This document shows positions 1 through 64,000 of a stretch of 64,000 nucleotides of DNA, one piece after another. This stretch comes from a virus. Below the pieces are notes generated by a model that saw only the letters and a list, made by a program, of their open reading frames with translations, was not told the origin of the DNA and searched no databases. Made by a program: the position numbers and the translations under genes. Where the stretch lies: positions 1 to 64,000 of the IMG/VR virus record IMGVR_UViG_3300017917_001194; one strand, written 5' to 3'. How positions within the stretch are numbered: position 1 is the stretch's first letter; every line of letters starts with the position of its first letter.

Positions 1-174
1 TTAATTGATTATTTGGACATAGTAAAAACTCCGCACAGTGAAGCGTTTGAACGGCCTAAGCTATTAAATGATTTCAAACAATTTTACACACAATACGATC
101 AGCGTAGAAATAAAGATTTTATCGCTACGTTTCCAGCATTAACAGAATGGTATGAGTCAATACAAGTACAATAG
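1..174 (+). CDS. C-terminal fragment of a probable radical SAM protein (starts before window)
   Basis: Open frame from base 1 to TAG 172-174 (LIDYLD...YDQRRNKDFIATFPALTEWY), resembling the C-termini of the following radical SAM paralogues. Confidence 0.6.
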   Translation, partial: LIDYLDIVKTPHSEAFERPKLLNDFKQFYTQYDQRRNKDFIATFPALTEWYESIQVQ

Positions 175-1414
175 CACAGACTTAGTACGGTCCACGGATC
201 TTACAACAGAAGAAGAATTCTTGCTAAAAGAAAGCAAGACATTCTGCATCTATCCTTGGATACACTTACACGCTTATCCTACGGGCGAAGCATATCCTTG
301 CTGTCATGCTGAAATGGGTGTAGGACAAGTGGGCAACTGCCGTGAAAAATCACTAGAAGAAATCTGGTATGATGAGCCCATGAACAAGCTACGATATAAT
401 ATGATTCATGATATTCGCTCAGACGCTTGTGCTCGTTGTTATGAACAAGAGGAATCAGGTTTCTTTTCGGGTCGCAAGAGTGCTAATAAACATCACGGGC
501 ACAATATCAAACGCCTGGGCGATCAAGAATTTAGAATGACCTACTGGGATATTCGTTTTAGTAACTTATGTAATTTAAGTTGCCGTAGCTGTGGACATAT
601 ATTCAGCTCAAGCTGGTATCAGGATCAAGCACAATTAGCTGGGCCAGAATGGACTAAACATAATTCAGTATTGAATTTTGCTGGACGTACAGAAATAGAC
701 ATGTGGGAACAATTAAAGCCACATTTAGATTATGTAGAGCAAATATACTTTGCCGGCGGTGAACCTTTAATGATGAAAGAGCATTATCTAATATTAGAAG
801 AATTAGAGCGCAGAGGGCGTTTTGATGTACGTTTAATTTATAATACAAACTTCACACAAACACGCTTAAAAGACCGCTGGGTATTTGATTATTGGAAGAA
901 GTTCGATTCAGTGGCAGTAGGCGCAAGTTTAGACGCCATGGGCCCACGTGCTGAATACATACGCAAAGGTACTAACTGGGCCACCGTAGAAGACAATCGT
1001 CGGCGTATGCAAGACACTTGTCCAAATGTAGATTTTTATATTAGTCCTACACTAAGCATAATGAACGCAGAACATTTACCCGAATTCCACCGCACATGGG
1101 TAGATCAGGGTTTAATTCGTGCTCAAGACTTAAATGTAAACATACTACAAGATCCTGCACATTATAGAATTGATATTGCTCCTACAGCGTATAAAGCTCG
1201 ACTAGCTGAATTATATCAAGAACATATTGCGTGGTTAAAACCGCAAGATCAATTACAACGTGCTACAGTAGGATTTGAATCAGCAATTAAATTCATGCTG
1301 GCCACAGACAATACCAAATTAATTCCAAAGTTTTGGGAAAAGACTTTTCAATTAGATCGTATAAGAAAAGAAAGTGCTTTATCTATTATTCCAGAATTGG
1401 CGAATTTAGCATGA
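152..1414 (+). CDS. Radical SAM protein with N-terminal SPASM/twitch-like domain
   Basis: CNLSCRSC (CxxxCxxC), FAGGEP, N-terminal FCIYPW...PCC...CARC. Confidence 0.85.
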   Translation: MSQYKYNSTDLVRSTDLTTEEEFLLKESKTFCIYPWIHLHAYPTGEAYPCCHAEMGVGQVGNCREKSLEEIWYDEPMNKLRYNMIHDIRSDACARCYEQEESGFFSGRKSANKHHGHNIKRLGDQEFRMTYWDIRFSNLCNLSCRSCGHIFSSSWYQDQAQLAGPEWTKHNSVLNFAGRTEIDMWEQLKPHLDYVEQIYFAGGEPLMMKEHYLILEELERRGRFDVRLIYNTNFTQTRLKDRWVFDYWKKFDSVAVGASLDAMGPRAEYIRKGTNWATVEDNRRRMQDTCPNVDFYISPTLSIMNAEHLPEFHRTWVDQGLIRAQDLNVNILQDPAHYRIDIAPTAYKARLAELYQEHIAWLKPQDQLQRATVGFESAIKFMLATDNTKLIPKFWEKTFQLDRIRKESALSIIPELANLA

Positions 1415-2610
1415 ATGTACCACACGATAAATTCTGCCCGCTACCTTGGATTAGTTTAGAAGCGTCGCCTATAGGCACTGTACGTCCTTGTTGTCTAGCT
1501 GACGATGAAATAGTAGATGATTTTGGCAACAAGTGTCGTTTGAACACACATGACTTTGCCACAATAAGAAACACTTATCACATGCGTGAGTTAAGAACGC
1601 AGTTTCTCAACGGTCTACAACCTGCTACATGTCGTCGTTGTTGGGCAGAAGAAGACGCTGGTCGCACAAGCAAACGCATGCACACACTAGATCGTTTAAA
1701 ACATTTACCCGTTGAGTCTTTTACTGAAGAAATACAACCGTTAATGTTTATTGATTTTAAACTGGGTAATATTTGCAATTTAAAATGTCGTATATGCGGA
1801 TCGTGGAGTTCAAGTACCTATGCCGCAGAAGAATTAAAGTTTACAGACAAGCCTAAGGAATCATTTCACTATACTATGTTACGTGAAGGCGCATGGCCGC
1901 GCACGAGTACAGAGTTCTGGACAGAGTTAGAGCAGTATAAAGATCAACTACGCTACTTAGAATTTACCGGCGGTGAGCCCTTTATGATTCAGGAGCACTT
2001 TGATTTATTAAAAGAATTAGCTGAACAGGGTTACGCAGATAATATTGACATACACTATAACACCAATGGTACTCTATTTCCAGAATATGCAGAAGCTATA
2101 TGGAGCCATTTCAAGCATGTAGAAATTGCTTTTAGTATAGATGACGTAGGCGCTCGTTTTGAATATCAACGTTCGGGTGCTCGCTGGGATCAAGTACAGG
2201 CTAACATAGATAGTTTTATTGCCATGCGTGACCGTAATACAAATATTAGTTTACAAGTCTGTTCGACTGTTAATGTGTTCAATGTTTATTATTTAAAAGA
2301 CGTTGCTGACTGGATTTATTCCAGAGATTTTGATTTTGTCTATTGGAATATGCTACACGATGCACCGCAGTTTAACATAGCTAATTTGCCATGGGCTGTT
2401 AAAATGGCCATTAGTGATCATTTAACCGAACAAGAATTTAATCCTAAGTGCCGTCAAGATATTGCTCGCATTATATTGTTTATGAATCGCACTCAAGGAA
2501 CAGACGGATCAGCGTTAATTGAAAGCATACGCCTGGTCGATCAACGTAGAAATGAAAGTTTAAACACAGTGGCACCAGAACTTGCAGGATTATTGAATTA
2601 TGACCGTTAA
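1411..2610 (+). CDS. Radical SAM protein with SPASM/twitch-like domain
   Basis: CNLKCRIC, FTGGEP, FCPLPW..PCC..CRRC; start moved to ATG 1411 (ATGA overlap). Confidence 0.85.
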   Translation: MNVPHDKFCPLPWISLEASPIGTVRPCCLADDEIVDDFGNKCRLNTHDFATIRNTYHMRELRTQFLNGLQPATCRRCWAEEDAGRTSKRMHTLDRLKHLPVESFTEEIQPLMFIDFKLGNICNLKCRICGSWSSSTYAAEELKFTDKPKESFHYTMLREGAWPRTSTEFWTELEQYKDQLRYLEFTGGEPFMIQEHFDLLKELAEQGYADNIDIHYNTNGTLFPEYAEAIWSHFKHVEIAFSIDDVGARFEYQRSGARWDQVQANIDSFIAMRDRNTNISLQVCSTVNVFNVYYLKDVADWIYSRDFDFVYWNMLHDAPQFNIANLPWAVKMAISDHLTEQEFNPKCRQDIARIILFMNRTQGTDGSALIESIRLVDQRRNESLNTVAPELAGLLNYDR

Positions 2611-3544
2611 ACAACGACTACTGTACAATCCAGAATATTGGACCAATTTAACCACGTTCTTTTTAGAACCCATTTGGGATGAATATTTTGAGCGTGTGCC
2701 TATTGTTGCGGGACAAACATACAGCACTGCTGAATACACTGTATATGCTAATTTTTTAACAGCTAATCAGTGGATTAAACCCTATCAAGAGCAAGGATTT
2801 AACATAGTAATTGATCATTTATGGGATACCTGGGTCGAAGATGAATTTGTGTCTACAGATCAGACTCTGGTCTTGCGTAATGTCAATTGGTCTTGGTACA
2901 ACGAAAGTTTATGGTATACTGCACTAGGTTACAGTACATATCAACCCAATCGACGACCCGATAAATCATTCCTTATGCTAATGAATTTACCAAGACCGCA
3001 TAGAGATAGTATATTTGAACAGCTTAAAGATTATTTAAATCAGGCCATTTACAGTTATCACGGACAAGGCATAGAATTGCAAAATGGTCAGGATATGTCT
3101 AAAAATGAAACGACCTGGCAACGATACAGTAATCCAGACTGGTATGATCACACGCACTTTAGCGTGGTTGTAGAATCGAGTTTACAAAACAATCCAATGG
3201 CGCACTCAGAAAAGTCCTACAAGCCCATGGCATTTTATCATCCAACAATCACTTGGGGTCCAGCTGGTTTACTTGAATATTTAAAAACACAAGGATTTGA
3301 AACTTTTGCTCATCGAATTGATGAAAGCTACGATCAGGAACAAGATCATGTACAACGATTAAATCAAGTTTGTGCCAGTGTAGTTGAGTTAATTGATCAA
3401 CTAGATCGAGACCCAGGGTATCTAACTGACGCACAAACGCAACAAATAATCAAACATAATCACAATCATTTTTATAATCAGGATTTAATTCGCCAGCGAT
3501 TTAAACAAGAGATTATTGACCCAATTAAGGAGTTTGCACAATGA
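2600..3544 (+). CDS. Putative glycosyltransferase-like protein (GT10-like C-terminus)
   Basis: VVES...SEKSYKP...GFETF...IDESYD motif shared with 8740-9939 and 9929-11041. Confidence 0.5.
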   Translation: MTVKQRLLYNPEYWTNLTTFFLEPIWDEYFERVPIVAGQTYSTAEYTVYANFLTANQWIKPYQEQGFNIVIDHLWDTWVEDEFVSTDQTLVLRNVNWSWYNESLWYTALGYSTYQPNRRPDKSFLMLMNLPRPHRDSIFEQLKDYLNQAIYSYHGQGIELQNGQDMSKNETTWQRYSNPDWYDHTHFSVVVESSLQNNPMAHSEKSYKPMAFYHPTITWGPAGLLEYLKTQGFETFAHRIDESYDQEQDHVQRLNQVCASVVELIDQLDRDPGYLTDAQTQQIIKHNHNHFYNQDLIRQRFKQEIIDPIKEFAQ

Positions 3545-4215
3545 CACAAGTGTTAATTGGCAGTCGCGGTGTCATTGGGCAAAGCCTACTCGAACAACAG
3601 TCATTTGACTTAGTGTTTAACAGTGACAATATACAAGACATGACCAATGGCACATATAGCCGGGTTATTTGTGCCGCACCGTCGGGTAATAGATTGGCAA
3701 TAAATCGCGGAGAAATCGACGATCTATCTCAGGTTAAACAAATTGCACAAGTGCTTGACTCATGCTCGATTGGCCAATTGGTATTAATTAGTACTGTGGA
3801 TGTTATAACAGATCCTACTAGCACGTACGGCGCCAACAGACTACACTTAGAAGCTTGTGTACAACAACATGCAAACCATTATATACTGCGCTTGTGTACG
3901 CTGGTTGGACAACATATTAAAAAGAACATGTTATTTGATTTAACAAATAATTTGTATATTGATAAAATCGACGGCCAGGCGCAATTACAGTGGTGCATAT
4001 TAGATGATATTGTTAATCAACTCAAACTAGCAGAAAAGAATAACACACGCACGGTTAACTTAGTTAGTGAACCTATTGTCAATGAAAAAATAGCTGAACA
4101 ATTTTTTCCTGAGGTTAAATTAACAGCATTTGATACTAATAAAAAATATAATCTAACTCCTTATGTTTATACACAACAGCAAATATTTACGGCCATTGAA
4201 AGATATTTAAAATGA
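3541..4215 (+). CDS. NAD-dependent epimerase/dehydratase-like (SDR) protein
   Basis: GSRGVIG Rossmann motif, ISTVDV, YGANR. Confidence 0.65.
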   Translation: MTQVLIGSRGVIGQSLLEQQSFDLVFNSDNIQDMTNGTYSRVICAAPSGNRLAINRGEIDDLSQVKQIAQVLDSCSIGQLVLISTVDVITDPTSTYGANRLHLEACVQQHANHYILRLCTLVGQHIKKNMLFDLTNNLYIDKIDGQAQLQWCILDDIVNQLKLAEKNNTRTVNLVSEPIVNEKIAEQFFPEVKLTAFDTNKKYNLTPYVYTQQQIFTAIERYLK

Positions 4216-4811
4216 TTTATATTTGCGGAGATAGCTTTGGCGTAAGTGATCGAGATTATGGTCCATGTTGGGTGGACTTGTTGCGCGAGCGTGTGAACCA
4301 GCCTGTGATTAATTTAAGTCAAGTGTGTGCAAGTAATTTAATGATAGCTCAACAGGTAGATCAAGCTCACGCGGCTGATTGGGTAATTGTTCTGTTCACA
4401 GCGTCAACTCGCGGAGAAACTGTCGTCGACGATCGTGTTATTCCTTACAGCATACATAGTTTAGATCATACTACTCCATTTAATAACAATCAATTAAACA
4501 TATTAAAAGAATATACTGCGGAATTCTTTAATTTATCTTTGGAAATATATCGAAATCAATGTATAATAGAATCAGTATTACAGCGATTAGTTGACCGCGG
4601 GCAAAAGTTTTTATTCGACCAAGGTGGTTTTGAACACCCAAGTTTTGGTGGGGCAACAGATTATTTTAAAAAATATGCTGAATATCGCAGTGCGATTAAT
4701 TTATGGGATTATGCTCAAACGAGAGAATATAGACCTTATTATCATATAACAGATATCAGCGTACACCAAATGGTTGCTGACTATTATAAAGGAAAAATCA
4801 ATGAAATCTGA
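4212..4811 (+). CDS. SGNH/GDSL-like hydrolase or acyltransferase
   Basis: N-terminal CGDSF motif and C-terminal His residues. Confidence 0.5.
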   Translation: MIYICGDSFGVSDRDYGPCWVDLLRERVNQPVINLSQVCASNLMIAQQVDQAHAADWVIVLFTASTRGETVVDDRVIPYSIHSLDHTTPFNNNQLNILKEYTAEFFNLSLEIYRNQCIIESVLQRLVDRGQKFLFDQGGFEHPSFGGATDYFKKYAEYRSAINLWDYAQTREYRPYYHITDISVHQMVADYYKGKINEI

Positions 4812-6099
4812 CAGCTTTTGTATGGCGCCTTGGGTGCATACATATCTAAGCCCACAAACAGAACGACGCATGTGCTGTGCCAGTAGAGAACCTGCACAAT
4901 CATTTAAACAATATATAGACACTGATGCTGGTACTGGTACATATAATCCGCAAACGTTAGAAGAATGGTGGAATGGTGAACACATGCGTTCAGTGCGTGT
5001 GCGTATGATACGTGGAGAAACATTGCCAGAGTGTGAAGTATGCAACAATAAGCTACTGAACACAGACGTTTACAGGAGTTATTTCTGGCACCTGTTCGGT
5101 CATAATTATTTACAAGTGGTATCAACAACTGACTGGAATACAGGTCATTATAAAGGGGTACCAGTAAGTTGGGATTACAGGTTTAGTAACTTGTGTAATT
5201 TCAAATGCCGTACATGCGGTGATATGTTGTCAAGTGCGTGGGAGTCTGAACAACGTCAACATAATATGATTAACTGGCATGATCCAAAGAATAATTGGAT
5301 GCAACCAGAAGTAAGAAAGGAAATAACCCGTTTCCAAGATGAGCAAATAGAAGCTGAATTTGCTCGCGCTGTGGAAGAACACTGTGTAAAAGAAGTATAT
5401 TGGGTAGGCGGAGAGCCCTTGATGTACGAACAACACTGGCGTTATATGCAACGCATAATTGAGCTAGGCGACGGGCCTAATGTATATGCACGTTACAACA
5501 CCAATTTATCTAGGGTTAACTATAAAGGCGTTGACTTATTTGACGACATTCTTAGCGGGATTCGTGACTGGCAGATATGTGCGTCGCTCGACGGAACGGG
5601 CCGCATTGGAGAATATATTAGAACAGGACTTGCGTATGATCAATGGCTTCAAAACTACCGTAGAGCAGTTGAAGCAAGACGTTACGGACGCCAAGTCAGA
5701 ATTGACTTCACTCTCACCCTCCCAGGTCTATTCTCCATCAATGAAATCCTACAACTTGCTCATGAAACTAGTTCGGAAATCCTGGCTAAAGTAATATTCA
5801 GCTTTAGTCCGGACATCATCCTAAGCCCATTGGCACTGCCACGCAAGTTACTAGACAAGAAGGTCGATAGTCTAGTAACAGCTTGCCCAGATGGCGCACT
5901 TAAAGACGTCTTATTACAATTAAAATCACGCCCAACATTTGAAGAACAATGGCCCGATATTTGTCAAGAGGGTTTAATCAAGGGCAAACAGCGTATACAA
6001 CAGCTAGAACGCATACGTGAGGACACTTACACACTTGCGGATATATTAGAGGAAGATCCAGAAATAGCCGAATGGTATGAAAATATTAGATCAAATTGA
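4801..6099 (+). CDS. Radical SAM protein with SPASM/twitch-like domain
   Basis: CNFKCRTC, VGGEP, FCMAPW..MCC..CEVC; AAGGA upstream of ATG 4801. Confidence 0.85.
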   Translation: MKSDSFCMAPWVHTYLSPQTERRMCCASREPAQSFKQYIDTDAGTGTYNPQTLEEWWNGEHMRSVRVRMIRGETLPECEVCNNKLLNTDVYRSYFWHLFGHNYLQVVSTTDWNTGHYKGVPVSWDYRFSNLCNFKCRTCGDMLSSAWESEQRQHNMINWHDPKNNWMQPEVRKEITRFQDEQIEAEFARAVEEHCVKEVYWVGGEPLMYEQHWRYMQRIIELGDGPNVYARYNTNLSRVNYKGVDLFDDILSGIRDWQICASLDGTGRIGEYIRTGLAYDQWLQNYRRAVEARRYGRQVRIDFTLTLPGLFSINEILQLAHETSSEILAKVIFSFSPDIILSPLALPRKLLDKKVDSLVTACPDGALKDVLLQLKSRPTFEEQWPDICQEGLIKGKQRIQQLERIREDTYTLADILEEDPEIAEWYENIRSN

Positions 6100-7186
6100 A
6101 ATCGATTACGGCACTGCCGACAATCACATTACAGCTTATATTGACATTTGGGACCATAATTTAAGTCGTAAATGGCTTGCGGCATTAAATGAATTATTAC
6201 GCAAGAATTATCACTTAGAAAAGAATTACTGCTTTTTTGGTTGGGCTGATGGTGAGCGAAATGGTCCGCTAATTGTCGATCAAATTAATTCAAGCATAGC
6301 GGCTATCAATTCCGCTAACCTAGGCTATACAATTGATGATTATTTTACATTAGATAACAGTTTATTACCAGGAGAAATGATTCCTGAACATTTACTCAGC
6401 GTAGGGCAAAGACAGTCACCGCCGGGGGATATTAACAGAGAACATTTTAATAACTTACATCGCTACTTTGAAGATTTACAAGGCGTAAGCGGACAGATGA
6501 GTCCGTACTACGAACGTGCTGATGCAACCACACGCTGGCACATACGTCAATTAAACTTGTTATGTCACGAGTTTGAAAGCTGGGCATTAAGCTATAGAAA
6601 GAAATACACCGCTCCAGACTGGCAAAGGCCCAGTCAATTAATGTGCTGGTTAAATGCTCCACGCTTTAATTTAACCCAAGACGATTATGAGATGTTTGGT
6701 ATAGAATCGATTAGTCGTTCAACAGGTGGTGTGTATGTAGGAGTAAACAAAGCCATTGGCAAGCACCATTGGGAAGTGTTTGTAGACGAAGCAAATTATG
6801 ATCCTACTGTTAAAATAGATAATCTAACTACAACTACCATGCGTGGGCAATTAGAAGCCGCCGGAGACTTTGATATCGAGTGGGGACAAAATCCTGCCGG
6901 ACACGAGTGGCAACAGCGTCATTTAGCAGACTTTAGAACTTGGTTGATTAACAACGGATTTGATCCTAACGATAAGTCACTTACTATAGGACACCCGCAA
7001 GTTGGTCAGGTTGACTTACAGCGTACATTTGGCACAGACAATCACCAAGCAATTTGGGCACAACTAAGCCGGCATCTTAACGTATGGCAGATAAAAACGA
7101 GCACAGTAGAAAATCAGTATAATTATACATGGAGCGATGATAATTTCATTGATCTCCAAGTCGAACGAATAATCAAAGGAAATTAA
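6077..7186 (+). CDS. Hypothetical protein
   Basis: 369-aa ORF coupled within operon. Confidence 0.7.
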   Translation: MKILDQIEIDYGTADNHITAYIDIWDHNLSRKWLAALNELLRKNYHLEKNYCFFGWADGERNGPLIVDQINSSIAAINSANLGYTIDDYFTLDNSLLPGEMIPEHLLSVGQRQSPPGDINREHFNNLHRYFEDLQGVSGQMSPYYERADATTRWHIRQLNLLCHEFESWALSYRKKYTAPDWQRPSQLMCWLNAPRFNLTQDDYEMFGIESISRSTGGVYVGVNKAIGKHHWEVFVDEANYDPTVKIDNLTTTTMRGQLEAAGDFDIEWGQNPAGHEWQQRHLADFRTWLINNGFDPNDKSLTIGHPQVGQVDLQRTFGTDNHQAIWAQLSRHLNVWQIKTSTVENQYNYTWSDDNFIDLQVERIIKGN

Positions 7187-7288
7187 ATGCAGTGGATTAA
7201 GAATCTATATAATCGTATTCTATTGGAAATACGTTATAGAAAGAAATTAAAAGAATTACGCAAACGCGACCCATTTATCTATAAATGA
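7187..7288 (+). CDS. 33-aa basic micro-protein MQWIKNLYNRILLEIRYRKKLKELRKRDPFIYK
   Basis: Fills gap exactly; AAGGA upstream; TGA overlaps carbamoyltransferase ATG. Confidence 0.65.
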   Translation: MQWIKNLYNRILLEIRYRKKLKELRKRDPFIYK

Positions 7289-8766
7289 AATATCATTTAG
7301 GAATAAGCGCCGGGTTTCATGACGCGGCTGTAGCAGTTGTTAGCGAATCTGGTGATATATCATTTGCCGCTCACTCTGAACGCTACAGTAAAATAAAGAA
7401 TGACAGTCATTTAAATGAGCAGTTGCTGGCTGAGTTATGCAATTATGACTTTAAGACTATTAATTATTATGAGCGGGCTTGGTTACATAACCTGCGTTTG
7501 TTATATACAGGACAAAATGGCATAGGCTCCTGGACTACCAGTGGCATATTAAAAGAACATCTAGGCTCTTGGTATAAACATCCAGCAAAGGAAAAGAGTT
7601 GGCCACATCATTTATCGCATGCGGCATCGGGCTTTCAAACATCACCATTTGATCGTGCCACAGTTGTAGTCATTGACGCTATAGGTGAGTTTGACACAGT
7701 TAGCATCTGGGGAGCAGAATATGATAGCAAAGGTCGTGCAACGTATAAGAAGCTTTGGGGCCAAAAATATCCGCACTCGTTGGGTTTATTTTATTCAGCA
7801 ATTACCAAGCGTGTGGGCCTACACCCACTAGACGAAGAATACATTACCATGGGCATGGCTGCCTGGGGTAACCCGCATTGGACGGGTAAAATGTACGATG
7901 ATTTAATTGTAGATCCAGCAGAAGTAACATTTACACAAAATTTACACTTAGGATTGGAAGAACATTGGTTAGATGCCGCTAGTGATGTGGACATAGCTAG
8001 TTCGGCACAATACTTGTTAGAAAGTTTAATATACGAAATAATGACACGAGCTGTTAAATTAGGGTGGAGCAGAAATTTAGTATATCAAGGTGGGGTAGCA
8101 CTCAATTGTTTGGCCAATAGAAACTTAGGTGCATACTTTGATCGTATATGGATCATGCCCAACCCAGGAGATGCTGGCAGTAGTTTAGGAGCAGCCGCAC
8201 TGGCATACGGACGTAAGCTCAACTGGACTGATGCTAACTTAGGCCACAATATACCGGGCGATTATCCATCTAATGCTTGTCTTGATTACTTACTGCGCGA
8301 CGGCATTGTGGGCGTGGCTAGTGGACGTGCAGAGTTTGGTCCTCGTGCCCTGGGTAATAGAAGTTTATTAGCTGATCCACGTGGACCAGAAATAAAGGAC
8401 ATGGTAAATGCGATCAAACGACGACAACAATTTAGGCCGTTCGCTCCAGTTATTCTAGCCGAGCATGTTCACGATTATTTTGATGTTCCCCGCGGTTTTG
8501 TCAGCACCGATTATATGCAAGTGGTTGCTCGATGCCGCTATCCCGATCTTTTCCCGGCTATAGTACATGTGGATGGAACCAGCCGAGTTCAAACAGTTCC
8601 TAAGAATTCGTCGGGCATACGTGATTTGTTAGAGAAATGGTTAGTATTAACTGACTGCCCTATGTTGCTTAATACAAGTTTAAACATACGTGGCGAGCCC
8701 ATGGTAAATGATCGTGCAGACGCTGATCGTTTTGAACGTTTATATGGCGTTAAGGTCTGTAGCTAA
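7285..8766 (+). CDS. O-carbamoyltransferase (NodU/CmcH/TobZ family)
   Basis: HDAA, ERYSKIKND, HHLSHAAS, GGVALNC, EFGPRALGNRS, FRPFAP, LNTSLN motifs. Confidence 0.92.
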   Translation: MKYHLGISAGFHDAAVAVVSESGDISFAAHSERYSKIKNDSHLNEQLLAELCNYDFKTINYYERAWLHNLRLLYTGQNGIGSWTTSGILKEHLGSWYKHPAKEKSWPHHLSHAASGFQTSPFDRATVVVIDAIGEFDTVSIWGAEYDSKGRATYKKLWGQKYPHSLGLFYSAITKRVGLHPLDEEYITMGMAAWGNPHWTGKMYDDLIVDPAEVTFTQNLHLGLEEHWLDAASDVDIASSAQYLLESLIYEIMTRAVKLGWSRNLVYQGGVALNCLANRNLGAYFDRIWIMPNPGDAGSSLGAAALAYGRKLNWTDANLGHNIPGDYPSNACLDYLLRDGIVGVASGRAEFGPRALGNRSLLADPRGPEIKDMVNAIKRRQQFRPFAPVILAEHVHDYFDVPRGFVSTDYMQVVARCRYPDLFPAIVHVDGTSRVQTVPKNSSGIRDLLEKWLVLTDCPMLLNTSLNIRGEPMVNDRADADRFERLYGVKVCS

Positions 8767-9939
8767 TTGATCTAATCTAGCGTACTTGGCTGTACTGCTA
8801 CAAAACAGTTGTTGATTATATTCTATATCGTCAATTAAATTTACATACCACGTATGTAAATCTATTTTAGATAGTTTATTCACAGTAGAAATTAATCGTA
8901 CAAAGCGTTCGGTATTGTCTAATTCTTTATCATAAGCATTGTCTATATAATCGTCGTAGGTTCTATAACCCAATTCTTTTAATGTAGTTAATGTATTGGC
9001 GGTGCCGAAGATGACAAATGGTTGGGCATGGCGGATGGCTTTAAATGTCTTTTCGCTGATAAATGCACCGCCCGATCCGTCAGCATCAAAAAAGGTTTCT
9101 AATACTAGATTACAATAACTGTCTTCAAATAGTTTACGATCTAGTACCCAGTGACTATTGTGTTCTTCAGCTGTGAGTGTGTCACAAGCATAAGGTGCGT
9201 GGGCTAAGAACTCACGAGCATACTCTTCTAATCCCGGAAAGTCATGTATGCGAATAGGATTATCTGCAAATTGATCATTAATATCAACAGTATTATAACT
9301 CCAATAACTGCGATCCAATAAACCTTGTTTATGAAAGTAACTGACAATAGTGGCTCTGGGCCATTTGTGTATTCTACTAAGCATGGTAAATTGTTTAGAT
9401 CTTGGGTTGGCATGTGCTAGACAACCAGGTTGTGGCTGATCATTCCAAACAACACCATTGCGCCAATAAAACAGCTCATGGTCTGGAAAGTAAACAAAGT
9501 TGTTTAACTGTCGACACGCGGTATTACCCGACACAAACACATAGCAATTTGTAGGTAAGTTGTGTTCAGCGCACAGACTGTCCAGGCGAGCTTTTTCGTG
9601 AGCAGGGTTATCGCCTTCGTGATAATAAAATAACACACGTAATTGATGTTCTTTCAATAACTCACGCACTTGATCGCTCATTAGAGCAAAGTAATCTATG
9701 CTAAAATCAAACCAGCCTATTCCTACCGGATAGTAACTGTTAGTAGGAATAGGTTGGTCAATATAACTAATACCTATAGGATAGTTATGATCATGGCAAT
9801 AGTAGATTAATCTACATGGAATGATCCAAGGGTAAGTGTCGCCCATGCCATGGTAACCATTTGACGCATCCATAGACGGTGCTAGATTAGGGTACGGGCG
9901 GCCATTTTCTTCTCGATCAAAAACAAAATTAAATGCCAT
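8740..9939 (-). CDS. Putative glycosyltransferase-like protein (GT10-like C-terminus)
   Basis: VLET...ISEKTFKAI...PFVIFG...LGYRTY...YD motif. Confidence 0.5.
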   Translation of the reverse strand: MAFNFVFDREENGRPYPNLAPSMDASNGYHGMGDTYPWIIPCRLIYYCHDHNYPIGISYIDQPIPTNSYYPVGIGWFDFSIDYFALMSDQVRELLKEHQLRVLFYYHEGDNPAHEKARLDSLCAEHNLPTNCYVFVSGNTACRQLNNFVYFPDHELFYWRNGVVWNDQPQPGCLAHANPRSKQFTMLSRIHKWPRATIVSYFHKQGLLDRSYWSYNTVDINDQFADNPIRIHDFPGLEEYAREFLAHAPYACDTLTAEEHNSHWVLDRKLFEDSYCNLVLETFFDADGSGGAFISEKTFKAIRHAQPFVIFGTANTLTTLKELGYRTYDDYIDNAYDKELDNTERFVRLISTVNKLSKIDLHTWYVNLIDDIEYNQQLFCSSTAKYARLDQLATDLNAI

Positions 9940-11041
9940 TTAACATGCCCATTAATTCATTCCACAGTATATTAGTCAGTCCATTTGAATAAAAATGATT
10001 GTAATTATGTTCTACAGCAGGTAACATAGCACGATGTAATTGTTCTCGTTCTTTCATACTGAGGCTATTTAACTGTTTTAATAATTGGCAAACCTTTTCT
10101 ATTCGCTGAATATCATTGGTTTCTTCGTCGTATGATTCATCTATTATGTTACCGAATGTCTTAAATCCATACTCACGTAAGTACTCTAAGCTATGTGCCG
10201 GTGCTACTAGTACAAATGGCATTTCTAGTGCAATGGCTTTAAATGTTTTTTCTGTAATATGTGTTCTGCGTCCAAAATATACAGTCTCAGTAGGCACATA
10301 TACCAAACTGTCTGCGGCCTCATCGAAGTTAGTTAACCAACATGAACTCATAACTGGTGTATCTTCACCCGGGAACAAGCGTGGTAAGTCTGCGGCATCA
10401 AATACTTGCTCAATGTCTGCGTATATGTTACAATACTTTTGAGCTACTGTTGAAATATCTACGTTTTCATAAGCACACACTCTGGGCGCCGATATCCAAT
10501 TATACTCTAACTTTTGTTTAAACACATTATACAAGAATAACACACGATGATCACGTTTGCCTGCTACAATACGATTAGGACTGATAAAGGTTTTTGTTGG
10601 CTTACGGTCACGGGCTCTAGCTATTAAAAATGCGCGATCATATCCACGATACCAATCTTGACATGCCCAAGCGTGATAAAAGTAATAGTGTGGAGTCCAC
10701 TCATATCGCTCGCACATACGCTCAACATATTCTCCACGCTCACTTACCACAACATGTCCAAAAGGACGTGGCTTGTTTATACGAGCACCATTATGGTCCC
10801 AAAGGTCGGCGTTGCGTTCAAGAACTTCATCAAACAATGGTCGATGTAAGTCCAACCACACAGGTTCTTGGTCATGAAAGAACACATAGTCTTTATCTTG
10901 AACACTTACAGGACCTAGATTAAATAATGCATCAGGATCAGTTCTACCAGGAGGATCACAGTAAAACAGTCTTGTACCCGGGCGGTTTGTTAACAGCCAA
11001 GGCAAGAACGTGTTATTGTAAATCTCATCTATTCTAATCAT
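9929..11041 (-). CDS. Putative glycosyltransferase-like protein (GT10-like C-terminus)
   Basis: PTET...ITEKTFKAI...PFVLV...GFKTF...IDESYD motif. Confidence 0.5.
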   Translation of the reverse strand: MIRIDEIYNNTFLPWLLTNRPGTRLFYCDPPGRTDPDALFNLGPVSVQDKDYVFFHDQEPVWLDLHRPLFDEVLERNADLWDHNGARINKPRPFGHVVVSERGEYVERMCERYEWTPHYYFYHAWACQDWYRGYDRAFLIARARDRKPTKTFISPNRIVAGKRDHRVLFLYNVFKQKLEYNWISAPRVCAYENVDISTVAQKYCNIYADIEQVFDAADLPRLFPGEDTPVMSSCWLTNFDEAADSLVYVPTETVYFGRRTHITEKTFKAIALEMPFVLVAPAHSLEYLREYGFKTFGNIIDESYDEETNDIQRIEKVCQLLKQLNSLSMKEREQLHRAMLPAVEHNYNHFYSNGLTNILWNELMGMLNGI

Positions 11042-12653
11042 GTTTGACGTATTTTATACTGGAAAAAAGCCTAATATATTCCCGCACGAACGGGCTGTAA
11101 ATACTATTGAACAAGCACAACAGTTAAGTCGTACTCGATACTTCTGGATCATAAACTATTTAACAGACTACACAGGCTTTGATTTTTTATATGAGCCTGT
11201 GCCTTGGGAAAGTAACCAGGCACACGTTTGGCCCAGTCAGCATCAAGCTAATGGTCATACATGGTTAGTGCCCAAACAAGGATATACTGATATAAACCGT
11301 AATCACCCGCAACTTCGACGCAACAAGCGTGTGCCCATTGTGGCCATAGATCATGGAGATGGAGTGACCTTTGACCACGATTATCGGACTCGTTACATAA
11401 GTGATTACCTAGGTACACTTAAACGTGTGTTAAGCAAACTAGATGAAGAGTATGTTTGGGTAGCGTCAAGTGTGTGTGACTACAGTGACTTTGATTGGAC
11501 TTGGCACCCCAGTGAGTGGCAACAGGACATGCTACACGTGTTTGCCAGTGATCAACTAAAGTTTGGTGATACGTTCTTTGTACATGTTCCTAGCTTTATA
11601 GCTAAAACAAAAAACCTAGCATTATTAGAATGGTTTGATACCATCCACTTTGTAGAAGGTATTTCAGTGCCACGTTCGCCTGTGCCAGTTAAGTTTCATA
11701 CACACGATAGTCAAGTTACCGCTATTAAAGCGTACGATTTCTCTCGTGCGCCTGTTGTACAGTTTACTCGTAATCGTGTGGGTGAATTGCCGGAACCTAC
11801 TATTAACTTATGGCGTCAAGAAACCAAAGCAGTTATTCCAATGACTCCGGGTGCTAGTACTGTGCTAGTTCCACGTGAAGCTAAGAACTATGTCAACACG
11901 CAAGTATATGATTACCCTGTAATAGACCGCTCACATAGGAATACTCTAGAGGATCCACTGTTAGACATTGTGTTTATCAGTAACGGCGAAATTAATGCTG
12001 AATACAACTACGAGAAATTAAAGTTCTATGCTGGCGATCGCAATCGTATTACTCGTGTGAATAATGTTAAAGGACGTGTGGCCGCTTATCATGCGGCAGC
12101 CAGAGCCAGTAGCACTCCTTGGTTTTTTACTGTGTTTGCCAAATTAGAAGTTGAGCCTAACTTTGATTGGACCTGGCATCCTGACTGTTTACAACAGCCC
12201 AAGCATTATATCTTCCATGCACGTAATCCCGTTAATGGATTAGTCTACGGACACCAAGCCATGATTGCTTATAATAAGGATCTAGTTCTAAACAATCCAG
12301 GACACGGACTGGACTTTACATTAGACGATGCACATGAAGTTGTGCCCATTGTAAGTGGAACAGCTTACTATAATATGGATGCATGGACCTGCTGGCGTAC
12401 TGCTTTCCGTGAAGCACTCAAGTTAAAATCAGCAACAGATGTGGAAAGCAAGTATAGATTAAGCAAATGGGTGGAAGATCGTATTCACACACTTGATCCT
12501 GGGTTCGGGCAATGGAGTCACATAGGTGCTCGCGATGCTGTGGAGTATTATGATTCGGTTAACGGTAACTTTGATGAACTTAAGAAGAGTTACGAGTGGG
12601 ATTGGTTAGCTAGTTATGCGTTCGTAAAGCATAACTTGTTGCCTAACAGCTAA
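11040..12653 (+). CDS. Glycosyltransferase-like protein with internally repeated domains
   Basis: Repeated (W/F)DW/FxxP-W segments; C-terminal DIVFISNGE...WRTAFRE domain. Confidence 0.5.
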   Translation: MFDVFYTGKKPNIFPHERAVNTIEQAQQLSRTRYFWIINYLTDYTGFDFLYEPVPWESNQAHVWPSQHQANGHTWLVPKQGYTDINRNHPQLRRNKRVPIVAIDHGDGVTFDHDYRTRYISDYLGTLKRVLSKLDEEYVWVASSVCDYSDFDWTWHPSEWQQDMLHVFASDQLKFGDTFFVHVPSFIAKTKNLALLEWFDTIHFVEGISVPRSPVPVKFHTHDSQVTAIKAYDFSRAPVVQFTRNRVGELPEPTINLWRQETKAVIPMTPGASTVLVPREAKNYVNTQVYDYPVIDRSHRNTLEDPLLDIVFISNGEINAEYNYEKLKFYAGDRNRITRVNNVKGRVAAYHAAARASSTPWFFTVFAKLEVEPNFDWTWHPDCLQQPKHYIFHARNPVNGLVYGHQAMIAYNKDLVLNNPGHGLDFTLDDAHEVVPIVSGTAYYNMDAWTCWRTAFREALKLKSATDVESKYRLSKWVEDRIHTLDPGFGQWSHIGARDAVEYYDSVNGNFDELKKSYEWDWLASYAFVKHNLLPNS

Positions 12654-12718
12654 ATAAAAGTGCCCCTCGCGATGTTGGAAGCATCCAGGAGCTCTAATAG
12701 TTGAAAGGAACTACCAGC

Positions 12719-13366
12719 ATGAATAATACTTATTATGTTTACGCCTACCTAAGAGAAGATGGCACACCTTACTATATTGGTAAAGGAAAAAGTCGTCGAC
12801 ATCTAGGTGATCATAGAGTTCATGTTCCTACTGATAAGGAACGTATTGTATTCTTAAATGAAAATCTCTCTGAATCAGACGCATTTAATCTAGAAAAATA
12901 TTATATACAGAAATATGGACGTAAGGATCTAGGTACAGGTATTCTACGAAACTTAACTGATGGTGGAGAAGGAGCCACTGGTGCCATTAGATCTAAAGAA
13001 TTCAAAGAAAATTTAAGGCAGTCCAGAACAGGTATTCCCCGCAGTGTTGAAATTATAGAAAAAATTAAACGAAACGCTGTAGGACATATTGGTCCTAATA
13101 ATGGTATGTATGGTCGTCAACATACTACAACCACTAAAGAACTAATAAGGAATAAACAAGTAGGAAGAAAACATAGCTCTGAGGTCAACGCCAAAAAAGG
13201 TTTACCGGGAGATAAGAATTCACGTGCTCGTTCTGTCATGACACCATATGGATCATATACAACAATAAAAGAAGCATCTGAGAAACTTAACGTGTGTTAT
13301 CACACAATTCTAAATCGTATTAAGTCAACAGCTAACCGATTTAATGAATATTATTTTATTACTTAA
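12719..13366 (+). mobile_element. GIY-YIG homing endonuclease with NUMOD3-like repeats
   Basis: YYVYAYLREDGTPYYIGKG, RNLTDGGEG, NGMYGRQHT; opposite strand to neighbouring operon. Confidence 0.85.
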
Positions 13367-14462
13367 TATTATCGAGTACCGAATCGATTATGTACTCTAC
13401 TTCTAAATCCGATAATTCTGAATAAAAGGGCAGTGAAAGAACTCTACGTGCTAGACTAGAACTCACTGCTAACATATCTGGTCCTGGATATTCTCTAAAC
13501 GCACCAACTTCATGTAGTGGTTCTTTGTAATGAATGCGTGTTTCTATTTTCTTTAGTTCTAAGTTACGCTGTAGTAAATCCCTGTTATCAACATCAATGA
13601 CAAACTTATGGAACGCATGTCCGTTAACAGTATTGTCATCAATCAAACTGCGAATGCCTGACTTCTTTAAACGTTCAATCCAATATACTGCAATCTTTTG
13701 ACGACGTTCTTGCCAAGCATCTAAGTGACGAGTTTTAACCATCATTTGAGCGCAGTCAACTTCACTCATACGGCTGTTACTACCAACTATTTGGTTACCT
13801 GGTTTACCATGCTCACGCCATTCTCTGGCGTAGAGTACTAAGTCTAAGTTGTTAGTTACAATAGCACCACCGTTGCCAAAGTTAGCAAGGTTCTTCATAG
13901 GATCAAACGAAATGGCAGCCGCATCACCAAAGCGTTGGCATCCATTGGCTAACCAATGTTGTGCGGCATCTTCAATCCAAGTAACATTACTGTTGAATAC
14001 AGTACGCATGGGCCAATACTTAACTTCGGCCATCTTCATTATACTGGCACCATACAAGCCCACTGACACCACTGCCTGGAATGCCAAGTCATGTGGAATA
14101 GTGCGTGGATCAAATAAACCATACTTGTCTGTGTCTATAAAGTATAGTTCCCAACCTGCTCGAATAAATGCGTTAGCAGTGGCAGCAAAAGTTAAACTAG
14201 GTACAAGCACCCGTGGTGGATTGACGACTGTTTGTCTTGCGTAGTATTCAGCAATGATTTCTAGTGCGTGGGTGCCTGAGTGACAAGTAACAGCATATCT
14301 AACGTGATTCTTCTTGGCTAACCACGCTTCAAACTCTTCTGTGTTATTGCCATTCATTAACTGTCCGCTACGCAGAACTTCATCTGTAGCGTCTAATATT
14401 TCTTGGCGTAGATTATTATACTGCTTCTTAAGCCCGGTGAAAGGTATTGTAAGTCCTGACAT
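13359..14462 (-). CDS. DegT/DnrJ/EryC1/StrS PLP-dependent sugar aminotransferase
   Basis: SGTHAL, TFAATANA, IEDAAQ, SFDPMKNL..GNGG, NSRMSE. Confidence 0.9.
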   Translation of the reverse strand: MSGLTIPFTGLKKQYNNLRQEILDATDEVLRSGQLMNGNNTEEFEAWLAKKNHVRYAVTCHSGTHALEIIAEYYARQTVVNPPRVLVPSLTFAATANAFIRAGWELYFIDTDKYGLFDPRTIPHDLAFQAVVSVGLYGASIMKMAEVKYWPMRTVFNSNVTWIEDAAQHWLANGCQRFGDAAAISFDPMKNLANFGNGGAIVTNNLDLVLYAREWREHGKPGNQIVGSNSRMSEVDCAQMMVKTRHLDAWQERRQKIAVYWIERLKKSGIRSLIDDNTVNGHAFHKFVIDVDNRDLLQRNLELKKIETRIHYKEPLHEVGAFREYPGPDMLAVSSSLARRVLSLPFYSELSDLEVEYIIDSVLDNIK

Positions 14463-14501
14463 TATGAGAACCAATAAACGGAATGATAGATAAATAACAT
14501 T

Positions 14502-15137
14502 ATGTATTTACAAAACAAATATACTCGTTACTATTATAACATCATTAATAACGCAAAAGCAAGATCAATTGATGGTTATTCTGAACAACATCACATTATT
14601 CCTAAATCTTTAGGAGGATCAAATGATAAATCAAATCTTGTAGCACTTACACCAAGAGAACATTTTATATGTCATTGGTTGCTAACCAAAATGTTACCAA
14701 AATCACCAGAACAAAAGAAACTATATCATGCGTTCTCCGCATTTAACATGTCTAGTTCCACTCAACAAAGACAAATATCAAGCAAACAATACCAAATACT
14801 TTCTAAGGCAAGTAAGATTGCTCTTAAAGGGAACACACATAATAAAGGCAAAGTAAGGTCTGCTGAGGCTAACGAAAAACAAAGACAAACTATGTTAGCA
14901 AAATATAAAACACAGAAACACAAGAACGCTGGCAAAACTTACGATGAATTATATAGTAATGCCGCTGAACGTAAAGCCAAACTAAAAGGACCACGTGGTC
15001 CTCGTAAGAATCCTCCTGGTCCACAAGCCTTAGTTACGTGTCCTTGTTGCGGTAAAACAGGAGGAGTTAGTAATATGAAACGTTATCACTTTGATAACTG
15101 TTCTGTCCAAAAGGGTGAACTCGCAAGCCACTCATAG
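14502..15137 (+). mobile_element. HNH homing endonuclease
   Basis: EQHHIIPKSLGGSNDKSNLVALTPREHFICHWLL; C-terminal CPCC..RYHFDNC. Confidence 0.88.
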
Positions 15138-16066
15138 TATGCTTGGAATCCTTCTTCTACGTCCACTGTAGGATAAAAGTTAAAATCTCTACGTGCCGCA
15201 TCAATATTTAACGCACCACGACTTGGAAAGTCTGCGTCTTTATCGCGAACTTCTATAGTGCCTCGGCCTACAATTTTAACTGCTAGTTCTGCGGCCTCTA
15301 ACAATGTGCGGCTGTGACTTTTGGTAATATTATATGTTTTATTATTTGTATTATCACTTAGTGCGGCCGCAACAATACCATCTGCGGCATCATCCACATA
15401 GGTAAAGTCCAGTGTCTCCCCGGCACCATTTACCTTTAATACCTCACCACGCATGGCAGTGAGCATAAACTTGGCAATCACACGATCTTCTACATCAAGT
15501 GGACCATACACAGCACTAGGACGAATAATTGTATGTGCTATATTTGAACTGCGTGTGTAGTCACGTACCAACCATTCTCCGGCTAGTTTCATAATACCAT
15601 ATTGTCCTTGTGGACGACAAACGGCATCTTCTGTTACGTCATCTTTAAAGTCACCATAAACCATACTAGAGCTAATGTACAAGAACTTACATACCTTGTG
15701 CTTCTTGGCATTTTCCAATAAGTTAAGCAGGCCTTCGCTCATAGCACGTGAACCTAGTTGTGGGTTTGCGTTAACAACTTTTTGACGTGGAAAGCTAGCC
15801 ATGTGTATGATAGTATCTGGCTTGAACTTACGCAACAAGAAGTCGATACCATCGTCGTCGGCAATATCTATACGATAGATTTCTTTGGTTGTGATCTTCT
15901 TTAGTCGCTCGCCAATTAGATAATCCAATTCTTCTTGTGGGATGATACCATAGTTGGTGCGTGTATCTGTGATAATAACATTATGTCCGAGCTTTTCAAG
16001 TCGAGCTACAACATTATGTCCAATTAGGCCTAGTCCGCCTGTTACTAAGATTGTCCTTGTTTCCAT
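15086..16066 (-). CDS. NAD-dependent nucleotide-sugar epimerase/dehydratase
   Basis: TGGLGLIG, SSSMVYG, YGIMK (YxxxK), DFTYVDD. Confidence 0.9.
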   Translation of the reverse strand: METRTILVTGGLGLIGHNVVARLEKLGHNVIITDTRTNYGIIPQEELDYLIGERLKKITTKEIYRIDIADDDGIDFLLRKFKPDTIIHMASFPRQKVVNANPQLGSRAMSEGLLNLLENAKKHKVCKFLYISSSMVYGDFKDDVTEDAVCRPQGQYGIMKLAGEWLVRDYTRSSNIAHTIIRPSAVYGPLDVEDRVIAKFMLTAMRGEVLKVNGAGETLDFTYVDDAADGIVAAALSDNTNNKTYNITKSHSRTLLEAAELAVKIVGRGTIEVRDKDADFPSRGALNIDAARRDFNFYPTVDVEEGFQAYYEWLASSPFWTEQLSK

Positions 16067-16377
16067 TTTAATGTCCAATAAAGTTCGTCTGGTTCTTTGA
16101 GTCTAGCAACAATGTGATATCGGTAACCCCAATGCATAGGATCCATCGCACGATGCCAAAATGGTTGTTCTACAGCATGTTCCATAACCCACTTACCTGC
16201 TTCTGTTGCTTGCCATTGAATGATAGGTTCTGCGGCATACAAGTTTGGATCTTCAACATCGCCTAAGGTAAATGAGTGTACAATAACGTCTGATATTTTT
16301 ACTGCTTGATCGTTGATCAGCCGCCACTCGGTCGCCTTGAATAATTTTTCTGAATCGTGATTATAGTATCCGGCCAT
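16045..16377 (-). CDS. Hypothetical protein (ends ELYWTLKW, like the small-paralogue family)
   Basis: ORF downstream of sigma70-like promoter 16384-16411. Confidence 0.65.
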   Translation of the reverse strand: MAGYYNHDSEKLFKATEWRLINDQAVKISDVIVHSFTLGDVEDPNLYAAEPIIQWQATEAGKWVMEHAVEQPFWHRAMDPMHWGYRYHIVARLKEPDELYWTLKWKQGQS

Positions 16378-16428
16378 ACTGTTATTATAACGCATTTCTA
16401 TAAAATGTCAAGTGTCATAAATACCATT

Positions 16429-17076
16429 ATGATATACCTATACATAAAAACACATAATAAAACTGGATTAAAGTATTTAGGCAAAACAGTAAGGGACCCG
16501 TACAAATATAAAGGTTCTGGAAAAAGATGGACTAATCATATTAAGAAACACGGTAATGATGTAACTACAGAAGTAGTTGGTATATTTAATACAAACGAGG
16601 AATTAAAACAATTTTCTGTAATATTATCCGAAGAACTTAATATTGTTGATTCAGATAAATGGGCTAATCTTATGCCCGAAACTGGCACAGGCGGTGATAC
16701 ATCAAAATATATTAATTATGCAAACATCAATCATGGTAAAGGGCAAACATACGAGGAAAGATATGGTGTTGAAAAGGCATTAGAACTTAGGCAGATGAGA
16801 TCTAAGAAACTTTCCGAAACTAGGAAAGGTAAGACATATAAGCAAATACACGGTGCTGAGCAAGCCGAGATACTTAGAAAGAAACGATCCGAAGACCGCT
16901 CTAAATATAACACCGGGCGCACCCATTCTAGTTCTACCCGCGAAAAAATAAGCCAGCGAGCAATTGGGAGAATACAACTTCGTTGCTCGTGTATTATTTG
17001 TCATACAGAAATATCAATTAATAATATTTCTAGTCATTACAAAGTCCATCCATCATTGGAAAAATCTTTGAAATAA
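16429..17076 (+). mobile_element. GIY-YIG-type homing endonuclease
   Basis: IYLYIKTHNKTGLKYLGKT...YKGSGKRW; KTYEERYG repeats; start reassigned to ATG 5 nt after TAAATA. Confidence 0.8.
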
Positions 17077-17710
17077 CCTCAGCAATTGCTCTAGCAATAT
17101 CCATATGCTCTTTTTGTGTTCCGTGCGCTGATCTTAGTTCGCAATAGTGAATCCAGCTACGTAGTGTGCCATTCATGTACAACCGACTTACGGTATTACC
17201 TTCCGGTAGTACTGCACGAGCTTGTTCTTTGGCGATACCGTTTTCAATAGCCCAAGCGTAAGCATCTTTAGCGGCAGCAATAACGAACTCTTGTTTTTTA
17301 CGCCAGGATTCTTTTAACTCGCTTTCGTTGTCTGAGTCGCCTATTTCTACGCTGTTCTGTCTATTTTTGGTATCTTGTAAGCGAGCTTCACGAATAACAA
17401 AATCCAAATCCTTTGTAGGATCTGCATAGCGTTGGCTAAACTCTTGGAAACTAAAACTTCTATGTCGTAATATTTGTCTAGCAATATCACGTGTGGTTTC
17501 GATTTCAATACAAGCACTTACCATTTCAAGTGGGCTCCAATGAGCATGTTTAATCAAATACTTGATTAACTTTTCACTTGTTTCGGTATTGAGTTGGTTT
17601 GCGGGATTACTTACTCTAGCACAGTAAGCAATAAGCTCTTGAACGTTGTCAATACCAACTGAGTTGAATTCCTCAGTTGGCTGACTATATGATACGAGTT
17701 TTACTTTCAC
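17030..17710 (-). CDS. thyX: Flavin-dependent thymidylate synthase
   Basis: HWSPLE, RQILRHRSFSFQEFSQRY (RHRx7S motif), ARAVLP, QKEH. Confidence 0.95.
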   Translation of the reverse strand: MKVKLVSYSQPTEEFNSVGIDNVQELIAYCARVSNPANQLNTETSEKLIKYLIKHAHWSPLEMVSACIEIETTRDIARQILRHRSFSFQEFSQRYADPTKDLDFVIREARLQDTKNRQNSVEIGDSDNESELKESWRKKQEFVIAAAKDAYAWAIENGIAKEQARAVLPEGNTVSRLYMNGTLRSWIHYCELRSAHGTQKEHMDIARAIAEVISKIFPMMDGLCND

Positions 17711-18012
17711 TTAATTTTTTCTAACAGTTTGTCAGTTTCGGGTTGAACAAGATCAGCTACAGCTTCAACATCAACTACAAAATCCACATCACGTATTTCA
17801 TGGTCTAAATCATTAAGAGTTCTTGTAAGCATAGTTTCAATTTCTTCTAATGCTAGTCCTTGTTTCTTTAACGTGTGTAGATTTATAGTTTTTTGTTTAC
17901 TTCCTGTTAGTTTGATCACTACTTTTTTAATGCACTCGAGTGGGATATCAGTCTTGTGTACTTCTGCAATAATGTGTTCCCATCTCTTCAAGAAGTCATC
18001 ACTGAGTTGCAC
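17707..18012 (-). CDS. Hypothetical protein
   Basis: Coupled ORF. Confidence 0.7.
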   Translation of the reverse strand: MQLSDDFLKRWEHIIAEVHKTDIPLECIKKVVIKLTGSKQKTINLHTLKKQGLALEEIETMLTRTLNDLDHEIRDVDFVVDVEAVADLVQPETDKLLEKIK

Positions 18013-18703
18013 TCGCCACCGCCTGTTTGCTAGGACGACCGCGTTTCTTAGGTGCGGTTACGGTAGTTGTAACAGTGGCTTCCGAAGTAACTACACCTGG
18101 ATGCATGCGTTCGGCTTCTTTCTTCATACGTGCGGCTTCAGCTAATAAACCTTTAGCTTCGGCTTCCATACGTTGAGCTTGCGTTAGCATATTACTGGCT
18201 AATGCACGATCATCTAGTGCGTCAGCTTGTGGTGCCTGTGTGGGAGCTTGTTGTGATTTGAACTGAGCTTCCGCGGCACGTTTAACAGTTGGGTCAACTA
18301 ATCCACGTGCGGCATCGTTTTGTGCCATGCGCTTGATAGCTTCTTCACCTTGTTTCATTTCGTTGAGCATGTTATTAAGCTCATCTAACTTAACAGATGA
18401 ATCTGATCGTGGTGTTACCAATACATCAGCAGTGCGAATCTTCTTGATCATTTTTTCTGCATGCAGTGTTTCAAGAATATTACGACCGTCTGTTAACAAA
18501 TTACGGTGTAGTGCATCAGCTAAGTTTTCAGCTTGTTGGCCAACATCGCTTTCGAGTACTTTCATAATCGAATCGTGCCAGTGTGCTGGTAGTACATCTG
18601 GATAGATAACCAATGCCATGTGTGGCTCGTTTGGTACTTCTCTCCATAAGATAGCAACCTTGCGGTCACCTTGTCTACCGATATGTTTAATAAATGCTGC
18701 CAT
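17999..18703 (-). CDS. Hypothetical protein with coiled-coil and AT-hook-like KKRGRP tail
   Basis: GGAG upstream of ATG 18703; PKKRGRPSK. Confidence 0.7.
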   Translation of the reverse strand: MAAFIKHIGRQGDRKVAILWREVPNEPHMALVIYPDVLPAHWHDSIMKVLESDVGQQAENLADALHRNLLTDGRNILETLHAEKMIKKIRTADVLVTPRSDSSVKLDELNNMLNEMKQGEEAIKRMAQNDAARGLVDPTVKRAAEAQFKSQQAPTQAPQADALDDRALASNMLTQAQRMEAEAKGLLAEAARMKKEAERMHPGVVTSEATVTTTVTAPKKRGRPSKQAVASATQ

Positions 18704-18704
18704 T

Positions 18705-18911
18705 TTACTCTCCTTGGGGTTGGCCTTCATTTGATGCTTGTGCATCTGCTTGTGCCTGAGCTGTTATTGCCTGTAAAAAAATAGTGAGTTTATCATACAT
18801 CTCACCTACGTCTTTAACTTCATTGGCACGGAATGCACCGCGAGTACAAGCCAAGTCAATGATTCCTGCTAATGCTGATAAGTCTGCTATTGTTAATGAA
18901 GGATTTTCCAT
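18705..18911 (-). CDS. Hypothetical protein (IDLACTRGAFRANE motif)
   Basis: TAAATA-N5-ATG late leaderless start. Confidence 0.65.
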   Translation of the reverse strand: MENPSLTIADLSALAGIIDLACTRGAFRANEVKDVGEMYDKLTIFLQAITAQAQADAQASNEGQPQGE

Positions 18912-18927
18912 GTAGATATTTACATAG

Positions 18928-18963
18928 AAAAAACGCTGTGACAAAATAAATCACAGCGTTTTT
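18928..18963. terminator. Bidirectional intrinsic terminator
   Basis: AAAAAACGCTGTGA...TCACAGCGTTTTT inverted repeat with T-tracts on both strands. Confidence 0.7.
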
Positions 18964-18984
18964 AGGGGATTTCGGTAAAACTGA

Positions 18985-19158
18985 CTAGTTCTTTTTAACG
19001 AAAACGTAGTTAACGAATGCGATGCCCCACAGTACCAATGCACTTACATAATCACCTTGTCCAAAGTTAACCATACCGCCCAAGGCTAACCAACCAATAA
19101 CAAACCAAGTGATTTCTACCTGATACTTCAAATACCAACGTCTAAAATTTTCCAACAT
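18985..19158 (-). CDS. Small membrane protein (57 aa)
   Basis: Manually translated MLENFRRWYLKYQVEITWFVIGWLALGG...; two hydrophobic segments. Confidence 0.6.
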   Translation of the reverse strand: MLENFRRWYLKYQVEITWFVIGWLALGGMVNFGQGDYVSALVLWGIAFVNYVFVKKN

Positions 19159-19159
19159 T

Positions 19160-19330
19160 TTACTTACCTTTCGCTAATTCAACTCGCACACATTGTGGAG
19201 TTCCTATAAGATTGTTTCCAACAGTTATTACAGCCTGCTTCATAATATTACAGTCATTTACACTAGTCACTGGCGGAGAATAAGATATTACTCCGTGGGC
19301 ACTAACGAACACCAAAACATAAGCGTACAT
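19160..19330 (-). CDS. Small hypothetical protein (56 aa)
   Basis: Manually translated MYAYVLVFVSAHG...; start overlaps vWA stop. Confidence 0.55.
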   Translation of the reverse strand: MYAYVLVFVSAHGVISYSPPVTSVNDCNIMKQAVITVGNNLIGTPQCVRVELAKGK

Positions 19331-20628
19331 TATTTAGATTCCTCTTCGTAATAAGCATACTGACCCCATGGTGGCTGTATGGTAGTAGTACCATGCAAGA
19401 TCCACACAGTATCAGTATAGTTTTCATCTCCCCAAGATCCAAATGGATAGCCGTCTGTGAAAACTACCAAACGCTTGGGCTCAATCTGCTCATCCTTAAG
19501 ATACCTAAAGATAGCATCAAAGTCTGTACCACCACCACCTTGTGGGTCATAGCTGGTGATGTCATCTAAGTTCTCACTGTCAAACTGCTGTGGATTGTAC
19601 ACTTCAGTGTCAAATGTGAACACGTGAATCTTGTATGCTGAGAACTGTTCCATAATGCCAGCAATCTCACCCAAGAAGTCCTTGAGCATCTTCTCCCCAA
19701 TAGATCCTGAGGTATCAATTGCTACTGCAATATCGATGAGCTCATCATTCTTCATACCTGGCATAACAGCATCCATATGCCAGCCACGACGGCTTGCCCG
19801 CATCCAAGTAAAGTCACTCTTAATAGTGCTCTCTAACTGCATACGCAACAGCTCACGCCAGTTCATTTTTGGTGCTGTCATATCTTGAATAATACGTTTA
19901 ACACCTGCTGGCAAGTTACCTGCACCATCTGACGCTTGAGCGGCCGCTAGTACAGCTTCTTTAATCTCATCACGGATCTTTTGCTTTTCCTCAGCTGACA
20001 GTTTAGGCTTACCCTTACCTTGCTTGCCTTCACCATCCTCATCACCGCCTTCACCGGGACCATCGCCATCATCATCACCATCCATGTGCTCATCTAACAT
20101 CTTGTCAATGAGGTCATTGATGTTGATTTTTTCAGCGTTCTCATACAAGATGTCATAAACTTCTTCCGAGCTCATGCCATCATACTTGCTGTCATGTAAG
20201 CAAGGAACTGATGTAATCTTTTCACCCACACGATGTTTGACCAAGTCTGCGTTTACGCAATAGTCATTGGCAATATTCCATAGTTGAGGGTCACGATCGC
20301 CTCTACGGCCAAAGTGATCATAGACACAGTGCAATACCTCGTGACCAAACAAGAACTCAATCTCTTTTGGACGAAGCATTTTAACGAAACGGGTGTTATA
20401 GTAGAAGTTACGTCCATCTGTTGCGGCAGTAGGACACCATTCATCTGCGTTGACTAACTTGAGACGAGTAGCTAGGTTACCAAAGAAACTAGCACGAAGC
20501 AGTAAGCCTACACGAGCAGTGATTAACTTCTCACGGACTTCGCGATCTTCTGCTGGAATAGTTGGACCCAAAAGGTTAGCAAACTTCTTGGAATCTTTGC
20601 TATCTGCGGTAGTGCCTTTTGTGCTCAT
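19330..20628 (-). CDS. DUF2201-type metallopeptidase-vWA protein (MoxR partner)
   Basis: TAATDG, HEVLH (HExxH), DTSGS MIDAS, GGGGTDF, FTDG. Confidence 0.88.
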   Translation of the reverse strand: MSTKGTTADSKDSKKFANLLGPTIPAEDREVREKLITARVGLLLRASFFGNLATRLKLVNADEWCPTAATDGRNFYYNTRFVKMLRPKEIEFLFGHEVLHCVYDHFGRRGDRDPQLWNIANDYCVNADLVKHRVGEKITSVPCLHDSKYDGMSSEEVYDILYENAEKININDLIDKMLDEHMDGDDDGDGPGEGGDEDGEGKQGKGKPKLSAEEKQKIRDEIKEAVLAAAQASDGAGNLPAGVKRIIQDMTAPKMNWRELLRMQLESTIKSDFTWMRASRRGWHMDAVMPGMKNDELIDIAVAIDTSGSIGEKMLKDFLGEIAGIMEQFSAYKIHVFTFDTEVYNPQQFDSENLDDITSYDPQGGGGTDFDAIFRYLKDEQIEPKRLVVFTDGYPFGSWGDENYTDTVWILHGTTTIQPPWGQYAYYEEESK

Positions 20629-20652
20629 AATGCTCCTTAACTGTATTTTATA

Positions 20653-20681
20653 ATTATAGCGAAAGTTGAGATACTAGTCAA
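20653..20681 (-). promoter_or_regulatory. sigma70-type early promoter
   Basis: TTGACT-N17-TATAAT. Confidence 0.8.
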
Positions 20682-20683
20682 TC

Positions 20684-20926
20684 TCAAGCCTCAACCGGAT
20701 CGTCGAAGATCCAACCTTGTTCACGCAAATATGCACGACCTTGGGCTGTGGATTTCATATTATCCATACGGTCGTGAATGGCATTGATTTCTGCAACAAG
20801 ATACTCTTTGCTTCTCCACTGTTCGGGGGTGGCATTACGTGGTCGCCAACCATAGAAGTCTTTGTGGAAATCACTGTAGTATCCTTGTAGCTCTTCTACA
20901 TCAAAGTCTGTAAATTCACGTGCCAT
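20684..20926 (-). CDS. Hypothetical protein (YSDFHKDFYGWRPR)
   Basis: AGGAG RBS, own promoter. Confidence 0.7.
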   Translation of the reverse strand: MAREFTDFDVEELQGYYSDFHKDFYGWRPRNATPEQWRSKEYLVAEINAIHDRMDNMKSTAQGRAYLREQGWIFDDPVEA

Positions 20927-20958
20927 TTGATACTCCTAATTCTTGACTGTATAGTAAT

Positions 20959-20987
20959 ATTATAGCAGAATGGGTATTTCAGGTCAA
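20959..20987 (-). promoter_or_regulatory. sigma70-type early promoter
   Basis: TTGACC-N17-TATAAT. Confidence 0.8.
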
Positions 20988-21039
20988 GTATTAACTAGGC
21001 GAGCTAAGTCATTGATTCTTAAGTAATTTTTTATCCAAG

Positions 21040-21062
21040 AAAAAGCCCACCGAAGTGGGCTC
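21040..21062 (-). terminator. Intrinsic terminator after porin
   Basis: AGCCCAC-TTCG-GTGGGCT-TTTT. Confidence 0.85.
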
Positions 21063-21086
21063 TGCTAGTCAAGTTCTAATCTTGGA

Positions 21087-22115
21087 TTAGAATGTGTGAC
21101 GGATACCAACTGAAGCTACAGTTTGGTTAGCACCAGCTAATGGGCTTACAAACTCAGCATACTTTGATGAGCTGGCAGCGTTTTGAGCACTACCACCGTC
21201 TTGGTCTGAACGAGCACCGATTACATAAGCAGTTGTACGCTTGCTCAAGGCATAAGTTGCACCTAAAGCATAAACAGCTGGCTTAGCACCTGCGTCATTG
21301 TCAAACTTGTTGTACTGTGCCAATGCATTGATCTTGCCAGTAACAGGAACAGTTGCACCTACGAAGTAGCCTGATGGCTTGGCAGATGTACCTTCTGTCT
21401 TAGTCTGAGCATAACCTGCATTAACTTTAACAACTTTAGCGTCATAGCTTGCGCCAACGCTAGTTACTTCAGTCTTGGCATAACCAGCTGTAGTTGCGTT
21501 CTTGGCAACATAAGTTGCACCAACGCTTACTGGGCCATATACATAGTCGGCACCGATACCCCATGTGCGACCTGCTGTGCTTGTGCCAGCTACTTCACCT
21601 GCTGAATATTGACCGGTTACAGTCAAACCAGCGATGCTTGCAGTTTGTACTTCAACAGCGTTGCTCAAACGAACAGCTTGATCCAAGTTAACTGTACCAC
21701 TGTTAGTAGCTACCCAACCACCGATGTTGTTACCACCGAATGTGTCGTACTTGATAGCTTGTGTGTAATCGATACGATTGAAACGACCTAAACGTACTGA
21801 ACCTACACCAGCTTGATCTAACTTCAAGAAAGCCGCACGGTGGAACAAATCGTTACCACCTTGGCTACCTACGTCAGCAAGAATCTCGCCTTCAAGATTG
21901 AAGCTAGCCTTCAAGCCGTTACCTAAATCTTCACCACCTGTGATGCCGAAGCGTGATGTTGACAAACCGCCGTTGCTCATGCCAGTTACAGAAGAGCCTG
22001 TACCTTTTGCATTAGTAGCAGTTGTTACACCTAAATCTACAATACCGTAGATAGTCTGAGCAGAAGCCAGACCCGTGGCCGCGGCCAATAGTGTTGCAAT
22101 AACTAGTTTTTTCAT
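21087..22115 (-). CDS. Gram-negative trimeric porin (betaproteobacterial type)
   Basis: Signal peptide MKKLVIATLLAAATGLASA, TIYGIVD, SRFGITGGEDLGNGLKASFNLE, YALSKRT, C-terminal GIRHTF. Confidence 0.92.
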   Translation of the reverse strand: MKKLVIATLLAAATGLASAQTIYGIVDLGVTTATNAKGTGSSVTGMSNGGLSTSRFGITGGEDLGNGLKASFNLEGEILADVGSQGGNDLFHRAAFLKLDQAGVGSVRLGRFNRIDYTQAIKYDTFGGNNIGGWVATNSGTVNLDQAVRLSNAVEVQTASIAGLTVTGQYSAGEVAGTSTAGRTWGIGADYVYGPVSVGATYVAKNATTAGYAKTEVTSVGASYDAKVVKVNAGYAQTKTEGTSAKPSGYFVGATVPVTGKINALAQYNKFDNDAGAKPAVYALGATYALSKRTTAYVIGARSDQDGGSAQNAASSSKYAEFVSPLAGANQTVASVGIRHTF

Positions 22116-22270
22116 CGTTTCTCCTTTATATGAAATTGTGATATGTAAAATATATCATGATGATAGTGTGTTAAACACTTTGTGGACTAGAATAATACTT
22201 ATCTAATCTCAGTGTTACTACTTAATTTTATACTACTTTTCGGCATAAAGTCAACCTTAATATACCCAGA

Positions 22271-22624
22271 TTATACGTCTTTTTCTAAAGTAGCTATACC
22301 TAAACGGCTAGATACACCATTATGATTATCAGGTTGTATCCACATTTCGTCACCTTCGGCCCATACCTTCCAACGGTTATAGCGTGGATTATACAGAGGA
22401 AGATTAGTCATAGCGGTTTTATAATCGTATGTCCATCCGCGATCCATGTCCCATATAGGTTCGCGATTAGATAAACTAGCCCACATGTTTTCTTGTTCCA
22501 TGGTGCTACGACTTAGTGGTTGCCATTCAGCACGATCATATAAGTTGTAACTGATGGCCTGCGGTAAAAGTTTTTCGTCGTAATCCTTCTCACGGATTAA
22601 CACTTGTCGTCTAAGGATTTTCAT
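22271..22624 (-). CDS. Hypothetical protein
   Basis: Coupled ORF. Confidence 0.65.
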   Translation of the reverse strand: MKILRRQVLIREKDYDEKLLPQAISYNLYDRAEWQPLSRSTMEQENMWASLSNREPIWDMDRGWTYDYKTAMTNLPLYNPRYNRWKVWAEGDEMWIQPDNHNGVSSRLGIATLEKDV

Positions 22625-22869
22625 TTATGTTTTAGATAATCAAATACATCGCCGTACTCATAGAACCCGCCACCTGGACTCGTATGATACCTGCGATAGA
22701 CAGTTTGGCTGGGCCAATACCACTTACCCCGAACACGCTTGGGTAGACGTAATCTGTATGGTTGCCATGCCTGTTCTATCTTGATACGTTGTTCCATCTC
22801 CGCAAAATCTTTTTCCATTTTAGCAATTATACGATTGATGGTATTAGCACGTTTTTGACTTATGTTCAT
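22621..22869 (-). CDS. Hypothetical protein (LPKRVRGKWYW; resembles 52897-53142)
   Basis: Coupled ORF. Confidence 0.65.
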   Translation of the reverse strand: MNISQKRANTINRIIAKMEKDFAEMEQRIKIEQAWQPYRLRLPKRVRGKWYWPSQTVYRRYHTSPGGGFYEYGDVFDYLKHK

Positions 22870-23162
22870 TGTTCAGTAATATACTTTAATTGAAACCAAC
22901 TTTGTGTCGCTTGGTTGAAAAAATCTAAATGTATCTGATCTTCATAGTGATATCGATGATCAAATTCAGATACCAGTGCGTCATCGTGTACATTAAATGG
23001 AACTAATCCTTTGTGGCGTCTAACAGTAAATCCAAGTTCGCGTTTCATCTTCCACGTGATCATAATACTAGGACCATAGTCTCTTATTAACTGTCGGCTT
23101 ATGCTCTCCCACTCACGAGGCTTGTGAAATATAATTAAGTTTTTCTTAACGGTTATCTTCAC
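22866..23162 (-). CDS. Small paralogue-array protein (...QSWFQLKY)
   Basis: Shared C-terminal motif; coupled. Confidence 0.65.
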   Translation of the reverse strand: MKITVKKNLIIFHKPREWESISRQLIRDYGPSIMITWKMKRELGFTVRRHKGLVPFNVHDDALVSEFDHRYHYEDQIHLDFFNQATQSWFQLKYITEQ

Positions 23163-23429
23163 TTACAGTTCTTTGGCTTGTAGTTTCAACCAGGTTATAA
23201 TTTTTGGATCACATTTCTTGTGTACATCGCGTCCGTGCTCGCGAACTAATAGAATACCATTGGCATTTTCTAACCAAACGCGACTGGCCATTTGAAAGCA
23301 GGCATTGTGTAAAATCTTTTGACCAGTGCCATCAAGTTCTTCGGGGTGATATCCACGCTGAAAGGCATAACGCACAGGTTCGTTAAACAATTTAGTTCCT
23401 TGCGGAAATTCGTAGTAGTAATCAATCAT
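23163..23429 (-). CDS. Small paralogue-array protein (...ITWLKLQ)
   Basis: Divergent version of shared C-terminal motif. Confidence 0.6.
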   Translation of the reverse strand: MIDYYYEFPQGTKLFNEPVRYAFQRGYHPEELDGTGQKILHNACFQMASRVWLENANGILLVREHGRDVHKKCDPKIITWLKLQAKEL

Positions 23430-23710
23430 TTTGTTTTCCACTTTAATGAGAACATTGTAGCATCTTTTGCTTCTTCAAACAACCATTTACCCAGATGTTC
23501 TTGATGTTGACCTGTACAGTTTTGGTCTACCCAGTTCTTAACCTCCATCCAGGTTTGAGTATCATCGCCATCTCCACGATAGTAATCAACTTCAACCACA
23601 GCCCAGCCGACTCGTATCATAACATCGCATAGAACATCAAAGTCCATAGTGTGTTGCATTTCTTCAGCTAGCTCATCTACAATAACGCCTTCTAGTTCTC
23701 TTCCGTTCAT
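23426..23710 (-). CDS. Small paralogue-array protein (...DATMFSLKW)
   Basis: Shared motif; ATGA overlap start. Confidence 0.7.
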   Translation of the reverse strand: MNGRELEGVIVDELAEEMQHTMDFDVLCDVMIRVGWAVVEVDYYRGDGDDTQTWMEVKNWVDQNCTGQHQEHLGKWLFEEAKDATMFSLKWKTK

Positions 23711-23934
23711 ACGCACCTCAGAGCAAATTCCACAGCCTTGGCTCGATCTTTGAAGAAGTAGTAATATCCATCTTCGGTGAACGTACAATACGCCCACTCA
23801 CCTTTTGGTACATGGTCCCAACACCAAGCGGTTTGTGACAGCAACTTATTATATCCAGCGTTAACCATGTGAGGGAAGGACTCGAGATACACATCAATCA
23901 CTCGATTCATTCTGGCTCGTTCTTTTCTACTCAT
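23707..23934 (-). CDS. Small paralogue-array protein (...KAVEFALRC)
   Basis: Shared motif; ATGA overlap start. Confidence 0.7.
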   Translation of the reverse strand: MSRKERARMNRVIDVYLESFPHMVNAGYNKLLSQTAWCWDHVPKGEWAYCTFTEDGYYYFFKDRAKAVEFALRCV

Positions 23935-24122
23935 TGTGCCCATTTTAACCTAAACCAAGTAGCATCGCGTTCTTCTGTAAACAACACTGAGATAGATTTA
24001 TTCCTACCACGCACACCTAGGTGTAAAAAACTTGCTAACTGTTGAGCATCTAACGAAATCTCACCGCGTCTATCCCACGCACGATCTCCCGTAAGGTCAA
24101 CTCTATAAGCACCAGTAGTCAT
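23931..24122 (-). CDS. Small paralogue-array protein (...DATWFRLKW)
   Basis: Shared motif; ATGA overlap start. Confidence 0.7.
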   Translation of the reverse strand: MTTGAYRVDLTGDRAWDRRGEISLDAQQLASFLHLGVRGRNKSISVLFTEERDATWFRLKWAQ

Positions 24123-24343
24123 GACCACCTTAATTTAAACACTACAGCATCCTGCTCGTGAGCAAAGTGATAGATGTTTTCTGCCCATTTAGCAGTAACA
24201 CACCAAGGATGATCTTCGTCAACTTGATCTCTGTGTGGAGCAAGAGCACCTACATTATCCAATAACCAACAATGAATGACTTCTTCAGTTTGAACCACAC
24301 GCTCAATCATATGCAATGGTAAACTAACTTCTGCTCGAATCAT
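24119..24343 (-). CDS. Small paralogue-array protein (...DAVVFKLRW)
   Basis: Shared motif. Confidence 0.7.
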   Translation of the reverse strand: MIRAEVSLPLHMIERVVQTEEVIHCWLLDNVGALAPHRDQVDEDHPWCVTAKWAENIYHFAHEQDAVVFKLRWS

Positions 24344-24555
24344 GCAAATCTCAACAAGAATCCTGTGTACTTCTTTTCATCTACAACTTTGATAAACATT
24401 TCTCCATGCTCTATACCCCATTGTTCCAGCAACCATTCGCGGTATCCTTCTGGGTAACTCTGCATGGGAGTGTCGAACTCTCGACCATAAAAGTCAATAG
24501 CACGTTGTACAGCGTCCCAATTGATCACTCTTTTATCCATCATCATTATAGTCAT
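24340..24555 (-). CDS. Small paralogue-array protein (...KYTGFLLRF)
   Basis: Shared motif. Confidence 0.7.
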   Translation of the reverse strand: MTIMMMDKRVINWDAVQRAIDFYGREFDTPMQSYPEGYREWLLEQWGIEHGEMFIKVVDEKKYTGFLLRFA

Positions 24556-24776
24556 CCAAACCTCAACATAAAAGCAGTATAGTCAGCATCGTCAGGGAAC
24601 TCAATCCAGAACTTGGTATCTTCCCAAAAGTACTTTCGATGACTCATATGGTGTAATCCAAAGTGCTCACGCCACAATGCACCCATGATTTTAGGAGTAA
24701 CGGGTTCCATAGACATTATGACTTGGCTGGCACGATTGTATGCTTCACCTAGTTGTTCTCTAGTGGTTTTGACCAT
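24552..24776 (-). CDS. Small paralogue-array protein (...DYTAFMLRF)
   Basis: Shared motif. Confidence 0.7.
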   Translation of the reverse strand: MVKTTREQLGEAYNRASQVIMSMEPVTPKIMGALWREHFGLHHMSHRKYFWEDTKFWIEFPDDADYTAFMLRFG

Positions 24777-25104
24777 TTGGAAAGCTCAACATAAACCAGT
24801 TTAGTGTAGCATCATCGGCAATATACAATCTATACTCTGAATACTTGATTGAGTATGCCCATGCTTTATTGTGTTCAGCAACTTCTTTATCACGTGTGGC
24901 CTTAATAATCTCGGCACGTGTTTCTACATCCTGGCTCCAACCAAATTTCTCGTTGAACCAACGACGGCATTGATCGAATTCCAATACTCCTGTGCGTAGC
25001 ATAATTCGTCTAATATCAGGTCGTTGACGTTTAAACTCAACCATCCACGCAAAGTCACTGTGCCAAGCATGTCGTTTATCAAGTTTAGTTACAGTATAGT
25101 TCAT
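24760..25104 (-). CDS. Small paralogue-array protein; close duplicate of 25513-25851
   Basis: MNYTVTKLDKRHAWH...RRWFNEKFGWSQDVETR...DDATLNWF. Confidence 0.75.
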   Translation of the reverse strand: MNYTVTKLDKRHAWHSDFAWMVEFKRQRPDIRRIMLRTGVLEFDQCRRWFNEKFGWSQDVETRAEIIKATRDKEVAEHNKAWAYSIKYSEYRLYIADDATLNWFMLSFPNGQNH

Positions 25105-25328
25105 TCTAATCCCCACTTCATAACGAACGCTAGGTAATCCTTTTCCTTATGAAACTGATAGTACACAGGATTCCAACCGGACCAACAATACCTGCGACCC
25201 TTGCCTTTGCGTCCGTAGTTCTTGATCAACCAATCGGCACGTTGCTCGTCTACGAACCAATCGTCACCTGATAACGATACATAATATTTCCAGTATCTCC
25301 GCGAGTAACGTTTTTGTTTAGAGTTCAT
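25101..25328 (-). CDS. Small paralogue-array protein (...DYLAFVMKW)
   Basis: Shared motif. Confidence 0.7.
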   Translation of the reverse strand: MNSKQKRYSRRYWKYYVSLSGDDWFVDEQRADWLIKNYGRKGKGRRYCWSGWNPVYYQFHKEKDYLAFVMKWGLE

Positions 25329-25516
25329 GCCCACCTCAAAGCAAACATTATAGCATCATCTACCAATTCAAATCTAGCACGACGTGTAGCGGTGCCAGGA
25401 GGGCCATAGATATTATAGTTGCCCTTGCAGTTATCTCTGCACCACTGATGTAGGGCTTCGATATCTTTGTATCGTGTGACACGAGCAGTAACTTCAGTCC
25501 AAGGTTGATTGATCAT
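25325..25516 (-). CDS. Small paralogue-array protein (...DAIMFALRW)
   Basis: Shared motif. Confidence 0.7.
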   Translation of the reverse strand: MINQPWTEVTARVTRYKDIEALHQWCRDNCKGNYNIYGPPGTATRRARFELVDDAIMFALRWA

Positions 25517-25851
25517 TTGTCCACCTTTGGATGACTTAGAACAAACCAATTGAGTGTGGCATCATCGTGTACATAAATTCTATAATCGTTGTACTTGATT
25601 GAATAGGCCCAAGCAGTATTAAACGCTTCTGGTAATTTGTCAAGTGGTGCTGATTTGATTATACTAGCACGAGTTTCTACATCCTGGCTCCACCCAAACT
25701 TTTCATTAAACCAACGACGACTCCGATCAAACTCTAGCACTCCAGTAGTGGTGTGTGGTGCATTGATGCGACTTTTCTTAAACTCAATCATCCACTTAAA
25801 TGACTGGTGCCACGAGTGTCTGTGATCTAACTTGGTTATTTCATAGTTCAT
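25513..25851 (-). CDS. Small paralogue-array protein; close duplicate of 24760-25104
   Basis: MNYEITKLDHRHSWH...RRWFNEKFGWSQDVETR...DDATLNWF. Confidence 0.75.
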   Translation of the reverse strand: MNYEITKLDHRHSWHQSFKWMIEFKKSRINAPHTTTGVLEFDRSRRWFNEKFGWSQDVETRASIIKSAPLDKLPEAFNTAWAYSIKYNDYRIYVHDDATLNWFVLSHPKVDK

Positions 25852-25852
25852 G

Positions 25853-26107
25853 TTATGACCATTTTAATTGCAACATCGTCATAATATCTTGTCGTCTGAT
25901 TTGATATTGGTGATTGCCCATATTATGATATTGCTTACCAGACCAGTTTCTTTCCCATGGTGTTAACCCGGATGCCGGAGTGCGTTGTTCGGCACCAAAT
26001 GTTTGAGTAAGCCACTCATATAAATCGTCGGACTTATCATCAACTGCTACAGTCCAATGAGGATGATTATATCCGTTTCTGTGTTTTTGTATATATTTGA
26101 TTTTCAT
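25853..26107 (-). CDS. Small paralogue-array protein (...IMTMLQLKW)
   Basis: Shared motif. Confidence 0.7.
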   Translation of the reverse strand: MKIKYIQKHRNGYNHPHWTVAVDDKSDDLYEWLTQTFGAEQRTPASGLTPWERNWSGKQYHNMGNHQYQIRRQDIMTMLQLKWS

Positions 26108-26188
26108 GATTACCCTTAGATCAAAAGGAAGGAGGGCAGTGCGAACACAGCCCTGTGAATCTTAATACACCACCCTCCTATAAGCTAC

Positions 26189-27274
26189 TTAGGCGCTTGC
26201 CTGTAAAATGTACTTGCCGTAGCGTTGGTGGAACTCGTCAAAGTTCTTCAACTTAGTAGGCTGGAATGGAAGATTATAGGTTGTCAAAGCAATCCTTGCC
26301 CCCATCACAACCAACTCAGTTTCAAAGTTCTTCATCATGTAAGCAAAGAATCTATCTGCCATTTCATGGAACTTCTTGTCCTCAACCTTCTTCTCTACAG
26401 CACCTTTCAACTCATAGCACATAGAAATCACTAGCGAATACATAGCTGACACTTCCTTGACATCCAAGCTGTCAGTTTTACCTGACAAGATGTCTTCTGG
26501 CTTGGGCATACGTCCAGCAATCTTGCGGTGTGCCATAAATTTAACAGCAAGGCCTTCACCTACAGTACCTGCGATCAAGTTCATTGTGGTGTCATCATCG
26601 TGATCTTCGTCCTCTAACAACTGGCTCACGAATGTCCATGAACGTGGTGTGGCAAAAGCACGTGACGCTGACTTGGCATCAAAATCATACAAGTCTTGCT
26701 TGGCGAAGCTCAAGTAACCTACTACGTCCTTGTGGATTTTGTTTTGTACAGCCCACTCTTGCCAGCTAGGGAAGTCCACACGCATTTCCTGGTGAACAAA
26801 GCGGTTGGCAAGTGGTGTTGGCATACGGAATGTTACACCTTTGTCCGACTCTCTGTTACCTGCGGCAACCAAAACTACATTGTCTGGCAATGTATATTTG
26901 CCGATACGACGGTTCAAGATCAACTGATAAGCGGCGGCCTGAACTGAAGGTGCGGCAGAGTTCATCTCATCCAAGAATAGCACAACAATAGGATACTGAC
27001 TAGCTAGTTCTTGACTTGGCAAGTCGATAGGCTCGGCCCAGTCCATCTTACCCAAGTCCTTATTGTAGTAAGGAATACCACGGATATCGGTGGGCTCCAT
27101 CTGACCTAGACGCAAGTCAATCATATAACCACCTAGTTCTTGGGTGATACCCTCAACTAGTTCTGACTTACCAATTCCTGGAGGACCCCAAAGGAACAAT
27201 GGGCGTTTGGCTTTAAATGCTTTGAGCAAACTTTTGCGAGCTTGCGAACTTGTAACTGTTCTTGATTCTGACAT
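26189..27274 (-). CDS. MoxR-type AAA+ ATPase
   Basis: GPPGIGKS Walker A, LFLDE Walker B, AAGN sensor 1, PLANRF Arg finger, TPRSW. Confidence 0.9.
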   Translation of the reverse strand: MSESRTVTSSQARKSLLKAFKAKRPLFLWGPPGIGKSELVEGITQELGGYMIDLRLGQMEPTDIRGIPYYNKDLGKMDWAEPIDLPSQELASQYPIVVLFLDEMNSAAPSVQAAAYQLILNRRIGKYTLPDNVVLVAAGNRESDKGVTFRMPTPLANRFVHQEMRVDFPSWQEWAVQNKIHKDVVGYLSFAKQDLYDFDAKSASRAFATPRSWTFVSQLLEDEDHDDDTTMNLIAGTVGEGLAVKFMAHRKIAGRMPKPEDILSGKTDSLDVKEVSAMYSLVISMCYELKGAVEKKVEDKKFHEMADRFFAYMMKNFETELVVMGARIALTTYNLPFQPTKLKNFDEFHQRYGKYILQASA

Positions 27275-27319
27275 GGCTGTGTCCTTTATTTAAAAGTTAA
27301 TAACGATACTACAAATACT

Positions 27320-27348
27320 ATTATAACGATACTGCCTTTACTGGTCAA
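27320..27348 (-). promoter_or_regulatory. sigma70-type early promoter of the AAA+ operon
   Basis: TTGACC-N17-TATAAT. Confidence 0.8.
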
Positions 27349-27596
27349 TCCCAGGATTTCTTATCTCCATACTGTTCATTATAATCGTAACCTGCTTGAT
27401 ACTCGGCAACTTCTTCTGGGGTGAGTTCAATTACTGCTTCACCTCGATAAGTACCATAGGGATACCAATGGGCATTGGCTGGACGACCGTAATAACTGTC
27501 AGCCGCACCACGATCATATAAACTACCATGACGCTTGCGATCAAACTGATCACCACGTAGAGCGTTGAATACTTGTTCTTTTTCTGATAACATCAT
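27345..27596 (-). CDS. Hypothetical protein (HGSLYDRGAADSYYGR)
   Basis: AGGAG RBS. Confidence 0.7.
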   Translation of the reverse strand: MMLSEKEQVFNALRGDQFDRKRHGSLYDRGAADSYYGRPANAHWYPYGTYRGEAVIELTPEEVAEYQAGYDYNEQYGDKKSWD

Positions 27597-27602
27597 TGCT
27601 CC

Positions 27603-27848
27603 TTAACTGTTTACAGTTTCGAATGGGCTGGTAGTTTCAACCACACCAAAATCCGCTTCAACTTGATCTTGGTCAACTAATAGTGTTGACACAAGTTCAT
27701 CTCTCCAACGCAATCTAATAGGTTGATCAAGCAGAATGGTGTATTGAACTGCACCACCTAGTTTAACACGACTGTCAACTACTACACCAACCACACGATC
27801 ACCGTGATAGTTAGCACGAATTGTTGATCCATCTTTAGTCCAGCTCAT
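27603..27848 (-). CDS. Hypothetical protein
   Basis: AGGAG RBS; promoter TTGACC-N17-TACAAT at 27878-27906. Confidence 0.7.
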   Translation of the reverse strand: MSWTKDGSTIRANYHGDRVVGVVVDSRVKLGGAVQYTILLDQPIRLRWRDELVSTLLVDQDQVEADFGVVETTSPFETVNS

Positions 27849-27967
27849 CTTAACTCCTTATTATTAACTATACTAATATTGTAACAAAAGGCGAGATTCT
27901 GGTCAAGTGTGCTAAGTCATTGATTTTATTAAAGAAAAACCCCTTAAGAATCAAGGGGTTATAAGTG

Positions 27968-28531
27968 TTACATACAAGGACCGTTGCCGTTCCTGAATCC
28001 AACTGTGCCACCTTCTTCTTGAATACGCTTGATTACGTCTTCAAACAAGATGGGTGCAAAGTCGGGAGTTTGTTCTACACAAACACAATGGTACCGTAAA
28101 TCTATAGCACCATCTTTCATTACACGAGCACCGTGCAAGTGACCATGAATGTTTACACCAAATCTACCCAACGACGCATCGTGGATAGGAATGTGTGATA
28201 AGATCATTCCGTTCATCACATGGTAAGCACGAAGTTCTCTAAAGTATTGACGATAGTCATCATCTCTAAAGATATCGTGGTTGCCACGGATTAACACTTT
28301 GTCACCATTCAAACGTGCCAATGTAGTCAAAGCTCTGCGGTTAATAACCACATCGCCTAAATGGTACACTTTGTCCTTTGGACCTACACGCTCGTTCCAT
28401 GCCTTGACCATAGCTTCATCCATTTCTGCTGGATCATCCCATGGACGCATTTTAGACCCGTCTGCGTTGGTAAAGCGGCACACGCCTGCATGACCAAAGT
28501 GCGTGTCGCTAACTAAAAATACTGCTGGCAT
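27968..28531 (-). CDS. Calcineurin-like metallophosphoesterase
   Basis: SDTHFGH, LGD, GNHD, HGHLH. Confidence 0.9.
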   Translation of the reverse strand: MPAVFLVSDTHFGHAGVCRFTNADGSKMRPWDDPAEMDEAMVKAWNERVGPKDKVYHLGDVVINRRALTTLARLNGDKVLIRGNHDIFRDDDYRQYFRELRAYHVMNGMILSHIPIHDASLGRFGVNIHGHLHGARVMKDGAIDLRYHCVCVEQTPDFAPILFEDVIKRIQEEGGTVGFRNGNGPCM

Positions 28532-28558
28532 TGTGCCCTCCTTTCTGATTAATATATA

Positions 28559-28587
28559 ATTATAACAGACTAGGAGATTTTGGTCAA
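28559..28587 (-). promoter_or_regulatory. sigma70-type early promoter
   Basis: TTGACC-N17-TATAAT. Confidence 0.75.
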
Positions 28588-28592
28588 CCGTT

Positions 28593-29024
28593 TTACTCGG
28601 GGAAAATCCTACCTGTTACACTCATTCTAAACTGGCCCTTCTCTACACCCTGAACATCATGGTACCGATCAGCTTCGAGTATGTGCCACCGACCCGGCTC
28701 AATAACATATGAGTGCGTAAGGGTCGTTTGATCATCCTCATAAAAATTAGTAGAGACATTGCCTCCGCCGGTTTTTAATAGATAGACCAGTTTTATTTTT
28801 GTTCCAACGTCCTTATGTTGAGGTAAATCTCCACCTATGATTTGAAATCCCCAATACATCTCTTTAGAGATATTTTCTTTGCACCAGGCATTTATTTCTT
28901 GATTAAATGAATCAGTCCACGCATAATCAGCATGTTTTACTTTAAATTTATAATCTTCTGCTTGGTTTGGCAGTTGACTAATAATATCATCTGGTATAGG
29001 CGGAAGATTAATATAACGAATCAT
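28593..29024 (-). CDS. 2OG-Fe(II)/cupin-like oxygenase
   Basis: HKD...YH...R facial-triad-like pattern. Confidence 0.55.
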   Translation of the reverse strand: MIRYINLPPIPDDIISQLPNQAEDYKFKVKHADYAWTDSFNQEINAWCKENISKEMYWGFQIIGGDLPQHKDVGTKIKLVYLLKTGGGNVSTNFYEDDQTTLTHSYVIEPGRWHILEADRYHDVQGVEKGQFRMSVTGRIFPE

Positions 29025-29188
29025 CTACCTCGACCTGCGGCCTTTTTCATAGGCTTACCAGCACCAACTGGGGGTGCTGTTTTCTTTTTTGATGACTTGT
29101 CATCTTTAATACCATCTTCGTTTTCTAGATGGTGTTTACCTTGCTTCTTAGCCAATGCGGCCTTAAGTGTGTCGGTTAGTTTGCTCAT
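29021..29188 (-). CDS. Small basic protein (55 aa, ends KKAAGRGR)
   Basis: Manually translated; GGAG upstream; coupled to neighbours. Confidence 0.6.
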   Translation of the reverse strand: MSKLTDTLKAALAKKQGKHHLENEDGIKDDKSSKKKTAPPVGAGKPMKKAAGRGR

Positions 29189-29349
29189 TAGTTAGACTTC
29201 TCCTTCGAACGGCGAGGTTGTTGTTGAGACGCATATTCAGCGTCAACTAAGGCTTTCTTCCATGCACCACGTTGATGTGAATTTTTGATAATAGCCAAAG
29301 CTCGTTTAGCTTCTTTACTTAGTTTAAATGCGCCTGTTGTTTTTGCCAT
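29188..29349 (-). CDS. Small basic protein (53 aa, MAKTTGAFKLSKEAKR...)
   Basis: Manually translated; AGGAGA RBS. Confidence 0.6.
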   Translation of the reverse strand: MAKTTGAFKLSKEAKRALAIIKNSHQRGAWKKALVDAEYASQQQPRRSKEKSN

Positions 29350-29431
29350 TTTATTCTCCTAATTAAATATGTTAGTATCATTATAGCACAAAAAATCACA
29401 AAAGCAACTCAGACTGGATAACTATTTACTT

Positions 29432-31024
29432 ATGTTTGACAATTCCAAACCAAACGTTATTATTCTCGCAGATTTAACCGATGTGGTCACAATGAGTAAA
29501 ACACTCGGGCCATATAAGGTAGCTAATGAGTTGCGTCGTGCTGGGTTTGAATGTATGGTATTACAACATATTCATACCATGGATTTTGAAGAGTTAAAAT
29601 ATCTGTTAAGCAATCTAATATCAGATCAAACTTTATTTGTTGGGATCAACACAATGTTCTATCAGGACATTGATGGGGTCGTTAAATCGCCAACCGAACC
29701 TATGTATTATAAAGAAGCACATCCTGGTGCTATGTTACCACACGGGTACAAATATAATCAAGAATTTAAAAATTTTGTTAAACTGTGCAACCCTAATACA
29801 AAAATAGTATTAGGAGGATCCAAGTCAGTTGATGCTAGTTGGAATAAAGATTATGATTATCTAGTATTTGGGTATGCTGATGTATCAATTGTTGAACTTG
29901 CTAGATATCTTCAAAATCCTCAAGGAAAACTTAATAAATCTTATCGAAGCATTCATGGCCCTGTTGTTTTAGACGATAGTCGTGCTGAAACATATGATTT
30001 TAATAATACCCCTATGGGGTATGTTGACCACGATATTATACTTCCAGGAGAAACATTAAACATTGAGATAGCCCGAGGTTGTATATTTAGATGTACTTTT
30101 TGTAGTTATCCGTTGAATGGTAAGAAGAAGTTGGATTTTATTAAACACGAAGAAATACTATATAATGAATTTATAGATAACTACCGACAATGGGGAACAA
30201 CACGTTATATTTTTTCTGATGACACGTTTAATGACAGCGCAGAAAAAATTGAGATGATTTGGCGTATTAGCAGACGTTTACCATTTGATCTTGAGTTTTG
30301 GGCATTTGTTCGACTAGACTTGTTATCCGCACATATTGACTTAACAGACAAACTTTTTGAAAGTGGGCTTCGCGGATGCTTTTTTGGAATTGAAACCATG
30401 AATGAAAAATCGGCCCGCTCTATAGGTAAAGGTGGTAGTCGCGAAAAACAAATTGATACCTTAAAATACATTAAGGATAAATGGGGCGATAAAGTTATAT
30501 TATCAGCCGGATTTATACTTGGACTACCATATGAAGATCTTAACAGTATGAATTTAACAATTAATACGTTAGTAAGTAGACAAATACCGCTAGACCATTG
30601 GAGTTTTTTTCCGTTAGTTATCCGGGGTGATATAACACAGCACAGTAGCAATTATCACAGTGAACTAGATAAAAATTATACAAAATACGGGTATCGTAAA
30701 ATTGGAGTTGACGGAATTTTTCTTGATTGGGAAAATGATTATACAAATTATAAAGAAATACTCCAATTATCTAAATGGGCCAATGAAATCTCAACAGAAC
30801 GCGGCATTCGTACAATAGATTCATACCAAGCATTTAGTATTGCCGGTTTGGGTTTTGATTTAGATTTTACAAGAATCAGATCTAATAATGAAATTGATTG
30901 GCATAAAATTTTCTTAACCAAGCAACAACGTGCTTTAGAGTATAAAAATAAAATATACTCTATTCAAAATATCAAACCTTATTATAGCAAATCTAAGTTC
31001 AGTTGGACTTGGTCTGGAGTGTAA
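29432..31024 (+). CDS. B12-binding-like radical SAM protein
   Basis: IARGCIFRCTFC, SDDTFN, FGIET, GFILGLP. Confidence 0.85.
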   Translation: MFDNSKPNVIILADLTDVVTMSKTLGPYKVANELRRAGFECMVLQHIHTMDFEELKYLLSNLISDQTLFVGINTMFYQDIDGVVKSPTEPMYYKEAHPGAMLPHGYKYNQEFKNFVKLCNPNTKIVLGGSKSVDASWNKDYDYLVFGYADVSIVELARYLQNPQGKLNKSYRSIHGPVVLDDSRAETYDFNNTPMGYVDHDIILPGETLNIEIARGCIFRCTFCSYPLNGKKKLDFIKHEEILYNEFIDNYRQWGTTRYIFSDDTFNDSAEKIEMIWRISRRLPFDLEFWAFVRLDLLSAHIDLTDKLFESGLRGCFFGIETMNEKSARSIGKGGSREKQIDTLKYIKDKWGDKVILSAGFILGLPYEDLNSMNLTINTLVSRQIPLDHWSFFPLVIRGDITQHSSNYHSELDKNYTKYGYRKIGVDGIFLDWENDYTNYKEILQLSKWANEISTERGIRTIDSYQAFSIAGLGFDLDFTRIRSNNEIDWHKIFLTKQQRALEYKNKIYSIQNIKPYYSKSKFSWTWSGV

Positions 31025-31772
31025 TGTTCAACTTAGTTAGATCAGCGCAGGTATAGTGTTGATAATTTGATTTAAGGACTTCTGGCATTGGCACTCGACG
31101 AATGTCTGTAGTATATCTCCTGGCAATATCTTCAAAGCTCATAGTTTGACCTGTGCCAATGTTCCATATACCCGATTCATTGATGTTTAACATTTTTAAA
31201 TGAACATCCACTACACGACTTACATGAACAAAGTCACGTTGGGCCGGCTGACCTTCGAATATTTCTACATATCCTTGTTCTTCTGCTTGCTTCTTAAATT
31301 TGTAAAACGGACTGGCTTGATTACCTTTGTGTTCTTCACCTTCTGGCCCGTACACATTAAAGTAACGAAAACCTTGTGTGATAATGTCGCGTGGATTTTG
31401 TCGTACATAGCGTTCAAATAAGTATTTTGTCCAGGCATACGGATTACGTGGATCCACCGGCGATGTTTCGTTGAACTCTGCACCTAATCCATATACACTA
31501 GCTGAACTGGCCCACTGAAAGTTAGCACCTGTTTCTGCGGCCAGTTCGTATAACTTTACACTGAAATCATAGTTTTGTAACATGATCTTTTCAATGTCAC
31601 GTTCCATAGTTGAACTGTTGGCACCAATGTGTATGATCCAGTCAACCTTTTTAATTATAGGGAAGAATGAATCATGCCAATCAAAAGGAATCACTTCGTG
31701 TCCAGCATCGACTAATGTGTCAAACATGTGCTGGCCAATGAATCCACGATAGCCTGTGAGTAATATTTTCAC
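30999..31772 (-). CDS. hldD: ADP-L-glycero-D-manno-heptose 6-epimerase-like
   Basis: TGYRGFIG, GANSST, ASSASVYG, YAWTK, RYFNVYGPEGEEHKG, RDFVHV. Confidence 0.75.
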   Translation of the reverse strand: MKILLTGYRGFIGQHMFDTLVDAGHEVIPFDWHDSFFPIIKKVDWIIHIGANSSTMERDIEKIMLQNYDFSVKLYELAAETGANFQWASSASVYGLGAEFNETSPVDPRNPYAWTKYLFERYVRQNPRDIITQGFRYFNVYGPEGEEHKGNQASPFYKFKKQAEEQGYVEIFEGQPAQRDFVHVSRVVDVHLKMLNINESGIWNIGTGQTMSFEDIARRYTTDIRRVPMPEVLKSNYQHYTCADLTKLNITLQTKSN

Positions 31773-32140
31773 TGCTGACTGTCTCCGGGCAAGACACGAT
31801 AGTTGTCTTCGATAGAGTCAGCTGTGCTTACTTCGATAATGGTACCTGCTTCAATGCAGATAAGTTGATGTGGCAGTAATGGTGGATTATGCCATGTGTC
31901 GCCTTCGGCTAATGGTACCTCAATAACATTAGCAGTCTTGGTGTCAATCCACTTGACAATAAACTTACCACTTTGTACATACCATGTTTCATCTTTCTCT
32001 GCGTGAAAGTGCATGGAGAACTTTGCACCTTCAGCAAAGTTTAAGAACTTACCACAATACTTGTCGTTAGTTGCCCATATGTCTTCGCAACCCCAACCTT
32101 TTTTAACATGACCTTTTAATCTCTTTACTGATCCTGGCAT
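31769..32140 (-). CDS. Cupin-domain sugar isomerase-like protein
   Basis: KGWG.E, SMHFHAEKDETW, PH, EVST. Confidence 0.8.
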   Translation of the reverse strand: MPGSVKRLKGHVKKGWGCEDIWATNDKYCGKFLNFAEGAKFSMHFHAEKDETWYVQSGKFIVKWIDTKTANVIEVPLAEGDTWHNPPLLPHQLICIEAGTIIEVSTADSIEDNYRVLPGDSQQ

Positions 32141-32901
32141 AATATTTCCTCTATTGTTGGAGCATACACTCCTGTGTGCTGTACTGTTATACTTGCGGCT
32201 TTGATAGCAAACTCAATACCCTTGCGTATGTTATTGCTGTCTAAAAATCCCACAGCCAATGCCGCTAAGAATGTATCGCCGGCGCCGCACACATCTACAA
32301 CTTCAATACTTGGTGCCGCAAATCCTTCTTCTTGATACTCAGCACCTTGAGCACCTAATGTGACAATCAAATCCTTAGGAAAGGATTTTGCTAGACTGTG
32401 TTCATGTGCGTTGATTTTAACATAGCAACCTTCAAACCGTTTTAAGTTTGTTTTCTTTGTGTCAATAAAAATTGGTCCAGGATATTGTTTGCGTAAAGCT
32501 TCAATTAGTTCATAACTTACATAACCTTTATTATAATCACTGATTACAATAGCATCTGCATTACTAAGTGTAAAAGGTATGTGATCGAACACTAGTGGAG
32601 AGGAAGTAAAATCTGCGTCTATGCGAACTATGTGTTGCCGACTACGAATGTCAATTAGTCTTGTTTTAGTACCACGTTTCCCCTTCATCGCAACAACTTC
32701 ACAACCAAGTTCTTTTAAGTTGGCCTCGACATTGGAAACCATTCCTGGACGTGCTTCTGTGTGACTGTATCTGAATACCGGCACAGGTGCTTCGGGGCTG
32801 ATACGATCTATATGTCCATACTCGTACTCGTCAATACAATCATCACCTATTAGTAATATCTTGTATTTTCTTTGTAGTCGAGTAAGGATCGAGGCGTTCA
32901 A
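32125..32901 (-). CDS. hldA: Heptose-7-phosphate kinase (RfaE/HldE domain I, PfkB family)
   Basis: [26 protein letters not shown]. Confidence 0.8.
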
Positions 32902-33235
32902 AGTAAATTATCCCCGGAGCATGTTCTGCACCAATAACGCTGGTACCACGATGGTCAGAACCTTTGACCATAATGTCACACTGCTTTATTAGATTTATCA
33001 AGTCTTCGTCGGTGTCGAATTCTTTTACGTCATCTACACAACGGAGAGCTCGTAACATTATAGCACGTTCTTCATAGGAATTAATAGGCCTTGCGGAACC
33101 TTTTTTCTCCCGAACACGTCTGTCCGAATCTATAGCAACGGTCAAATGATCACCTAAACTTCGAGCATAGGTTAAAAGTTCTAAGTGCCCTCGATGTAAT
33201 ATATCAAAGGTTCCGTTGACAAATACCTTTTTCAC
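32843..33235 (-). CDS. hldC: Heptose-1-phosphate adenylyltransferase (RfaE domain II)
   Basis: [32 protein letters not shown]. Confidence 0.8.
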
Positions 33236-33483
33236 TCGTCAGTCCATTTACGAGTTTGGTCGAAGGACTTTTCTTGAATGGTTCTTTCTTTGAAAAATTT
33301 ACGTGGATTACCGCACATAGCACAATGACTATCACCACATGTGGTAGCGTGTATTTTGCTCAATCTGTGTTCTGGTCCTGTTGGGAATCCGTATGCTTTG
33401 GCGATGCTAGATTGTTTCTTAATAGCACGGATTTTCTTTTGAAGTCGTTTGGAATGCTTGAAACGTTCTACTTGATTGCTCAT
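33232..33483 (-). CDS. Small basic protein with [14 protein letters not shown] motif
   Basis: GGAGG RBS. Confidence 0.7.
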
Positions 33484-33518
33484 ATTGTGCCCTCCACTGT
33501 TATTTACACTATAACTGA

Positions 33519-33758
33519 TTACACATCATTTTTAAACAAGTATTTGCCCAAAATAGTCACAGGCGGCATGGGTTTTACGACTAACCCAGTTCGACGCTCT
33601 ACTTCTTGAATAAGTTGACGTCCTACGCCTTGACGTCTGTATTCTACATTAACAAAAATATCGCGGATTTCTGCCCGCGAATTATAAACAGCATACCCTA
33701 CAGTACGTCCTGACTCTGTGGCCAGGACGTTACCTGGGTTATGACTAAACTCAATCAT
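33519..33758 (-). CDS. Minimal GNAT acetyltransferase
   Basis: IFVNVEYRRQGVG acetyl-CoA motif A. Confidence 0.7.
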   Translation of the reverse strand: MIEFSHNPGNVLATESGRTVGYAVYNSRAEIRDIFVNVEYRRQGVGRQLIQEVERRTGLVVKPMPPVTILGKYLFKNDV

Positions 33759-34264
33759 TAACTGTTTAACACTTTTGCCACTGAGTTCATCACTGCCGCG
33801 ATTCTACCAATATCTCGTAGTTGCTCTACAGTATAGCCTAATGCCTTCAAGCCATCGTAATGGGCTTTCACGCAGAACTCGCATTTGCCAACAATACTTG
33901 CGGCAAGACTAAATGCTTCAAAGTTTGCCTTTGTAGTTCCGCCATGACTTGCGATTGCGTTCATTCTTAACTGCGCTGGCAGGCCTTTGAGTTGAGGATC
34001 ATCAGACATTTCAACATAGGGATACCAGACATTGTTTTGGGCCATGGTGCTTGCGGCAGTCATCGCAGCATCAGCATGGACAGGGGTGTCTGCCAACATG
34101 ACAGCCAACACTTTTCCGTTGCCAGTTGCGGCCAATGCGGCCACAGCACAGCCCATGGCCACATCTGGATCTAATGTGCTACGCAAAAGGACAGCATCAA
34201 GATTTAACTTGGTGTCCTTTGCGTATTCTGGCAACGCTTCTTTGATAGCGTCTGTGAATGCCAT
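33758..34264 (-). CDS. ahpD: Alkyl hydroperoxide reductase AhpD
   Basis: LPEYAKDTKLNL, MAQNNVWY, CEFCVKAH (CxxC..H). Confidence 0.9.
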   Translation of the reverse strand: MAFTDAIKEALPEYAKDTKLNLDAVLLRSTLDPDVAMGCAVAALAATGNGKVLAVMLADTPVHADAAMTAASTMAQNNVWYPYVEMSDDPQLKGLPAQLRMNAIASHGGTTKANFEAFSLAASIVGKCEFCVKAHYDGLKALGYTVEQLRDIGRIAAVMNSVAKVLNS

Positions 34265-34803
34265 TATAGTGTCTCCCCGCCGACTGTGCGGTTACAAGCA
34301 CACAATTCGTTTGTTTGAAGGCTATCTAACACACGAAGAGTTTCTTCAGGTGAGCGGCCTACATTCAGATTGTTAACTGTGACATGCTGAATAACATTAT
34401 CAGGGTCAACAATAAAAGTTGCTCTTAATGGAGCACCAGCAGGAGCATAAAATACGCCTAATTGTTCAACTAAACTCAGGTCACCTCGTTGTGTATCAGC
34501 AAACTGATTGTGGCGAATATTTTTTAGATCTGGGTGGGCATTTTGCCACGCAACAGCACAAAATTCATTGTCTGTAGATCCTGTTAAGAGCACAGCATCT
34601 CTGTCCTCAAAATCCTGATATAATTTGTCATACCCAACAATTTCTGTGGGGCAAACAAAAGTGAAAGATTTTGGATAGTAAACGATTACTTTCCATTTGC
34701 CAGGGAATGATTCTTCGTTGATTGTAAAGAACGCATCATCTGGTTGTCCTGGCTTAACACCTGTGATGGTAAATGCTTCAAGTTTGTGTCCTACTGTTTT
34801 CAT
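34264..34803 (-). CDS. ahpC: Peroxiredoxin AhpC
   Basis: FTFVCPTE, RATFIVDP, VGRS.EE.LR, LCACN; upstream of ahpD. Confidence 0.92.
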   Translation of the reverse strand: MKTVGHKLEAFTITGVKPGQPDDAFFTINEESFPGKWKVIVYYPKSFTFVCPTEIVGYDKLYQDFEDRDAVLLTGSTDNEFCAVAWQNAHPDLKNIRHNQFADTQRGDLSLVEQLGVFYAPAGAPLRATFIVDPDNVIQHVTVNNLNVGRSPEETLRVLDSLQTNELCACNRTVGGETL

Positions 34804-34947
34804 GCTATCTCCTTAAGTTAAAAAAATTTGCTATCAGTATTTGTACTGACATGTGTAAAGTATAATAGTATATATCTATTAAGTCAAGGAGATTTATAGG
34901 TTTTTCCTGAATATTTTTTAATAAGGCTTATAGGAAAAATCAATAAC

Positions 34948-35589
34948 TCAATGATAGTGTAGTTGTTTAAGTTCTGGAAGTTTAGCCAAAAATTCCGTGT
35001 GTGGTAGAAATTCGGTGTCAAAGGTCATTGAGCTAATGTCAATGCCGTTGTCTAAGGCCTGTTGATATTTAGAATTTTCAATTATATCAAATATAAGATG
35101 CAATCGGAAAGTATCTCCCCGATTGCAATAGGTGTGATAAATTCGATTGTTTACTTCATAATATTGCCCTACATCAAAATAATGTTCTCTATCTTCTATA
35201 CACCAAAAACAATCAGGATTACTAATAATAGGAACATGAATTCGATGACTGTGTTCGTGCCACCAGCATGGATCTACGTGAAATAATAACTTATCTCCTG
35301 GCATCAAACAAGCAATTTCACATTTGATAAATGTATGATCAGGATACAGTGTGTGCATCCATTGATCAACAGTTTTAAATTCATCTAATACACGTTGAAC
35401 ATCGTATGTTAGTTCTTGTGGTCTTTCTTGTCGAATTCCATATGGAACACGAACTATACGTGTAGTTAATATTTCATTGCGGTCAAAATCCTTTTTAGAC
35501 CAGTCTAGACTTAATGCTAATTCTTGAAGATTAGCAATTACCTCCTGGGGTACTGAACCTAAATGAGTAAAGTCTGTGGTTAAAAACAT
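34948..35589 (-). CDS. Aspartyl/asparaginyl beta-hydroxylase-like 2OG-Fe(II) oxygenase
   Basis: HVD...RIHVPI...EVNN...H...R.HLIFD. Confidence 0.8.
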   Translation of the reverse strand: MFLTTDFTHLGSVPQEVIANLQELALSLDWSKKDFDRNEILTTRIVRVPYGIRQERPQELTYDVQRVLDEFKTVDQWMHTLYPDHTFIKCEIACLMPGDKLLFHVDPCWWHEHSHRIHVPIISNPDCFWCIEDREHYFDVGQYYEVNNRIYHTYCNRGDTFRLHLIFDIIENSKYQQALDNGIDISSMTFDTEFLPHTEFLAKLPELKQLHYH

Positions 35590-35605
35590 AAAGTATATTT
35601 AATAT

Positions 35606-35628
35606 TGGCGGAGACTATTGGATTCGAA
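35606..35628 (-). repeat. Degenerate tandem copy of tRNA-Ser 3' end
   Basis: tggcggagactattggattcgaa vs adjacent tggcggagagtataggattcgaa (21/23 identical). Confidence 0.8.
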
Positions 35629-35717
35629 TGGCGGAGAGTATAGGATTCGAACCTATGCACCGTTATACACAGTGACGGATTAGCAATCCGTTGCATTAAC
35701 CACTCTGCCAACTCTCC
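35629..35717 (-). tRNA. tRNA-Ser(GCT)
   Basis: Cloverleaf, long variable arm, CCA. Confidence 0.92.
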
Positions 35718-35722
35718 TAATT

Positions 35723-35798
35723 TGGTGCTGGAGAAAGGAATCGAACCCTCGACATCCGCATTACAAGTGCGGCGCTCTACCGTCTGAGCTACTCCAGC
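35723..35798 (-). tRNA. tRNA-Thr(TGT)
   Basis: Cloverleaf, CCA. Confidence 0.95.
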
Positions 35799-35799
35799 T

Positions 35800-36237
35800 T
35801 TAAAAACTTTTACCTTCGAGATATCTTTGCTTTCTAAAATGTCTTCCATTGCCTCTATTCTTGCCTTTATATGTTTCTGTTTGGCTATGACAATTTGGAC
35901 AAATCATTGCTAAGTTATCTTCAGTTTGATTTTGGCTATTACCATCAACGTGTTCCACCTCAAGTGTCAGTGGCTTACCGTTCCATTCTATTGTGCCGCA
36001 TATAGCACAACAGTGATTCTGTTTTTCTAACAGATATCTTTTAATATGAACGCTTACACCGTTTGGTCCTGCGCCTACTCTTAATCCTTCTTTCCATTCC
36101 TTAACGTATCTTTTATATTGAGCAGTTTGTTGGCATTTTATCGAACAGTAAATATTTTTCTTACCAGGATGATAATTTGCTTCTGTACCACAATCAATAC
36201 ACAAATATGTTTTAGGGTTAATTCTCTTTTTTGCCAT
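35800..36237 (-). mobile_element. HNH homing endonuclease
   Basis: LEVEHVDGNSQN...NLAMICPNCHSQT. Confidence 0.88.
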
Positions 36238-36280
36238 GGTATAGCACTCCTTACATTTATTTATGCTATACCAATGAATT

Positions 36281-36469
36281 TTACTCTGCGGCTTCTACCA
36301 CAGGAGGCGTGTAGCCTAATTTTTGAATACGGCGTTGAATTTTAGCCACAATTTTTTTCTTACTTGCACGTTCTAACAGTTTAACCAACTGTGGTCCATT
36401 GAGACTGACAATCTTTACTTCACCGGATTTGGTGTAACCTGGCTTCTTACGATTTAATTTCTTTGACAT
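36281..36469 (-). CDS. Small basic protein (MSKKLNRKKPGYTKSG...)
   Basis: AAGGAG RBS before ATG 36469. Confidence 0.65.
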   Translation of the reverse strand: MSKKLNRKKPGYTKSGEVKIVSLNGPQLVKLLERASKKKIVAKIQRRIQKLGYTPPVVEAAE

Positions 36470-36520
36470 TATTGACTCCTTTGTTCTACTTATTTTAGTT
36501 GTTGTTGCCGATAAAAGTTT

Positions 36521-36605
36521 TGGTACGAGGGGCGGGATTCGAACCCGCAAGGCTATTCGCCGCTGGATTTTAAATCCAGTGTGTAGACCGTTCCACCACC
36601 CTCGC
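36521..36605 (-). tRNA. tRNA-Leu(TAA)
   Basis: Cloverleaf, long variable arm, CCA. Confidence 0.9.
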
Positions 36606-36611
36606 AAAATC

Positions 36612-36890
36612 TTATATAGCGTCTGACAAGTTGGCCCAGGTAATATCCTTGGGATCAACGATGGCTACATTGTATTCGTACTTACGCAATAACTTCTGAG
36701 GTGGTACGGCACGACGTGGCATACCATTAACCTTGCCTGCTGTTGAATCAATTGGTTGTACCCAAACAAAAGTCTTGGAAAACTTAACCACACGTGCAAT
36801 CACAATACGGTTATTAGCCACAGTGAATACGTGTTGCCCGATTTCTAATGGTTTGCCTAGTAGATCCTTAACAACATAATCGTTAATCAT
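36612..36890 (-). CDS. Hypothetical protein (MINDYVVKDLLG...)
   Basis: AGGAG RBS before ATG 36890. Confidence 0.65.
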   Translation of the reverse strand: MINDYVVKDLLGKPLEIGQHVFTVANNRIVIARVVKFSKTFVWVQPIDSTAGKVNGMPRRAVPPQKLLRKYEYNVAIVDPKDITWANLSDAI

Positions 36891-36907
36891 ACTAACTCCT
36901 ATATAGT

Positions 36908-36981
36908 TGGAGCAGGGTAAGGGAATCGAACCCTCCGCTCTAGCTTGGAAGGCTAGGGTATTACCACTATACGAACCCTGC
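36908..36981 (-). tRNA. tRNA-Gly(TCC)
   Basis: Cloverleaf, CCA. Confidence 0.95.
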
Positions 36982-36990
36982 ATTTATAAT

Positions 36991-37019
36991 AATATAACAC
37001 AATCTACTATACTTGTCAA
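36991..37019 (-). promoter_or_regulatory. Internal sigma70-type promoter in the tRNA array
   Basis: TTGACA-N17-TATATT. Confidence 0.6.
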
Positions 37020-37024
37020 TTAGG

Positions 37025-37109
37025 TGGTGCCCCAGGTGAGACTCGAACTCACACGCCTTTTGGGCAACGGCTTCTAAGACCGTCATGGCTACCATTACAT
37101 CACCGGGGC
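37025..37109 (-). tRNA. tRNA-Leu(TAG)
   Basis: Cloverleaf, long variable arm, CCA. Confidence 0.92.
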
Positions 37110-37114
37110 ATATT

Positions 37115-37205
37115 TGGAGGAAGAGGTGGGATTCGAACCCACGGATCGCTCATCACGATCGCTAGTTTTCAAGACTAGAGCCATCAACCACTCGACCACT
37201 CTTCC
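37115..37205 (-). tRNA. tRNA-Ser(TGA)
   Basis: Cloverleaf, long variable arm, CCA. Confidence 0.92.
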
Positions 37206-37206
37206 A

Positions 37207-37281
37207 TGGTAGTAGTGGTAAGATTCGAACTTACACCGGACCGCGTATGAAGCGGGCGCACTACCGTTATGCTACACTACC
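37207..37281 (-). tRNA. tRNA-CAT (probably elongator Met)
   Basis: Cloverleaf, loop TTCATAC, CCA. Confidence 0.85.
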
Positions 37282-37293
37282 ATAAATATTACT

Positions 37294-37800
37294 ATGAGAA
37301 TAAAAGAGATTTTAACTGAAGCACATCACAGCATCATACTAACCATGCCAATTGGACCATGGAAAGTGCAAATCGATTCTCATGCGTATGCTACATTACC
37401 TGCTCGTAATATTCCGTTAGAAAACTTTACCAATATGATAAGTTATATGTGTTATCTACCGGATGTTCTTCCGACAATTCCTGTTGGGCGCGGTGCATAT
37501 TTTCAAGACACAAATACTGCTATTTCAATATATGTAACACGTGTAGCTGACAATGTCGTTAGAGTAGAAACAGTGTTGGACCGCACAATGAAGCCAAAGC
37601 AACCTTTATTCCGCAGACCAGTGCCTGCACCGGACATGAAAAATCTTAAGCCTGTTGACTACAGCGCAATAAAGGCTGATGTACAAGCCCGCGGTAGAGA
37701 TGCAGTTAGTCAAGACTTGGAAAAAACTCTACAACCTATCACACCCGTTAACCGAGCTGAGCGAAGAAAATTCGCCAAAGTAATGCGTCGTTTAAAATAA
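37294..37800 (+). CDS. Late-expressed hypothetical protein (MRIKEILTE N-terminus)
   Basis: TAAATA-N5-ATG; antisense to tRNA array. Confidence 0.7.
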   Translation: MRIKEILTEAHHSIILTMPIGPWKVQIDSHAYATLPARNIPLENFTNMISYMCYLPDVLPTIPVGRGAYFQDTNTAISIYVTRVADNVVRVETVLDRTMKPKQPLFRRPVPAPDMKNLKPVDYSAIKADVQARGRDAVSQDLEKTLQPITPVNRAERRKFAKVMRRLK

Positions 37801-37836
37801 TCTACCATATAAAAATACTCTTGTGTAAAAATGTTT

Positions 37837-38016
37837 TTATATGGTGGGACTGCTCGGATTCGAACCGAGACTCTTACCGGTTAAAAGCCGGATGTTTTGG
37901 CCAGTTAAACTACAATCCCTCATTTTCTCTTTACGTCGTAGAGCTTTGTTGCTCTTGCGGTGCGAGCCCGCCTTCCGTTTATTTGCTAGTACAGCAAATG
38001 GATTTCTTGGTTTCAT
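37837..38016 (-). CDS. Basic micro-ORF reading through tRNA-Lys (candidate ArfA-like ribosome rescue factor)
   Basis: AAAGGAGA RBS; MKPRNPFAVLANKRKAGSHRKSNKALRRKEKM then in-frame through the entire tRNA-Lys to TAA 37837-37839. Confidence 0.6.
   Translation of the reverse strand: MKPRNPFAVLANKRKAGSHRKSNKALRRKEKMRDCSLTGQNIRLLTGKSLGSNPSSPTI
37842..37919 (-). tRNA. tRNA-Lys(TTT)
   Basis: Cloverleaf GGGATTG/CAGTCCC, CCA. Confidence 0.92.
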
Positions 38017-38038
38017 TTTATTCTCCTTTGTTAAAAAT

Positions 38039-38113
38039 TGGCCCGCCGTGCAGGAATCGAACCCACATTCTAGAGGTAGAAGCTCTATGTCCTATCCATT
38101 GAACGAACGGCAG
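38039..38113 (-). tRNA. tRNA-Arg(TCT)
   Basis: Cloverleaf, CCA. Confidence 0.93.
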
Positions 38114-38118
38114 TTATT

Positions 38119-38213
38119 TGGTAGCAGATCTAGGATTTGAACCTAGCCGTTCCGGCCCATCTAGCCAGTCTCCAGAGTTTATAAGTCTCCGCCGCACTCC
38201 AGTGCTATCTGCC
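38119..38213 (-). tRNA. Non-canonical tRNA-like RNA, TAT anticodon, long variable arm
   Basis: 7-bp acceptor+ACCA, normal T-arm, mini D-arm, 6-bp variable stem. Confidence 0.65.
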
Positions 38214-38214
38214 T

Positions 38215-38290
38215 TGGGGTGCTGTATGGGACTCGAACCCATATTAACGGAATCACAATCCGTGGTGTTAACCTTTACACTAACTGCACC
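38215..38290 (-). tRNA. tRNA-His(GTG)
   Basis: Cloverleaf with G-1:C73, CCA. Confidence 0.9.
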
Positions 38291-38291
38291 A

Positions 38292-38765
38292 TTAACCGTT
38301 GGCTATATTAAGGCTCTTGTACCTATCTGCCGCATAGCTAGCCGCGAATGCTCGGGGCTTGACCATTGGAATAACATTACAAGTACCACGGATATAACCT
38401 ATGGCTTGACCGCATACGTTAGAACTAGCGTAGTGTTCATCTGGGTTTAAGTCTAGGTGAACTTCAACATGGCGATTTTCTAGTACGTCTGCTAATTTTA
38501 AATACAATTCACTTGCTTTATACACTTCGGTCATCAAGCGAGTGTTAGGACGATCCACGCGATCATAATCACGTTCACGTGAGACTTCGCCAAATATCTT
38601 ACAGCCATTGTTGCCGTTGATGTGTACAACTATAACCGCTGTATAGTCCGCATACCACGCATGATTTACTTGTAATCGTTCACTATCCACACCGATATAA
38701 ATTTTAGTATCTGGTGTTTGTGCTTCAATGAACGCTTTTAATGCTGGTATGTCAAACTTTTTCAT
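38292..38765 (-). CDS. RNase H-like YkuK (DUF458) family protein
   Basis: IYIGVDS, RLMTEV, EVHLDLN, AASYAAD. Confidence 0.8.
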   Translation of the reverse strand: MKKFDIPALKAFIEAQTPDTKIYIGVDSERLQVNHAWYADYTAVIVVHINGNNGCKIFGEVSRERDYDRVDRPNTRLMTEVYKASELYLKLADVLENRHVEVHLDLNPDEHYASSNVCGQAIGYIRGTCNVIPMVKPRAFAASYAADRYKSLNIANG

Positions 38766-38779
38766 TTAATCCTCACTGG

Positions 38780-39169
38780 TTAATTTGTTGGTAAACCTCT
38801 TGCCGCTCTGCCTTTACCCCTGTTTTTTCCTTTATAGGTGTCAGTAGTAGCATGACAATTAGGACATAGCAATCTTAAATTTTCTAACTTATTATTACCG
38901 GCATTGCCATCTATGTGATCTAAATCTAAAGGTATTTTGTTACCTAACCAAGTTTTACCCTTGCACATAGAACATTGATGTCCTTGTATTTTTTTCACAA
39001 ACTCTCTAATAGCCGGGCGTGACCAAACAGAATAGTCACCTTCTTCTAATTTTTTCAGATTATTTTGCTGTCGACCTTCAAAGTAACATTTACGACAACA
39101 ATACATATTAGAGTTACTCAATCGTTTAGGCATAAACGATGTGTTACAAGTTTTACAAACATAGTCCAT
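38780..39169 (-). mobile_element. HNH homing endonuclease
   Basis: LDLDHIDGNAGNNKLENLRLLCPNCHATT. Confidence 0.9.
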
Positions 39170-39212
39170 AACATTATTCTCCTATATCGTATTTAGTATA
39201 ATGTCATTATTT

Positions 39213-39286
39213 TGGTGCTTCGTGAAAGAATCGAACTTCCGTGTCCCACTTGTAAGGAGGGCATTCTGCCATTAAATTAACGAAGC
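39213..39286 (-). tRNA. tRNA-Val(TAC)
   Basis: Cloverleaf, CCA. Confidence 0.9.
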
Positions 39287-39291
39287 ATGCG

Positions 39292-39368
39292 TGGCCGGTC
39301 TTGCAGGATTCGAACCCACCACCCCCTGGTTCGTAGCCAGGTACTCTATCCAAATGAGCTAAAGACCG
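39292..39368 (-). tRNA. tRNA-Arg(ACG)
   Basis: Cloverleaf, CCA. Confidence 0.94.
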
Positions 39369-39371
39369 AAG

Positions 39372-39463
39372 TATAACCCAGGGCTACCAGAGTAAAAATC
39401 ACACGTCTAACAGCATGTCATTTACTGTAGATTACTGTAGGTAGTGGGCTGGGCCGTTATAAC
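39372..39463 (-). ncRNA. Candidate rod-shaped ncRNA between tRNA-Ile and tRNA-Arg
   Basis: Nested helices TATAAC/GTTATA, CCCAG/CTGGG, CTACC/GGTAG, AGTAAA/TTTACT, ACATG/CGTGT. Confidence 0.45.
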
Positions 39464-39537
39464 TGGTAGCCAGAACAAGAATTGAACTTGTAATAATCGC
39501 TTATCAAGCGACCGTTATACCATTTAACTATCCGGCT
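39464..39537 (-). tRNA. tRNA-Ile(GAT)
   Basis: Cloverleaf, CCA. Confidence 0.92.
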
Positions 39538-39538
39538 G

Positions 39539-39616
39539 TGGTCTCGGGTGAGGGATTCGAACTCTCGTTATTCCTGGTCCCAAACCAGGTGCCATACCAG
39601 ACTAGGCGAACCCGAG
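39539..39616 (-). tRNA. tRNA-Pro(TGG)
   Basis: Cloverleaf, CCA. Confidence 0.93.
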
Positions 39617-39617
39617 T

Positions 39618-40388
39618 TTAAAGTTTTGAATATTTCTCATTCCACACCCTGATTCTTTCTAATAATTCCTCATAGGTGATTGAATTTTTTTTATGTTTTG
39701 AACTATTTTTAGTATGTATAAGTAGTTCACAATTTGCCGGGTGCCTTATATGTTCCACTGGTAAGTTATTATCAAATCCATATCTACAACTAATCATATG
39801 ATCCCTACTTACTCCTCCGGTATTGTTACCTCTATTTGAGGCTTGATACCACCCGTGTGTTTTTATTAAATTAAAATTAAACTCATCTGGGTAATCTTTA
39901 AGATTAAATCTAAATTGACAATCGGCACGATAATTTTGCCATTCTGTTCTCTTTGCCCTTAACGGAATGTTTTTATAATCTATAGCACACTTTTTACAAC
40001 AGAACGTTTTAATTTTACTAAAAGTTTCAAATTGAGAATTACAGTGCTTACATTGTTTACTAATTAATTGTTTGCTCTTGGCCGGCCCTGTTTTAAATTT
40101 TGAATAATCTTTAATAGCATTATTATAAATGGCCGCACAAGAGTTAGAACAAAATTTATTATGTCTTCTATTATACTCAAGTTTAGTACCACATTGAGCA
40201 CATAGATTGGGATTTTTTATATATTTGTCAATAACATCTTCTTGGTGTCGTTTAGCTAAGATATCATATTTGCCGTTATATCCAGAGGAATATTTTGATA
40301 GATTAAGATGCGTTCTATCAACATGAGTAAATATTCCTTTTGCTGATTTAACTTCTTTACAGTATATACAACTACACAGTGTCGGCAT
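39618..40388 (-). mobile_element. HNH-like homing endonuclease with zinc-finger repeats
   Basis: CxxC..FCSxSC repeats; SRDHMIS...HPANC...N..K. Confidence 0.75.
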
Positions 40389-40462
40389 TTTTCATCTCCA
40401 AAAGTATTTTATACTATTATTTATCATTGGTGGATAATCTAATAGTTAAATTAAAACACTTT

Positions 40463-40535
40463 TGGAGATGGTCAGGATCGAACTGACTACCTTCTGCTTG
40501 CAAAGCAGATGCTCTCCCAAATGAGCTACACCCCC
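40463..40535 (-). tRNA. tRNA-Ala(TGC), CCA not encoded
   Basis: Cloverleaf with G3:U70; ends at discriminator A. Confidence 0.9.
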
Positions 40536-40539
40536 GTAA

Positions 40540-40615
40540 TGGAGCAGGATATCGGGTTCGAACCGATGACCTCGACGTTGGCAACGTGGCGCTCTACCAG
40601 CTGAGCTAATCCTGC
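40540..40615 (-). tRNA. tRNA-Gly(GCC)
   Basis: Cloverleaf, CCA. Confidence 0.93.
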
Positions 40616-40621
40616 ATTGTT

Positions 40622-40697
40622 TGGCAGGGGATGAGTGGATCGAACACTCTCAATGGCGGGATCAAAACCCGCTGCCTTCCCATTTGGCGAATCCCCA
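40622..40697 (-). tRNA. tRNA-Gln(TTG)
   Basis: Cloverleaf, U1-U72 mismatch, CCA. Confidence 0.9.
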
Positions 40698-40755
40698 CTT
40701 GTACTACTTGGCGGTTAAAAATAGTTCGAACCGCAAACTTGAGATAAATATTAGT

Positions 40756-41574
40756 ATGACAAAAAAATATTTTACTCAATCACAATGTAAACATTGTGGT
40801 AAAATTTACACTAAACAGAGAGATTCAAACAGATCTTTCTGCGACAATCAATGTCGTGTAAACTTCCGAATTGCTAACAAAAAAGTTATTATTAGGCCTT
40901 CTAAAACTTGCCCTAAATGTCACACTATTCACAATAAAATAGGAACATTCTGCTCTCGTAGTTGTGCCAATGGACACATTGTTACAGATAAGCATAAATC
41001 TAAATTAATGGACACTATTAATACTAAACTCACTATTAAGAACCAATTCGGTGAACACCCACGAAAATCTGCATTGCCAAAAAATATTGGCAAGATTAGG
41101 CAATTTAATTATGTTGGCCCATATACTAAAATATACTTGTGCACCTGCAAATATTCTGGAAAGAAGTGGTATTCGCCTACAGTTAAAACCGTTCATCCTG
41201 ACTTGGGACGGACACGGAAAGAATACAGTTACTCTTGTCGTTTTCAGTTTGGAATTTCATCATTTCCAGATTGGTTTACTGATGCGTCTGAATTAATAAA
41301 CAAATACGGCTGGTACTCAACTCCCGGGTCGCGCAAAGGAATTAAAAACACAAACGGAATCTCGAGAGATCATTTATATTCGATCACCGACGGATGGACA
41401 AACAATGTTCCTCCCGAACTTATCCGGCATCCGGCGAATTGTGAGCTAGTCCCTCATCAGCAAAACCAATCTAAATATTATACTTCAAAAATAACGCTTG
41501 ATGAATTATATCAACGAATACGCCAATTTAATTTGTTATATGGGCTACCCTGCACCGACTTGAACGGCGACTAA
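40756..41574 (+). mobile_element. HNH-like homing endonuclease (paralogue of 39618-40388)
   Basis: SRDHLYS...HPANCELV; start at ATG 5 nt after TAAATA. Confidence 0.75.
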
Positions 41575-41615
41575 AAATTTTGGAGATTTCTGTGCTACCT
41601 TTACACTACAGGGCA
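41545..41615 (-). tRNA. tRNA-Trp(CCA)
   Basis: Cloverleaf; 3' end reads G-CCCA rather than G-CCA; overlapped antisense by HNH gene end. Confidence 0.8.
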
Positions 41616-41629
41616 ATAACTATTTAAAT

Positions 41630-41714
41630 TGGTGGAGTATCCAGGGATCGAACCGGGCGTGCCATAAGGCGGGGGATTTACAGTCCCCTGCATCACCGTT
41701 GATGCTTCTACTCC
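41630..41714 (-). tRNA. tRNA-Tyr(GTA)
   Basis: Cloverleaf, long variable arm, CCA. Confidence 0.92.
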
Positions 41715-41722
41715 AAATTGTA

Positions 41723-41799
41723 TGGCATCCTGTAGGGGATTCGAACCCCTGAATGTCACCGTGAAAGGGTGATGACTTAGGCCGCTTGTCGAACAGGAT
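41723..41799 (-). tRNA. tRNA-Glu(TTC)
   Basis: Cloverleaf, CCA. Confidence 0.93.
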
Positions 41800-41805
41800 A
41801 AAACC

Positions 41806-41881
41806 TGGTTGCGGGAGGAGGAATTGAACCTACCATCTGAGAGCTTATGAGACTCCCGTGCGACCACTACACTTTCCCGCG
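41806..41881 (-). tRNA. tRNA-fMet(CAT)
   Basis: C1-A72 mismatch, CAT anticodon, CCA; anticodon stem lacks three consecutive G-C pairs. Confidence 0.8.
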
Positions 41882-41888
41882 ATTGTTC

Positions 41889-41972
41889 TGGCTCCGAAGG
41901 TAGGCTTCGAACCTACAGTGCTTTCGCGGCAGATTAACAGTCTGCTGAGTTTACCAGTTCCTCTACTTCGGA
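41889..41972 (-). tRNA. tRNA-Asn(GTT) with enlarged variable arm
   Basis: 84-nt cloverleaf, GC-GAAA-GC variable hairpin, CCA. Confidence 0.88.
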
Positions 41973-41979
41973 ATTGTCT

Positions 41980-42054
41980 TGGCGGTCTCAAGGGGTAACG
42001 ATCCCCTTCTTTATGCGTGACAGGCATATGTGCGTCCATGAACACTTTGAGACC
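41980..42054 (-). tRNA. tRNA-Asp(GTC)
   Basis: Cloverleaf, atypical T-loop ATCGTTA, CCA. Confidence 0.88.
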
Positions 42055-42060
42055 AAAATC

Positions 42061-42125
42061 TGGTGAGTAGTTTTGTTACTCCGGACTACTACTAACCGGG
42101 TTTCACTAATAACTGGCTGAGCCAG
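42061..42125 (-). ncRNA. Candidate small pseudoknotted RNA ending in ACCA
   Basis: CCGG/CCGG stem, loop AGTAGT complementary to ACTACT just before CACCA. Confidence 0.45.
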
Positions 42126-42135
42126 AATTCGTGTT

Positions 42136-42213
42136 TGGAGCAACGGGTGTGATTCGAACACACGGCTTTAGGGATTTGCAGTCCCTTGCATTGGGCCACT
42201 CTGCCACCGTTGC
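42136..42213 (-). tRNA. tRNA-Cys(GCA)
   Basis: Cloverleaf, U73, CCA. Confidence 0.93.
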
Positions 42214-42403
42214 ATATCATACTGAAGCACACTCGAGAGAATGTGCTTTAGTATGCTGTGATTTTTTGTTCCACACAAGGAACTCCATCCTACAGTCCGC
42301 CCATTTGTACTGTTTTAAGTGTAGTACAGGATCTCGTTTCCTATAACCACTCTAAATCGTTCTTGGAATGATTGTTCCAACCATTCTGCAAGCAGTTAGA
42401 TAT

Positions 42404-42601
42404 CTATCTTGACCACTTGGAGTAAAGACCGCTCCGTGTTGCTATGGGGCAATCTTTTCTGGCTTCGAGTTCGGCTTGTGCCCTATCGATCTTGTTTCGG
42501 AACAATTTTGCTTTTTGTTCGTCAGTTAGAACATAGTGAGCCGCTTCGAACGCCTTTTGAACGATCGTATTATGCAATTCCGTATTGTCTATAGTCTGCA
42601 T
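42404..42601 (-). CDS. 65-aa hypothetical protein, first gene after the attenuator
   Basis: AAGGAGA RBS; ends TAG. Confidence 0.65.
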   Translation of the reverse strand: MQTIDNTELHNTIVQKAFEAAHYVLTDEQKAKLFRNKIDRAQAELEARKDCPIATRSGLYSKWSR

Positions 42602-42620
42602 CGCGTTTCTCCTTCTTTCT

Positions 42621-42694
42621 AAAATAAAAACCCCAGGGTGTTTAGTCCTGGGGCTCTTGAATAAAGTTTAAAATACAATTCTATTCAGAACCCC
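42621..42694 (-). terminator. Attenuator: terminator with overlapping antiterminator
   Basis: Terminator AGCCCCAGG-N9-CCTGGGGTT-TTTATTTT (42621-42655); antiterminator GGGGTTCTGAATA (42682-42694) pairs with TATTCAAGAGCCCC (42650-42663). Confidence 0.8.
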
Positions 42695-42797
42695 TGATAC
42701 CGTACACAATATTACCCTCTGTTGGTAGGCAGGCTGACGACCAACGTAATGCGGGCATCTGCTTACTATCAAAGGTTATGTGTCTTAAAGTATTCAT
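42681..42797 (-). CDS. 38-aa leader peptide containing all 20 amino acids
   Basis: MNTLRHITFDSKQMPALRWSSACLPTEGNIVYGIRGSE*; starts a few nt after predicted TSS; last codons form the antiterminator strand. Confidence 0.7.
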   Translation of the reverse strand: MNTLRHITFDSKQMPALRWSSACLPTEGNIVYGIRGSE

Positions 42798-42807
42798 AAT
42801 AGTATGT

Positions 42808-42836
42808 ATTATAGTTTAGATATTTATATCCGTCAA
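42808..42836 (-). promoter_or_regulatory. sigma70 promoter of tRNA operon with nested TAAATA late element
   Basis: TTGACG-N17-TATAAT; TAAATA at 42821-42826 in spacer. Confidence 0.85.
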
Positions 42837-43213
42837 CCTCTTTTGGTAAAATTATTTATCCCTTGTAAATCACTGGTTTCGCCACGTGCTACACGATATG
42901 CGTCCACTGCTCGCATACGAGCTAACATTAGTCTCAAACGCATTTCATCTGTAATTACTACATCATCTTCTGTGGGTGCAATATCTACTCGTGCTTTTAA
43001 TACTGTGTCTCTACGTACAATCATATACTGTTGAGCCACAGTTAAACTGTCATCATCTTCATCGTCGGCAAAATACTTGTGTATGGGCAGGTGACGTGTG
43101 GTCAGCTTGATTACTTGCTTGACTTCTGGCTCTGGTGCGGCCACTGGATCTGAAGCATAAGCAACGGCAAATATTACCGCTAATGCAGCGGTTAAAATAT
43201 ATCTTGTTCTCAT
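42833..43213 (-). CDS. Putative secreted protein
   Basis: Signal-peptide-like N-terminus. Confidence 0.65.
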   Translation of the reverse strand: MRTRYILTAALAVIFAVAYASDPVAAPEPEVKQVIKLTTRHLPIHKYFADDEDDDSLTVAQQYMIVRRDTVLKARVDIAPTEDDVVITDEMRLRLMLARMRAVDAYRVARGETSDLQGINNFTKRG

Positions 43214-43507
43214 TTAGTTTGGTACCAATACAGTTCTATAGCAGTTACAACTAGCATCTACTATGGTTTCATAGTGGTAGCCATATGGTGCTACGGGTTG
43301 AGCAGGTGGATAATACACCGGCTGTGGTTGAACATAAACCGTTCTAGGTTGTGCGAGGGCATAACCCAATACGCCGCCTATCACTATCGGGGCGATCCAA
43401 TTCTGGCCTCCGTGGTGATGTGAATGGTTCCAATGATTCGGATTTGCCTGGCTTGAGTTCGCTATTAACATCATACTTGCAAAAAGCAGTGTGATAACCT
43501 TTTTCAT
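43214..43507 (-). CDS. Putative secreted/membrane Pro-Tyr-rich protein
   Basis: Signal peptide, His-rich stretch, glycine-zipper-like segment, QPQPVYYP. Confidence 0.7.
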   Translation of the reverse strand: MKKVITLLFASMMLIANSSQANPNHWNHSHHHGGQNWIAPIVIGGVLGYALAQPRTVYVQPQPVYYPPAQPVAPYGYHYETIVDASCNCYRTVLVPN

Positions 43508-43570
43508 AGTTGTTTTCCTTTGTGTGGCTCATACTATATTAACGCCTGCCCGCACGAAAAAGTTGACAAG

Positions 43571-43595
43571 AAAAAGGCCCAATTAAGGGCCTTTT
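43571..43595. terminator. Intrinsic terminator after tmRNA
   Basis: AAAAAGGCCC-AATTAA-GGGCCTTTT. Confidence 0.85.
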
Positions 43596-43910
43596 GGTTG
43601 TTTCTGTTACGAGGTAAGTCCTACCCTAAGCAGTGATTAAACTGCTAAAGTTTGGCGTTGTGCTGTACGAGCAGAGAATTTAACGTTCTTACCTGAAACA
43701 GTTACTTCGCCTTTAGATGCGTTTGCATTTACATTTATTTGCTTGGATTACGTCCATCGCCTCTCGTGTTGTCTGCTACAATACTAATTCGCCCGTCGAG
43801 TCTAAATCAGGCCCCTCATAAACATTCTACTTAAAATGCTTATGGTGGACCTGGGGAGGCACTGCCCCTCCCGTCCGAACAACCTTTCTCTTCACTTCAT
43901 ACAACAATTC
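43596..43910 (-). ncRNA. ssrA: Circularly permuted (two-piece) tmRNA; ends approximate
   Basis: Acceptor piece ...GGAGG-GGCAGTG-CCTCC-CAGGTCC-ACCA (ends 43843) precedes GGGCCTG (43814) giving G3:U70; tag ANASKGEVTVSGKNVKFSARTAQRQTLAV* at 43726-43637. Confidence 0.88.
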
Positions 43911-43911
43911 T

Positions 43912-44115
43912 TTACTCTCTACCCCAATCAATATGTGTCCAAATTCTATCATAAATGTAGTACGAACAAGTCCATACTATGTTAATAATGATAGCAGGTA
44001 ATATTGCTTGCGTAGTACTTTGTCCAGTGATCAACAACATTACATAGGTGCTTAGTATAACCCAGCATCTGTAGATTAAAGTTTTTACTAATGTTCGCTT
44101 TTTCGTATCTTTCAT
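43912..44115 (-). CDS. DUF2061-like small membrane protein
   Basis: KRTLVKTLIYR...YYIYDRIWTHIDWG. Confidence 0.7.
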   Translation of the reverse strand: MKDTKKRTLVKTLIYRCWVILSTYVMLLITGQSTTQAILPAIIINIVWTCSYYIYDRIWTHIDWGRE

Positions 44116-44318
44116 AATTCTTTTACCACTCCACGATAGCATAAAGGTATATACCACCACGGTTGACGTCTGGGTTTTGTTAGAGTATATTCTAATACCT
44201 TGCCGTTAGGACTTACCCAGGTATTATGGAATCCTAACCAAGTGCGACTACGATGCCAGCGAATACTTCCGCCCCAACGAAATCGCATCCATAACGCAAA
44301 AACCAAACAATTACACAT
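44112..44318 (-). CDS. Hypothetical protein
   Basis: AGGAG RBS. Confidence 0.6.
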   Translation of the reverse strand: MCNCLVFALWMRFRWGGSIRWHRSRTWLGFHNTWVSPNGKVLEYTLTKPRRQPWWYIPLCYRGVVKEL

Positions 44319-44464
44319 GTGTTAATCTCCTACTATTATGTAGCGTATTTTACACGCCAAAGATTAACACAATATTAAATCTAGCCGACCCACCACCAAT
44401 TTTTTCTAAAATTGGAAACTATTACTAGTATATATGGTTACTGATTACTTGTCAATTTGTATGA

Positions 44465-45193
44465 CTATTTCTTTTTATATTTAGGTAATATTCTATGCAT
44501 TGGCGGAACGGCAATGCTATCTGGAGGAACATCTTTCATTAGTGTAACTCCCATCCACACTGTGGATCCGGCACCGACTCTTAAAGGTATTCCTTTGTTA
44601 TTAAATCCTCCAATGATTGTACTTCTGGCACCAATTTTCGCATGATCCTCAATGATAGCATTAGATATTAAACAACTTGATCCCAATGATACATTTCGGC
44701 CAATATATACGTCGTGGCCTATGTGCGAAGTGCAATCAAGTATGCAATGATCCCCGATGGTGATATTAGAACGTAATCCACTCCCGGGAGATATCATAAT
44801 GCCCTTGCCCATTTTAATGTTGTAACCGGGTGTATATGCACATGTAGGATCGATTAAATTAATTACATTAACTCCTGCGCGGTCTACTAGGTCTATTCGA
44901 TCCTTGCGTACTTGTTCATTATCGAGACCAATGTCATTTAAATGTTGACTACCAGTCCAAAAACTAGTTACGATAAAATCGCACTCTTCTCGCCACTGTC
45001 TAGCCTGTTTATTTTCTGTATCTAATAGCCAATCTTCGTTTCCAATGATAGGAATGTCAAATACTGATTCGGTATTTCCGTAATAATATTTGTCTAAAAT
45101 ACCTAGAACTTTAATACCTAATCGATTAGTAATATGTATAGGAAGAGAAAAATCTCCCCTCACTCCAACAAAGATAACTGGTTTTTTATTCAT
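44465..45193 (-). CDS. NeuD/PglD-like hexapeptide-repeat sugar acetyltransferase
   Basis: Left-handed beta-helix repeats, IGHD, VWMGVTLMKDVP. Confidence 0.8.
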   Translation of the reverse strand: MNKKPVIFVGVRGDFSLPIHITNRLGIKVLGILDKYYYGNTESVFDIPIIGNEDWLLDTENKQARQWREECDFIVTSFWTGSQHLNDIGLDNEQVRKDRIDLVDRAGVNVINLIDPTCAYTPGYNIKMGKGIMISPGSGLRSNITIGDHCILDCTSHIGHDVYIGRNVSLGSSCLISNAIIEDHAKIGARSTIIGGFNNKGIPLRVGAGSTVWMGVTLMKDVPPDSIAVPPMHRILPKYKKK

Positions 45194-45668
45194 AATCTTT
45201 GCTCACTATCACTGATGCACATCGTCCACCAAACCCATAACTATTTTTAATAAAACTGTTACAATGCTTTTCTAAATTTTCAGTTAACAACGCTGGATCA
45301 TCGGCTAATGGATTGGTTAGCCCAAATGTTCTTGGAATGATATTATATTCTAAACTAGCTAAACCATAAATTAATTCAAGGGCACCACATGCCCCTAGTG
45401 CATGTCCTATTTTGGCTTTTGCTGAATACATGGGTACACCTGGCAGATATTTTTTCATTACACGATATTCTATATCGTCACCTAATACTGTTGCTGTTGC
45501 ATGGGCACTAATGAAATCAACTGTATTCATACCTGCTTCTTTTAAGGCTTGACTAACAGACATTTCTGCCGCTATTTCATTTAAGCCGGTTAAATTTTCA
45601 AAGCAAGTTTTATAGTCGTTGCCTAGTGAATCAACAATGCCTACTCCGGTGATAGCGACTCTTGTCAT
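45186..45668 (-). CDS. Internally deleted beta-ketoacyl-ACP synthase (FabF-like)
   Basis: RVAITGVGIV..LG N-terminus joined to AHATAT..GD..E, KAKIGHALGACG, NSYGFGG. Confidence 0.7.
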   Translation of the reverse strand: MTRVAITGVGIVDSLGNDYKTCFENLTGLNEIAAEMSVSQALKEAGMNTVDFISAHATATVLGDDIEYRVMKKYLPGVPMYSAKAKIGHALGACGALELIYGLASLEYNIIPRTFGLTNPLADDPALLTENLEKHCNSFIKNSYGFGGRCASVIVSKDYE

Positions 45669-46273
45669 ACAGCCATCTCACGATCAAAACGACCGGATTC
45701 TATGTAATCAAATAGTTCAGGGCGGAATCGTATACTCAATGCAATACGCACAAGACCATGATTGACAATAGGTGCATGCGGAACGTAAACATTAATCCAG
45801 TGAGGAATCCAACTATCACATCGGCCGATTTCTTTAGCTGTGTCATCCTTAACGGCTAAGGCGTGATTAACATAGATATTTTCTCCTAGTTTGCCATTCA
45901 TTGTTTCTCTTGGCAATACTTCTGCTTCGTAAAAACCAGTATATGAATCTTCGCAGTTAGCCACTGGCAAATTTAAAGCGATGTTTCTTGCTTTCCACAA
46001 TGGAAAGTCTCTATGTATAGCATAATGTTTATTTGGTTTAACTAGAATAAGAGCGTTTTCGGCCATGCGATCTTCAAGATCCCAACTTTGAATTAGATGT
46101 ATAATATTAGGACAATTTGTTCTTAAATCATCATGTGAAACTGGAATGAAGTGTGTGTCATTGAATTGATCTAAGTCAGGCATGACAGCCTGTCTCAATT
46201 GCTCAAGATCTGTGCGATAATCTTCAATATTAATTTTAGCTGGTCTGTATAACCACTCTACTTGTTTTCTCAT
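45665..46273 (-). CDS. 2OG-Fe(II)/cupin-like oxygenase
   Basis: IHRD...ALNLP...PH...R.ALSIRF. Confidence 0.55.
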   Translation of the reverse strand: MRKQVEWLYRPAKINIEDYRTDLEQLRQAVMPDLDQFNDTHFIPVSHDDLRTNCPNIIHLIQSWDLEDRMAENALILVKPNKHYAIHRDFPLWKARNIALNLPVANCEDSYTGFYEAEVLPRETMNGKLGENIYVNHALAVKDDTAKEIGRCDSWIPHWINVYVPHAPIVNHGLVRIALSIRFRPELFDYIESGRFDREMAV

Positions 46274-46325
46274 TGGATTGCCTTTTTAATAATTAATTTT
46301 ATATTATTTTTTTGTAATTGTCAAT

Positions 46326-46437
46326 GCTTGTAGAGTATCTACGCACGGCTGGCGTTCTAAGCGTTACACGTTAGTAAAGTGGTCGAACCACAGGCGTCAT
46401 TTTGAAAGCCGACGTCGGAGAATCCGGCGTTGCAAGA
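46326..46437 (-). ncRNA. Candidate GC-rich structured RNA behind a late promoter
   Basis: Intergenic, TAAATA at 46439-46444, hairpins CGGA-TTC-TCCG and GTGG-TTCGA-CCAC, long-range CGGCT/AGCCG. Confidence 0.45.
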
Positions 46438-46447
46438 GTATTTAGTC

Positions 46448-46819
46448 TTAGACTACAGTCCAACCAAGTTTTAGCAAATCTTCACGTATTTCATCAGTAA
46501 CAGTACTTTCTTTAACATACTGGTTTTCTTCGTAGTAACTCGCAGGATCTACATCACCGGCACCAAATCCTCCCATGCCACTACAGTAATAATCCATGTA
46601 GTCCTCGTCACAGTCACGTAGAGTAGCCACAACACCGCCAGCGGCACGCCAACTACAGGCCCAAGTGTTATCAGCTAGCACTTGCCAGACATCTTGCTTT
46701 TGGAATTCGTTATTACACATGGCCGCATACAAATTTTGAGCATAGGACTTTGATGATTTCACTTTCGTGCGAAACCATTCACTTTCCATCATGTCAGTCT
46801 GCATACTATAATGTGTCAT
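46448..46819 (-). CDS. Hypothetical protein (YAQNLYAAMCN...DYMDYYCSG)
   Basis: ORF immediately after tRNA. Confidence 0.7.
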   Translation of the reverse strand: MTHYSMQTDMMESEWFRTKVKSSKSYAQNLYAAMCNNEFQKQDVWQVLADNTWACSWRAAGGVVATLRDCDEDYMDYYCSGMGGFGAGDVDPASYYEENQYVKESTVTDEIREDLLKLGWTVV

Positions 46820-46827
46820 ATTAAATT

Positions 46828-46903
46828 TGGTGGGCGGAGCAGGACTTGCACCCACACTCCCCGAATTATGAGTTCGACGCTTTACTGTTTAAGCTATCCG
46901 CCC
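46828..46903 (-). tRNA. tRNA-CAT (probably Ile2)
   Basis: Cloverleaf GGGCGGA/TCCGCCC, loop CTCATAA, CCA; third CAT tRNA in window. Confidence 0.8.
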
Positions 46904-47588
46904 TAAAACTATTGTTTCTAATTTGCTTAATTTCTTGTTCTTTGATTATACACAGTTTCTTAGGAAATTGCGACCATTTTGAACGATCTCTTTCTGTTTC
47001 ATACCCCTTAACCTCTACATATAAGTTTAGTGATTCTATATAAAAGTCTGGAAAATATCTTCTGACACCGTTCCACTCATATTCGAATGATTCACTGGGT
47101 CTCTTTGGATCTAGTCCGTTTTCTTTTGCCCAGAGATAAAAATCAACCTCCCATTGACCCTGAAATTTTATACCATCTACAATTATTTGTTTTGTTCTTC
47201 CTCGATTTGATGATGTATATGCTTCAGGATTATTTTCCACTGCTTTTTTCATTGACAATCGATGTTTTTCTCTAATGGACTGATTTGCCCATTGTGTTTT
47301 ATTTTGTTCTATAGTCGCTTGTCTTATTTTTGTTCTGCCACTGTCTGTTAAAACTTCCATTATTCTGTTAGGATTTTTTGGACATCGGCGTGTATGATTA
47401 CTCAATGCACTCTTTGTTTCGTATATTTTTTGACAATGAATACACGGAGTCGGAGGTATTATCGGATTTTTGAAATTAGATTTATTGTAAGACATATCTA
47501 ATCTAAGTGGATTTAAACTACAACGAATCTCGTGCTGTATTTTTGATTTCAGACTCTTTGCTGATTTTTGACAATATTGGCAGAACAT
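46866..47588 (-). mobile_element. PD-(D/E)xK (TnsA-like) homing endonuclease with zinc fingers
   Basis: QGQWE...YFPDFY...YVEVKG; C2HC zinc fingers. Confidence 0.75.
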
Positions 47589-47640
47589 TTTTATCTCCTA
47601 TAAGTTTATTTATCATAGGAGTCGTTTGCTTTAACTAAAA

Positions 47641-48027
47641 TTAGTTATAGTTGTCAAGAAACTTGTTTAAGTTTCCATACAGTCTGGCCATCATAGCTTC
47701 TTTGGAACCAAAGAATATGATTTGTTTTGGTATTTTCTTTTTGACTTCAATGTAGTAAGGCATTTGAAGTTTTCGATCTAGTTTAAGTATGGTCATGCGA
47801 TCGAATGTTTCCCAATTGATTTCCATTGAGTAACTTTCAAGATCCATGACCTTTTTGAATGTGAAATAACCCAAATCGGTTAGACGTAGACCTCCACTAG
47901 CTCGAATGTTGTACCACCATATCTTCATAGCGGTGTTAGCATCCATTTCGCTACCGTCGGGTAGCTTAGATATGATTACTTCTGTAAGTTTGAGTTTGTC
48001 GCGCACATCAAGGATATACCTGGTCAC
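47641..48027 (-). CDS. Hypothetical protein (start uncertain)
   Basis: GGLRLTDLG motif; coupled. Confidence 0.65.
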   Translation of the reverse strand: MTRYILDVRDKLKLTEVIISKLPDGSEMDANTAMKIWWYNIRASGGLRLTDLGYFTFKKVMDLESYSMEINWETFDRMTILKLDRKLQMPYYIEVKKKIPKQIIFFGSKEAMMARLYGNLNKFLDNYN

Positions 48028-48295
48028 CCTGCTTGAGCAGTACTACGGTGAACTTGTCAGTTTTGAATTGTGTGTTTAACTTCTTGGCCAAGTTGATAGC
48101 ATGGCCCGGGTTAGAGAAACTAACCTTTTTGTACTTAGGTCCAGGATACTGAACTAGTAGGTTAGATGTTTTGAGATTAATGGGTTGACCAGAGTAAAAT
48201 ACGGCCCAAGTACCTTCACTAGCTAATACCTGTTCGGTCTTATATGTGGTTTTATTAGTTTGCTCAATAAGAACTATTGGTTTAGGGCGAGACAT
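48008..48295 (-). CDS. Hypothetical protein (MSRPKP...KYKKVSFSNPGHA)
   Basis: Coupled ORF. Confidence 0.7.
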   Translation of the reverse strand: MSRPKPIVLIEQTNKTTYKTEQVLASEGTWAVFYSGQPINLKTSNLLVQYPGPKYKKVSFSNPGHAINLAKKLNTQFKTDKFTVVLLKQGDQVYP

Positions 48296-48944
48296 GTAGT
48301 AATCCCTTTAATTGTTTACAATTACTTCCGTGCCAACGGACATAATTAGTTTTCTGTGTAGTTAACCCACAATGTTCACAAGTAATTTGATTGTGTGGTT
48401 TATGACAAGGATGATTATCACCTTGCTTTGCTTTGCTTATTTTAGATCTACTTTCGGCAGACTTTGTTTTACCGTACGCAGGATGTAAATTGCCAGTTTT
48501 TCCAAATAATCCATTTGCTGGTCCAAATTTTGTAGATTTAGTAATAGACTCGGCTGTATGTTTCTTTCCATAAAACGGATTATTAGATCCGGTGCGTGTG
48601 CCTTTTAATGCATTTTGTATTTTTTGACGAGTTTCTTTACTTACTGTACTACCTGCTGTAGTAAAGTTGCCATCGCCGTTATGTAAATTAAAGCTATATG
48701 GATCATTTTTAGCATCTAATATATCTAAATAATCTGCCTCAAGTTTACGAATATATGTTGGATCACCAATGGCCAATATTTCATGAGTCCAGTCGTTGTA
48801 GGTTTCTAGTATAAGAGATTTAATTTTACTTGAACAAATATAACCGTCAGCTGGATGACACCCACGTTTTGTACGTGATCTAATATACCATTTAGATGTC
48901 GAATGTTGGGTCCATTTATATAGGTACGCCTGTGTATTACTCAT
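48282..48944 (-). mobile_element. GIY-YIG/NUMOD3 homing endonuclease, possibly degenerate (YIR for YIG)
   Basis: YLYKW...WYIRSR...YICSS, NPFYGKKHT repeats. Confidence 0.7.
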
Positions 48945-48973
48945 ACATTTATTTATGCCAAAATATAGGTATA

Positions 48974-49183
48974 TTATTTGAAACTGCCACCGTCCATATT
49001 GACTGTAATAACCTGATCATCGGCATTGTTTTTAGGTTGTGTGCGTAGTTCTTCCAAGGCCAGCAACAACTTGGTAATGTCAGTGTGTAGGTCCTTAGCA
49101 TCTTTAATGCTCATGATATAGTCTTTCTGACCACGAGCCTCAAAGCCTTGAATACGTTCTACAAATCGTTGAATGTGTATCAT
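48974..49183 (-). CDS. Hypothetical protein (ends MDGGSF)
   Basis: Coupled ORF. Confidence 0.65.
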   Translation of the reverse strand: MIHIQRFVERIQGFEARGQKDYIMSIKDAKDLHTDITKLLLALEELRTQPKNNADDQVITVNMDGGSFK

Positions 49184-49548
49184 TCGTTAGGCATCCTTGT
49201 GAATGGTTCTAAGTTAGGTGGTTGCCACCCTTCTGGTTTCAAAACTTTTCCATCTTCACGCTTACGAACCTTGCCTGTAGCAGGATCAATCTTGGCAAAG
49301 TTAGTACGCATGACTTCGTTCCATGCCGCTTCGGCATTAGCACCTAGACTATGTATAGCACCAATAGTGACAACAAGAATATCGATAAGTGCGTCAAGAT
49401 CATCGACAATATTATCGCTTTCGCATAGTTCATCGAATTCCTCTCTAATTAAATTACAATACATTTGATACTGCTGTAAGTCTTGTTTGCCCACTGTTTG
49501 GTCGCAGGCTGCCATAAATTTCCATTGGTCTAAAAAAGGATTAGTCAT
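49180..49548 (-). CDS. MazG-like all-alpha NTP pyrophosphohydrolase
   Basis: LIREEFDEL, DALID, VMRTNFAK, REDGKVLKP. Confidence 0.85.
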   Translation of the reverse strand: MTNPFLDQWKFMAACDQTVGKQDLQQYQMYCNLIREEFDELCESDNIVDDLDALIDILVVTIGAIHSLGANAEAAWNEVMRTNFAKIDPATGKVRKREDGKVLKPEGWQPPNLEPFTRMPNE

Positions 49549-49987
49549 TTGTGCTCGCTTGTTCTTTAGTGTGAAATGGTCCGTGGAAGTCGTAACGTTC
49601 CAGGGCGATTAGTTTTGGATCTTGAACGATTTTCCACTTGCGTCCACGCTTGACCGTGTACCATCCTGCGGCAAACCATGATTTAGATTTCTTAGTTTTT
49701 GTATACAGTGGTAACTGTTGTTGTACGTCCCATACTGGATTGTGTACACGTGATGCCGCTGGATATCCGTGTACGCTGTGTGTATCAGGTTTGCTGGATT
49801 TTACTTGATCAACAAATTGAATGTTAGCACGTTGCGCCGCCATTCTAATTGTTTTGTACTGCTCAACTTGATTGTTGATTGTAACTTGAAAGCCACCACC
49901 TGTGGCTTCAATGTTACCAACTTTTTCGTTGTCTTGCTGTAGTATCCAAAACTTCTTGTCTATTACAGGTTTAGCTACGATTGTCAT
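49541..49987 (-). CDS. Hypothetical protein
   Basis: Coupled ORF. Confidence 0.7.
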   Translation of the reverse strand: MTIVAKPVIDKKFWILQQDNEKVGNIEATGGGFQVTINNQVEQYKTIRMAAQRANIQFVDQVKSSKPDTHSVHGYPAASRVHNPVWDVQQQLPLYTKTKKSKSWFAAGWYTVKRGRKWKIVQDPKLIALERYDFHGPFHTKEQASTND

Positions 49988-50981
49988 TTAGTACTCCTTT
50001 GTATGTTTCATTCAGCCAGCGTCCAAACTGTTCTGAAAATTCGCTACACTTGTTAAGCTCATACTTGCCGCAAAACTGCATGAAGCGAACACCCACTTGT
50101 CCTATATCTTTGTGCGATAACTGCACACGAATAGCTGAGTCAACTGCATCTTTAATCTCTTGTGGTTGTGCTGTAAGATCAATCAAATGACAGTTACGTT
50201 CATAATCATCTAACACACGATGTTCAACACCATTGTGATCAGTCCAACGCTGTAACATCAAGTTGTTCCAGTTGTAACCTTTTTTGTCCTTATCTTCAAA
50301 TGCTTCTTGTAATCCAACCTTATTCTTAGTGCCCTTGGTTCGTACGCCAGGAAAGGCACTAAACACATTATCCGAACTATCGCCACGCATACACTTTTCA
50401 AATAATAGCCACTGCGGATTAGGAATAGTTTTAGGCTGTTTGGTCTTTTTGTCGATAACTTCACGTCCTTTAGCATCATAGATACCTTTTAATGTGATTA
50501 ACTCATCTGTAATGCCGTTGTATTGATCTACGTTTTCTGCGATGAGCTGAACAAAGTCAGTATCGCTTGATACTATTGTGTGATGGTCTTGTGGGTGTAG
50601 AGCAATCCAACGAGCTATAATATCGTCAGCTTCTGCATTTTCATGACGTATTACGCTACAGTTTGTTTTGGTAGACAAGTATTTAGTCAAGTTATCATAC
50701 GTTTCCCAGAACAACTTATCTTCTTCTTGCTCATCTTCTGTTAGGGCCGCACGGGCTACAGCACGGTTCTTTTTGTAAGGCTCGTAGTAATCTTTACGCC
50801 AACTACGCCCTTCTAGGGCAAATACCACGTGATCTGCTTTGAAGCGTGTGGCTACTTTGTTAGCGGCCATCATAGTAACGTGTAGAGCAAAGCCTAGTTT
50901 GGTCCAGGTATCACTTGCTTTGAACGCACCATGGCGGGCACGGAAAAACATATTAGCCGTATCAATTAGAACGTAGTTCAT
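49971..50981 (-). CDS. rnh: T4 RNase H-like 5'-3' exonuclease/flap endonuclease
   Basis: LIDTAN, SWRK..Y..YKKNR, EADD, SSDTDF.QL, GDSSDNV. Confidence 0.85.
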   Translation of the reverse strand: MNYVLIDTANMFFRARHGAFKASDTWTKLGFALHVTMMAANKVATRFKADHVVFALEGRSWRKDYYEPYKKNRAVARAALTEDEQEEDKLFWETYDNLTKYLSTKTNCSVIRHENAEADDIIARWIALHPQDHHTIVSSDTDFVQLIAENVDQYNGITDELITLKGIYDAKGREVIDKKTKQPKTIPNPQWLLFEKCMRGDSSDNVFSAFPGVRTKGTKNKVGLQEAFEDKDKKGYNWNNLMLQRWTDHNGVEHRVLDDYERNCHLIDLTAQPQEIKDAVDSAIRVQLSHKDIGQVGVRFMQFCGKYELNKCSEFSEQFGRWLNETYKGVLNDNRS

Positions 50982-50988
50982 TAAAACC

Positions 50989-51702
50989 CTATATTATTTT
51001 GTTATCAACAATGTATTGTAACATAAAACGGGCAAAATAGCTATGGCCGTCCTTACCAAAATGCCATGAATCGGGCGCAACCGTTTCAATTCCGGCTGAT
51101 TTGATTATACTGTTGAAAGTTTGTGTAGAATCATATGGTCCGATATAACTTTTACCCCAGTTGTGTTGTTCGTTTACAGGAATTCGAGTAAAATCATTAT
51201 TGCCGTTGACAAAGATATGTTTGATATTAAGATTTTTAAGCTCTCGATGAAATTCCCAAATTTTATCATGCCAATGCTGTGTACATAAATTCCAATCTAC
51301 ATTAGCAATATAATTTTTATACGTGAGTTGTAAAGATTCTGGAACATCGTCGATACCACTAGCATTAACTTGATAGTAGGTACCATCCTCATCTTGCCAT
51401 TCTTCTCGTTCCCAAGTTGACCATTGAATGATCATTAATAATTCATCTTGACCACTATAGTGGCTATCTAACCATTCTCGAGTGGTGCGTAGTATTCGTG
51501 TGTTAGAACTAGCACTTTCAGCACCACAATGAAACCCTGCTCTAATTGATCGACTTAGTAAGGTGCCCCAACTAATTGCGAGATTTTCTGGATGCGGTGC
51601 TCGACCCATGTAAAACAACTCAGGATCATCTATGGCGAATGCATGTGGATTTACTGCTTCGGCAGCCGCTGTGTGGCTGTCACCGTTTACATATAATATC
51701 AT
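50989..51702 (-). CDS. SGNH-like hydrolase
   Basis: NGDSH, SSNTRILR, WHFGKDGH. Confidence 0.55.
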   Translation of the reverse strand: MILYVNGDSHTAAAEAVNPHAFAIDDPELFYMGRAPHPENLAISWGTLLSRSIRAGFHCGAESASSNTRILRTTREWLDSHYSGQDELLMIIQWSTWEREEWQDEDGTYYQVNASGIDDVPESLQLTYKNYIANVDWNLCTQHWHDKIWEFHRELKNLNIKHIFVNGNNDFTRIPVNEQHNWGKSYIGPYDSTQTFNSIIKSAGIETVAPDSWHFGKDGHSYFARFMLQYIVDNKII

Positions 51703-52514
51703 ATAAAAATTTCGTGTGGTAGTTTTGTTTGGTTGTCGACGCAATATAGTTTGTCAATGATATCTTTGTCGATAACCGTTGGATCAACATACCAATCTTC
51801 AAAAGGTTCCCACGTGTTTGTGGAATAATTTTTAACCGCAACATTGTCAATTAATAAAAGATATCCTAACGATTTGAGATAATCTCTACTTTCTTTTTGT
51901 ATCTGTTCGTTGTTGTTAAACACATCAGTTTCAAAAGTAATAGCCGAAAATCTATGAGTAGTAGGAATTCTTTTTAGACATGCTAAACTACAAGACTCAT
52001 CTAAATCAACTTGCAAGTAATCAATTTGATAATCAAATGCTTGTAACAATAATTTAAAGTCAGTATGCCAGGCGTTTGATAACATAAGGTTGCCGCCTGG
52101 TCTAAGACGTTGCCATTCTTCTTTAAGGTTTTCTCTAAAATCAATACTAACGCCGCTCCAACCAAATTCTGTTTCGAGCAAATAAGTATTGCTCATATAT
52201 TGTGGTTCACTGGCACCAAGTTCAACAAAAGTTCCTTGTTGTTTTCCATTCATCACAGTCAATACAAAGATATCCTGCCAACTTTGCGAATAATTTTGTT
52301 TTAGTATATTACAGTTGTTAAATGGATATTTTAATCTCAAACTTGAGTGATAGATTGGATCAAACTCAATTCGAGATTCTAAGGTTTGTTTAATTCCAAA
52401 ATCTGTAATGTGGTCTAAAGACTGTAAATTTAAAAATTCTTCGTAGCTAGGCCATCCTGATGGATGAGATATTCGATCGTAATTATAATTACGTTCTCGT
52501 ATGCCAAACATCAA
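51699..52514 (-). CDS. FkbM-like methyltransferase
   Basis: YSQSWQD, FVELGA, SNTYLLE..GWSG, IDYLQVD, EDWYV. Confidence 0.75.
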   Translation of the reverse strand: MMFGIRERNYNYDRISHPSGWPSYEEFLNLQSLDHITDFGIKQTLESRIEFDPIYHSSLRLKYPFNNCNILKQNYSQSWQDIFVLTVMNGKQQGTFVELGASEPQYMSNTYLLETEFGWSGVSIDFRENLKEEWQRLRPGGNLMLSNAWHTDFKLLLQAFDYQIDYLQVDLDESCSLACLKRIPTTHRFSAITFETDVFNNNEQIQKESRDYLKSLGYLLLIDNVAVKNYSTNTWEPFEDWYVDPTVIDKDIIDKLYCVDNQTKLPHEIFI

Positions 52515-52897
52515 CTTACTTCTCTACGTCCATTACCTAAGTCTTTGCTTTTTACTACTCTTCCATATTCAGGATTTATTGCTTGATCTTGTTCGTATGT
52601 TTCTAATACTACATTACGACAAACATTTTGGAACCAACGATCTACAATATCACTTTCGGGTTCGTTGGGTTTCATTTGATATCCAGCACGTACTAAATTA
52701 GCAATAAACTTATCATTCCAATCAAGCTCAAAACTACCTTCGCTTAGATTTTCTGGATTTACATCCATACTAAGAATGCCTACCCATGGTTCACCTTTTT
52801 CTGTAGCAATTTCTTTTTCAGTTTTCTTAGGTGCGGCTTTCTTTGGCTCCTCGGCCTTAACTGGTTTCTTCTTTTTGAATATGTCAAATATTCCCAT
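52511..52897 (-). CDS. Hypothetical protein (FELDWND)
   Basis: Coupled ORF. Confidence 0.7.
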   Translation of the reverse strand: MGIFDIFKKKKPVKAEEPKKAAPKKTEKEIATEKGEPWVGILSMDVNPENLSEGSFELDWNDKFIANLVRAGYQMKPNEPESDIVDRWFQNVCRNVVLETYEQDQAINPEYGRVVKSKDLGNGRREVS

Positions 52898-53142
52898 TAG
52901 TCACTCACTTTCTTAATTATCATGATCAACGCTTCGTTACTATCGAACCAACGATCGTCGATAACCGGTTCGCCTGGTCCTGTCCATATAGCACGTCCAC
53001 GCATGGCTGTTTCCATCCATAACCAACGTTTTGTTTTGTAACAACGACGCGGCCAGAAACAATATTTGTACTCGTAATTGGCTCGATCCAACCAACTGTC
53101 TTGTGCTTGCACATCATCACGATATAAACCTTGTGGATACAT
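52897..53142 (-). CDS. Hypothetical protein (FWPRRC...WLW)
   Basis: Coupled ORF. Confidence 0.65.
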   Translation of the reverse strand: MYPQGLYRDDVQAQDSWLDRANYEYKYCFWPRRCYKTKRWLWMETAMRGRAIWTGPGEPVIDDRWFDSNEALIMIIKKVSD

Positions 53143-53885
53143 TATTTTTTAAACACCGGTATAGGTTGCATCTTGTGTAAGTTTCTAGCACGAATCTTAC
53201 GATACTGATACAACACCATAGCATCAGCGTCACTCTTTGGCACAATATCCTGCTCGTCCATGATCATAGCACGTTCAAGTTCTGGATAGCCTAGGCCACC
53301 TAGTTGATCACGATCCACACGCCCATCCTCCCACAGTCCGTCTGTTGGTTCTGCTTGAATAATGCGTTCATCAATGCCTAACTCACGTCCTAGAGCCCAC
53401 ACTTCAGTTTTCATTAAGTCAGCAATAGGACTAATATCCACTCCACCATCGCCGTACTTGGTAAAGAAACCTACACCAAAGTCTTCAACCTTGTTGCCTG
53501 TGCCTACTACGATGCCATTACAACTTTGTGCTATTTGATACAGTGCCATCATACGCAAGCGACTACGACTGTTAGCAAACGCTAGTTCACTTGAGTAGTT
53601 ACCCATGATCTCTTCAAAGCGATCAAACGTGCTAGTTAGGTTAATAATCTCTGAACGCACATTTGGATAGTTGTTGGCTAACCAGAAACAATGATCCAAA
53701 CTTAAATTATGTAAATCATCACGCTGGCGAATAGGTAGTGCCACTGCGATAGTATGTAGGCCTGTGCGAGCACACAATGTACTTACCACAGCACTATCAA
53801 TACCACCCGACACACCTACTACAAGACTGGTAATGCCATTCTTCTCGGCGTAGTCTTTGATCCAAGTTGTAATTTGATCTTTCAT
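53142..53885 (-). CDS. nadE: NH3-dependent NAD+ synthetase
   Basis: SGGIDS, RSRLRM, GTGNKVE..GFFTKYGDG, PIADL.KTEV. Confidence 0.92.
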   Translation of the reverse strand: MKDQITTWIKDYAEKNGITSLVVGVSGGIDSAVVSTLCARTGLHTIAVALPIRQRDDLHNLSLDHCFWLANNYPNVRSEIINLTSTFDRFEEIMGNYSSELAFANSRSRLRMMALYQIAQSCNGIVVGTGNKVEDFGVGFFTKYGDGGVDISPIADLMKTEVWALGRELGIDERIIQAEPTDGLWEDGRVDRDQLGGLGYPELERAMIMDEQDIVPKSDADAMVLYQYRKIRARNLHKMQPIPVFKK

Positions 53886-54751
53886 TTACCCCAACCATTT
53901 CCCCACAAGTCCACGTGTAGTCGTGGGCTATAATACCAACCACGTTCACAACACACGTCTGCGATACGTACTTTGTTTGCTTCATATGGTGCTACAATAC
54001 CACCTTGTGGCATTAGATATACATTACCTTTAAACCCTGCCGCACGATAAGCGTCTGTTGCCTTGATTGCTTCTAACAAATGCTCATCAGTTTCTACAAC
54101 AAACTTAAGGTAAGCATGACCATGATTTTGATAATCGCAAACAATATCAGGACAGATAGCATCATCCCACTTTTCTCCACTTGCTGATAATTTAGCACTT
54201 ATACTAAATGTAACTTCACGTTTATTAGGGCCACCCCAATCATCTTGCCATTCAATTAGCCACTGCTTAAAATCTTCATGTAACTTTTGAGTACCGTTAG
54301 TTTCAAAAGTAATATTCTTAAGATCCTTCATGCGTGGGTGCTCAAGCAATTCTTGATAAGCACGTTGCCAACCTAACAACGGTTCACCACCTGTGATAAC
54401 CAAGTGTACATCATTGCCATTGTTTTGTACCCACTGATTATTAGGAGTAAGAGCTAACATCTTATCTACAAGATTTTCTGTAGTATATGTTGGACTCAAG
54501 TGTTTAAAGTCTGGGTGCCAACTTGCATAACTATCACAACCTGTGGTTACAAGTGGAAGACTGTTAAAGTCTTTGTACAATTCTACATTCTTGGCAACTT
54601 CATCTGCCTCTGTGCTTAGTTCTCCTGGTTTACAACCAAATCCTGCACATTTAAAGTTACAACCATATGTTCGCAAAAACACTGAAGGAACGCCAACAAA
54701 ACGTCCTTCACCTTGCAAACTATAAAATATTTCGCTTACTTTTATTTTCAT
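53882..54751 (-). CDS. queE: 7-carboxy-7-deazaguanine synthase
   Basis: SEIFYSLQGEG, FLRTYGCNFKC, CDS, ITGGEP, FETNG, PRLH; same region as queD and folE. Confidence 0.85.
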   Translation of the reverse strand: MKIKVSEIFYSLQGEGRFVGVPSVFLRTYGCNFKCAGFGCKPGELSTEADEVAKNVELYKDFNSLPLVTTGCDSYASWHPDFKHLSPTYTTENLVDKMLALTPNNQWVQNNGNDVHLVITGGEPLLGWQRAYQELLEHPRMKDLKNITFETNGTQKLHEDFKQWLIEWQDDWGGPNKREVTFSISAKLSASGEKWDDAICPDIVCDYQNHGHAYLKFVVETDEHLLEAIKATDAYRAAGFKGNVYLMPQGGIVAPYEANKVRIADVCCERGWYYSPRLHVDLWGNGWGK

Positions 54752-55245
54752 CTAGTCCACCAACTTTCCCATGGGAAATCAATCCAAACATCTTCTTCTG
54801 CTTTGTTTATTGTAACAGCTGAATAGTCAATTGTCAACTCCGATTTACTTGATTCGTTATCGTATAATGTGGCTACTCGAACCCGATTGTTCCAGACCTT
54901 GGTCCAACTGACATCATCCGGTAAACACATACCTTGCCAATCCTGTTTGATCCAATTTAGAGTAGCACCGGTATCATTGATATCATCCACAATAAGGATT
55001 CGCTTGCCTGTAAGTGCATCTTCGCTCATCCATGTATTGGATTCTTCGTAAGCATGATCACGTAAGTTGACCTTGAGTGTGTGCATAGGCACATCTAAGT
55101 ATTGGCTAATCATGTTAGCAGGCACTAACCCGCCACGTGTAAGTCCCACAACATAATCTGGAATCCATTGATCCTTGTGCATCTGGCGGAGAATCTCTTG
55201 CACCTGATGTTCAACATCAGTCCAAGTTACTAGTTGTTTTTTCAT
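54748..55245 (-). CDS. Purine phosphoribosyltransferase
   Basis: RGGLVPA, LIVDDINDTGAT, WIDFPWE. Confidence 0.88.
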   Translation of the reverse strand: MKKQLVTWTDVEHQVQEILRQMHKDQWIPDYVVGLTRGGLVPANMISQYLDVPMHTLKVNLRDHAYEESNTWMSEDALTGKRILIVDDINDTGATLNWIKQDWQGMCLPDDVSWTKVWNNRVRVATLYDNESSKSELTIDYSAVTINKAEEDVWIDFPWESWWTR

Positions 55246-55838
55246 TTTAAAAAGTTTTCAAAGGTTGATCTAGGCCACAAACACATGCGGCGTTTAGGTT
55301 CATTGGTGATATATTCATTAATTGCATCTACAGGATTGTCAAAGTTGTAAGGTTCTCTTTCTAAGTTTAATTCTCTAAAGTTACCAGTAGAAATATCATT
55401 ATTATTGCCTTCAACATAACTAGTAGTTAAAATATATTTTACACGACTACGAGCTATATTTGCAATAGTTTTGACCAAATCGTTATGACTAAAGTGGAAT
55501 AAACAATCTCGGCAAAATAATAAATCAACTTCGGGCAACTCATCTTGACTGATATCAATCACTCTAAAATCTACTCCAGGGTATTTAGACCTATTGCTAT
55601 CAACCATAAAACTTACAATATCGCCACCGATATACTTAAATCCTTTTGGAAACTGAACAGTACTCATCCAGGAATAATCACCGCATGGTGCATCAAACAT
55701 ACTTGAAATATTATACTTGTTTACAAACTTAGGCAAAGCTGTGCGTACAGGTTCAGTATAATACATTGTGCTACCTGTGCCGCACAGCACATCATTCCAC
55801 CTATGATTTTTTATAATATCTTCGAATACTTCTTTCAT
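55242..55838 (-). CDS. Class I SAM-dependent methyltransferase
   Basis: CGTGS, DAPCGD..WM, YIGGDI, CRDCLFH. Confidence 0.8.
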   Translation of the reverse strand: MKEVFEDIIKNHRWNDVLCGTGSTMYYTEPVRTALPKFVNKYNISSMFDAPCGDYSWMSTVQFPKGFKYIGGDIVSFMVDSNRSKYPGVDFRVIDISQDELPEVDLLFCRDCLFHFSHNDLVKTIANIARSRVKYILTTSYVEGNNNDISTGNFRELNLEREPYNFDNPVDAINEYITNEPKRRMCLWPRSTFENFLK

Positions 55839-56557
55839 AGTGCGGACAAACTCTTCATGAATCTTAATTTTTCTTCTATACCACGACTACCATGTAGATG
55901 TATAATTTGACATTCCTCTATGTCAACGCCGTTCCACAAGTCTTGTCTCCACATCTCGTTAGGATCCATCCATGGAGCCTGATAGTTTAATTTTGGTAGT
56001 AACACTTCACTTAGTCGTGGCCCTTGATTCCAGAACATATGATTTAAAATAATTTGCTCAGTATCATAACTGTCGAAGTCCCATTCGTTAGCCATTGCTA
56101 ATCCTTGCTCCCAAATGGCAGTTGACATAGTTGCCGGAAAATATCTTACACCGGCATTAAAAAAATGTGAGAATTTTAATTGATATTTGTTAGGTTTGTA
56201 AAACGATCTCGGATCACTAAAATTAAACATCATAAAATGCTGGTACCTATTCCAAATATCAACAGGTGCGATAGCCATTGTATCTGGATCGGTGTAGAGA
56301 ATATTACACGGAGCATTGTCCTTCCAGATTTTATAAATTTCAAAAAATGTTCTATGTAGTCCTTGGTGAATAGTATCATAATTATCAGTAATATAGATAA
56401 ATTCCCATTCGCCTTTAAGGTGCTTCTTAAAACTTGCAAGACTTGTTCTATGGGCTTCTAAATAACAACTGAATAAGTTTGGTTCATTACTCCGATCCCT
56501 AAAGGACCAGTTGGTGCTTTTTAACTCATATAAACTTTTAACTAATATATTTTTCAT
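55835..56557 (-). CDS. Putative GT-A glycosyltransferase
   Basis: YTDPD (DxD), FNAGV, EQIILN, IHLHG. Confidence 0.65.
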   Translation of the reverse strand: MKNILVKSLYELKSTNWSFRDRSNEPNLFSCYLEAHRTSLASFKKHLKGEWEFIYITDNYDTIHQGLHRTFFEIYKIWKDNAPCNILYTDPDTMAIAPVDIWNRYQHFMMFNFSDPRSFYKPNKYQLKFSHFFNAGVRYFPATMSTAIWEQGLAMANEWDFDSYDTEQIILNHMFWNQGPRLSEVLLPKLNYQAPWMDPNEMWRQDLWNGVDIEECQIIHLHGSRGIEEKLRFMKSLSAL

Positions 56558-57297
56558 TTTTTAGGTACCATGTATAACCAGGACATATTGCTAGGACGAC
56601 CTTCATGTACTAATGCCCACTTGTCGCAATCACTTAGTTCTTTAAGAAACTCAAATTGATAAGGATCTTTTGATTTTTGATCAATTTTGTGTATAGTGTG
56701 TGTGTTAATAAATCTTGAGATTAATGTGTCGGTAATGCCAGCAATCATACAATCATGGCACTCAACCAACATAATAGATTTTTGTAAAGATGGCACTTTT
56801 ACAGGATCAAGTAAGTTGATCTCTTCACCTTCACAATCAACAATCAACAGAGGTCTCTCGGGCATGTAAATTTTTGATTCGAGCCATTCACAATTTATAG
56901 ATTTCTCACTTACATCAAGACTTCGAACACTATTTGCCAGAGCATTGTTTATAGTAACAAACATAGCCTTAATATTAATATCAATTGCCAATCCTGGTGT
57001 GTGGGGTAATCTTCTACTAAACCCTACGGCATAGTATCCCTCGGCGCAACCAATGTTAATAAACAAATCAGGTTTCTTTGCGATTGCATCTTCGATCGCT
57101 AGGTGTAATTCATCTTCATAGACACCTAATAATTTTGCCGCAGTATCTCCGTCACCCCAGGAAGTTCTTGGCACAATAGTCATACCTTTAAACGGCCCAG
57201 TTTGTACACGACCGTCGGTGTGATGAAAGATATATGGAATAAGCTCTACACGTCGAGCATTAGCAATATCTTGTAAATGTCTTTCTAGTGCGCTCAT
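56554..57297 (-). CDS. FkbM-like methyltransferase
   Basis: KLLGVYE, NIGCAEGYY, DCEGEE. Confidence 0.75.
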   Translation of the reverse strand: MSALERHLQDIANARRVELIPYIFHHTDGRVQTGPFKGMTIVPRTSWGDGDTAAKLLGVYEDELHLAIEDAIAKKPDLFINIGCAEGYYAVGFSRRLPHTPGLAIDINIKAMFVTINNALANSVRSLDVSEKSINCEWLESKIYMPERPLLIVDCEGEEINLLDPVKVPSLQKSIMLVECHDCMIAGITDTLISRFINTHTIHKIDQKSKDPYQFEFLKELSDCDKWALVHEGRPSNMSWLYMVPKK

Positions 57298-58130
57298 TGT
57301 TTGCCACCTGAAAATTTAACTGTAAAGTGAGCCATTTGTTTGTTAACATCGTTCTCTTTGAGTTTTTGCCAAGGATCTTGTATACCGGCTTTAATGTTTC
57401 GCCAGAATGTAGTATCAAGACCTTGTTTATCCATATATTGGCTCAATAATTCTGTTTCTCTCATGCGTAAATTAATCCAAGCTATGTTGTGGAAATCTTT
57501 TGGATTATTAGGATTACCTTCTAACAACTCCATATGCCTTTCTTGGAAGGTTGGATCATCATTATTACCAGTTAAATCTTTGCGATCATGTGTGACATAC
57601 ACTTCAATGCGTTTCCAAATGTCAAGTTTATATGCAACTTGGCTAAGCCAGGCGTCCGTCAACGGATGTGGACTAAGATAAGTGAGTTGTTCTAACCATG
57701 CCCTCGGAACAATAGGAAAAATACTGTATGGGTGATCTTTGTGGGTGTGTACTGCTAATAATTTAAATTGTCCGGTGTGTTCGGTGATTTTACGATCCCA
57801 CCCGGATGTGTCCATTAGTGCATCATCGTTCCAGAAGAAATACCAATCGGCACTTACTGAATTTGCCAGTGTGTTAATATACTCGTTTAATCGTTGGTAT
57901 CCTAGTGGTTCAAATTCTTGAACTTCATAATCAATGCCCTTATTGTCAAGGTATGGTTGCACATGTTCGTCAAAGTGTTTACGACCGACAGTGTCGTCGT
58001 TGTCAAATGCAAACATAATAATAATATCTTTTATGTCCAGCGCACGATTGACAAGTCCTATTACACTTCTTGCTAGTGCATCTGTTCTTCCCCGTGTGGG
58101 CAATAATACTGCTATTTTATATTCATTCAT
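57294..58130 (-). CDS. GT2-like glycosyltransferase
   Basis: VLLPTRGR, FDNDD, WNDD. Confidence 0.7.
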   Translation of the reverse strand: MNEYKIAVLLPTRGRTDALARSVIGLVNRALDIKDIIIMFAFDNDDTVGRKHFDEHVQPYLDNKGIDYEVQEFEPLGYQRLNEYINTLANSVSADWYFFWNDDALMDTSGWDRKITEHTGQFKLLAVHTHKDHPYSIFPIVPRAWLEQLTYLSPHPLTDAWLSQVAYKLDIWKRIEVYVTHDRKDLTGNNDDPTFQERHMELLEGNPNNPKDFHNIAWINLRMRETELLSQYMDKQGLDTTFWRNIKAGIQDPWQKLKENDVNKQMAHFTVKFSGGKQ

Positions 58131-59275
58131 GATGTTCTTTCTGAAATTACTTTTACTTTACCAGCGGCATGTCTAGCAGTTTCTAAAGCATTATCACCCG
58201 AAGCTAGAACCACCCCCATTCTACGATATGGACGAGTAGTAGGTTTACCAAAGATTCTAACATCTACATTCGGCACAGACAATGCATCTTCAACACCAGT
58301 GTATTTAGGTGCAATACCGTCCCGGTCTGCTAAAATAACGGCGCTGGCACCTTCACGCGAAGTAATCACCGGAATAGGCAATCCTAATATAGCACGAGCA
58401 TGTAAATCAAACTCAGTTAAATTTTGACTAATCAGTGTAACCATACCAGTGTCGTGAGGGCGTGGGCTTAGTTCACTAAAAATAACTTCGTCTTTAGTAA
58501 CAAAGAATTCAACACCAAAGATGCCCGAGCCTCCAAGATCATCTGTAATAGTTTTAGCCATGTGTTGTGCGATAGCGATATGCTCAGGTTTCATTGTTTG
58601 TGGTTGCCAACTGTACTGATAATCGCCACGTTCCTGTACATGACCAATAGGATCGCAATACAATGTGGTGCCATCTTGTTGACGAATAGTTAACAGAGTA
58701 ATTTCAAACTCGAAGTTGATAAACTCCTCTACAATAACTTTCTTTCTGTCTCCACGCATGTTAGCACAAGCATAGTCCCAGCTTTTAATAATATCTTCTG
58801 GATTGTGTACTACACTTTGACCTTTACCTGAGCTGCTCATAACAGGTTTAACTACAACAGGAAATCCAATGTCATTTGCTTTTAGAGCAAGTTCTTCGCC
58901 AGTCTCAGCATATTCAAATCTTGCTGTACGTAACCCGAGACTCTTGGCATTGTCACGAATCCGATCTCTATTCATAGTTAGATTAACTGCTCTGGCACTA
59001 GGAACAATATGTTTACCTTGTGCTTCTAACTCAACTAATAGTTCAGTTCTAATTGCCTCAATCTCTGGTACAATTAAATCAGGATTATAGTATTCGATTA
59101 CTCGTTGTAGTTCACTTGCATCTAACATATCGCAAACAGTATTATAATCTGCAACTTGCATGGCAGGAGCATTTGGATAACTGTCCACGGCGATAACAGT
59201 ACAACCGAGTCTCTTGGCACTGATAACAAATTCCTTACCTAGTTCTCCCGAACCTAACAACAATATAGTTTTCAT
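58127..59275 (-). CDS. purT: Formate-dependent GAR transformylase
   Basis: LLGSGELGKE, APAMQVA, PEIEAI, KPVMSSSGKGQS, SELSPRPHDTG, RRMGV. Confidence 0.95.
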   Translation of the reverse strand: MKTILLLGSGELGKEFVISAKRLGCTVIAVDSYPNAPAMQVADYNTVCDMLDASELQRVIEYYNPDLIVPEIEAIRTELLVELEAQGKHIVPSARAVNLTMNRDRIRDNAKSLGLRTARFEYAETGEELALKANDIGFPVVVKPVMSSSGKGQSVVHNPEDIIKSWDYACANMRGDRKKVIVEEFINFEFEITLLTIRQQDGTTLYCDPIGHVQERGDYQYSWQPQTMKPEHIAIAQHMAKTITDDLGGSGIFGVEFFVTKDEVIFSELSPRPHDTGMVTLISQNLTEFDLHARAILGLPIPVITSREGASAVILADRDGIAPKYTGVEDALSVPNVDVRIFGKPTTRPYRRMGVVLASGDNALETARHAAGKVKVISERTS

Positions 59276-59775
59276 GCAAATAAATCCTCATCCCATATAC
59301 GATGTCCTTCACGGAATGCCATATTGCTTTGAGTTTCTCTAACTTCAACCCTAAAACACCACAATCGTTCGGCTTCACTTGGACCCCACATGTCTGGAAT
59401 GTATACACCATTAACATATTTGTACAACTGATCTGCTAGACCTTCACAACCAAGTTTTGGTAGGATAGTTAGTTTAGCAAGATTACGACGTTCCATTTCC
59501 TTGTAAAACTCAAGCTCTGGGTCATCTTCTGCTACTAACAATGTATGATCAAATTGACTTTCTAGTACGTTCTTAAGTTCTTTGAGACCACCGTAGTCGG
59601 CTGCCCAATTACGTACATCCAAATCATCTGTGCCAAAATAGAACTTCATTGAAAAACTGTAACCGTGAATTAGGTTACAGTGACTGTCGGCACGCCATTG
59701 GCGATAAGCACAAGGGAAAGCATCATGATACTCTTTGGTGCTCACATACTTGTATTGAACTGGTAGATATGACAT
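59272..59775 (-). CDS. queD: 6-carboxy-tetrahydropterin synthase (QueD/PTPS)
   Basis: HCNLIHGY, DYGGLK, FDH, E.LA, VRET. Confidence 0.85.
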   Translation of the reverse strand: MSYLPVQYKYVSTKEYHDAFPCAYRQWRADSHCNLIHGYSFSMKFYFGTDDLDVRNWAADYGGLKELKNVLESQFDHTLLVAEDDPELEFYKEMERRNLAKLTILPKLGCEGLADQLYKYVNGVYIPDMWGPSEAERLWCFRVEVRETQSNMAFREGHRIWDEDLFA

Positions 59776-59795
59776 ATTATTCTCCTAAGTTAAAT

Positions 59796-59850
59796 TGTAA
59801 CATAGGCTTGCAGAATTTGTAAAGCGGGATGAATGCCGAAAAGGCCGCTG
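59796..59850 (-). promoter_or_regulatory. Candidate preQ1-I-like leader RNA upstream of queD
   Basis: AGCGG...CATC-CCGCT stem followed by TTACAAATT tail; TAAATA at 59860-59865. Confidence 0.45.
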
Positions 59851-59862
59851 TTGAGTTGATAT

Positions 59863-61875
59863 TTATTCAATTAGTTTTATAGTTCTACTAAATTTACTAT
59901 CAGCCAAACTAATTGCCTGATAAAAGTATTGTTCGTACTGTTTGAGTGGGGTTGCTTGGTGTTGATGCCATGTAATGTCTTGGTAAGTTTGGTTAACAAA
60001 AATTGTTTGATCGTTAATTTGATATGTGTACGATCCTCGATTTAATTGCTTGATTTTGAAATAGGTGAGCCAATCATACTCTGTATCAAACTCTCGGCCA
60101 AGATTAGGGTTATATTCCGAATCCAATACTCCATTCCGTAAGTAAATACCAAGATCTGATATAATAGGATCGTTAAGCCTCTTCGCTAAGTCATTGCATA
60201 ATTTACTATAAAATAATTGTGCGTTGGTTAATGCAACAAATGCGAAATACGTTCTGGGTGGTAAAAGTATCGGGAAATCAGGATGGTAGTCGATTCCGTG
60301 TTGAGTAAATGTAACATCGTGTACCCATTGATGAATGGTCTGGTATCCTAATGCAAATAACTTTTCTAACACATCTTCGTTAGATAATTTGGGTTTGACA
60401 TAATTTTTATAGATAAAATCTTGAACAAACGATGGCTCCATATGATGTGTATCTTTAATATATCTACAAAGCATAGCATTAACACCAGTGTAATCATTTG
60501 CAAATGCTAGACCGTTAACAAGATACATGTCCACCCATTCATCCTTGGTATAGCTATAAGTTTCCACAACGCTTTCAACTGTTGGATTGTTCCAAGTGTG
60601 TGAGTTAAAGATTGCTGGATGAATTTCAAATTCTTCCTTTACTAACCAAGACTCGGTTGACATCATCTTAGGAACCGTTTGAATCTTAAATTGTTCTCTC
60701 ATCTCAGGACTAAACGCTGGAGTCTCGGGTAATAATATCCATGTGTTTGGTCTAGCCGCACTGAGATTATTATTAACCAGGATGTCAATTTGATTAAGAG
60801 TTTTTTGATAATTATCGCCTGGTAGTCCAGCAATAATTTCAACTTTAACCGGTAACTCTGGAAACTTTGATCGCAAATAGTTAACACTAGCAATTTGTTT
60901 TTCTATAGGTGGATCTATGCGTTCAACATTATTTTTAATTTCTTCATCTATTGCTTGAACTGAAATTTTGTGGTGATCTAGTAAACCTTGTTCGGCTAGA
61001 AGTTCTTTAATTTTAGTAGTTCTTGCCAGGTGATTTTTAGCATTCTCGGTAACAACAGTTTTTGGGTAACCATATTTTTTTGCAACATCAACAATATGTT
61101 CGGTTATAGCAACATCAATTTCATAAATTCCAAAGTTAGCATCAAGGGTTGAAAACAATTTTACTTTGTTCGCACCGATCCATTCAATCTCATCAAGTAC
61201 AATATCAAATGGTTTTTTAACTACTTTGGTGTATGTTCCGCCACCCCAATCACAATAGATACATTTATAAGGGCATCCCCGAGACGTTTCGATTGATCCA
61301 TACATAAATTGACCAGCGTATGGTAGAAGATATTTTTCTTGAGCCTTATAGATGTTATTGGGCCACTTGAAAGATTTTTTTTCGATTCCTAATTTACTAA
61401 AGCATCGATTTTTATCTTTGTCGGCATAGTAGATGTATGGAATTTTTTCGTAATCAGTAATAGGAAAATAATCAAGTATTTCTTTGAATACTATTTCACC
61501 GTATGCATCACTTGGAACAACAATGTCCACCCAGGGCTTTTCTTTAAAAAAATTTTCATTGTATTTGATGTGGGGTTGTGGGCCACCGTAAACAATTAAA
61601 CAATTAGGATATTGATTTTTTACCTCTTCGGCTACTTCGTCAAAAAAAGATTCATTCCAGACGTACACACTAAAACCAAATATGTCCGGTGGCGCCTTTT
61701 GACATTCATTGAGAATCTCTTCTTTAGATCTATAATCAGCGATCCATGGGTCGGCCCACTGATATTCAGTATGTTTACTACTGTTTTCTTCGAAGTAAGT
61801 TTTAAGGCTACACCAGAGCAGAGGAAGAGTTAACTCGGCAAATGAGTGTTTATTTGCCACATACACATTTTTCAT
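59863..61875 (-). CDS. B12-binding-like radical SAM protein
   Basis: FSVYVWN, YGGP, TSRGCPYKCIYCDW, DANFG, IAGLPG. Confidence 0.85.
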   Translation of the reverse strand: MKNVYVANKHSFAELTLPLLWCSLKTYFEENSSKHTEYQWADPWIADYRSKEEILNECQKAPPDIFGFSVYVWNESFFDEVAEEVKNQYPNCLIVYGGPQPHIKYNENFFKEKPWVDIVVPSDAYGEIVFKEILDYFPITDYEKIPYIYYADKDKNRCFSKLGIEKKSFKWPNNIYKAQEKYLLPYAGQFMYGSIETSRGCPYKCIYCDWGGGTYTKVVKKPFDIVLDEIEWIGANKVKLFSTLDANFGIYEIDVAITEHIVDVAKKYGYPKTVVTENAKNHLARTTKIKELLAEQGLLDHHKISVQAIDEEIKNNVERIDPPIEKQIASVNYLRSKFPELPVKVEIIAGLPGDNYQKTLNQIDILVNNNLSAARPNTWILLPETPAFSPEMREQFKIQTVPKMMSTESWLVKEEFEIHPAIFNSHTWNNPTVESVVETYSYTKDEWVDMYLVNGLAFANDYTGVNAMLCRYIKDTHHMEPSFVQDFIYKNYVKPKLSNEDVLEKLFALGYQTIHQWVHDVTFTQHGIDYHPDFPILLPPRTYFAFVALTNAQLFYSKLCNDLAKRLNDPIISDLGIYLRNGVLDSEYNPNLGREFDTEYDWLTYFKIKQLNRGSYTYQINDQTIFVNQTYQDITWHQHQATPLKQYEQYFYQAISLADSKFSRTIKLIE

Positions 61876-61882
61876 ATTATGA

Positions 61883-62029
61883 CTACTTATTACTAAGCAG
61901 TTCAGATATCAATAAAGCACCGGACCACGAGGCAGAACTTAACCAGCCCCAAAATGCTGGGTCGTTGTCTATGTTTAAAAATATGTTAGCAACGCTAGAG
62001 ATTACACCAAGTAATAATACCACTTTCAT
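61883..62029 (-). CDS. Small membrane protein (48 aa)
   Basis: Manually translated MKVVLLLGVISSVANIFL...; ATGA overlap with HIT gene. Confidence 0.5.
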   Translation of the reverse strand: MKVVLLLGVISSVANIFLNIDNDPAFWGWLSSASWSGALLISELLSNK

Positions 62030-62415
62030 CGTTTGTATTTTCCTTTGCCCGGAATAGTGTTACGCACACCACCTGTTGGATCTTTAACATCACCCTTGCG
62101 ACGTGGGATCAAATGTATGTGTGGCCAGCCTATTGTTTGTCCGGCAGCTTCGCCGTAGTTCATACCAATGTTAAATCCATCCCACTGACCTAGTTCCACC
62201 ATCTTCTTGCCATAACGTACAGCATCTTCAAATGCATCAGTGAGCACACCAAAGGTATTGTACTTAGGCACAAATAATAAATGTCCATCAGTTACTGGAT
62301 ATTTGTCGTTGAACACCTTAACGTGATAATCTTCACTTAGAACCAAGTCCCAGGGAGCATCGCTATCATCGATGATGTCAGGTTGTGTTTCGAATATACA
62401 TTCTTTGCGTGACAT
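62026..62415 (-). CDS. HIT-family nucleotide hydrolase
   Basis: YPVTDGHLLFVP, AAGQT..PHIHLIPR. Confidence 0.9.
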   Translation of the reverse strand: MSRKECIFETQPDIIDDSDAPWDLVLSEDYHVKVFNDKYPVTDGHLLFVPKYNTFGVLTDAFEDAVRYGKKMVELGQWDGFNIGMNYGEAAGQTIGWPHIHLIPRRKGDVKDPTGGVRNTIPGKGKYKR

Positions 62416-62417
62416 GA

Positions 62418-63113
62418 TTACCTTGGAGCAAATTCTTGCTGTAGTTTGATATTGTCCATAAACTCTTTCTTAACTGCTGGATCTGTTTTAAACACACCAG
62501 TTAATACAGTAGTTTGGGTTAAACTAGAGTGTGCCATAATGCCGCGATTTTCACAACAACCATGTGTGGCTTGAATGTACACGCCTACGTTTTCACTAGC
62601 AGTTGCCTTCATGATCTCTCTGGCAATATCATTACATAGTTCCTCTTGTAACGTGCCACGTCTAGCACACCATTGAGCTATTCGTGTATATTTAGAAAGG
62701 CCAATGAGTTTATGAGCGGCGATGATACCGATGTAGGCAACGCCAGAAACTGGCTGATGATGATGAGAACACATAGAACGAAGCTCGCTCCTAACCACCA
62801 ACATCCCGTCATAGCGGTCTTCAGAATCATTTGGGAAAGCTGTTGCATCTGGTGCTGGATCATATCTACCTGCCATTATTTCGTTAAAGTACATCTTGGC
62901 CAAACGACGTGCTGTGCCTTTACTGTTAGGATCGTCTTCACGATCAATTAACAGTGTGTCCAATACATTTTCAAATGCCACAGTGGCTTCATCAATAAGT
63001 TGTGCCTTTTGTTCTTCTGTAACATAATCACTAATGTTATCGCCAGCCCAGAAGCGTTTGCCTCCTGCTCGCATTTGTTCTCTTAATACTTGTGCTAAGT
63101 TTTTTTCTGCCAT
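62418..63113 (-). CDS. folE: GTP cyclohydrolase I
   Basis: SMCSHHH, GLSK..R, LQE, HGCCENRG. Confidence 0.93.
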   Translation of the reverse strand: MAEKNLAQVLREQMRAGGKRFWAGDNISDYVTEEQKAQLIDEATVAFENVLDTLLIDREDDPNSKGTARRLAKMYFNEIMAGRYDPAPDATAFPNDSEDRYDGMLVVRSELRSMCSHHHQPVSGVAYIGIIAAHKLIGLSKYTRIAQWCARRGTLQEELCNDIAREIMKATASENVGVYIQATHGCCENRGIMAHSSLTQTTVLTGVFKTDPAVKKEFMDNIKLQQEFAPR

Positions 63114-63166
63114 TTATTTCTCCGAGTTATAAGTCGTGGATGACTTTGTTTAATTGTACGTAATAT

Positions 63167-63709
63167 TTAGACCTGTGTCAATAGGAATCCAGATATTTGC
63201 ATTGTATATTTGTCCTGGAATCCAGCGTTAGAACTTACATGCAATATATCACTGCTCCATATAAACCCATCGCCAGCTTTCCAATTTGTGCTAGTTTCAA
63301 ACTTATCATTTAATTGGTATTGTAAGAATTGCCCCATTTTATAATCTTCAAGGTAGATGTTTGCTCGCACTTTAGTTTCGGTGCGGTTTGGGTATTGTTG
63401 TCCAATTTAGAAGAACGTGTCTCTATGAAACGGGACAACACAACCTGGCGGTTGTTTAATAGTAGATACTGTAATTACTTCCATGTTTAACTGGCGTCCT
63501 AACTCTTGATAGTCGAGTTGTGTGTCATTCCACCAAAGTTGATGTATCTTAGTATTGTGAATATTGTAGCTTTTAGGAAAGCCACCGTATTGTTCGTGAA
63601 TATCTGTAAGCTCGTACACTTGGTGTTTAATACAGCTACCACTGTGTACAGAGTAATCAGCAATAAGAAGAGGTGTAAAATCAAAATCAAGATGAACCGG
63701 TTTAAACAT
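63167..63709 (-). pseudogene. 2OG-Fe(II) oxygenase-like gene interrupted by in-frame TAA
   Basis: ORFs 63407-63709 and 63167-63370 share one frame: PFHRDTFF*IGQQYPNRTETKVRANIYL...LHVSSNAG. Confidence 0.7.
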
Positions 63710-63711
63710 TG

Positions 63712-64000
63712 TTAGTCCTTTATTATAATATTTCTGCAGTCTGGGTATTCAACATATTTAGGTTGTTCATTTACCTTGGGTAATAATTTAAGTCCAAGTT
63801 CCGCTTCTTCTATAGTAGGTTTATAGTGATAGCCTATCCGAAATGTTAATTGTTCTTGCCACGGCGTTATCTTAAGGTCTCTACCATCATAACGCATCAT
63901 GCTTAACTGATCATAAACCTCTACGTCATCAGTAAGTATAGCACCACCTCGGCCTATTTGTAAAGGTTTTCCATTGCCAAAACTCAAACATTGTAATTGT
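63712..64000 (-). CDS. C-terminal part of a DegT-like PLP aminotransferase (starts beyond window)
   Basis: CLSFGNGKPLQIGRGGAILTDD. Confidence 0.7.
   Translation of the reverse strand, partial: QLQCLSFGNGKPLQIGRGGAILTDDVEVYDQLSMMRYDGRDLKITPWQEQLTFRIGYHYKPTIEEAELGLKLLPKVNEQPKYVEYPDCRNIIIKD

What the first reader, a model, noticed from the sequence alone, without database searches (positions are those of the whole stretch)
37837..38030. Basic ArfA-like micro-ORF fused to tRNA-Lys: RNase P would create a non-stop mRNA
Seen: strong RBS (AAAGGAGA) and ATG 38016 encode MKPRNPFAVLANKRKAGSHRKSNKALRRKEKM (12 of 32 residues K/R). There is no stop before the first base of tRNA-Lys (37919); the frame runs through the whole tRNA to TAA at 37837-37839 (59 aa, below the ORF-track cutoff). 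Established: RNase P cuts at tRNA +1. E. coli ArfA (KGKGS motif, basic tail) is made from a non-stop mRNA, so tmRNA tags and destroys it unless trans-translation is overloaded. Inference: tRNA maturation replaces RNase III as the non-stop generator, and KRKAGSH may be the analogue of KGKGS. That would give a phage back-up ribosome-rescue factor wired to the phage tmRNA (43596-43910) and to the attenuator-controlled operon.
Basis: partly seen in the sequence, partly recalled or inferred. Interest (0 to 1): 0.85.

Follow-up and report, generated by a model that had tools for sequence, protein, structure and literature searches.

The report
Stop-less basic micro-gene fused to tRNA-Lys
A tiny, very basic and strongly conserved phage gene runs straight into a lysine tRNA gene with no stop codon of its own, so cutting out the tRNA should leave a stop-less message, the design bacteria use for back-up ribosome-rescue factors, although this protein shows no detectable kinship to them.

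Summary
An AAAGGAGA ribosome-binding site and an ATG open a 32-codon frame (38016-37920, minus strand). It has no stop before base +1 of tRNA-Lys(UUU) (37919), and the first in-frame stop is TAA at 37839-37837.

This is not a chance stop loss. The peptide belongs to a large unannotated family (core RNxFVxLAxxRKAGxHRKxNKALR) with 669 clusters in a 1.84-billion-protein library. It has a clear coding signature.

In 106 distinct places from 171 fetched loci, 71 abut tRNA-Lys(UUU) with no stop before +1. All three reading phases occur, and 11 kinds of upstream tRNA. Another 17 run into 13-23-bp inverted repeats.

Free-standing copies with ordinary stops also exist, in Thiomonas-type bacteria, Acidovorax phage ACP17 and some phage contigs.

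No homology to ArfA was detectable with the Pfam model, hhalign or PDB profile searches. The phage tmRNA also occurs in relatives that lack the gene.

Best reading: a programmed non-stop micro-gene whose product level depends on trans-translation. Ribosome rescue is plausible but untested.

I found no paper describing it. The scan has already noted this family on other genomes.

The parts
38039..38113 (-). tRNA-Arg(UCU). It is the upstream neighbour, and its 3' end lies 22 nt before the micro-ORF start codon.
   Evidence: ARAGORN; Rfam tRNA 47.5 bits; sequence.
38022..38029 (-). Shine-Dalgarno AAAGGAGA. The GGAG at 38026-38023 lies 6 nt before the ATG.
   Evidence: Among 71 homologous tRNA-Lys-abutting places, 69 have an SD-like match and 70 start with ATG.
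37920..38016 (-). Micro-ORF proper: 32 codons plus 1 base, with no stop codon. It encodes the conserved basic peptide (core RNxF..LA..RKAGxHRKxNKALR).
   Evidence: Family alignments A2 and A4. Coding signature. Profile hit on the record at E=2e-20, single copy.
37842..37919 (-). tRNA-Lys(UUU). Its +1 base (37919) is the expected RNase P cut, which would end the micro-ORF message.
   Evidence: ARAGORN; Rfam 64 bits. RNase P cutting at tRNA +1 is established knowledge and was not shown here.
37837..37919 (-). Read-through part of the frame: 27 codons across the tRNA, ending at TAA 37839-37837. It is not conserved as protein in relatives.
   Evidence: In relatives the frame enters the tRNA in all three phases (30/23/22), with stops from +7 to +185.
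37804..37845 (-). A/U-rich hairpin that starts in the CCA end of tRNA-Lys and holds the in-frame TAA. It is probably the terminator or processing site that closes this block, because a convergent + strand gene ends at 37800.
   Evidence: strand folding (-14 kcal/mol, z -5.2, 0 of 200 shuffles as good). A similar inverted repeat follows tRNA-Lys in L027 and L030 (by eye).
43593..43959 (-). Phage permuted (two-piece) tmRNA. This is context: it is the machinery that would tag a stop-less product.
   Evidence: Rfam. Tag ANASKGEVTVSGKNVKFSARTAQRQTLAV read.

Best explanation
This is a real gene for a 32-residue, very basic protein (32-44 residues in most relatives). It is built without a stop codon and sits inside a tRNA operon.

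Proposed mechanism:
- The gene is transcribed as part of the tRNA precursor, in the order tRNA-Arg, SD, ORF, tRNA-Lys, hairpin.
- RNase P cuts at +1 of tRNA-Lys, leaving a short message that ends 0-2 bases after the last sense codon.
- Ribosomes run to that end and stall.
- While trans-translation (host or phage tmRNA) has spare capacity, the peptide is tagged and degraded.
- When trans-translation is saturated, the untagged peptide accumulates and acts in trans.

Given its composition, the peptide most likely acts on the ribosome or on RNA. A release-factor-dependent rescue factor that evolved independently of ArfA, BrfA and ArfT is the leading candidate.

Shown: the gene is real, it is under purifying selection, it recurrently lacks a stop, and it is linked to tRNA-Lys(UUU).

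Inferred: the RNase P-made 3' end, the tagging, and any activity of the peptide.
For: (1) Coding signature. Over 95 distinct core DNAs, nucleotide entropy at codon positions 1/2/3 is 0.675/0.486/1.417 bits. The residues R, N, A, G, H, K, K and R are invariant yet use all synonymous codons. Codon differences are 45,793 synonymous against 25,212 non-synonymous.

(2) Family size. 669 clusters at E<=1e-3 and 106 at E<=1e-10 in 1.84 billion representatives. The core sits at the N-terminus and the called lengths vary widely.

(3) Stop-lessness. Of 106 distinct places from 171 loci:
- 71 have no stop before tRNA-Lys(UUU) +1, 3 none before tRNA-Arg(UCU), and 1 none before tRNA-Met.
- No place has a stop within 30 nt upstream of a tRNA-Lys(UUU).

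(4) The frame stays open while everything around it changes.
- The phases are 30/23/22, and the first stop lies +7 to +185 nt past +1.
- In the 12-82-nt linker, 0 of 75 places have a stop in the ORF frame, against 22 and 25 of 75 in the other two frames.
- The 71 places form 24 clusters, with phase changes inside clusters and 11 kinds of upstream tRNA.

(5) The short read-through phase is not preferred. The conserved sequence (..ALRRAQKQ..) ends at the tRNA.

(6) Of the 34 places that do not abut tRNA-Lys, 17 have an exact 13-23-bp inverted repeat starting 5-12 codons after the core. The shuffled maximum is 9-13 bp.

(7) ArfA and BrfA are small basic proteins made from truncated messages and regulated by trans-translation. 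They share almost no sequence with each other, and the review expects further such factors that sequence searches would miss (PMC8012679, passages read).

(8) tmRNAs of related phages carry degron-like tags, ANDEQFALAA and ANDEKFRIAA.
Against: - No RNA data. The one RNA run was held as contigs and showed no ends.
- No similarity to ArfA or to any solved ribosome-binding protein.
- The Lys-His dipeptide shared by ArfA and BrfA is absent. The invariant His is preceded by S, V or A.
- Homologues with ordinary stops and no tRNA exist, so stop-lessness is not needed for the protein as such:
  - 9 Thiomonas/Burkholderiales loci;
  - L135, L138/L245, L149/L150, L189, L266, L273 and L276;
  - the divergent copy in G010;
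  - Acidovorax phage ACP17.
- In the inverted-repeat clade the stop often lies in the loop or the 3' arm, and the loop holds a promoter-like TTGACA..TATAAT. Those members may therefore terminate normally.
- In 23 of 75 abutting places the stop is the tRNA's own T8-A9-G10. Translation of an unprocessed precursor would then add only 2-3 residues.
- The tmRNA also occurs in relatives without the gene.
- The strict link to tRNA-Lys among direct abutters could reflect one ancestral fusion that moves as a unit.
Confidence: 0.5

Rival explanations
1. This is an ordinary small gene that merely overlaps the next tRNA. The peptide has its own trans-acting function. It is translated from the unprocessed precursor and ends at whatever stop lies inside or after the tRNA. 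The missing stop is tolerated genome compaction with no regulatory meaning.
For: - Free-standing homologues with normal stops exist.
- In 23 of 75 abutting places the stop is at +7 of the tRNA, a tail of only 2-3 residues.
- Tight spacing is the rule in these arrays: the median distance from the upstream tRNA to the ATG is 24 nt.
Against: - There is no preference for the short-tail phase (30/23/22). Tails reach 27-60 junk residues, yet no lineage among 24 clusters has gained a stop before tRNA-Lys.
- tRNA 5' processing by RNase P is generally fast (established knowledge, not tested here).
- A second clade puts a long stem at the same position.
Confidence: 0.2
2. The peptide is an arginine/lysine-rich RNA-binding protein. 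It may act on tRNA-Lys itself (protecting or chaperoning it against anticodon nucleases) or on the array transcript (processing or antitermination). It is made in step with the tRNA because both lie on one precursor. Ribosome rescue is not involved.
For: - Among direct abutters the downstream partner is always tRNA-Lys(UUU) (71 of 71), while the upstream partner varies over 11 kinds of tRNA.
- The composition is like arginine-rich RNA-binding motifs (recalled, not tested).
Against: - Homologues in Thiomonas, ACP17 and several phage contigs have no tRNA nearby.
- This reading does not explain why the frame is kept open up to the tRNA.
- No RNA-binding family match was found.
Confidence: 0.15
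3. The ORF is a cis-acting leader. Ribosomes translating the Lys-rich ORF run into the tRNA-Lys sequence and block its folding and processing when Lys-tRNA is plentiful. They stall upstream when it is scarce. This would be a feedback on tRNA-Lys supply.
For: - The link to tRNA-Lys(UUU) is strict, and the missing stop would be required by this model.
- Three Lys positions in the core are invariant or nearly invariant.
Against: - The amino-acid sequence, not only the Lys codons, is under strong purifying selection. Invariant N, A, G and H use all synonymous codons.
- Family members exist without any tRNA.
- Arg is as frequent as Lys.
Confidence: 0.1

Closest known systems
ArfA (YhdL, Pfam PF03889), the RF2-dependent alternative ribosome-rescue factor of E. 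coli
   Same: - Both are small, very basic proteins.
- In both, the message loses its stop codon through RNA processing inside or at the end of the ORF, so trans-translation controls the level of the product.
- The tail beyond the cut is not conserved.
(The ArfA features come from PMC8012679, passages read.)
   Different: - No detectable sequence relation.
- The stop would be removed by RNase P at a tRNA, not by RNase III or termination at a hairpin.
- The product is shorter: 32-44 residues against about 55.
- No KH dipeptide.
- It is carried by phages and a few Betaproteobacteria.
- Activity is untested.
BrfA (YqkK) of Bacillus subtilis and ArfT of Francisella
   Same: These are independent inventions of small basic rescue factors. 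BrfA is also made from a message truncated before its stop, here by an intrinsic terminator. ArfT is only about 40 residues (PMC8012679).
   Different: PDB profile searches at E<=10 gave no match to any rescue factor. The PDB holds a BrfA entry, 6SZS, as named in the review; two searches returned only unrelated chance hits and one search returned none. The context is different (a tRNA array) and the hosts are different.
tRNA punctuation of mitochondrial transcripts
   Same: Coding sequences abut tRNAs, and tRNA excision defines the mRNA ends. Some of those mRNAs lack a complete stop codon (recalled knowledge; no paper was read for this).
   Different: In mitochondria, polyadenylation completes the stop codon. 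Here the bases left before the tRNA (0, 1 or 2, of any kind) give no such completion. The message would therefore stay stop-less and become a substrate for tmRNA.

Membership tests
ArfA (PF03889) | Sequence match to the family model | tested here: not met
   - Pfam scan of the 32-mer and the 59-mer: 0 families at E<=10.
- PF03889 against all six frames of the 86-kb record: no match at E<=10, while the E. coli control was positive.
- None of the 39 diverse members scanned matches ArfA.
- hhalign of the family against E. coli ArfA, and against a 15-sequence ArfA alignment, gives probability 0.05-0.06%. That ArfA alignment is enterobacterial only, at 80% identity or more.
ArfA (PF03889) | Product made from a message that lacks its stop codon because of processing or termination inside the ORF | tested here: inconclusive
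   The gene layout fits: no stop before tRNA +1 in 75 of 106 places, and long stems in 17 more. No RNA 3' end was observed (one search was uninformative).
ArfA / BrfA | Basic C-terminal part with a Lys-His (KH) motif that sits in the mRNA entry channel | tested here: not met
   The basic part is present and has an invariant His. The residue before that His is S, V or A, never K, and the His is followed by R/K-K. The motif definition comes from PMC8012679.
ArfA / BrfA / ArfT | Recruits RF2 (or RF1) and releases peptidyl-tRNA on non-stop ribosomes; synthetic lethality with loss of tmRNA | not testable with these tools
This needs bench work.
Unnamed RNxFV..RKAGxHRKxNKALR micro-protein family (this report) | 24-residue core with invariant R, N, A, G, H, K, K, R | tested here: met
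   The window peptive has the whole core. The profile hit on the record is E=2e-20.
Unnamed RNxFV..RKAGxHRKxNKALR micro-protein family (this report) | Frame runs into tRNA-Lys(UUU) without a stop | tested here: met
   for the window. 71 of 106 distinct related places share the feature.

The most novel reading that the evidence does not exclude
The family is a fourth, independently evolved small ribosome-rescue factor, spread mainly by large phages of Betaproteobacteria. Its production is gated by trans-translation through a route not described before: RNase P cutting at a tRNA makes the stop-less message. It travels as a two-part module with a replacement tRNA-Lys(UUU). Together the two parts would answer host defences that cut tRNA-Lys or flood the cell with stalled ribosomes.
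Probability: 0.2. Interest if true: 0.9.

Novelty: new variant of a known kind. Interest (0 to 1): 0.75.

Why it matters
If the stop-less design works as read, it is a new way to build a trans-translation-gated gene, with tRNA maturation as the step that removes the stop. It would also be the first such gene seen in viruses.

It marks a large family (hundreds of clusters) that annotation pipelines miss or mis-call, because they forbid overlaps between coding sequences and tRNAs and extend the frame into tRNA sequence.

It gives a concrete candidate for the "yet-unidentified small rescue factors" that reviews expect but that sequence searches cannot find. It can be tested with a 200-nt construct in E. 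coli.

It would also tie phage tRNA arrays and phage tmRNAs into one picture: phages securing translation under host attack.

Tried and rejected
**Homology searches that found nothing useful**
- Pfam, PHROGs and NCBIfam on the 32-mer and the 59-mer.
- Pfam on 39 diverse members, which gave only scattered chance hits at E of 0.02 or more.
- PDB profile searches with A1, A2 and A4. These gave chance hits only (designed coiled coils, transcarboxylase) at E of 1.4 or more.
- The ESM Atlas, which returned only unnamed clusters at scores of 0.79 or less and low-confidence models.
- Megablast against the phage collection: no match. The distant mode matched only a stretch spanning the tRNA-like spacer and part of tRNA-Arg; the Klebsiella phage records annotate it as tRNA-Arg | tRNA-His.

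**Co-occurrence tests that do not discriminate**
- The tmRNA is present with the gene and without it.
- ArfA (PF03889) is absent from 5 of 5 bacterial genomes that carry a homologue. It is also found in only 2 of 121 sampled genomes of the same order.
- The 86-kb record holds no RF-1 domain and no SmpB. The record is only about 27% of a genome.

**Sequencing runs**
Only one RNA run held any of the stretch (share 0.07), and it was kept as contigs. Laying it gave a 374-nt piece over the convergent + strand gene and a 37-nt piece over the ORF start that then diverges. No ends, strands or levels can be read from this. Parts without cover mean nothing.

**Tail matching**
Matching the tails of the 150 representatives kept (148 with a recognisable core, 136 with tails of 12 aa or more) to translated tRNAs gave only a lower bound. 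45 of the 136 long tails match, 29 of them to tRNA-Lys(UUU). Tails cut early inside the D-arm are too short to score.

**Leads from earlier scan notes**
- One note said the bacterial homologues lie next to an RNA-repair gene. This was not seen in the three Thiomonas-type loci examined. Their neighbours are LemA and GIDE downstream, and Wzy_C, an ABC-2 transporter or Uma2 elsewhere.
- One note said the bacterial homologues always run into a terminator before a stop. This was not seen in my 9 GC-rich loci, where a stop precedes any hairpin.

**Idea rejected**
I considered that the phage tmRNA tag completes the peptide into a functional fusion. The tags differ between related phages (a 29-residue tag against ANDEQFALAA and ANDEKFRIAA), and tmRNA occurs without the gene.

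**Supplements**
Supplementary files of papers were not opened. The genome survey in PMC11633108 may hold tables that bear on rescue factors in Burkholderiales.

Full report
**What is in the window**

The window is part of an 86-kb IMG/VR phage record estimated at 27% complete, which implies a genome of about 320 kb. GC content is about 40%.

The minus strand between 35.6 and 46.9 kb carries 24 tRNA genes. It also carries a permuted tmRNA (RF04321 at 98 bits).

Between tRNA-Arg(UCU) (38113-38039) and tRNA-Lys(UUU) (37919-37842) lies a 119-nt spacer. It holds AAAGGAGA (38029-38022) and an ATG (38016-38014), followed by 32 sense codons plus one base and no stop before tRNA +1. The frame continues through the tRNA to TAA at 37839-37837, giving 59 aa.

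An A/U-rich hairpin (37845-37804; z -5.2, 0 of 200 shuffles as good) starts in the CCA end of tRNA-Lys. It faces the end of a convergent + strand gene (37294-37800, with relatives in 4 contigs). The unit therefore looks like tRNA-Arg, SD, ORF, tRNA-Lys, hairpin. No promoter-like site lies between tRNA-Arg and the ORF.

**The peptide is a real, conserved protein**

A tblastn search of 84 related loci first found two homologues. Both lie directly upstream of a tRNA-Lys(UUU) and both lack a stop.

A profile scan of IMG/VR then gave 193 confirmed places, of which 80 were kept. Two further scans with more diverse alignments added 87 loci.

A profile search of 1.84 billion representative proteins found 669 clusters at E<=1e-3 and 106 at E<=1e-10. 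The conserved core is almost always at the N-terminus, and the called lengths range from 38 to 176 residues. One 720-residue hit is a repeat protein with KRKAGRPRKSNK units, which I take as a false positive.

Across 95 distinct core DNAs, nucleotide entropy at codon positions 1, 2 and 3 is 0.675, 0.486 and 1.417 bits. The eight invariant residues (R, N, A, G, H, K, K, R) use all their synonymous codons, including CGN and AGR for Arg. Synonymous codon differences outnumber non-synonymous ones, 45,793 to 25,212.

The consensus is MK.K....PRNPFV.LA.FRKAG.HRK.NKALRR..KQ. The record holds a single copy.

**The missing stop is systematic**

I pooled 171 loci: L086-L165, L190-L276, L027, L186, L189 and the window. 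These collapse to 106 distinct DNA places, which break down as follows.

| Class | Places |
|---|---|
| No in-frame stop before +1 of tRNA-Lys(UUU) | 71 |
| No stop before tRNA-Arg(UCU) | 3 |
| No stop before tRNA-Met | 1 |
| Abuts tRNA-Lys but runs off the locus | 1 |
| Stop at most 30 nt before another tRNA (4 Met, 4 Cys, 1 Val, 1 unclassified) | 10 |
| Stop, with no tRNA within 30 nt | 20 |

Within the last class:
- L115 is cut by the locus end inside a tRNA.
- L108 and L228 look, by eye, like decayed or interrupted tRNA-Lys genes.

No place has a stop within 30 nt upstream of a tRNA-Lys(UUU).

Among the 75 abutting places:
- The ORF enters the tRNA in phases 30/23/22.
- The first stop lies +7 to +185 nt past +1.
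- The stop-less peptide would be 32-60 residues, with a mode of 40.
- The linker after the invariant Arg (12-26 nt in most) has a stop in 0 places in the ORF frame, against 22 and 25 places in the other two frames.

The 71 Lys-abutting places form 24 clusters at 85% core DNA identity. Phase changes occur inside clusters, and there are 11 different upstream tRNA neighbours. 69 of the 71 have an SD-like site and 70 start with ATG.

So the frame has been kept open up to the tRNA through many rearrangements and indels, while the part beyond +1 is not kept as protein. There is also no preference for the phase that would give the shortest read-through tail.

**A second ending**

Of the 34 places that do not directly abut tRNA-Lys, 17 have an exact inverted repeat of 13-23 bp. 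The maximum in shuffled controls is 9-13 bp. The 5' arm of the repeat begins 5-12 codons after the core, inside the ORF.

Most of these belong to one clade (MKKK..PRNYLVKLALFRKAG..). The stop lies in the loop, in the 3' arm or beyond. Several loops hold a TTGACA-N17/18-TATAAT promoter-like site, followed by a tRNA.

This parallels the arfA hairpin. It is weaker evidence, however, because these members could also terminate normally.

**Members with ordinary stops**

- Nine GC-rich loci have a 54-60-residue copy with a normal stop and no tRNA within 1.5 kb. They come from Thiomonas (including the isolate T. bhubaneswarensis DSM 18181) and other Burkholderiales-type assemblies. In the three I examined, the copy lies upstream of a LemA gene, followed by GIDE in two of them.
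- Achromobacter anxifer has a copy inside a 12-tRNA array. It abuts tRNA-Lys(UUU) without a stop.
- Acidovorax phage ACP17 is cultured and its host is a Burkholderiales species. It has an unannotated divergent copy with no tRNA nearby and no ATG/GTG/TTG start upstream of the core.
- A few phage contigs have free-standing copies ending in ..LKKEL-like extensions.

The protein therefore works as such in trans. Stop-lessness is a property of the tRNA-linked majority, not of the whole family.

**Relation to known rescue factors**

I found no relation. The negative results are:
- Pfam, PHROGs and NCBIfam: no match at E<=10.
- PF03889 against the whole record: no match.
- hhalign against E. coli ArfA and against an enterobacterial ArfA alignment: probability 0.05-0.06%.
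- BLASTP: it aligns VLANKRKAGSHRKSNK with VEKNKKGKGSYMRKGK, 6 of 16 identities at E=0.35 for the single comparison.
- PDB profile searches: no rescue factor or ribosomal protein matched.

According to the review PMC8012679 (passages read), ArfA and BrfA share only the following:
- small size;
- production from truncated messages under control of trans-translation;
- RF2 recruitment;
- a basic C-terminus with a Lys-His motif.

The same review says ArfT has about 40 residues, and that further such factors are expected to escape sequence searches.

The phage family shares the size, the charge and the gene design. It has an invariant His in its basic half but not the KH dipeptide. It is therefore not a member of the ArfA family. 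It may work like ArfA, and that remains untested.

**The tmRNA link**

The window's tmRNA encodes a 29-residue tag ending in LAV. One relative (G003) has the same tag, apart from three residues, and a second tmRNA. Others encode ANDEQFALAA or ANDEKFRIAA.

All 5 large records with the gene have a permuted tmRNA. In the 5 related records the picture is:
- 3 have a tmRNA at gathering score, and a fourth has a weak match.
- 2 of those 3 (99-100% complete) have no copy of the gene; the third carries only a divergent free-standing copy.

The tmRNA is thus a plausible partner but is not specifically wired to this gene. The canonical tags and the bacterial homologues point to Betaproteobacteria as hosts. 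This is an inference.

**Mechanism and odds**

I put about 0.95 on a real conserved gene that lacks a stop before the tRNA. I put about 0.5 on the full reading: RNase P makes a stop-less message and the product is gated by trans-translation. I put about 0.2 on the peptide being a ribosome-rescue factor.

The rivals are:
- a tolerated overlap with normal termination on unprocessed RNA (0.2);
- an RNA-binding partner of tRNA-Lys or of the array transcript (0.15);
- a cis-acting Lys-codon leader (0.1). This one is disfavoured by the strong amino-acid conservation and by the tRNA-less homologues.

**Novelty**

Six full-text searches and passages of a jumbo-phage comparative paper (PMC7824862) turned up no description of this family or of tRNA processing as a stop-removing step in bacteria or phages. 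Papers outside the held library cannot be excluded.

The scan itself has noted the same family on other genomes several times, with the same general verdict. Those notes are not independent evidence. Two of their claims were checked and not reproduced: the neighbouring RNA-repair gene (3 loci) and bacterial copies always ending in a terminator (9 loci).

**Limits**

- The 106 places are related sequences, so the counts are not independent events.
- IMG/VR scans keep only the best 80 loci each.
- The ArfA alignment used for hhalign was of low diversity.

Noticed in passing
window 38119-38213 (minus strand), between tRNA-His and tRNA-Arg: A 95-nt cloverleaf that neither ARAGORN nor Rfam called. 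It has a 7-bp acceptor stem with G1-U72, a 4-bp D stem with a 4-nt loop, a 5-bp anticodon stem with a 9-nt loop (ACUUAUAAA), a 6-bp variable arm, a normal T arm and ACCA (fold -32.1 kcal/mol, z -2.3). Its identity is unclear. The array lacks called Tyr and Phe tRNAs.
   Followed up: partly
window 43593-43959 (minus strand); L170, L171, L172, L176: The permuted phage tmRNA has an unusually long 29-residue tag ending in LAV. One related phage record (G003) has the same tag, apart from three residues, plus a second tmRNA. Other relatives have canonical ANDEQFALAA and ANDEKFRIAA tags. No SmpB was found in the 86-kb record.
   Followed up: partly
L135 753-1208: A GOLLD RNA (Rfam RF02032, 223 bits) lies in a related phage contig just upstream of the tRNA array. 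A tRNA is called inside it at 816-887.
   Followed up: no
window 37804-37845; L027 about 1195-1290; L030 about 855-965; L160/L162 about 1590-1655: These are recurrent inverted repeats whose loop holds a TTGACA-N17/18-TATAAT promoter-like site and whose 3' arm overlaps the -10 box. They sit at the junctions between tRNA blocks. They look like combined terminator and promoter elements.
   Followed up: partly
L266 951-1051: ARAGORN calls a 101-nt tRNA of unknown type with a four-base anticodon (tacc), right after a family member that has an ordinary stop.
   Followed up: no
L185 1444-1608; L180; L183: In Thiomonas-type genomes the homologue (54-60 aa, no evident Shine-Dalgarno site) lies upstream of a LemA-family gene. 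A GIDE-like gene follows in L180 and L183, and a Uma2 gene is inserted before LemA in L185.
   Followed up: partly
L277 2501-2644 (Acidovorax phage ACP17, record 151751-151894): An unannotated divergent family member lies between gp244 and gp245. It has no ATG/GTG/TTG start upstream of the core and overlaps the start of gp245.
   Followed up: partly
L228 393-531 (and three identical places): The micro-ORF is followed by what looks like only the 5' third of tRNA-Lys, joined directly to ACCA and the downstream hairpin. It appears to be an internally deleted tRNA-Lys.
   Followed up: no
window 35800-36237, 38780-39169, 39618-40388 (minus strand): Cys-rich ORFs lie between tRNA blocks and carry HNH-like motifs by eye. 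They are probably homing endonucleases that shuffle the array. They were not run against Pfam.
   Followed up: no

Follow-up and report, generated by a model that had tools for sequence, protein, structure and literature searches.

A module of about 215 bp, placed ahead of a large array of phage tRNA genes, is proposed here to be a conserved ribosome-dependent transcription attenuator of the leader-peptide type, a reading to which we assign a probability of about 0.6. The module lies within a window of 64,000 nucleotides, which is the whole stretch of DNA analysed, and is present as a single copy in the 86-kb record. It combines a promoter, a short open reading frame (ORF) containing all 20 amino acids, an antiterminator holding the stop codon of that ORF, and an intrinsic terminator which shares one strand with the antiterminator (Table 1). 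The carriers of the module are a clade of very large uncultivated (jumbo) phages which also have a two-piece tmRNA.

Table 1. Features of the attenuator locus, with positions given in the window and listed in the direction of transcription.
Feature	Position	Strand	Remarks
Two-piece (permuted) tmRNA	43569..43955	-	Rfam tmRNA_permuted, 98.4 bits at 43694-43906
Promoter, sigma-70-type	42808..42836	-	TTGACG (42836-42831), 17-nt spacer, TATAAT (42813-42808); scan score 11/12
Spacer motif	42821..42828	-	TATAAATA, inside the promoter spacer
Leader ORF	42681..42797	-	38 codons + TAG; ATG 10 nt past the -10 box; peptide MNTLRHITFDSKQMPALRWSSACLPTEGNIVYGIRGSE*
Candidate segment 1 (tentative)	42764..42777	-	AACCTTTGATAGTA; MFE pairing with the start of segment 2, -14.6 kcal/mol
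Segment 2, antiterminator 5' strand	42679..42695	-	AGGGGTTCTGAATAGAA; holds the stop codon (42683-42681)
Segment 3, antiterminator 3' strand	42649..42666	-	CTTTATTCAAGAGCCCCA; shares 7 nt with the 9-nt 5' arm of the terminator
Intrinsic terminator	42621..42655	-	5' arm AGCCCCAGG (42655-42647); 9-nt loop ACTAAACAC (42646-42638); 3' arm CCTGGGGTT (42637-42629); T-tract (42628-42621)
RBS and 65-aa ORF	42404..42614	-	RBS AAGGAG (42614-42609); ORF 42601-42404; first gene behind the terminator
tRNA array	35629..42213	-	23 ARAGORN tRNAs with interspersed ORFs; first is tRNA-Cys (42213-42136)

The minus-strand promoter reported by a first-pass annotation of this DNA, TTGACG-N17-TATAAT, was recovered in our scan, and its spacer carries a motif found a single time in the 64-kb window, where 6.8 occurrences would be expected. 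The same annotation had described the leader as a near-leaderless ORF of great amino-acid diversity, and this description held: all 20 kinds of amino acid are reached by codon 32, and 33 different codons are used in 38 positions. No Shine-Dalgarno sequence was found ahead of the ATG at 42797 which, together with the short distance from the -10 box, makes the ORF near-leaderless. We infer that the transcript starts at the AUG or a few bases ahead of it, hence leaderless, and that the ORF is translated, leaderless initiation in the host being assumed. For a peptide of 38 residues to contain all 20 amino acids, the probability is 0.005-0.009 under two background models, and 0.015 against dinucleotide shuffles kept open; the use of 33 codons also exceeds random expectation in the window (P 0.028 against the same kind of shuffles). 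No run of codons for a single amino acid was found in the leader, with its 33 different codons in 38 and its single invariant Trp.

The last codons and the stop had been claimed to pair with a segment overlapping the 5' arm of a terminator, and this was verified as a 13-bp pairing between GGGGTTCTGAATA (42694-42682, including the TAG stop) and TATTCAAGAGCCCC (42663-42650). Within the entire ORF of the window, no stretch forms a better duplex with segment 3 than segment 2 does (-21.3 kcal/mol, a value equalled by 1 of 200 shuffles). The intrinsic terminator is indeed present right after the leader ORF; the consensus scan missed it because the scan accepted loops of up to 8 nt while the actual loop has 9. 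When the full leader was folded with RNAfold, the terminator formed (-51.1 kcal/mol, z -3.3), and when the transcript was cut ahead of the 3' arm, the 2:3 antiterminator formed (-44 kcal/mol, z -3.6), so that the leader of the window folds into 2:3 or 3:4 according to whether segment 4 is present. No Rfam family, including T-box and other cis-regulatory families, matched within 42621-42836 at E <= 1.

Related loci were anchored on the 65-aa ORF behind the terminator (n=38). Searches of a GenBank phage collection at DNA and protein level, with the locus and the 65-aa ORF as queries, gave no match, nor were related loci found when the 126-aa and 65-aa ORFs were used as single sequences, alignments as queries being the ones that recovered them. 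The combination of ORF, antiterminator and terminator is carried by 37 of the 38 anchored loci, corresponding to 32 of 33 distinct sequences; one additional module was found in L014, and one locus, L027, has the same flanks without the module. The homologous loci thus have the ORF and antiterminator in all cases except this one. The TTGAC-N17-TAYAAT promoter with an ATAAATA spacer was found in 34 of the 38 loci, with the ATG 6-11 nt past the -10 box and preceded by the bases ACTAYT. In L002 and L025, the module has no promoter of its own and directly follows the tmRNA, so that its leader AUG would be internal to the transcript.

The 2:3 versus 3:4 geometry, with the stop in or beside segment 2, recurs in these 37 of 38 loci and covaries. 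In the case of the terminator the signal is strong, since in 32 relatives 96.7% of the cells are paired, 6 of 10 pairs show changes on both sides, and the covariation score of 0.339 (against 0.237) was reached by 0 of 500 shuffles; its conserved loop, ACUAAACAC, is present a single time in each locus. As for the antiterminator, cognate 2:3 duplexes across the relatives average -17.6 kcal/mol against -12.35 for non-cognate ones (0 of 5000 permutations), the ORF stretch that pairs best with segment 3 ends between -6 and +13 nt of the stop in 28 of the 29 sequences with a recorded stop, and in 25 of 30 sequences at most 10 of 200 shuffles pair as well. Across the relatives, segment 3 has 6-10 nt in common with the 5' arm of the terminator, and in the type II members (L026, L028, L007, L055 and L041) the stop codon lies in the 2:3 loop. 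The same 2:3 pairing is built from clade-specific sequences (AGGGGTTCTGAATA, GAGGGTTGGGATGATTA, TTCGAGGT, AGGGTCC, AGGGGTTTCATA), with helix lengths and internal loops which vary between clades. On the MAFFT alignment, 74.7% of the 2:3 cells pair, compared with at most 57% when the strands are slid, and covariation is modest (0.153 versus 0.122, 3 of 500); RNAalifold predicted no consensus antiterminator on this alignment of the region. A covariance-model alignment, which contained 9 antisense matches and no type II members, was left out of the pair counts. The expectation of covariation in both helices is borne out by the terminator and by the cognate 2:3 duplexes, and modestly by the alignment-based covariation of the antiterminator.

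A mechanism can be outlined from these elements. The dedicated sigma-70-type promoter would give rise to an RNA that opens with the AUG or carries it a few bases further in, and the 30-53-codon ORF of this RNA would extend into segment 2; this segment would pair with segment 3 as the antiterminator, while segment 3 doubles as the 5' arm of the intrinsic terminator. A first ribosome keeping pace with RNA polymerase would reach the stop and cover segment 2, or sit in the 2:3 loop, whereupon the terminator would form and transcription would stop about 180 nt from its start. If the ribosome were late, stalled or absent, the 2:3 helix would form first and the polymerase would read into the 59-66-aa ORF and on through the tRNA array. 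With slow translation, the module would thus probably raise the output of phage tRNAs. We also infer the direction of the switch, its effect on read-through and its physiological trigger, be it starvation or anticodon nucleases. Pairing of the candidate segment 1 was seen in the full-length fold for this phage alone, and no conserved trp-like segment 1 or 1:2 hairpin was detected in 30 sequences, cognate pairings averaging -11.7 kcal/mol against -12.1 for non-cognate ones and 4320 of 5000 permutations being at least as good as the cognate arrangement. Since no segment 1 is conserved, the default of an untranslated leader would be read-through, unlike that of trp.

Homologous leader ORFs of 30-53 codons in the relatives yielded 91 unique peptides. 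The ORF is open in every lineage of the related loci, while the open fraction of shuffles is 0.02-0.31 per sequence (product 6e-12 for 11 clade representatives). The leader had been predicted to be non-conserved in sequence, and this was contradicted: Trp is found in 91 of 91 unique peptides, being the sole invariant residue apart from Met1, and Cys in 90 of 91, and pN/pS outside segment 2 is 0.40-0.50. Moreover, RGSE is retained by differing codons (AGG GGT TCT GAA versus CGT GGT AGC GAG), and the TGAATAG motif provides stops in two frames, the second of which is used by L056 and L052. The peptide, which has an invariant Trp and is under weak purifying selection, may itself be the product. 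Hydrophobicity and length are not conserved, and the distance from Trp to the C-terminus, counted by hand on the alignment, ranges from 11 to 34 residues between clades.

The predicted conserved excess of amino-acid kinds was found in the longer peptides, 21 of the 23 unique ones of at least 38 aa having all 20, whereas the 33-aa form, which is the commonest (54 unique sequences, 14-19 kinds), hardly departs from what is expected with Met, Trp and Cys given (mean 17.1 kinds versus 16.7 expected). Over 11 clades, breadth gave a Stouffer Z of 3.8 against dinucleotide shuffles and of 2.3 with Met, Trp and Cys taken as given, values whose combined P overstates independence, as the clades are kin; a conservative, hand-made Fisher combination of P(>=observed) gave about 0.006, rising to about 0.03 when the window is left out. 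Within clades, 30 of 30 and 110 of 121 ordered pairs kept the all-20 content, where random substitution expects 11.5 and 40.

As the amino-acid set of the leader is unusually complete, the module may sample the overall supply of charged tRNA rather than one amino acid, and the reading as a general tRNA-depletion sensor is plausible. A stronger version, which we hold only tentatively, is that codons are kept so that all or nearly all amino acids are read once or twice, the long forms reading all 20 and the 33-codon forms nearly all. The delay of the first ribosome would then report the global supply of charged tRNA and switch on the phage's own tRNA array on demand, amounting to a homeostatic viral tRNA supply which would also answer host tRNA degradation and anticodon-nuclease defences. 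The invariant Trp and Cys would be a consequence of selected completeness, because the rarest residues are those first lost by drift.

Regarding the genes behind the module, the first-pass annotation had placed the leader at the head of a tRNA operon. Arrays do follow, with tRNA genes on the same strand behind the module in nearly all related loci, but a protein gene stands between the terminator and the tRNAs. This 65-aa ORF and its strong RBS, AAGGAG, had been absent from that account. The ORF belongs to a conserved family of 78 proteins, with relatives of 59-66 aa; the 65-aa protein had no match in PHROG, PDB or Atlas, and in Pfam only a sub-threshold one to LTXXQ. In relatives, the first tRNA lies as close as 3-40 nt after the anchor ORF (in L053, L054, L057 and L058 it starts at 2678, directly behind an anchor ORF beginning at 2501), and in the window no promoter-like site scoring at least 9/12 was found on the minus strand between 42403 and 42214. 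A second strong promoter, predicted from the scan at 37019-36991, would feed the distal tRNAs. An array of 25 tRNA or tRNA-like genes for 19 amino acids, with none for Phe, had been described; a large array without Phe was indeed found, but the 23 tRNAs called by ARAGORN cover 18 amino acids and lack Tyr as well. Rfam added one sub-threshold tRNA at 41633-41714, and the earlier figures of 25 genes and 19 amino acids include tRNA-like genes called by neither ARAGORN nor Rfam.

Two further ideas on the leader were discarded. As the module directly follows the tmRNA in L002, the leader was considered as a split-off 3' domain of the tmRNA; however, the tmRNA of the window is complete and has its own terminator, the distant phage tmRNAs of L003, L004 and L005 have short post-tag regions, and most modules have their own promoter and are far from any tmRNA. 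Extension of the ORF by amber read-through, as far as an in-frame TAA conserved in the terminator loop, was also rejected: in 22 leaders the ORF closes with TAG or TGA, and only 6 of these have their next in-frame stop in the loop or 3' arm of the terminator, while 8 encounter it ahead of the terminator and 8 past the T-tract.

Other explanations of the module have to be weighed against attenuation by general translation delay. A classical amino-acid-specific attenuator, sensing Trp and perhaps Cys, would take UGG and the near-invariant UGY as its regulatory codons and the tRNA-Cys and tRNA-Trp genes heading many arrays as its targets. The conservation of both residues in the leader peptides, that of Trp above all, fits this proposal, as does the fact that tRNA-Cys and tRNA-Trp are early, and often adjacent, in most arrays. 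In addition, UGG always lies at least 19 nt upstream of segment 2 (hand count), so that a ribosome stalled there would leave segment 2 free. Nevertheless, there is one codon and no run, the variable distance from Trp to the stop provides no fixed geometry, the array has some 20 other tRNAs, and the two rarest residues would be conserved under selection for a complete amino-acid set too; we consider Trp/Cys sensing unlikely. Somewhat less probable still is an ordinary small-protein gene encoding a 31-53-aa micro-protein with a Trp...Cys core, its own promoter and a leaky terminator, in which the pairing of the stop codon would serve mRNA stability or translation and not the regulation of the tRNA array. 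A conserved family of 91 unique members with a pN/pS of 0.40-0.50 is what such a gene would show, the promoter-ORF-terminator unit is self-contained, and it has been inserted, lost or left promoter-less in some relatives, like a movable gene cassette. This is opposed by the covariation of the stop-codon strand with the terminator 5' arm, which makes the two helices mutually exclusive, and by synonymous sites frozen in the pairing blocks (for instance CGC/TGC and CAC/TGT in the MLNRKV group); besides, the ORF has no ribosome-binding site, neither hydrophobicity nor length is kept, and the module occupies the same position before the tRNA array in nearly all loci.

The terminated RNA of about 170-200 nt could itself be the product, as a trans-acting or dual-function small RNA in which the ORF is secondary. 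The promoter and terminator architecture, the strong folding (z -3.3) and the conserved loop present once per locus would suit such an RNA, and trans functions have been published for attenuator RNAs, such as Sinorhizobium rnTrpL, in the portions of PMC6614838 and PMC7968998 that were available. However, the ORF is maintained over very divergent sequences, there is no Rfam family match and no known target, and a cis function would be compatible with a small RNA in any case, which leaves this explanation improbable. As for a chance ORF with chance complementarity beside a terminator ending an upstream operon, each feature of the window taken alone is only moderately unlikely (P 0.005-0.03); coincidence is contradicted by the 37 of 38 related loci and the 91 unique peptides in which these features recur and covary, and we give it hardly any weight.

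The proposed attenuator can be compared with known systems. In trpL, hisL, pheL, thrL, leuL and ilvL, the position of the ribosome picks the terminator or the antiterminator, by means of runs of regulatory codons and a 1:2 hairpin. The module shares with them a short leader ORF, an intrinsic terminator and an antiterminator using one terminator strand, and here too the position of the ribosome would decide between both structures. Unlike them, it has an unusually complete amino-acid set in place of a single-amino-acid codon run, lacks a conserved 1:2 hairpin, and would act in a phage, on tRNA genes and a small ORF. In the ermK, vmlR and bmrB-bmrCD leaders, it is the slowing of the ribosome that leads to read-through and not the lack of one amino acid, as would be the case here, but these respond to drugs and control resistance genes. 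In E. coli pyrBI and pyrE, the leader ORF extends across the terminator, and read-through results from close coupling; the lag between polymerase and ribosome would be measured in both cases, with a leader free of any special codon run, but the logic would be the opposite in the phage module, since its stop lies upstream of segment 3. The TnaC arrest peptide also has a conserved Trp in a short leader, although with a fixed Trp-to-stop spacing and Rho-dependent termination, while here the spacing is 11-34 residues and the terminator is intrinsic. Finally, leaderless leader ORFs are described, in the available portions of the sources, for Corynebacterium, Deinococcus, the mycobacterial poly-Cys leaders and Sinorhizobium trpL (PMC4007540, PMC3890552, 10.1101/834739, PMC6614838). 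Judging from the 6-11 nt spacing, the phage leader ORF would likewise begin at the 5' end of its transcript, but those attenuators, as far as these portions go, are bacterial and amino-acid-specific.

Phage tRNA genes are usually viewed as helpers in codon usage or as replacements for destroyed host tRNAs, and the control of their expression is, to our knowledge, largely unknown. No description of a translation-sensing attenuator heading phage tRNA arrays was found in the literature searched, including passages of PMC7162821. If the reading proposed is true, a conserved attenuator before the tRNA arrays would provide phage tRNA genes with their first known regulatory logic, and leader-peptide attenuation would be extended from a single amino acid to the whole translation capacity. 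Furthermore, the module is a compact, portable part, and the 91 leader peptides constitute a natural data set on whether amino-acid completeness is itself selected.

The first-pass annotation had described, on the minus strand, a promoter, a 38-codon leader ORF with all 20 amino acids and 33 different codons, a pairing of the ORF end with the terminator arm, and an intrinsic terminator. This observation proved to be correct, since the sequence elements, the composition counts and both folds agree. The amino-acid set is complete by codon 32, and an A/U-rich stretch lies between the leader stop codon and TATTCAAGAGCCCC. In folding, the whole leader RNA (-51.1 kcal/mol, z -3.3) forms the terminator, and, when the RNA is cut before the terminator 3' arm (-44 kcal/mol), GGGGTTCTGAATA pairs with TATTCAAGAGCCCC. 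The terminator was absent from the consensus scan solely because its loop measures 9 nt. As for the promoter spacer, it contains the single copy of TATAAATA in the 64 kb (6.8 +/- 2.5 expected), and its ATAAATA is also kept in relatives; this may mark a regulator site or an additional promoter signal overlapping the first. The terminator loop, together with the stem top, is conserved in sequence across clades, once per locus (L031, L032, L035, L039, L043, L047, L048, L053, L055, L058), which is unusual for a terminator loop.

Coordinates of the leader module and neighbouring features in the window and in related metagenomic phage loci (L-numbers)
Feature	Locus and position	Strand	Remark
Promoter TTGACG-N17-TATAAT	window 42836-42808	minus	11/12 in consensus scan
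Leader ORF, 38 codons	window ATG 42797, TAG stop 42683-42681	minus	ATG ten bases past -10 box, no Shine-Dalgarno
TATTCAAGAGCCCC (antiterminator 3' strand)	window 42663-42650	minus	
Terminator hairpin AGCCCCAGG-N9-CCTGGGGTT and T-tract	window T-tract end 42621	minus	
Terminator loop ACUAAACAC	window 42638-42646	minus	
65-aa anchor ORF (preceded by a strong RBS)	window 42601-42404	minus	between terminator and first tRNA
Anchor ORF-tRNA-Cys spacer	window 42214-42403; L013 7060-7233; L007 6902-7142	minus (window)	about 170-240 nt
HNH-endonuclease-like ORF	window 40621-41574	plus	phrog_23051, phrog_1271
tRNA-Ser(ACT), 93 nt	L025 1283-1375; L027 940-1032; L032 4559-4651; L039 2820-2912; L044 3525-3617; L050 3157-3249		ARAGORN
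tRNA, anticodon CTA	L026 603-678		ARAGORN tRNA-Pyl; adjoins tmRNA
tmRNA abutting anchor-ORF RBS	L027 (= L023) 2155-2503		leader-terminator module absent
Two-piece (permuted) phage tmRNA	window 43569-43955	minus	Rfam tmRNA_permuted 98.4 bits
Extra block between tmRNA and leader module	window 42833-43595	minus	compared with L002, L013
Two-way terminator hairpin in extra block	window 43572-43595		
97-aa and 126-aa ORFs in extra block	window 43214-43507; 42833-43213		signal-peptide-like N-termini
Strong promoter	window 44455-44427		
Conserved element with covarying hairpin	window about 44375-44426; L002 11585-11630; L021 about 2430-2480	minus (window)	
Conserved 68-aa ORF	window 44112-44318		

In L002, the first relative found, a homologue of the leader and terminator comes immediately after the tmRNA, and two compensatory changes are readable in its terminator stem; in L013 and L007 the order is tmRNA, promoter, leader, terminator, RBS and ORF, tRNA-Cys. 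The 65-aa ORF behind the terminator (the anchor ORF) falls in a 78-member protein family, of which 73 were aligned; the final viral-contig scan with this alignment gave 35 loci which, with the window, L007 and L002, make up 38 loci with 33 distinct upstream sequences. Every locus is metagenomic, and, since most were found via the downstream ORF, modules in other contexts would escape detection. The proposal of such a module ahead of phage tRNA arrays was borne out beyond the window, the short ORF, pairing and terminator recurring in 37/38 loci; in L027 the whole module is missing. In 34/38 loci TTGAC-N17-TAYAAT, with ATAAATA in the spacer, is followed by an ATG 6-11 nt past the -10 box; L002 and L025 have the module without a promoter of its own, and the upstream sequence of L041 differs. 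A covariance model of the module 3' half detected a single copy in the 86-kb record of the window; it also matched one more module, in L014, where the tmRNA lies 5.4 kb upstream.

Covariation, for which that annotation had proposed a test, was found in both helices. Among 32 distinct sequences, 96.7% of terminator cells are paired, falling to 68-69% on a one-column slide, 6/10 pairs have changed on both sides, and the covariation (0.339 vs 0.237 in shuffles) was equalled in 0/500 shuffles. For the antiterminator, the best partner in the whole ORF for 12 nt plus the terminator 5' arm was sought in each sequence without an alignment. Of 29 sequences whose stop was recorded, 28 (all but L033) have this partner ending -6 to +13 nt from that stop, the duplex spans 6-10 nt of the terminator arm, and in 25 of the 30 sequences at most 10/200 dinucleotide shuffles were as good. 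Moreover, the duplexes of segment 2, the antiterminator 5' strand at the ORF end, with segment 3, its 3' strand overlapping the terminator 5' arm, average -17.6 kcal/mol for cognate partners, compared with -12.35 for partners swapped between phages (0/5000 permutations; L002 and L025, outside the partner search, were added by hand), and segment 2 therefore evolves jointly with its own terminator arm. Quite different sequences serve the same 2:3 pairing in different clades (AGGGGTTCTGAATA / TATTCAAGAGCCCC; GAGGGTTGGGATGATTA / TAATCATACAACCCT; TTCGAGGT / ACCTCGGA; AGGGTCC / GGACCCT; AGGGGTTTCATA / TATGAAACCCCT). Support is weaker on a plain MAFFT alignment than in the alignment-free tests: RNAalifold gave no consensus antiterminator there, the specified structure pairs 74.7% of cells vs at most 57% when slid, and covariation is modest (0.153 vs 0.122; 3/500 shuffles). 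A conserved segment 1, the trp-like partner of segment 2, was sought across the relatives and not found; the window fold offers a candidate, AACCTTTGAT with ATCAGGGGTT, and in the MLNRKV clade a covarying helix joins codons 3-6 with the Ile-Cys-Glu codons (CGC/TGC, CGC/TGT, CAC/TGT).

As regards the leader ORF, an ATG-to-stop frame of 30-53 codons is kept in every clade, whereas only 2-31% of dinucleotide shuffles of these sequences leave the frame open; multiplying these fractions over 11 clade representatives, with the clades taken as independent, gives 6e-12. RGSE is common to the window, L013, L007 and L022 despite different Arg, Ser and Glu codons, and pN/pS outside segment 2 (0.50 for 11 sequences, 0.40 for 5) indicates purifying selection of a weak kind, the signal being blurred by constraints that the RNA puts on synonymous sites. 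TGAATAG provides stops in two frames, the second used by L056 and L052. Searching a protein collection with a profile built on 33 leader peptides brought in 60 others, for 91 unique peptides in all, with Met1 and one Trp as the only invariant columns and Cys in 90/91. The distance from this Trp to the C-terminus, which varies from 11 to 34 residues (manual count on the leader alignment), speaks against TnaC-like arrest.

The boldest claim, the amino-acid breadth of the leader, on which a putative general tRNA-depletion sensor would rest, survives for long leaders, whereas 33-residue leaders lie near expectation. All 20 amino acids occur in 21/23 unique peptides of at least 38 residues, the exceptions being L037 (40 aa, 18 kinds) and P0127, a peptide from the protein collection (49 aa, without Phe). 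These long leaders represent seven lineages (window, L014, L026 type, L031 type, L055, L041 and L037), with 13-42% identity to the window peptide. The per-peptide probability of completeness is 0.005-0.05 when natural stretches of 38-53 residues from proteins of this phage serve as background, and 0.036-0.25 given Met, Trp and Cys. Over 11 clades, which are not independent, comparison with dinucleotide shuffles gives a Stouffer Z of 3.8 and the test conditioned on Met, Trp and Cys one of 2.3, and a conservative Fisher combination of the shuffle results, by hand, gives about 0.006 (about 0.03 without the window). In the two best-sampled clades completeness is kept in 30/30 and 110/121 ordered pairs, compared with 11.5 and 40 expected under random substitution. 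In the L031 type, Phe is supplied by PAFW in sequences with SL downstream and by SF in those with PANW, and the single sequence combining PANW and SL is the single one without Phe. Residues conserved for any other reason would also keep completeness. The 54 unique 33-residue leaders contain 14-19 kinds, with a mean of 17.1 where 16.7 would be expected with Met, Trp and Cys fixed. Raised codon diversity, also claimed, holds for the window (P 0.028), for L026 and L028 (0/400 shuffles) and for L007 (P 0.013), but not for the other lineages.

Downstream, the anchor ORF, for which no recognisable protein family was found, has its own RBS 8-25 nt past the T-tract, and same-strand tRNA arrays follow in nearly all loci reaching far enough. 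The array announced for the window is present, with an ARAGORN count of 23 tRNAs for 18 amino acids rather than 25 for 19; Rfam adds one sub-threshold tRNA. In L053, L054, L057 and L058 the first tRNA (start 2678) directly follows the ORF beginning at 2501, leaving no room for a promoter, and in the window scan no promoter-like site of at least 9/12 was found on the minus strand from 42403 to 42214. The caveat of an internal promoter for the last tRNAs holds, the next strong promoter in the scan being at 37019. A spacer precedes tRNA-Cys in the window and in both L013 and L007; elsewhere among the relatives it is almost lacking. Within the array, the opposite strand carries the HNH-endonuclease-like ORF, whose ends overlap tRNA-Gln and tRNA-Trp. 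The CTA-anticodon tRNA of L026 is a possible amber suppressor; the L026 leader stops at TAA, most leaders at TAG. The recurrent tRNA called as tRNA-Ser has anticodon ACT, unusual for a bacterial-type Ser tRNA.

The 86-kb IMG/VR record containing the window has a CheckV completeness of 27%, hence a genome of roughly 300 kb, and anchor-ORF homologues were found on contigs of 301-344 kb; the GenBank phage collection yielded nothing resembling the locus. The two-piece tmRNA, 0.8 kb upstream of the module, was not called by ARAGORN, which in relatives predicts tags of two sorts, long ones with the ending ...ATLAV or ...ESFAV and short ones with the ending ...FALAA. The 126-aa ORF of the extra block has a homologue in L022/L026 as well. 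Further upstream, a strong promoter is followed by a conserved element ahead of the 68-aa ORF, with a hairpin of CCAATTTTAGAAAAAATTGG in the window and L002 or GCATTTTAGAAAAAATGC in L021, then GTGGTGGGTCGG; Rfam gave only a weak sub-threshold wcaG match, in L002.

Leader-peptide attenuation is textbook knowledge. Leaderless leader ORFs are described for Deinococcus, Corynebacterium, mycobacteria and Sinorhizobium (PMC4007540, PMC3890552, 10.1101/834739, PMC6614838), and for Sinorhizobium the RNAs and peptides of attenuators are reported to have additional roles (PMC6614838, PMC7968998). Within titles and abstracts outside subscription journals and supplements, no attenuator before a phage tRNA array was described, and 'attenuat', 'leader' and 'terminator' are all absent from the main text of the huge-phage survey PMC7162821.

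Judging from the geometry, a two-state model would be the simplest to fit all members. Since transcription reaches segment 2 ahead of segment 4, the terminator 3' arm, an unoccupied segment 2 would pair with segment 3 and the polymerase would read through; a ribosome at the ORF end when segment 3 emerges would block 2:3, and the terminator would form. Type I members have the stop inside segment 2. In type II members (L026, L028, L007, L055, L041) it falls in the 2:3 loop, 3-13 nt or more past segment 2, and a terminating ribosome would there be placed between both strands. Transcripts reading in from upstream would have the AUG internal, without an RBS; in L002 and L025 any translation of the leader ORF is putative. 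With such a switch, the output of the small ORF and the tRNAs would rise with a slow, stalled or missing pioneer ribosome.
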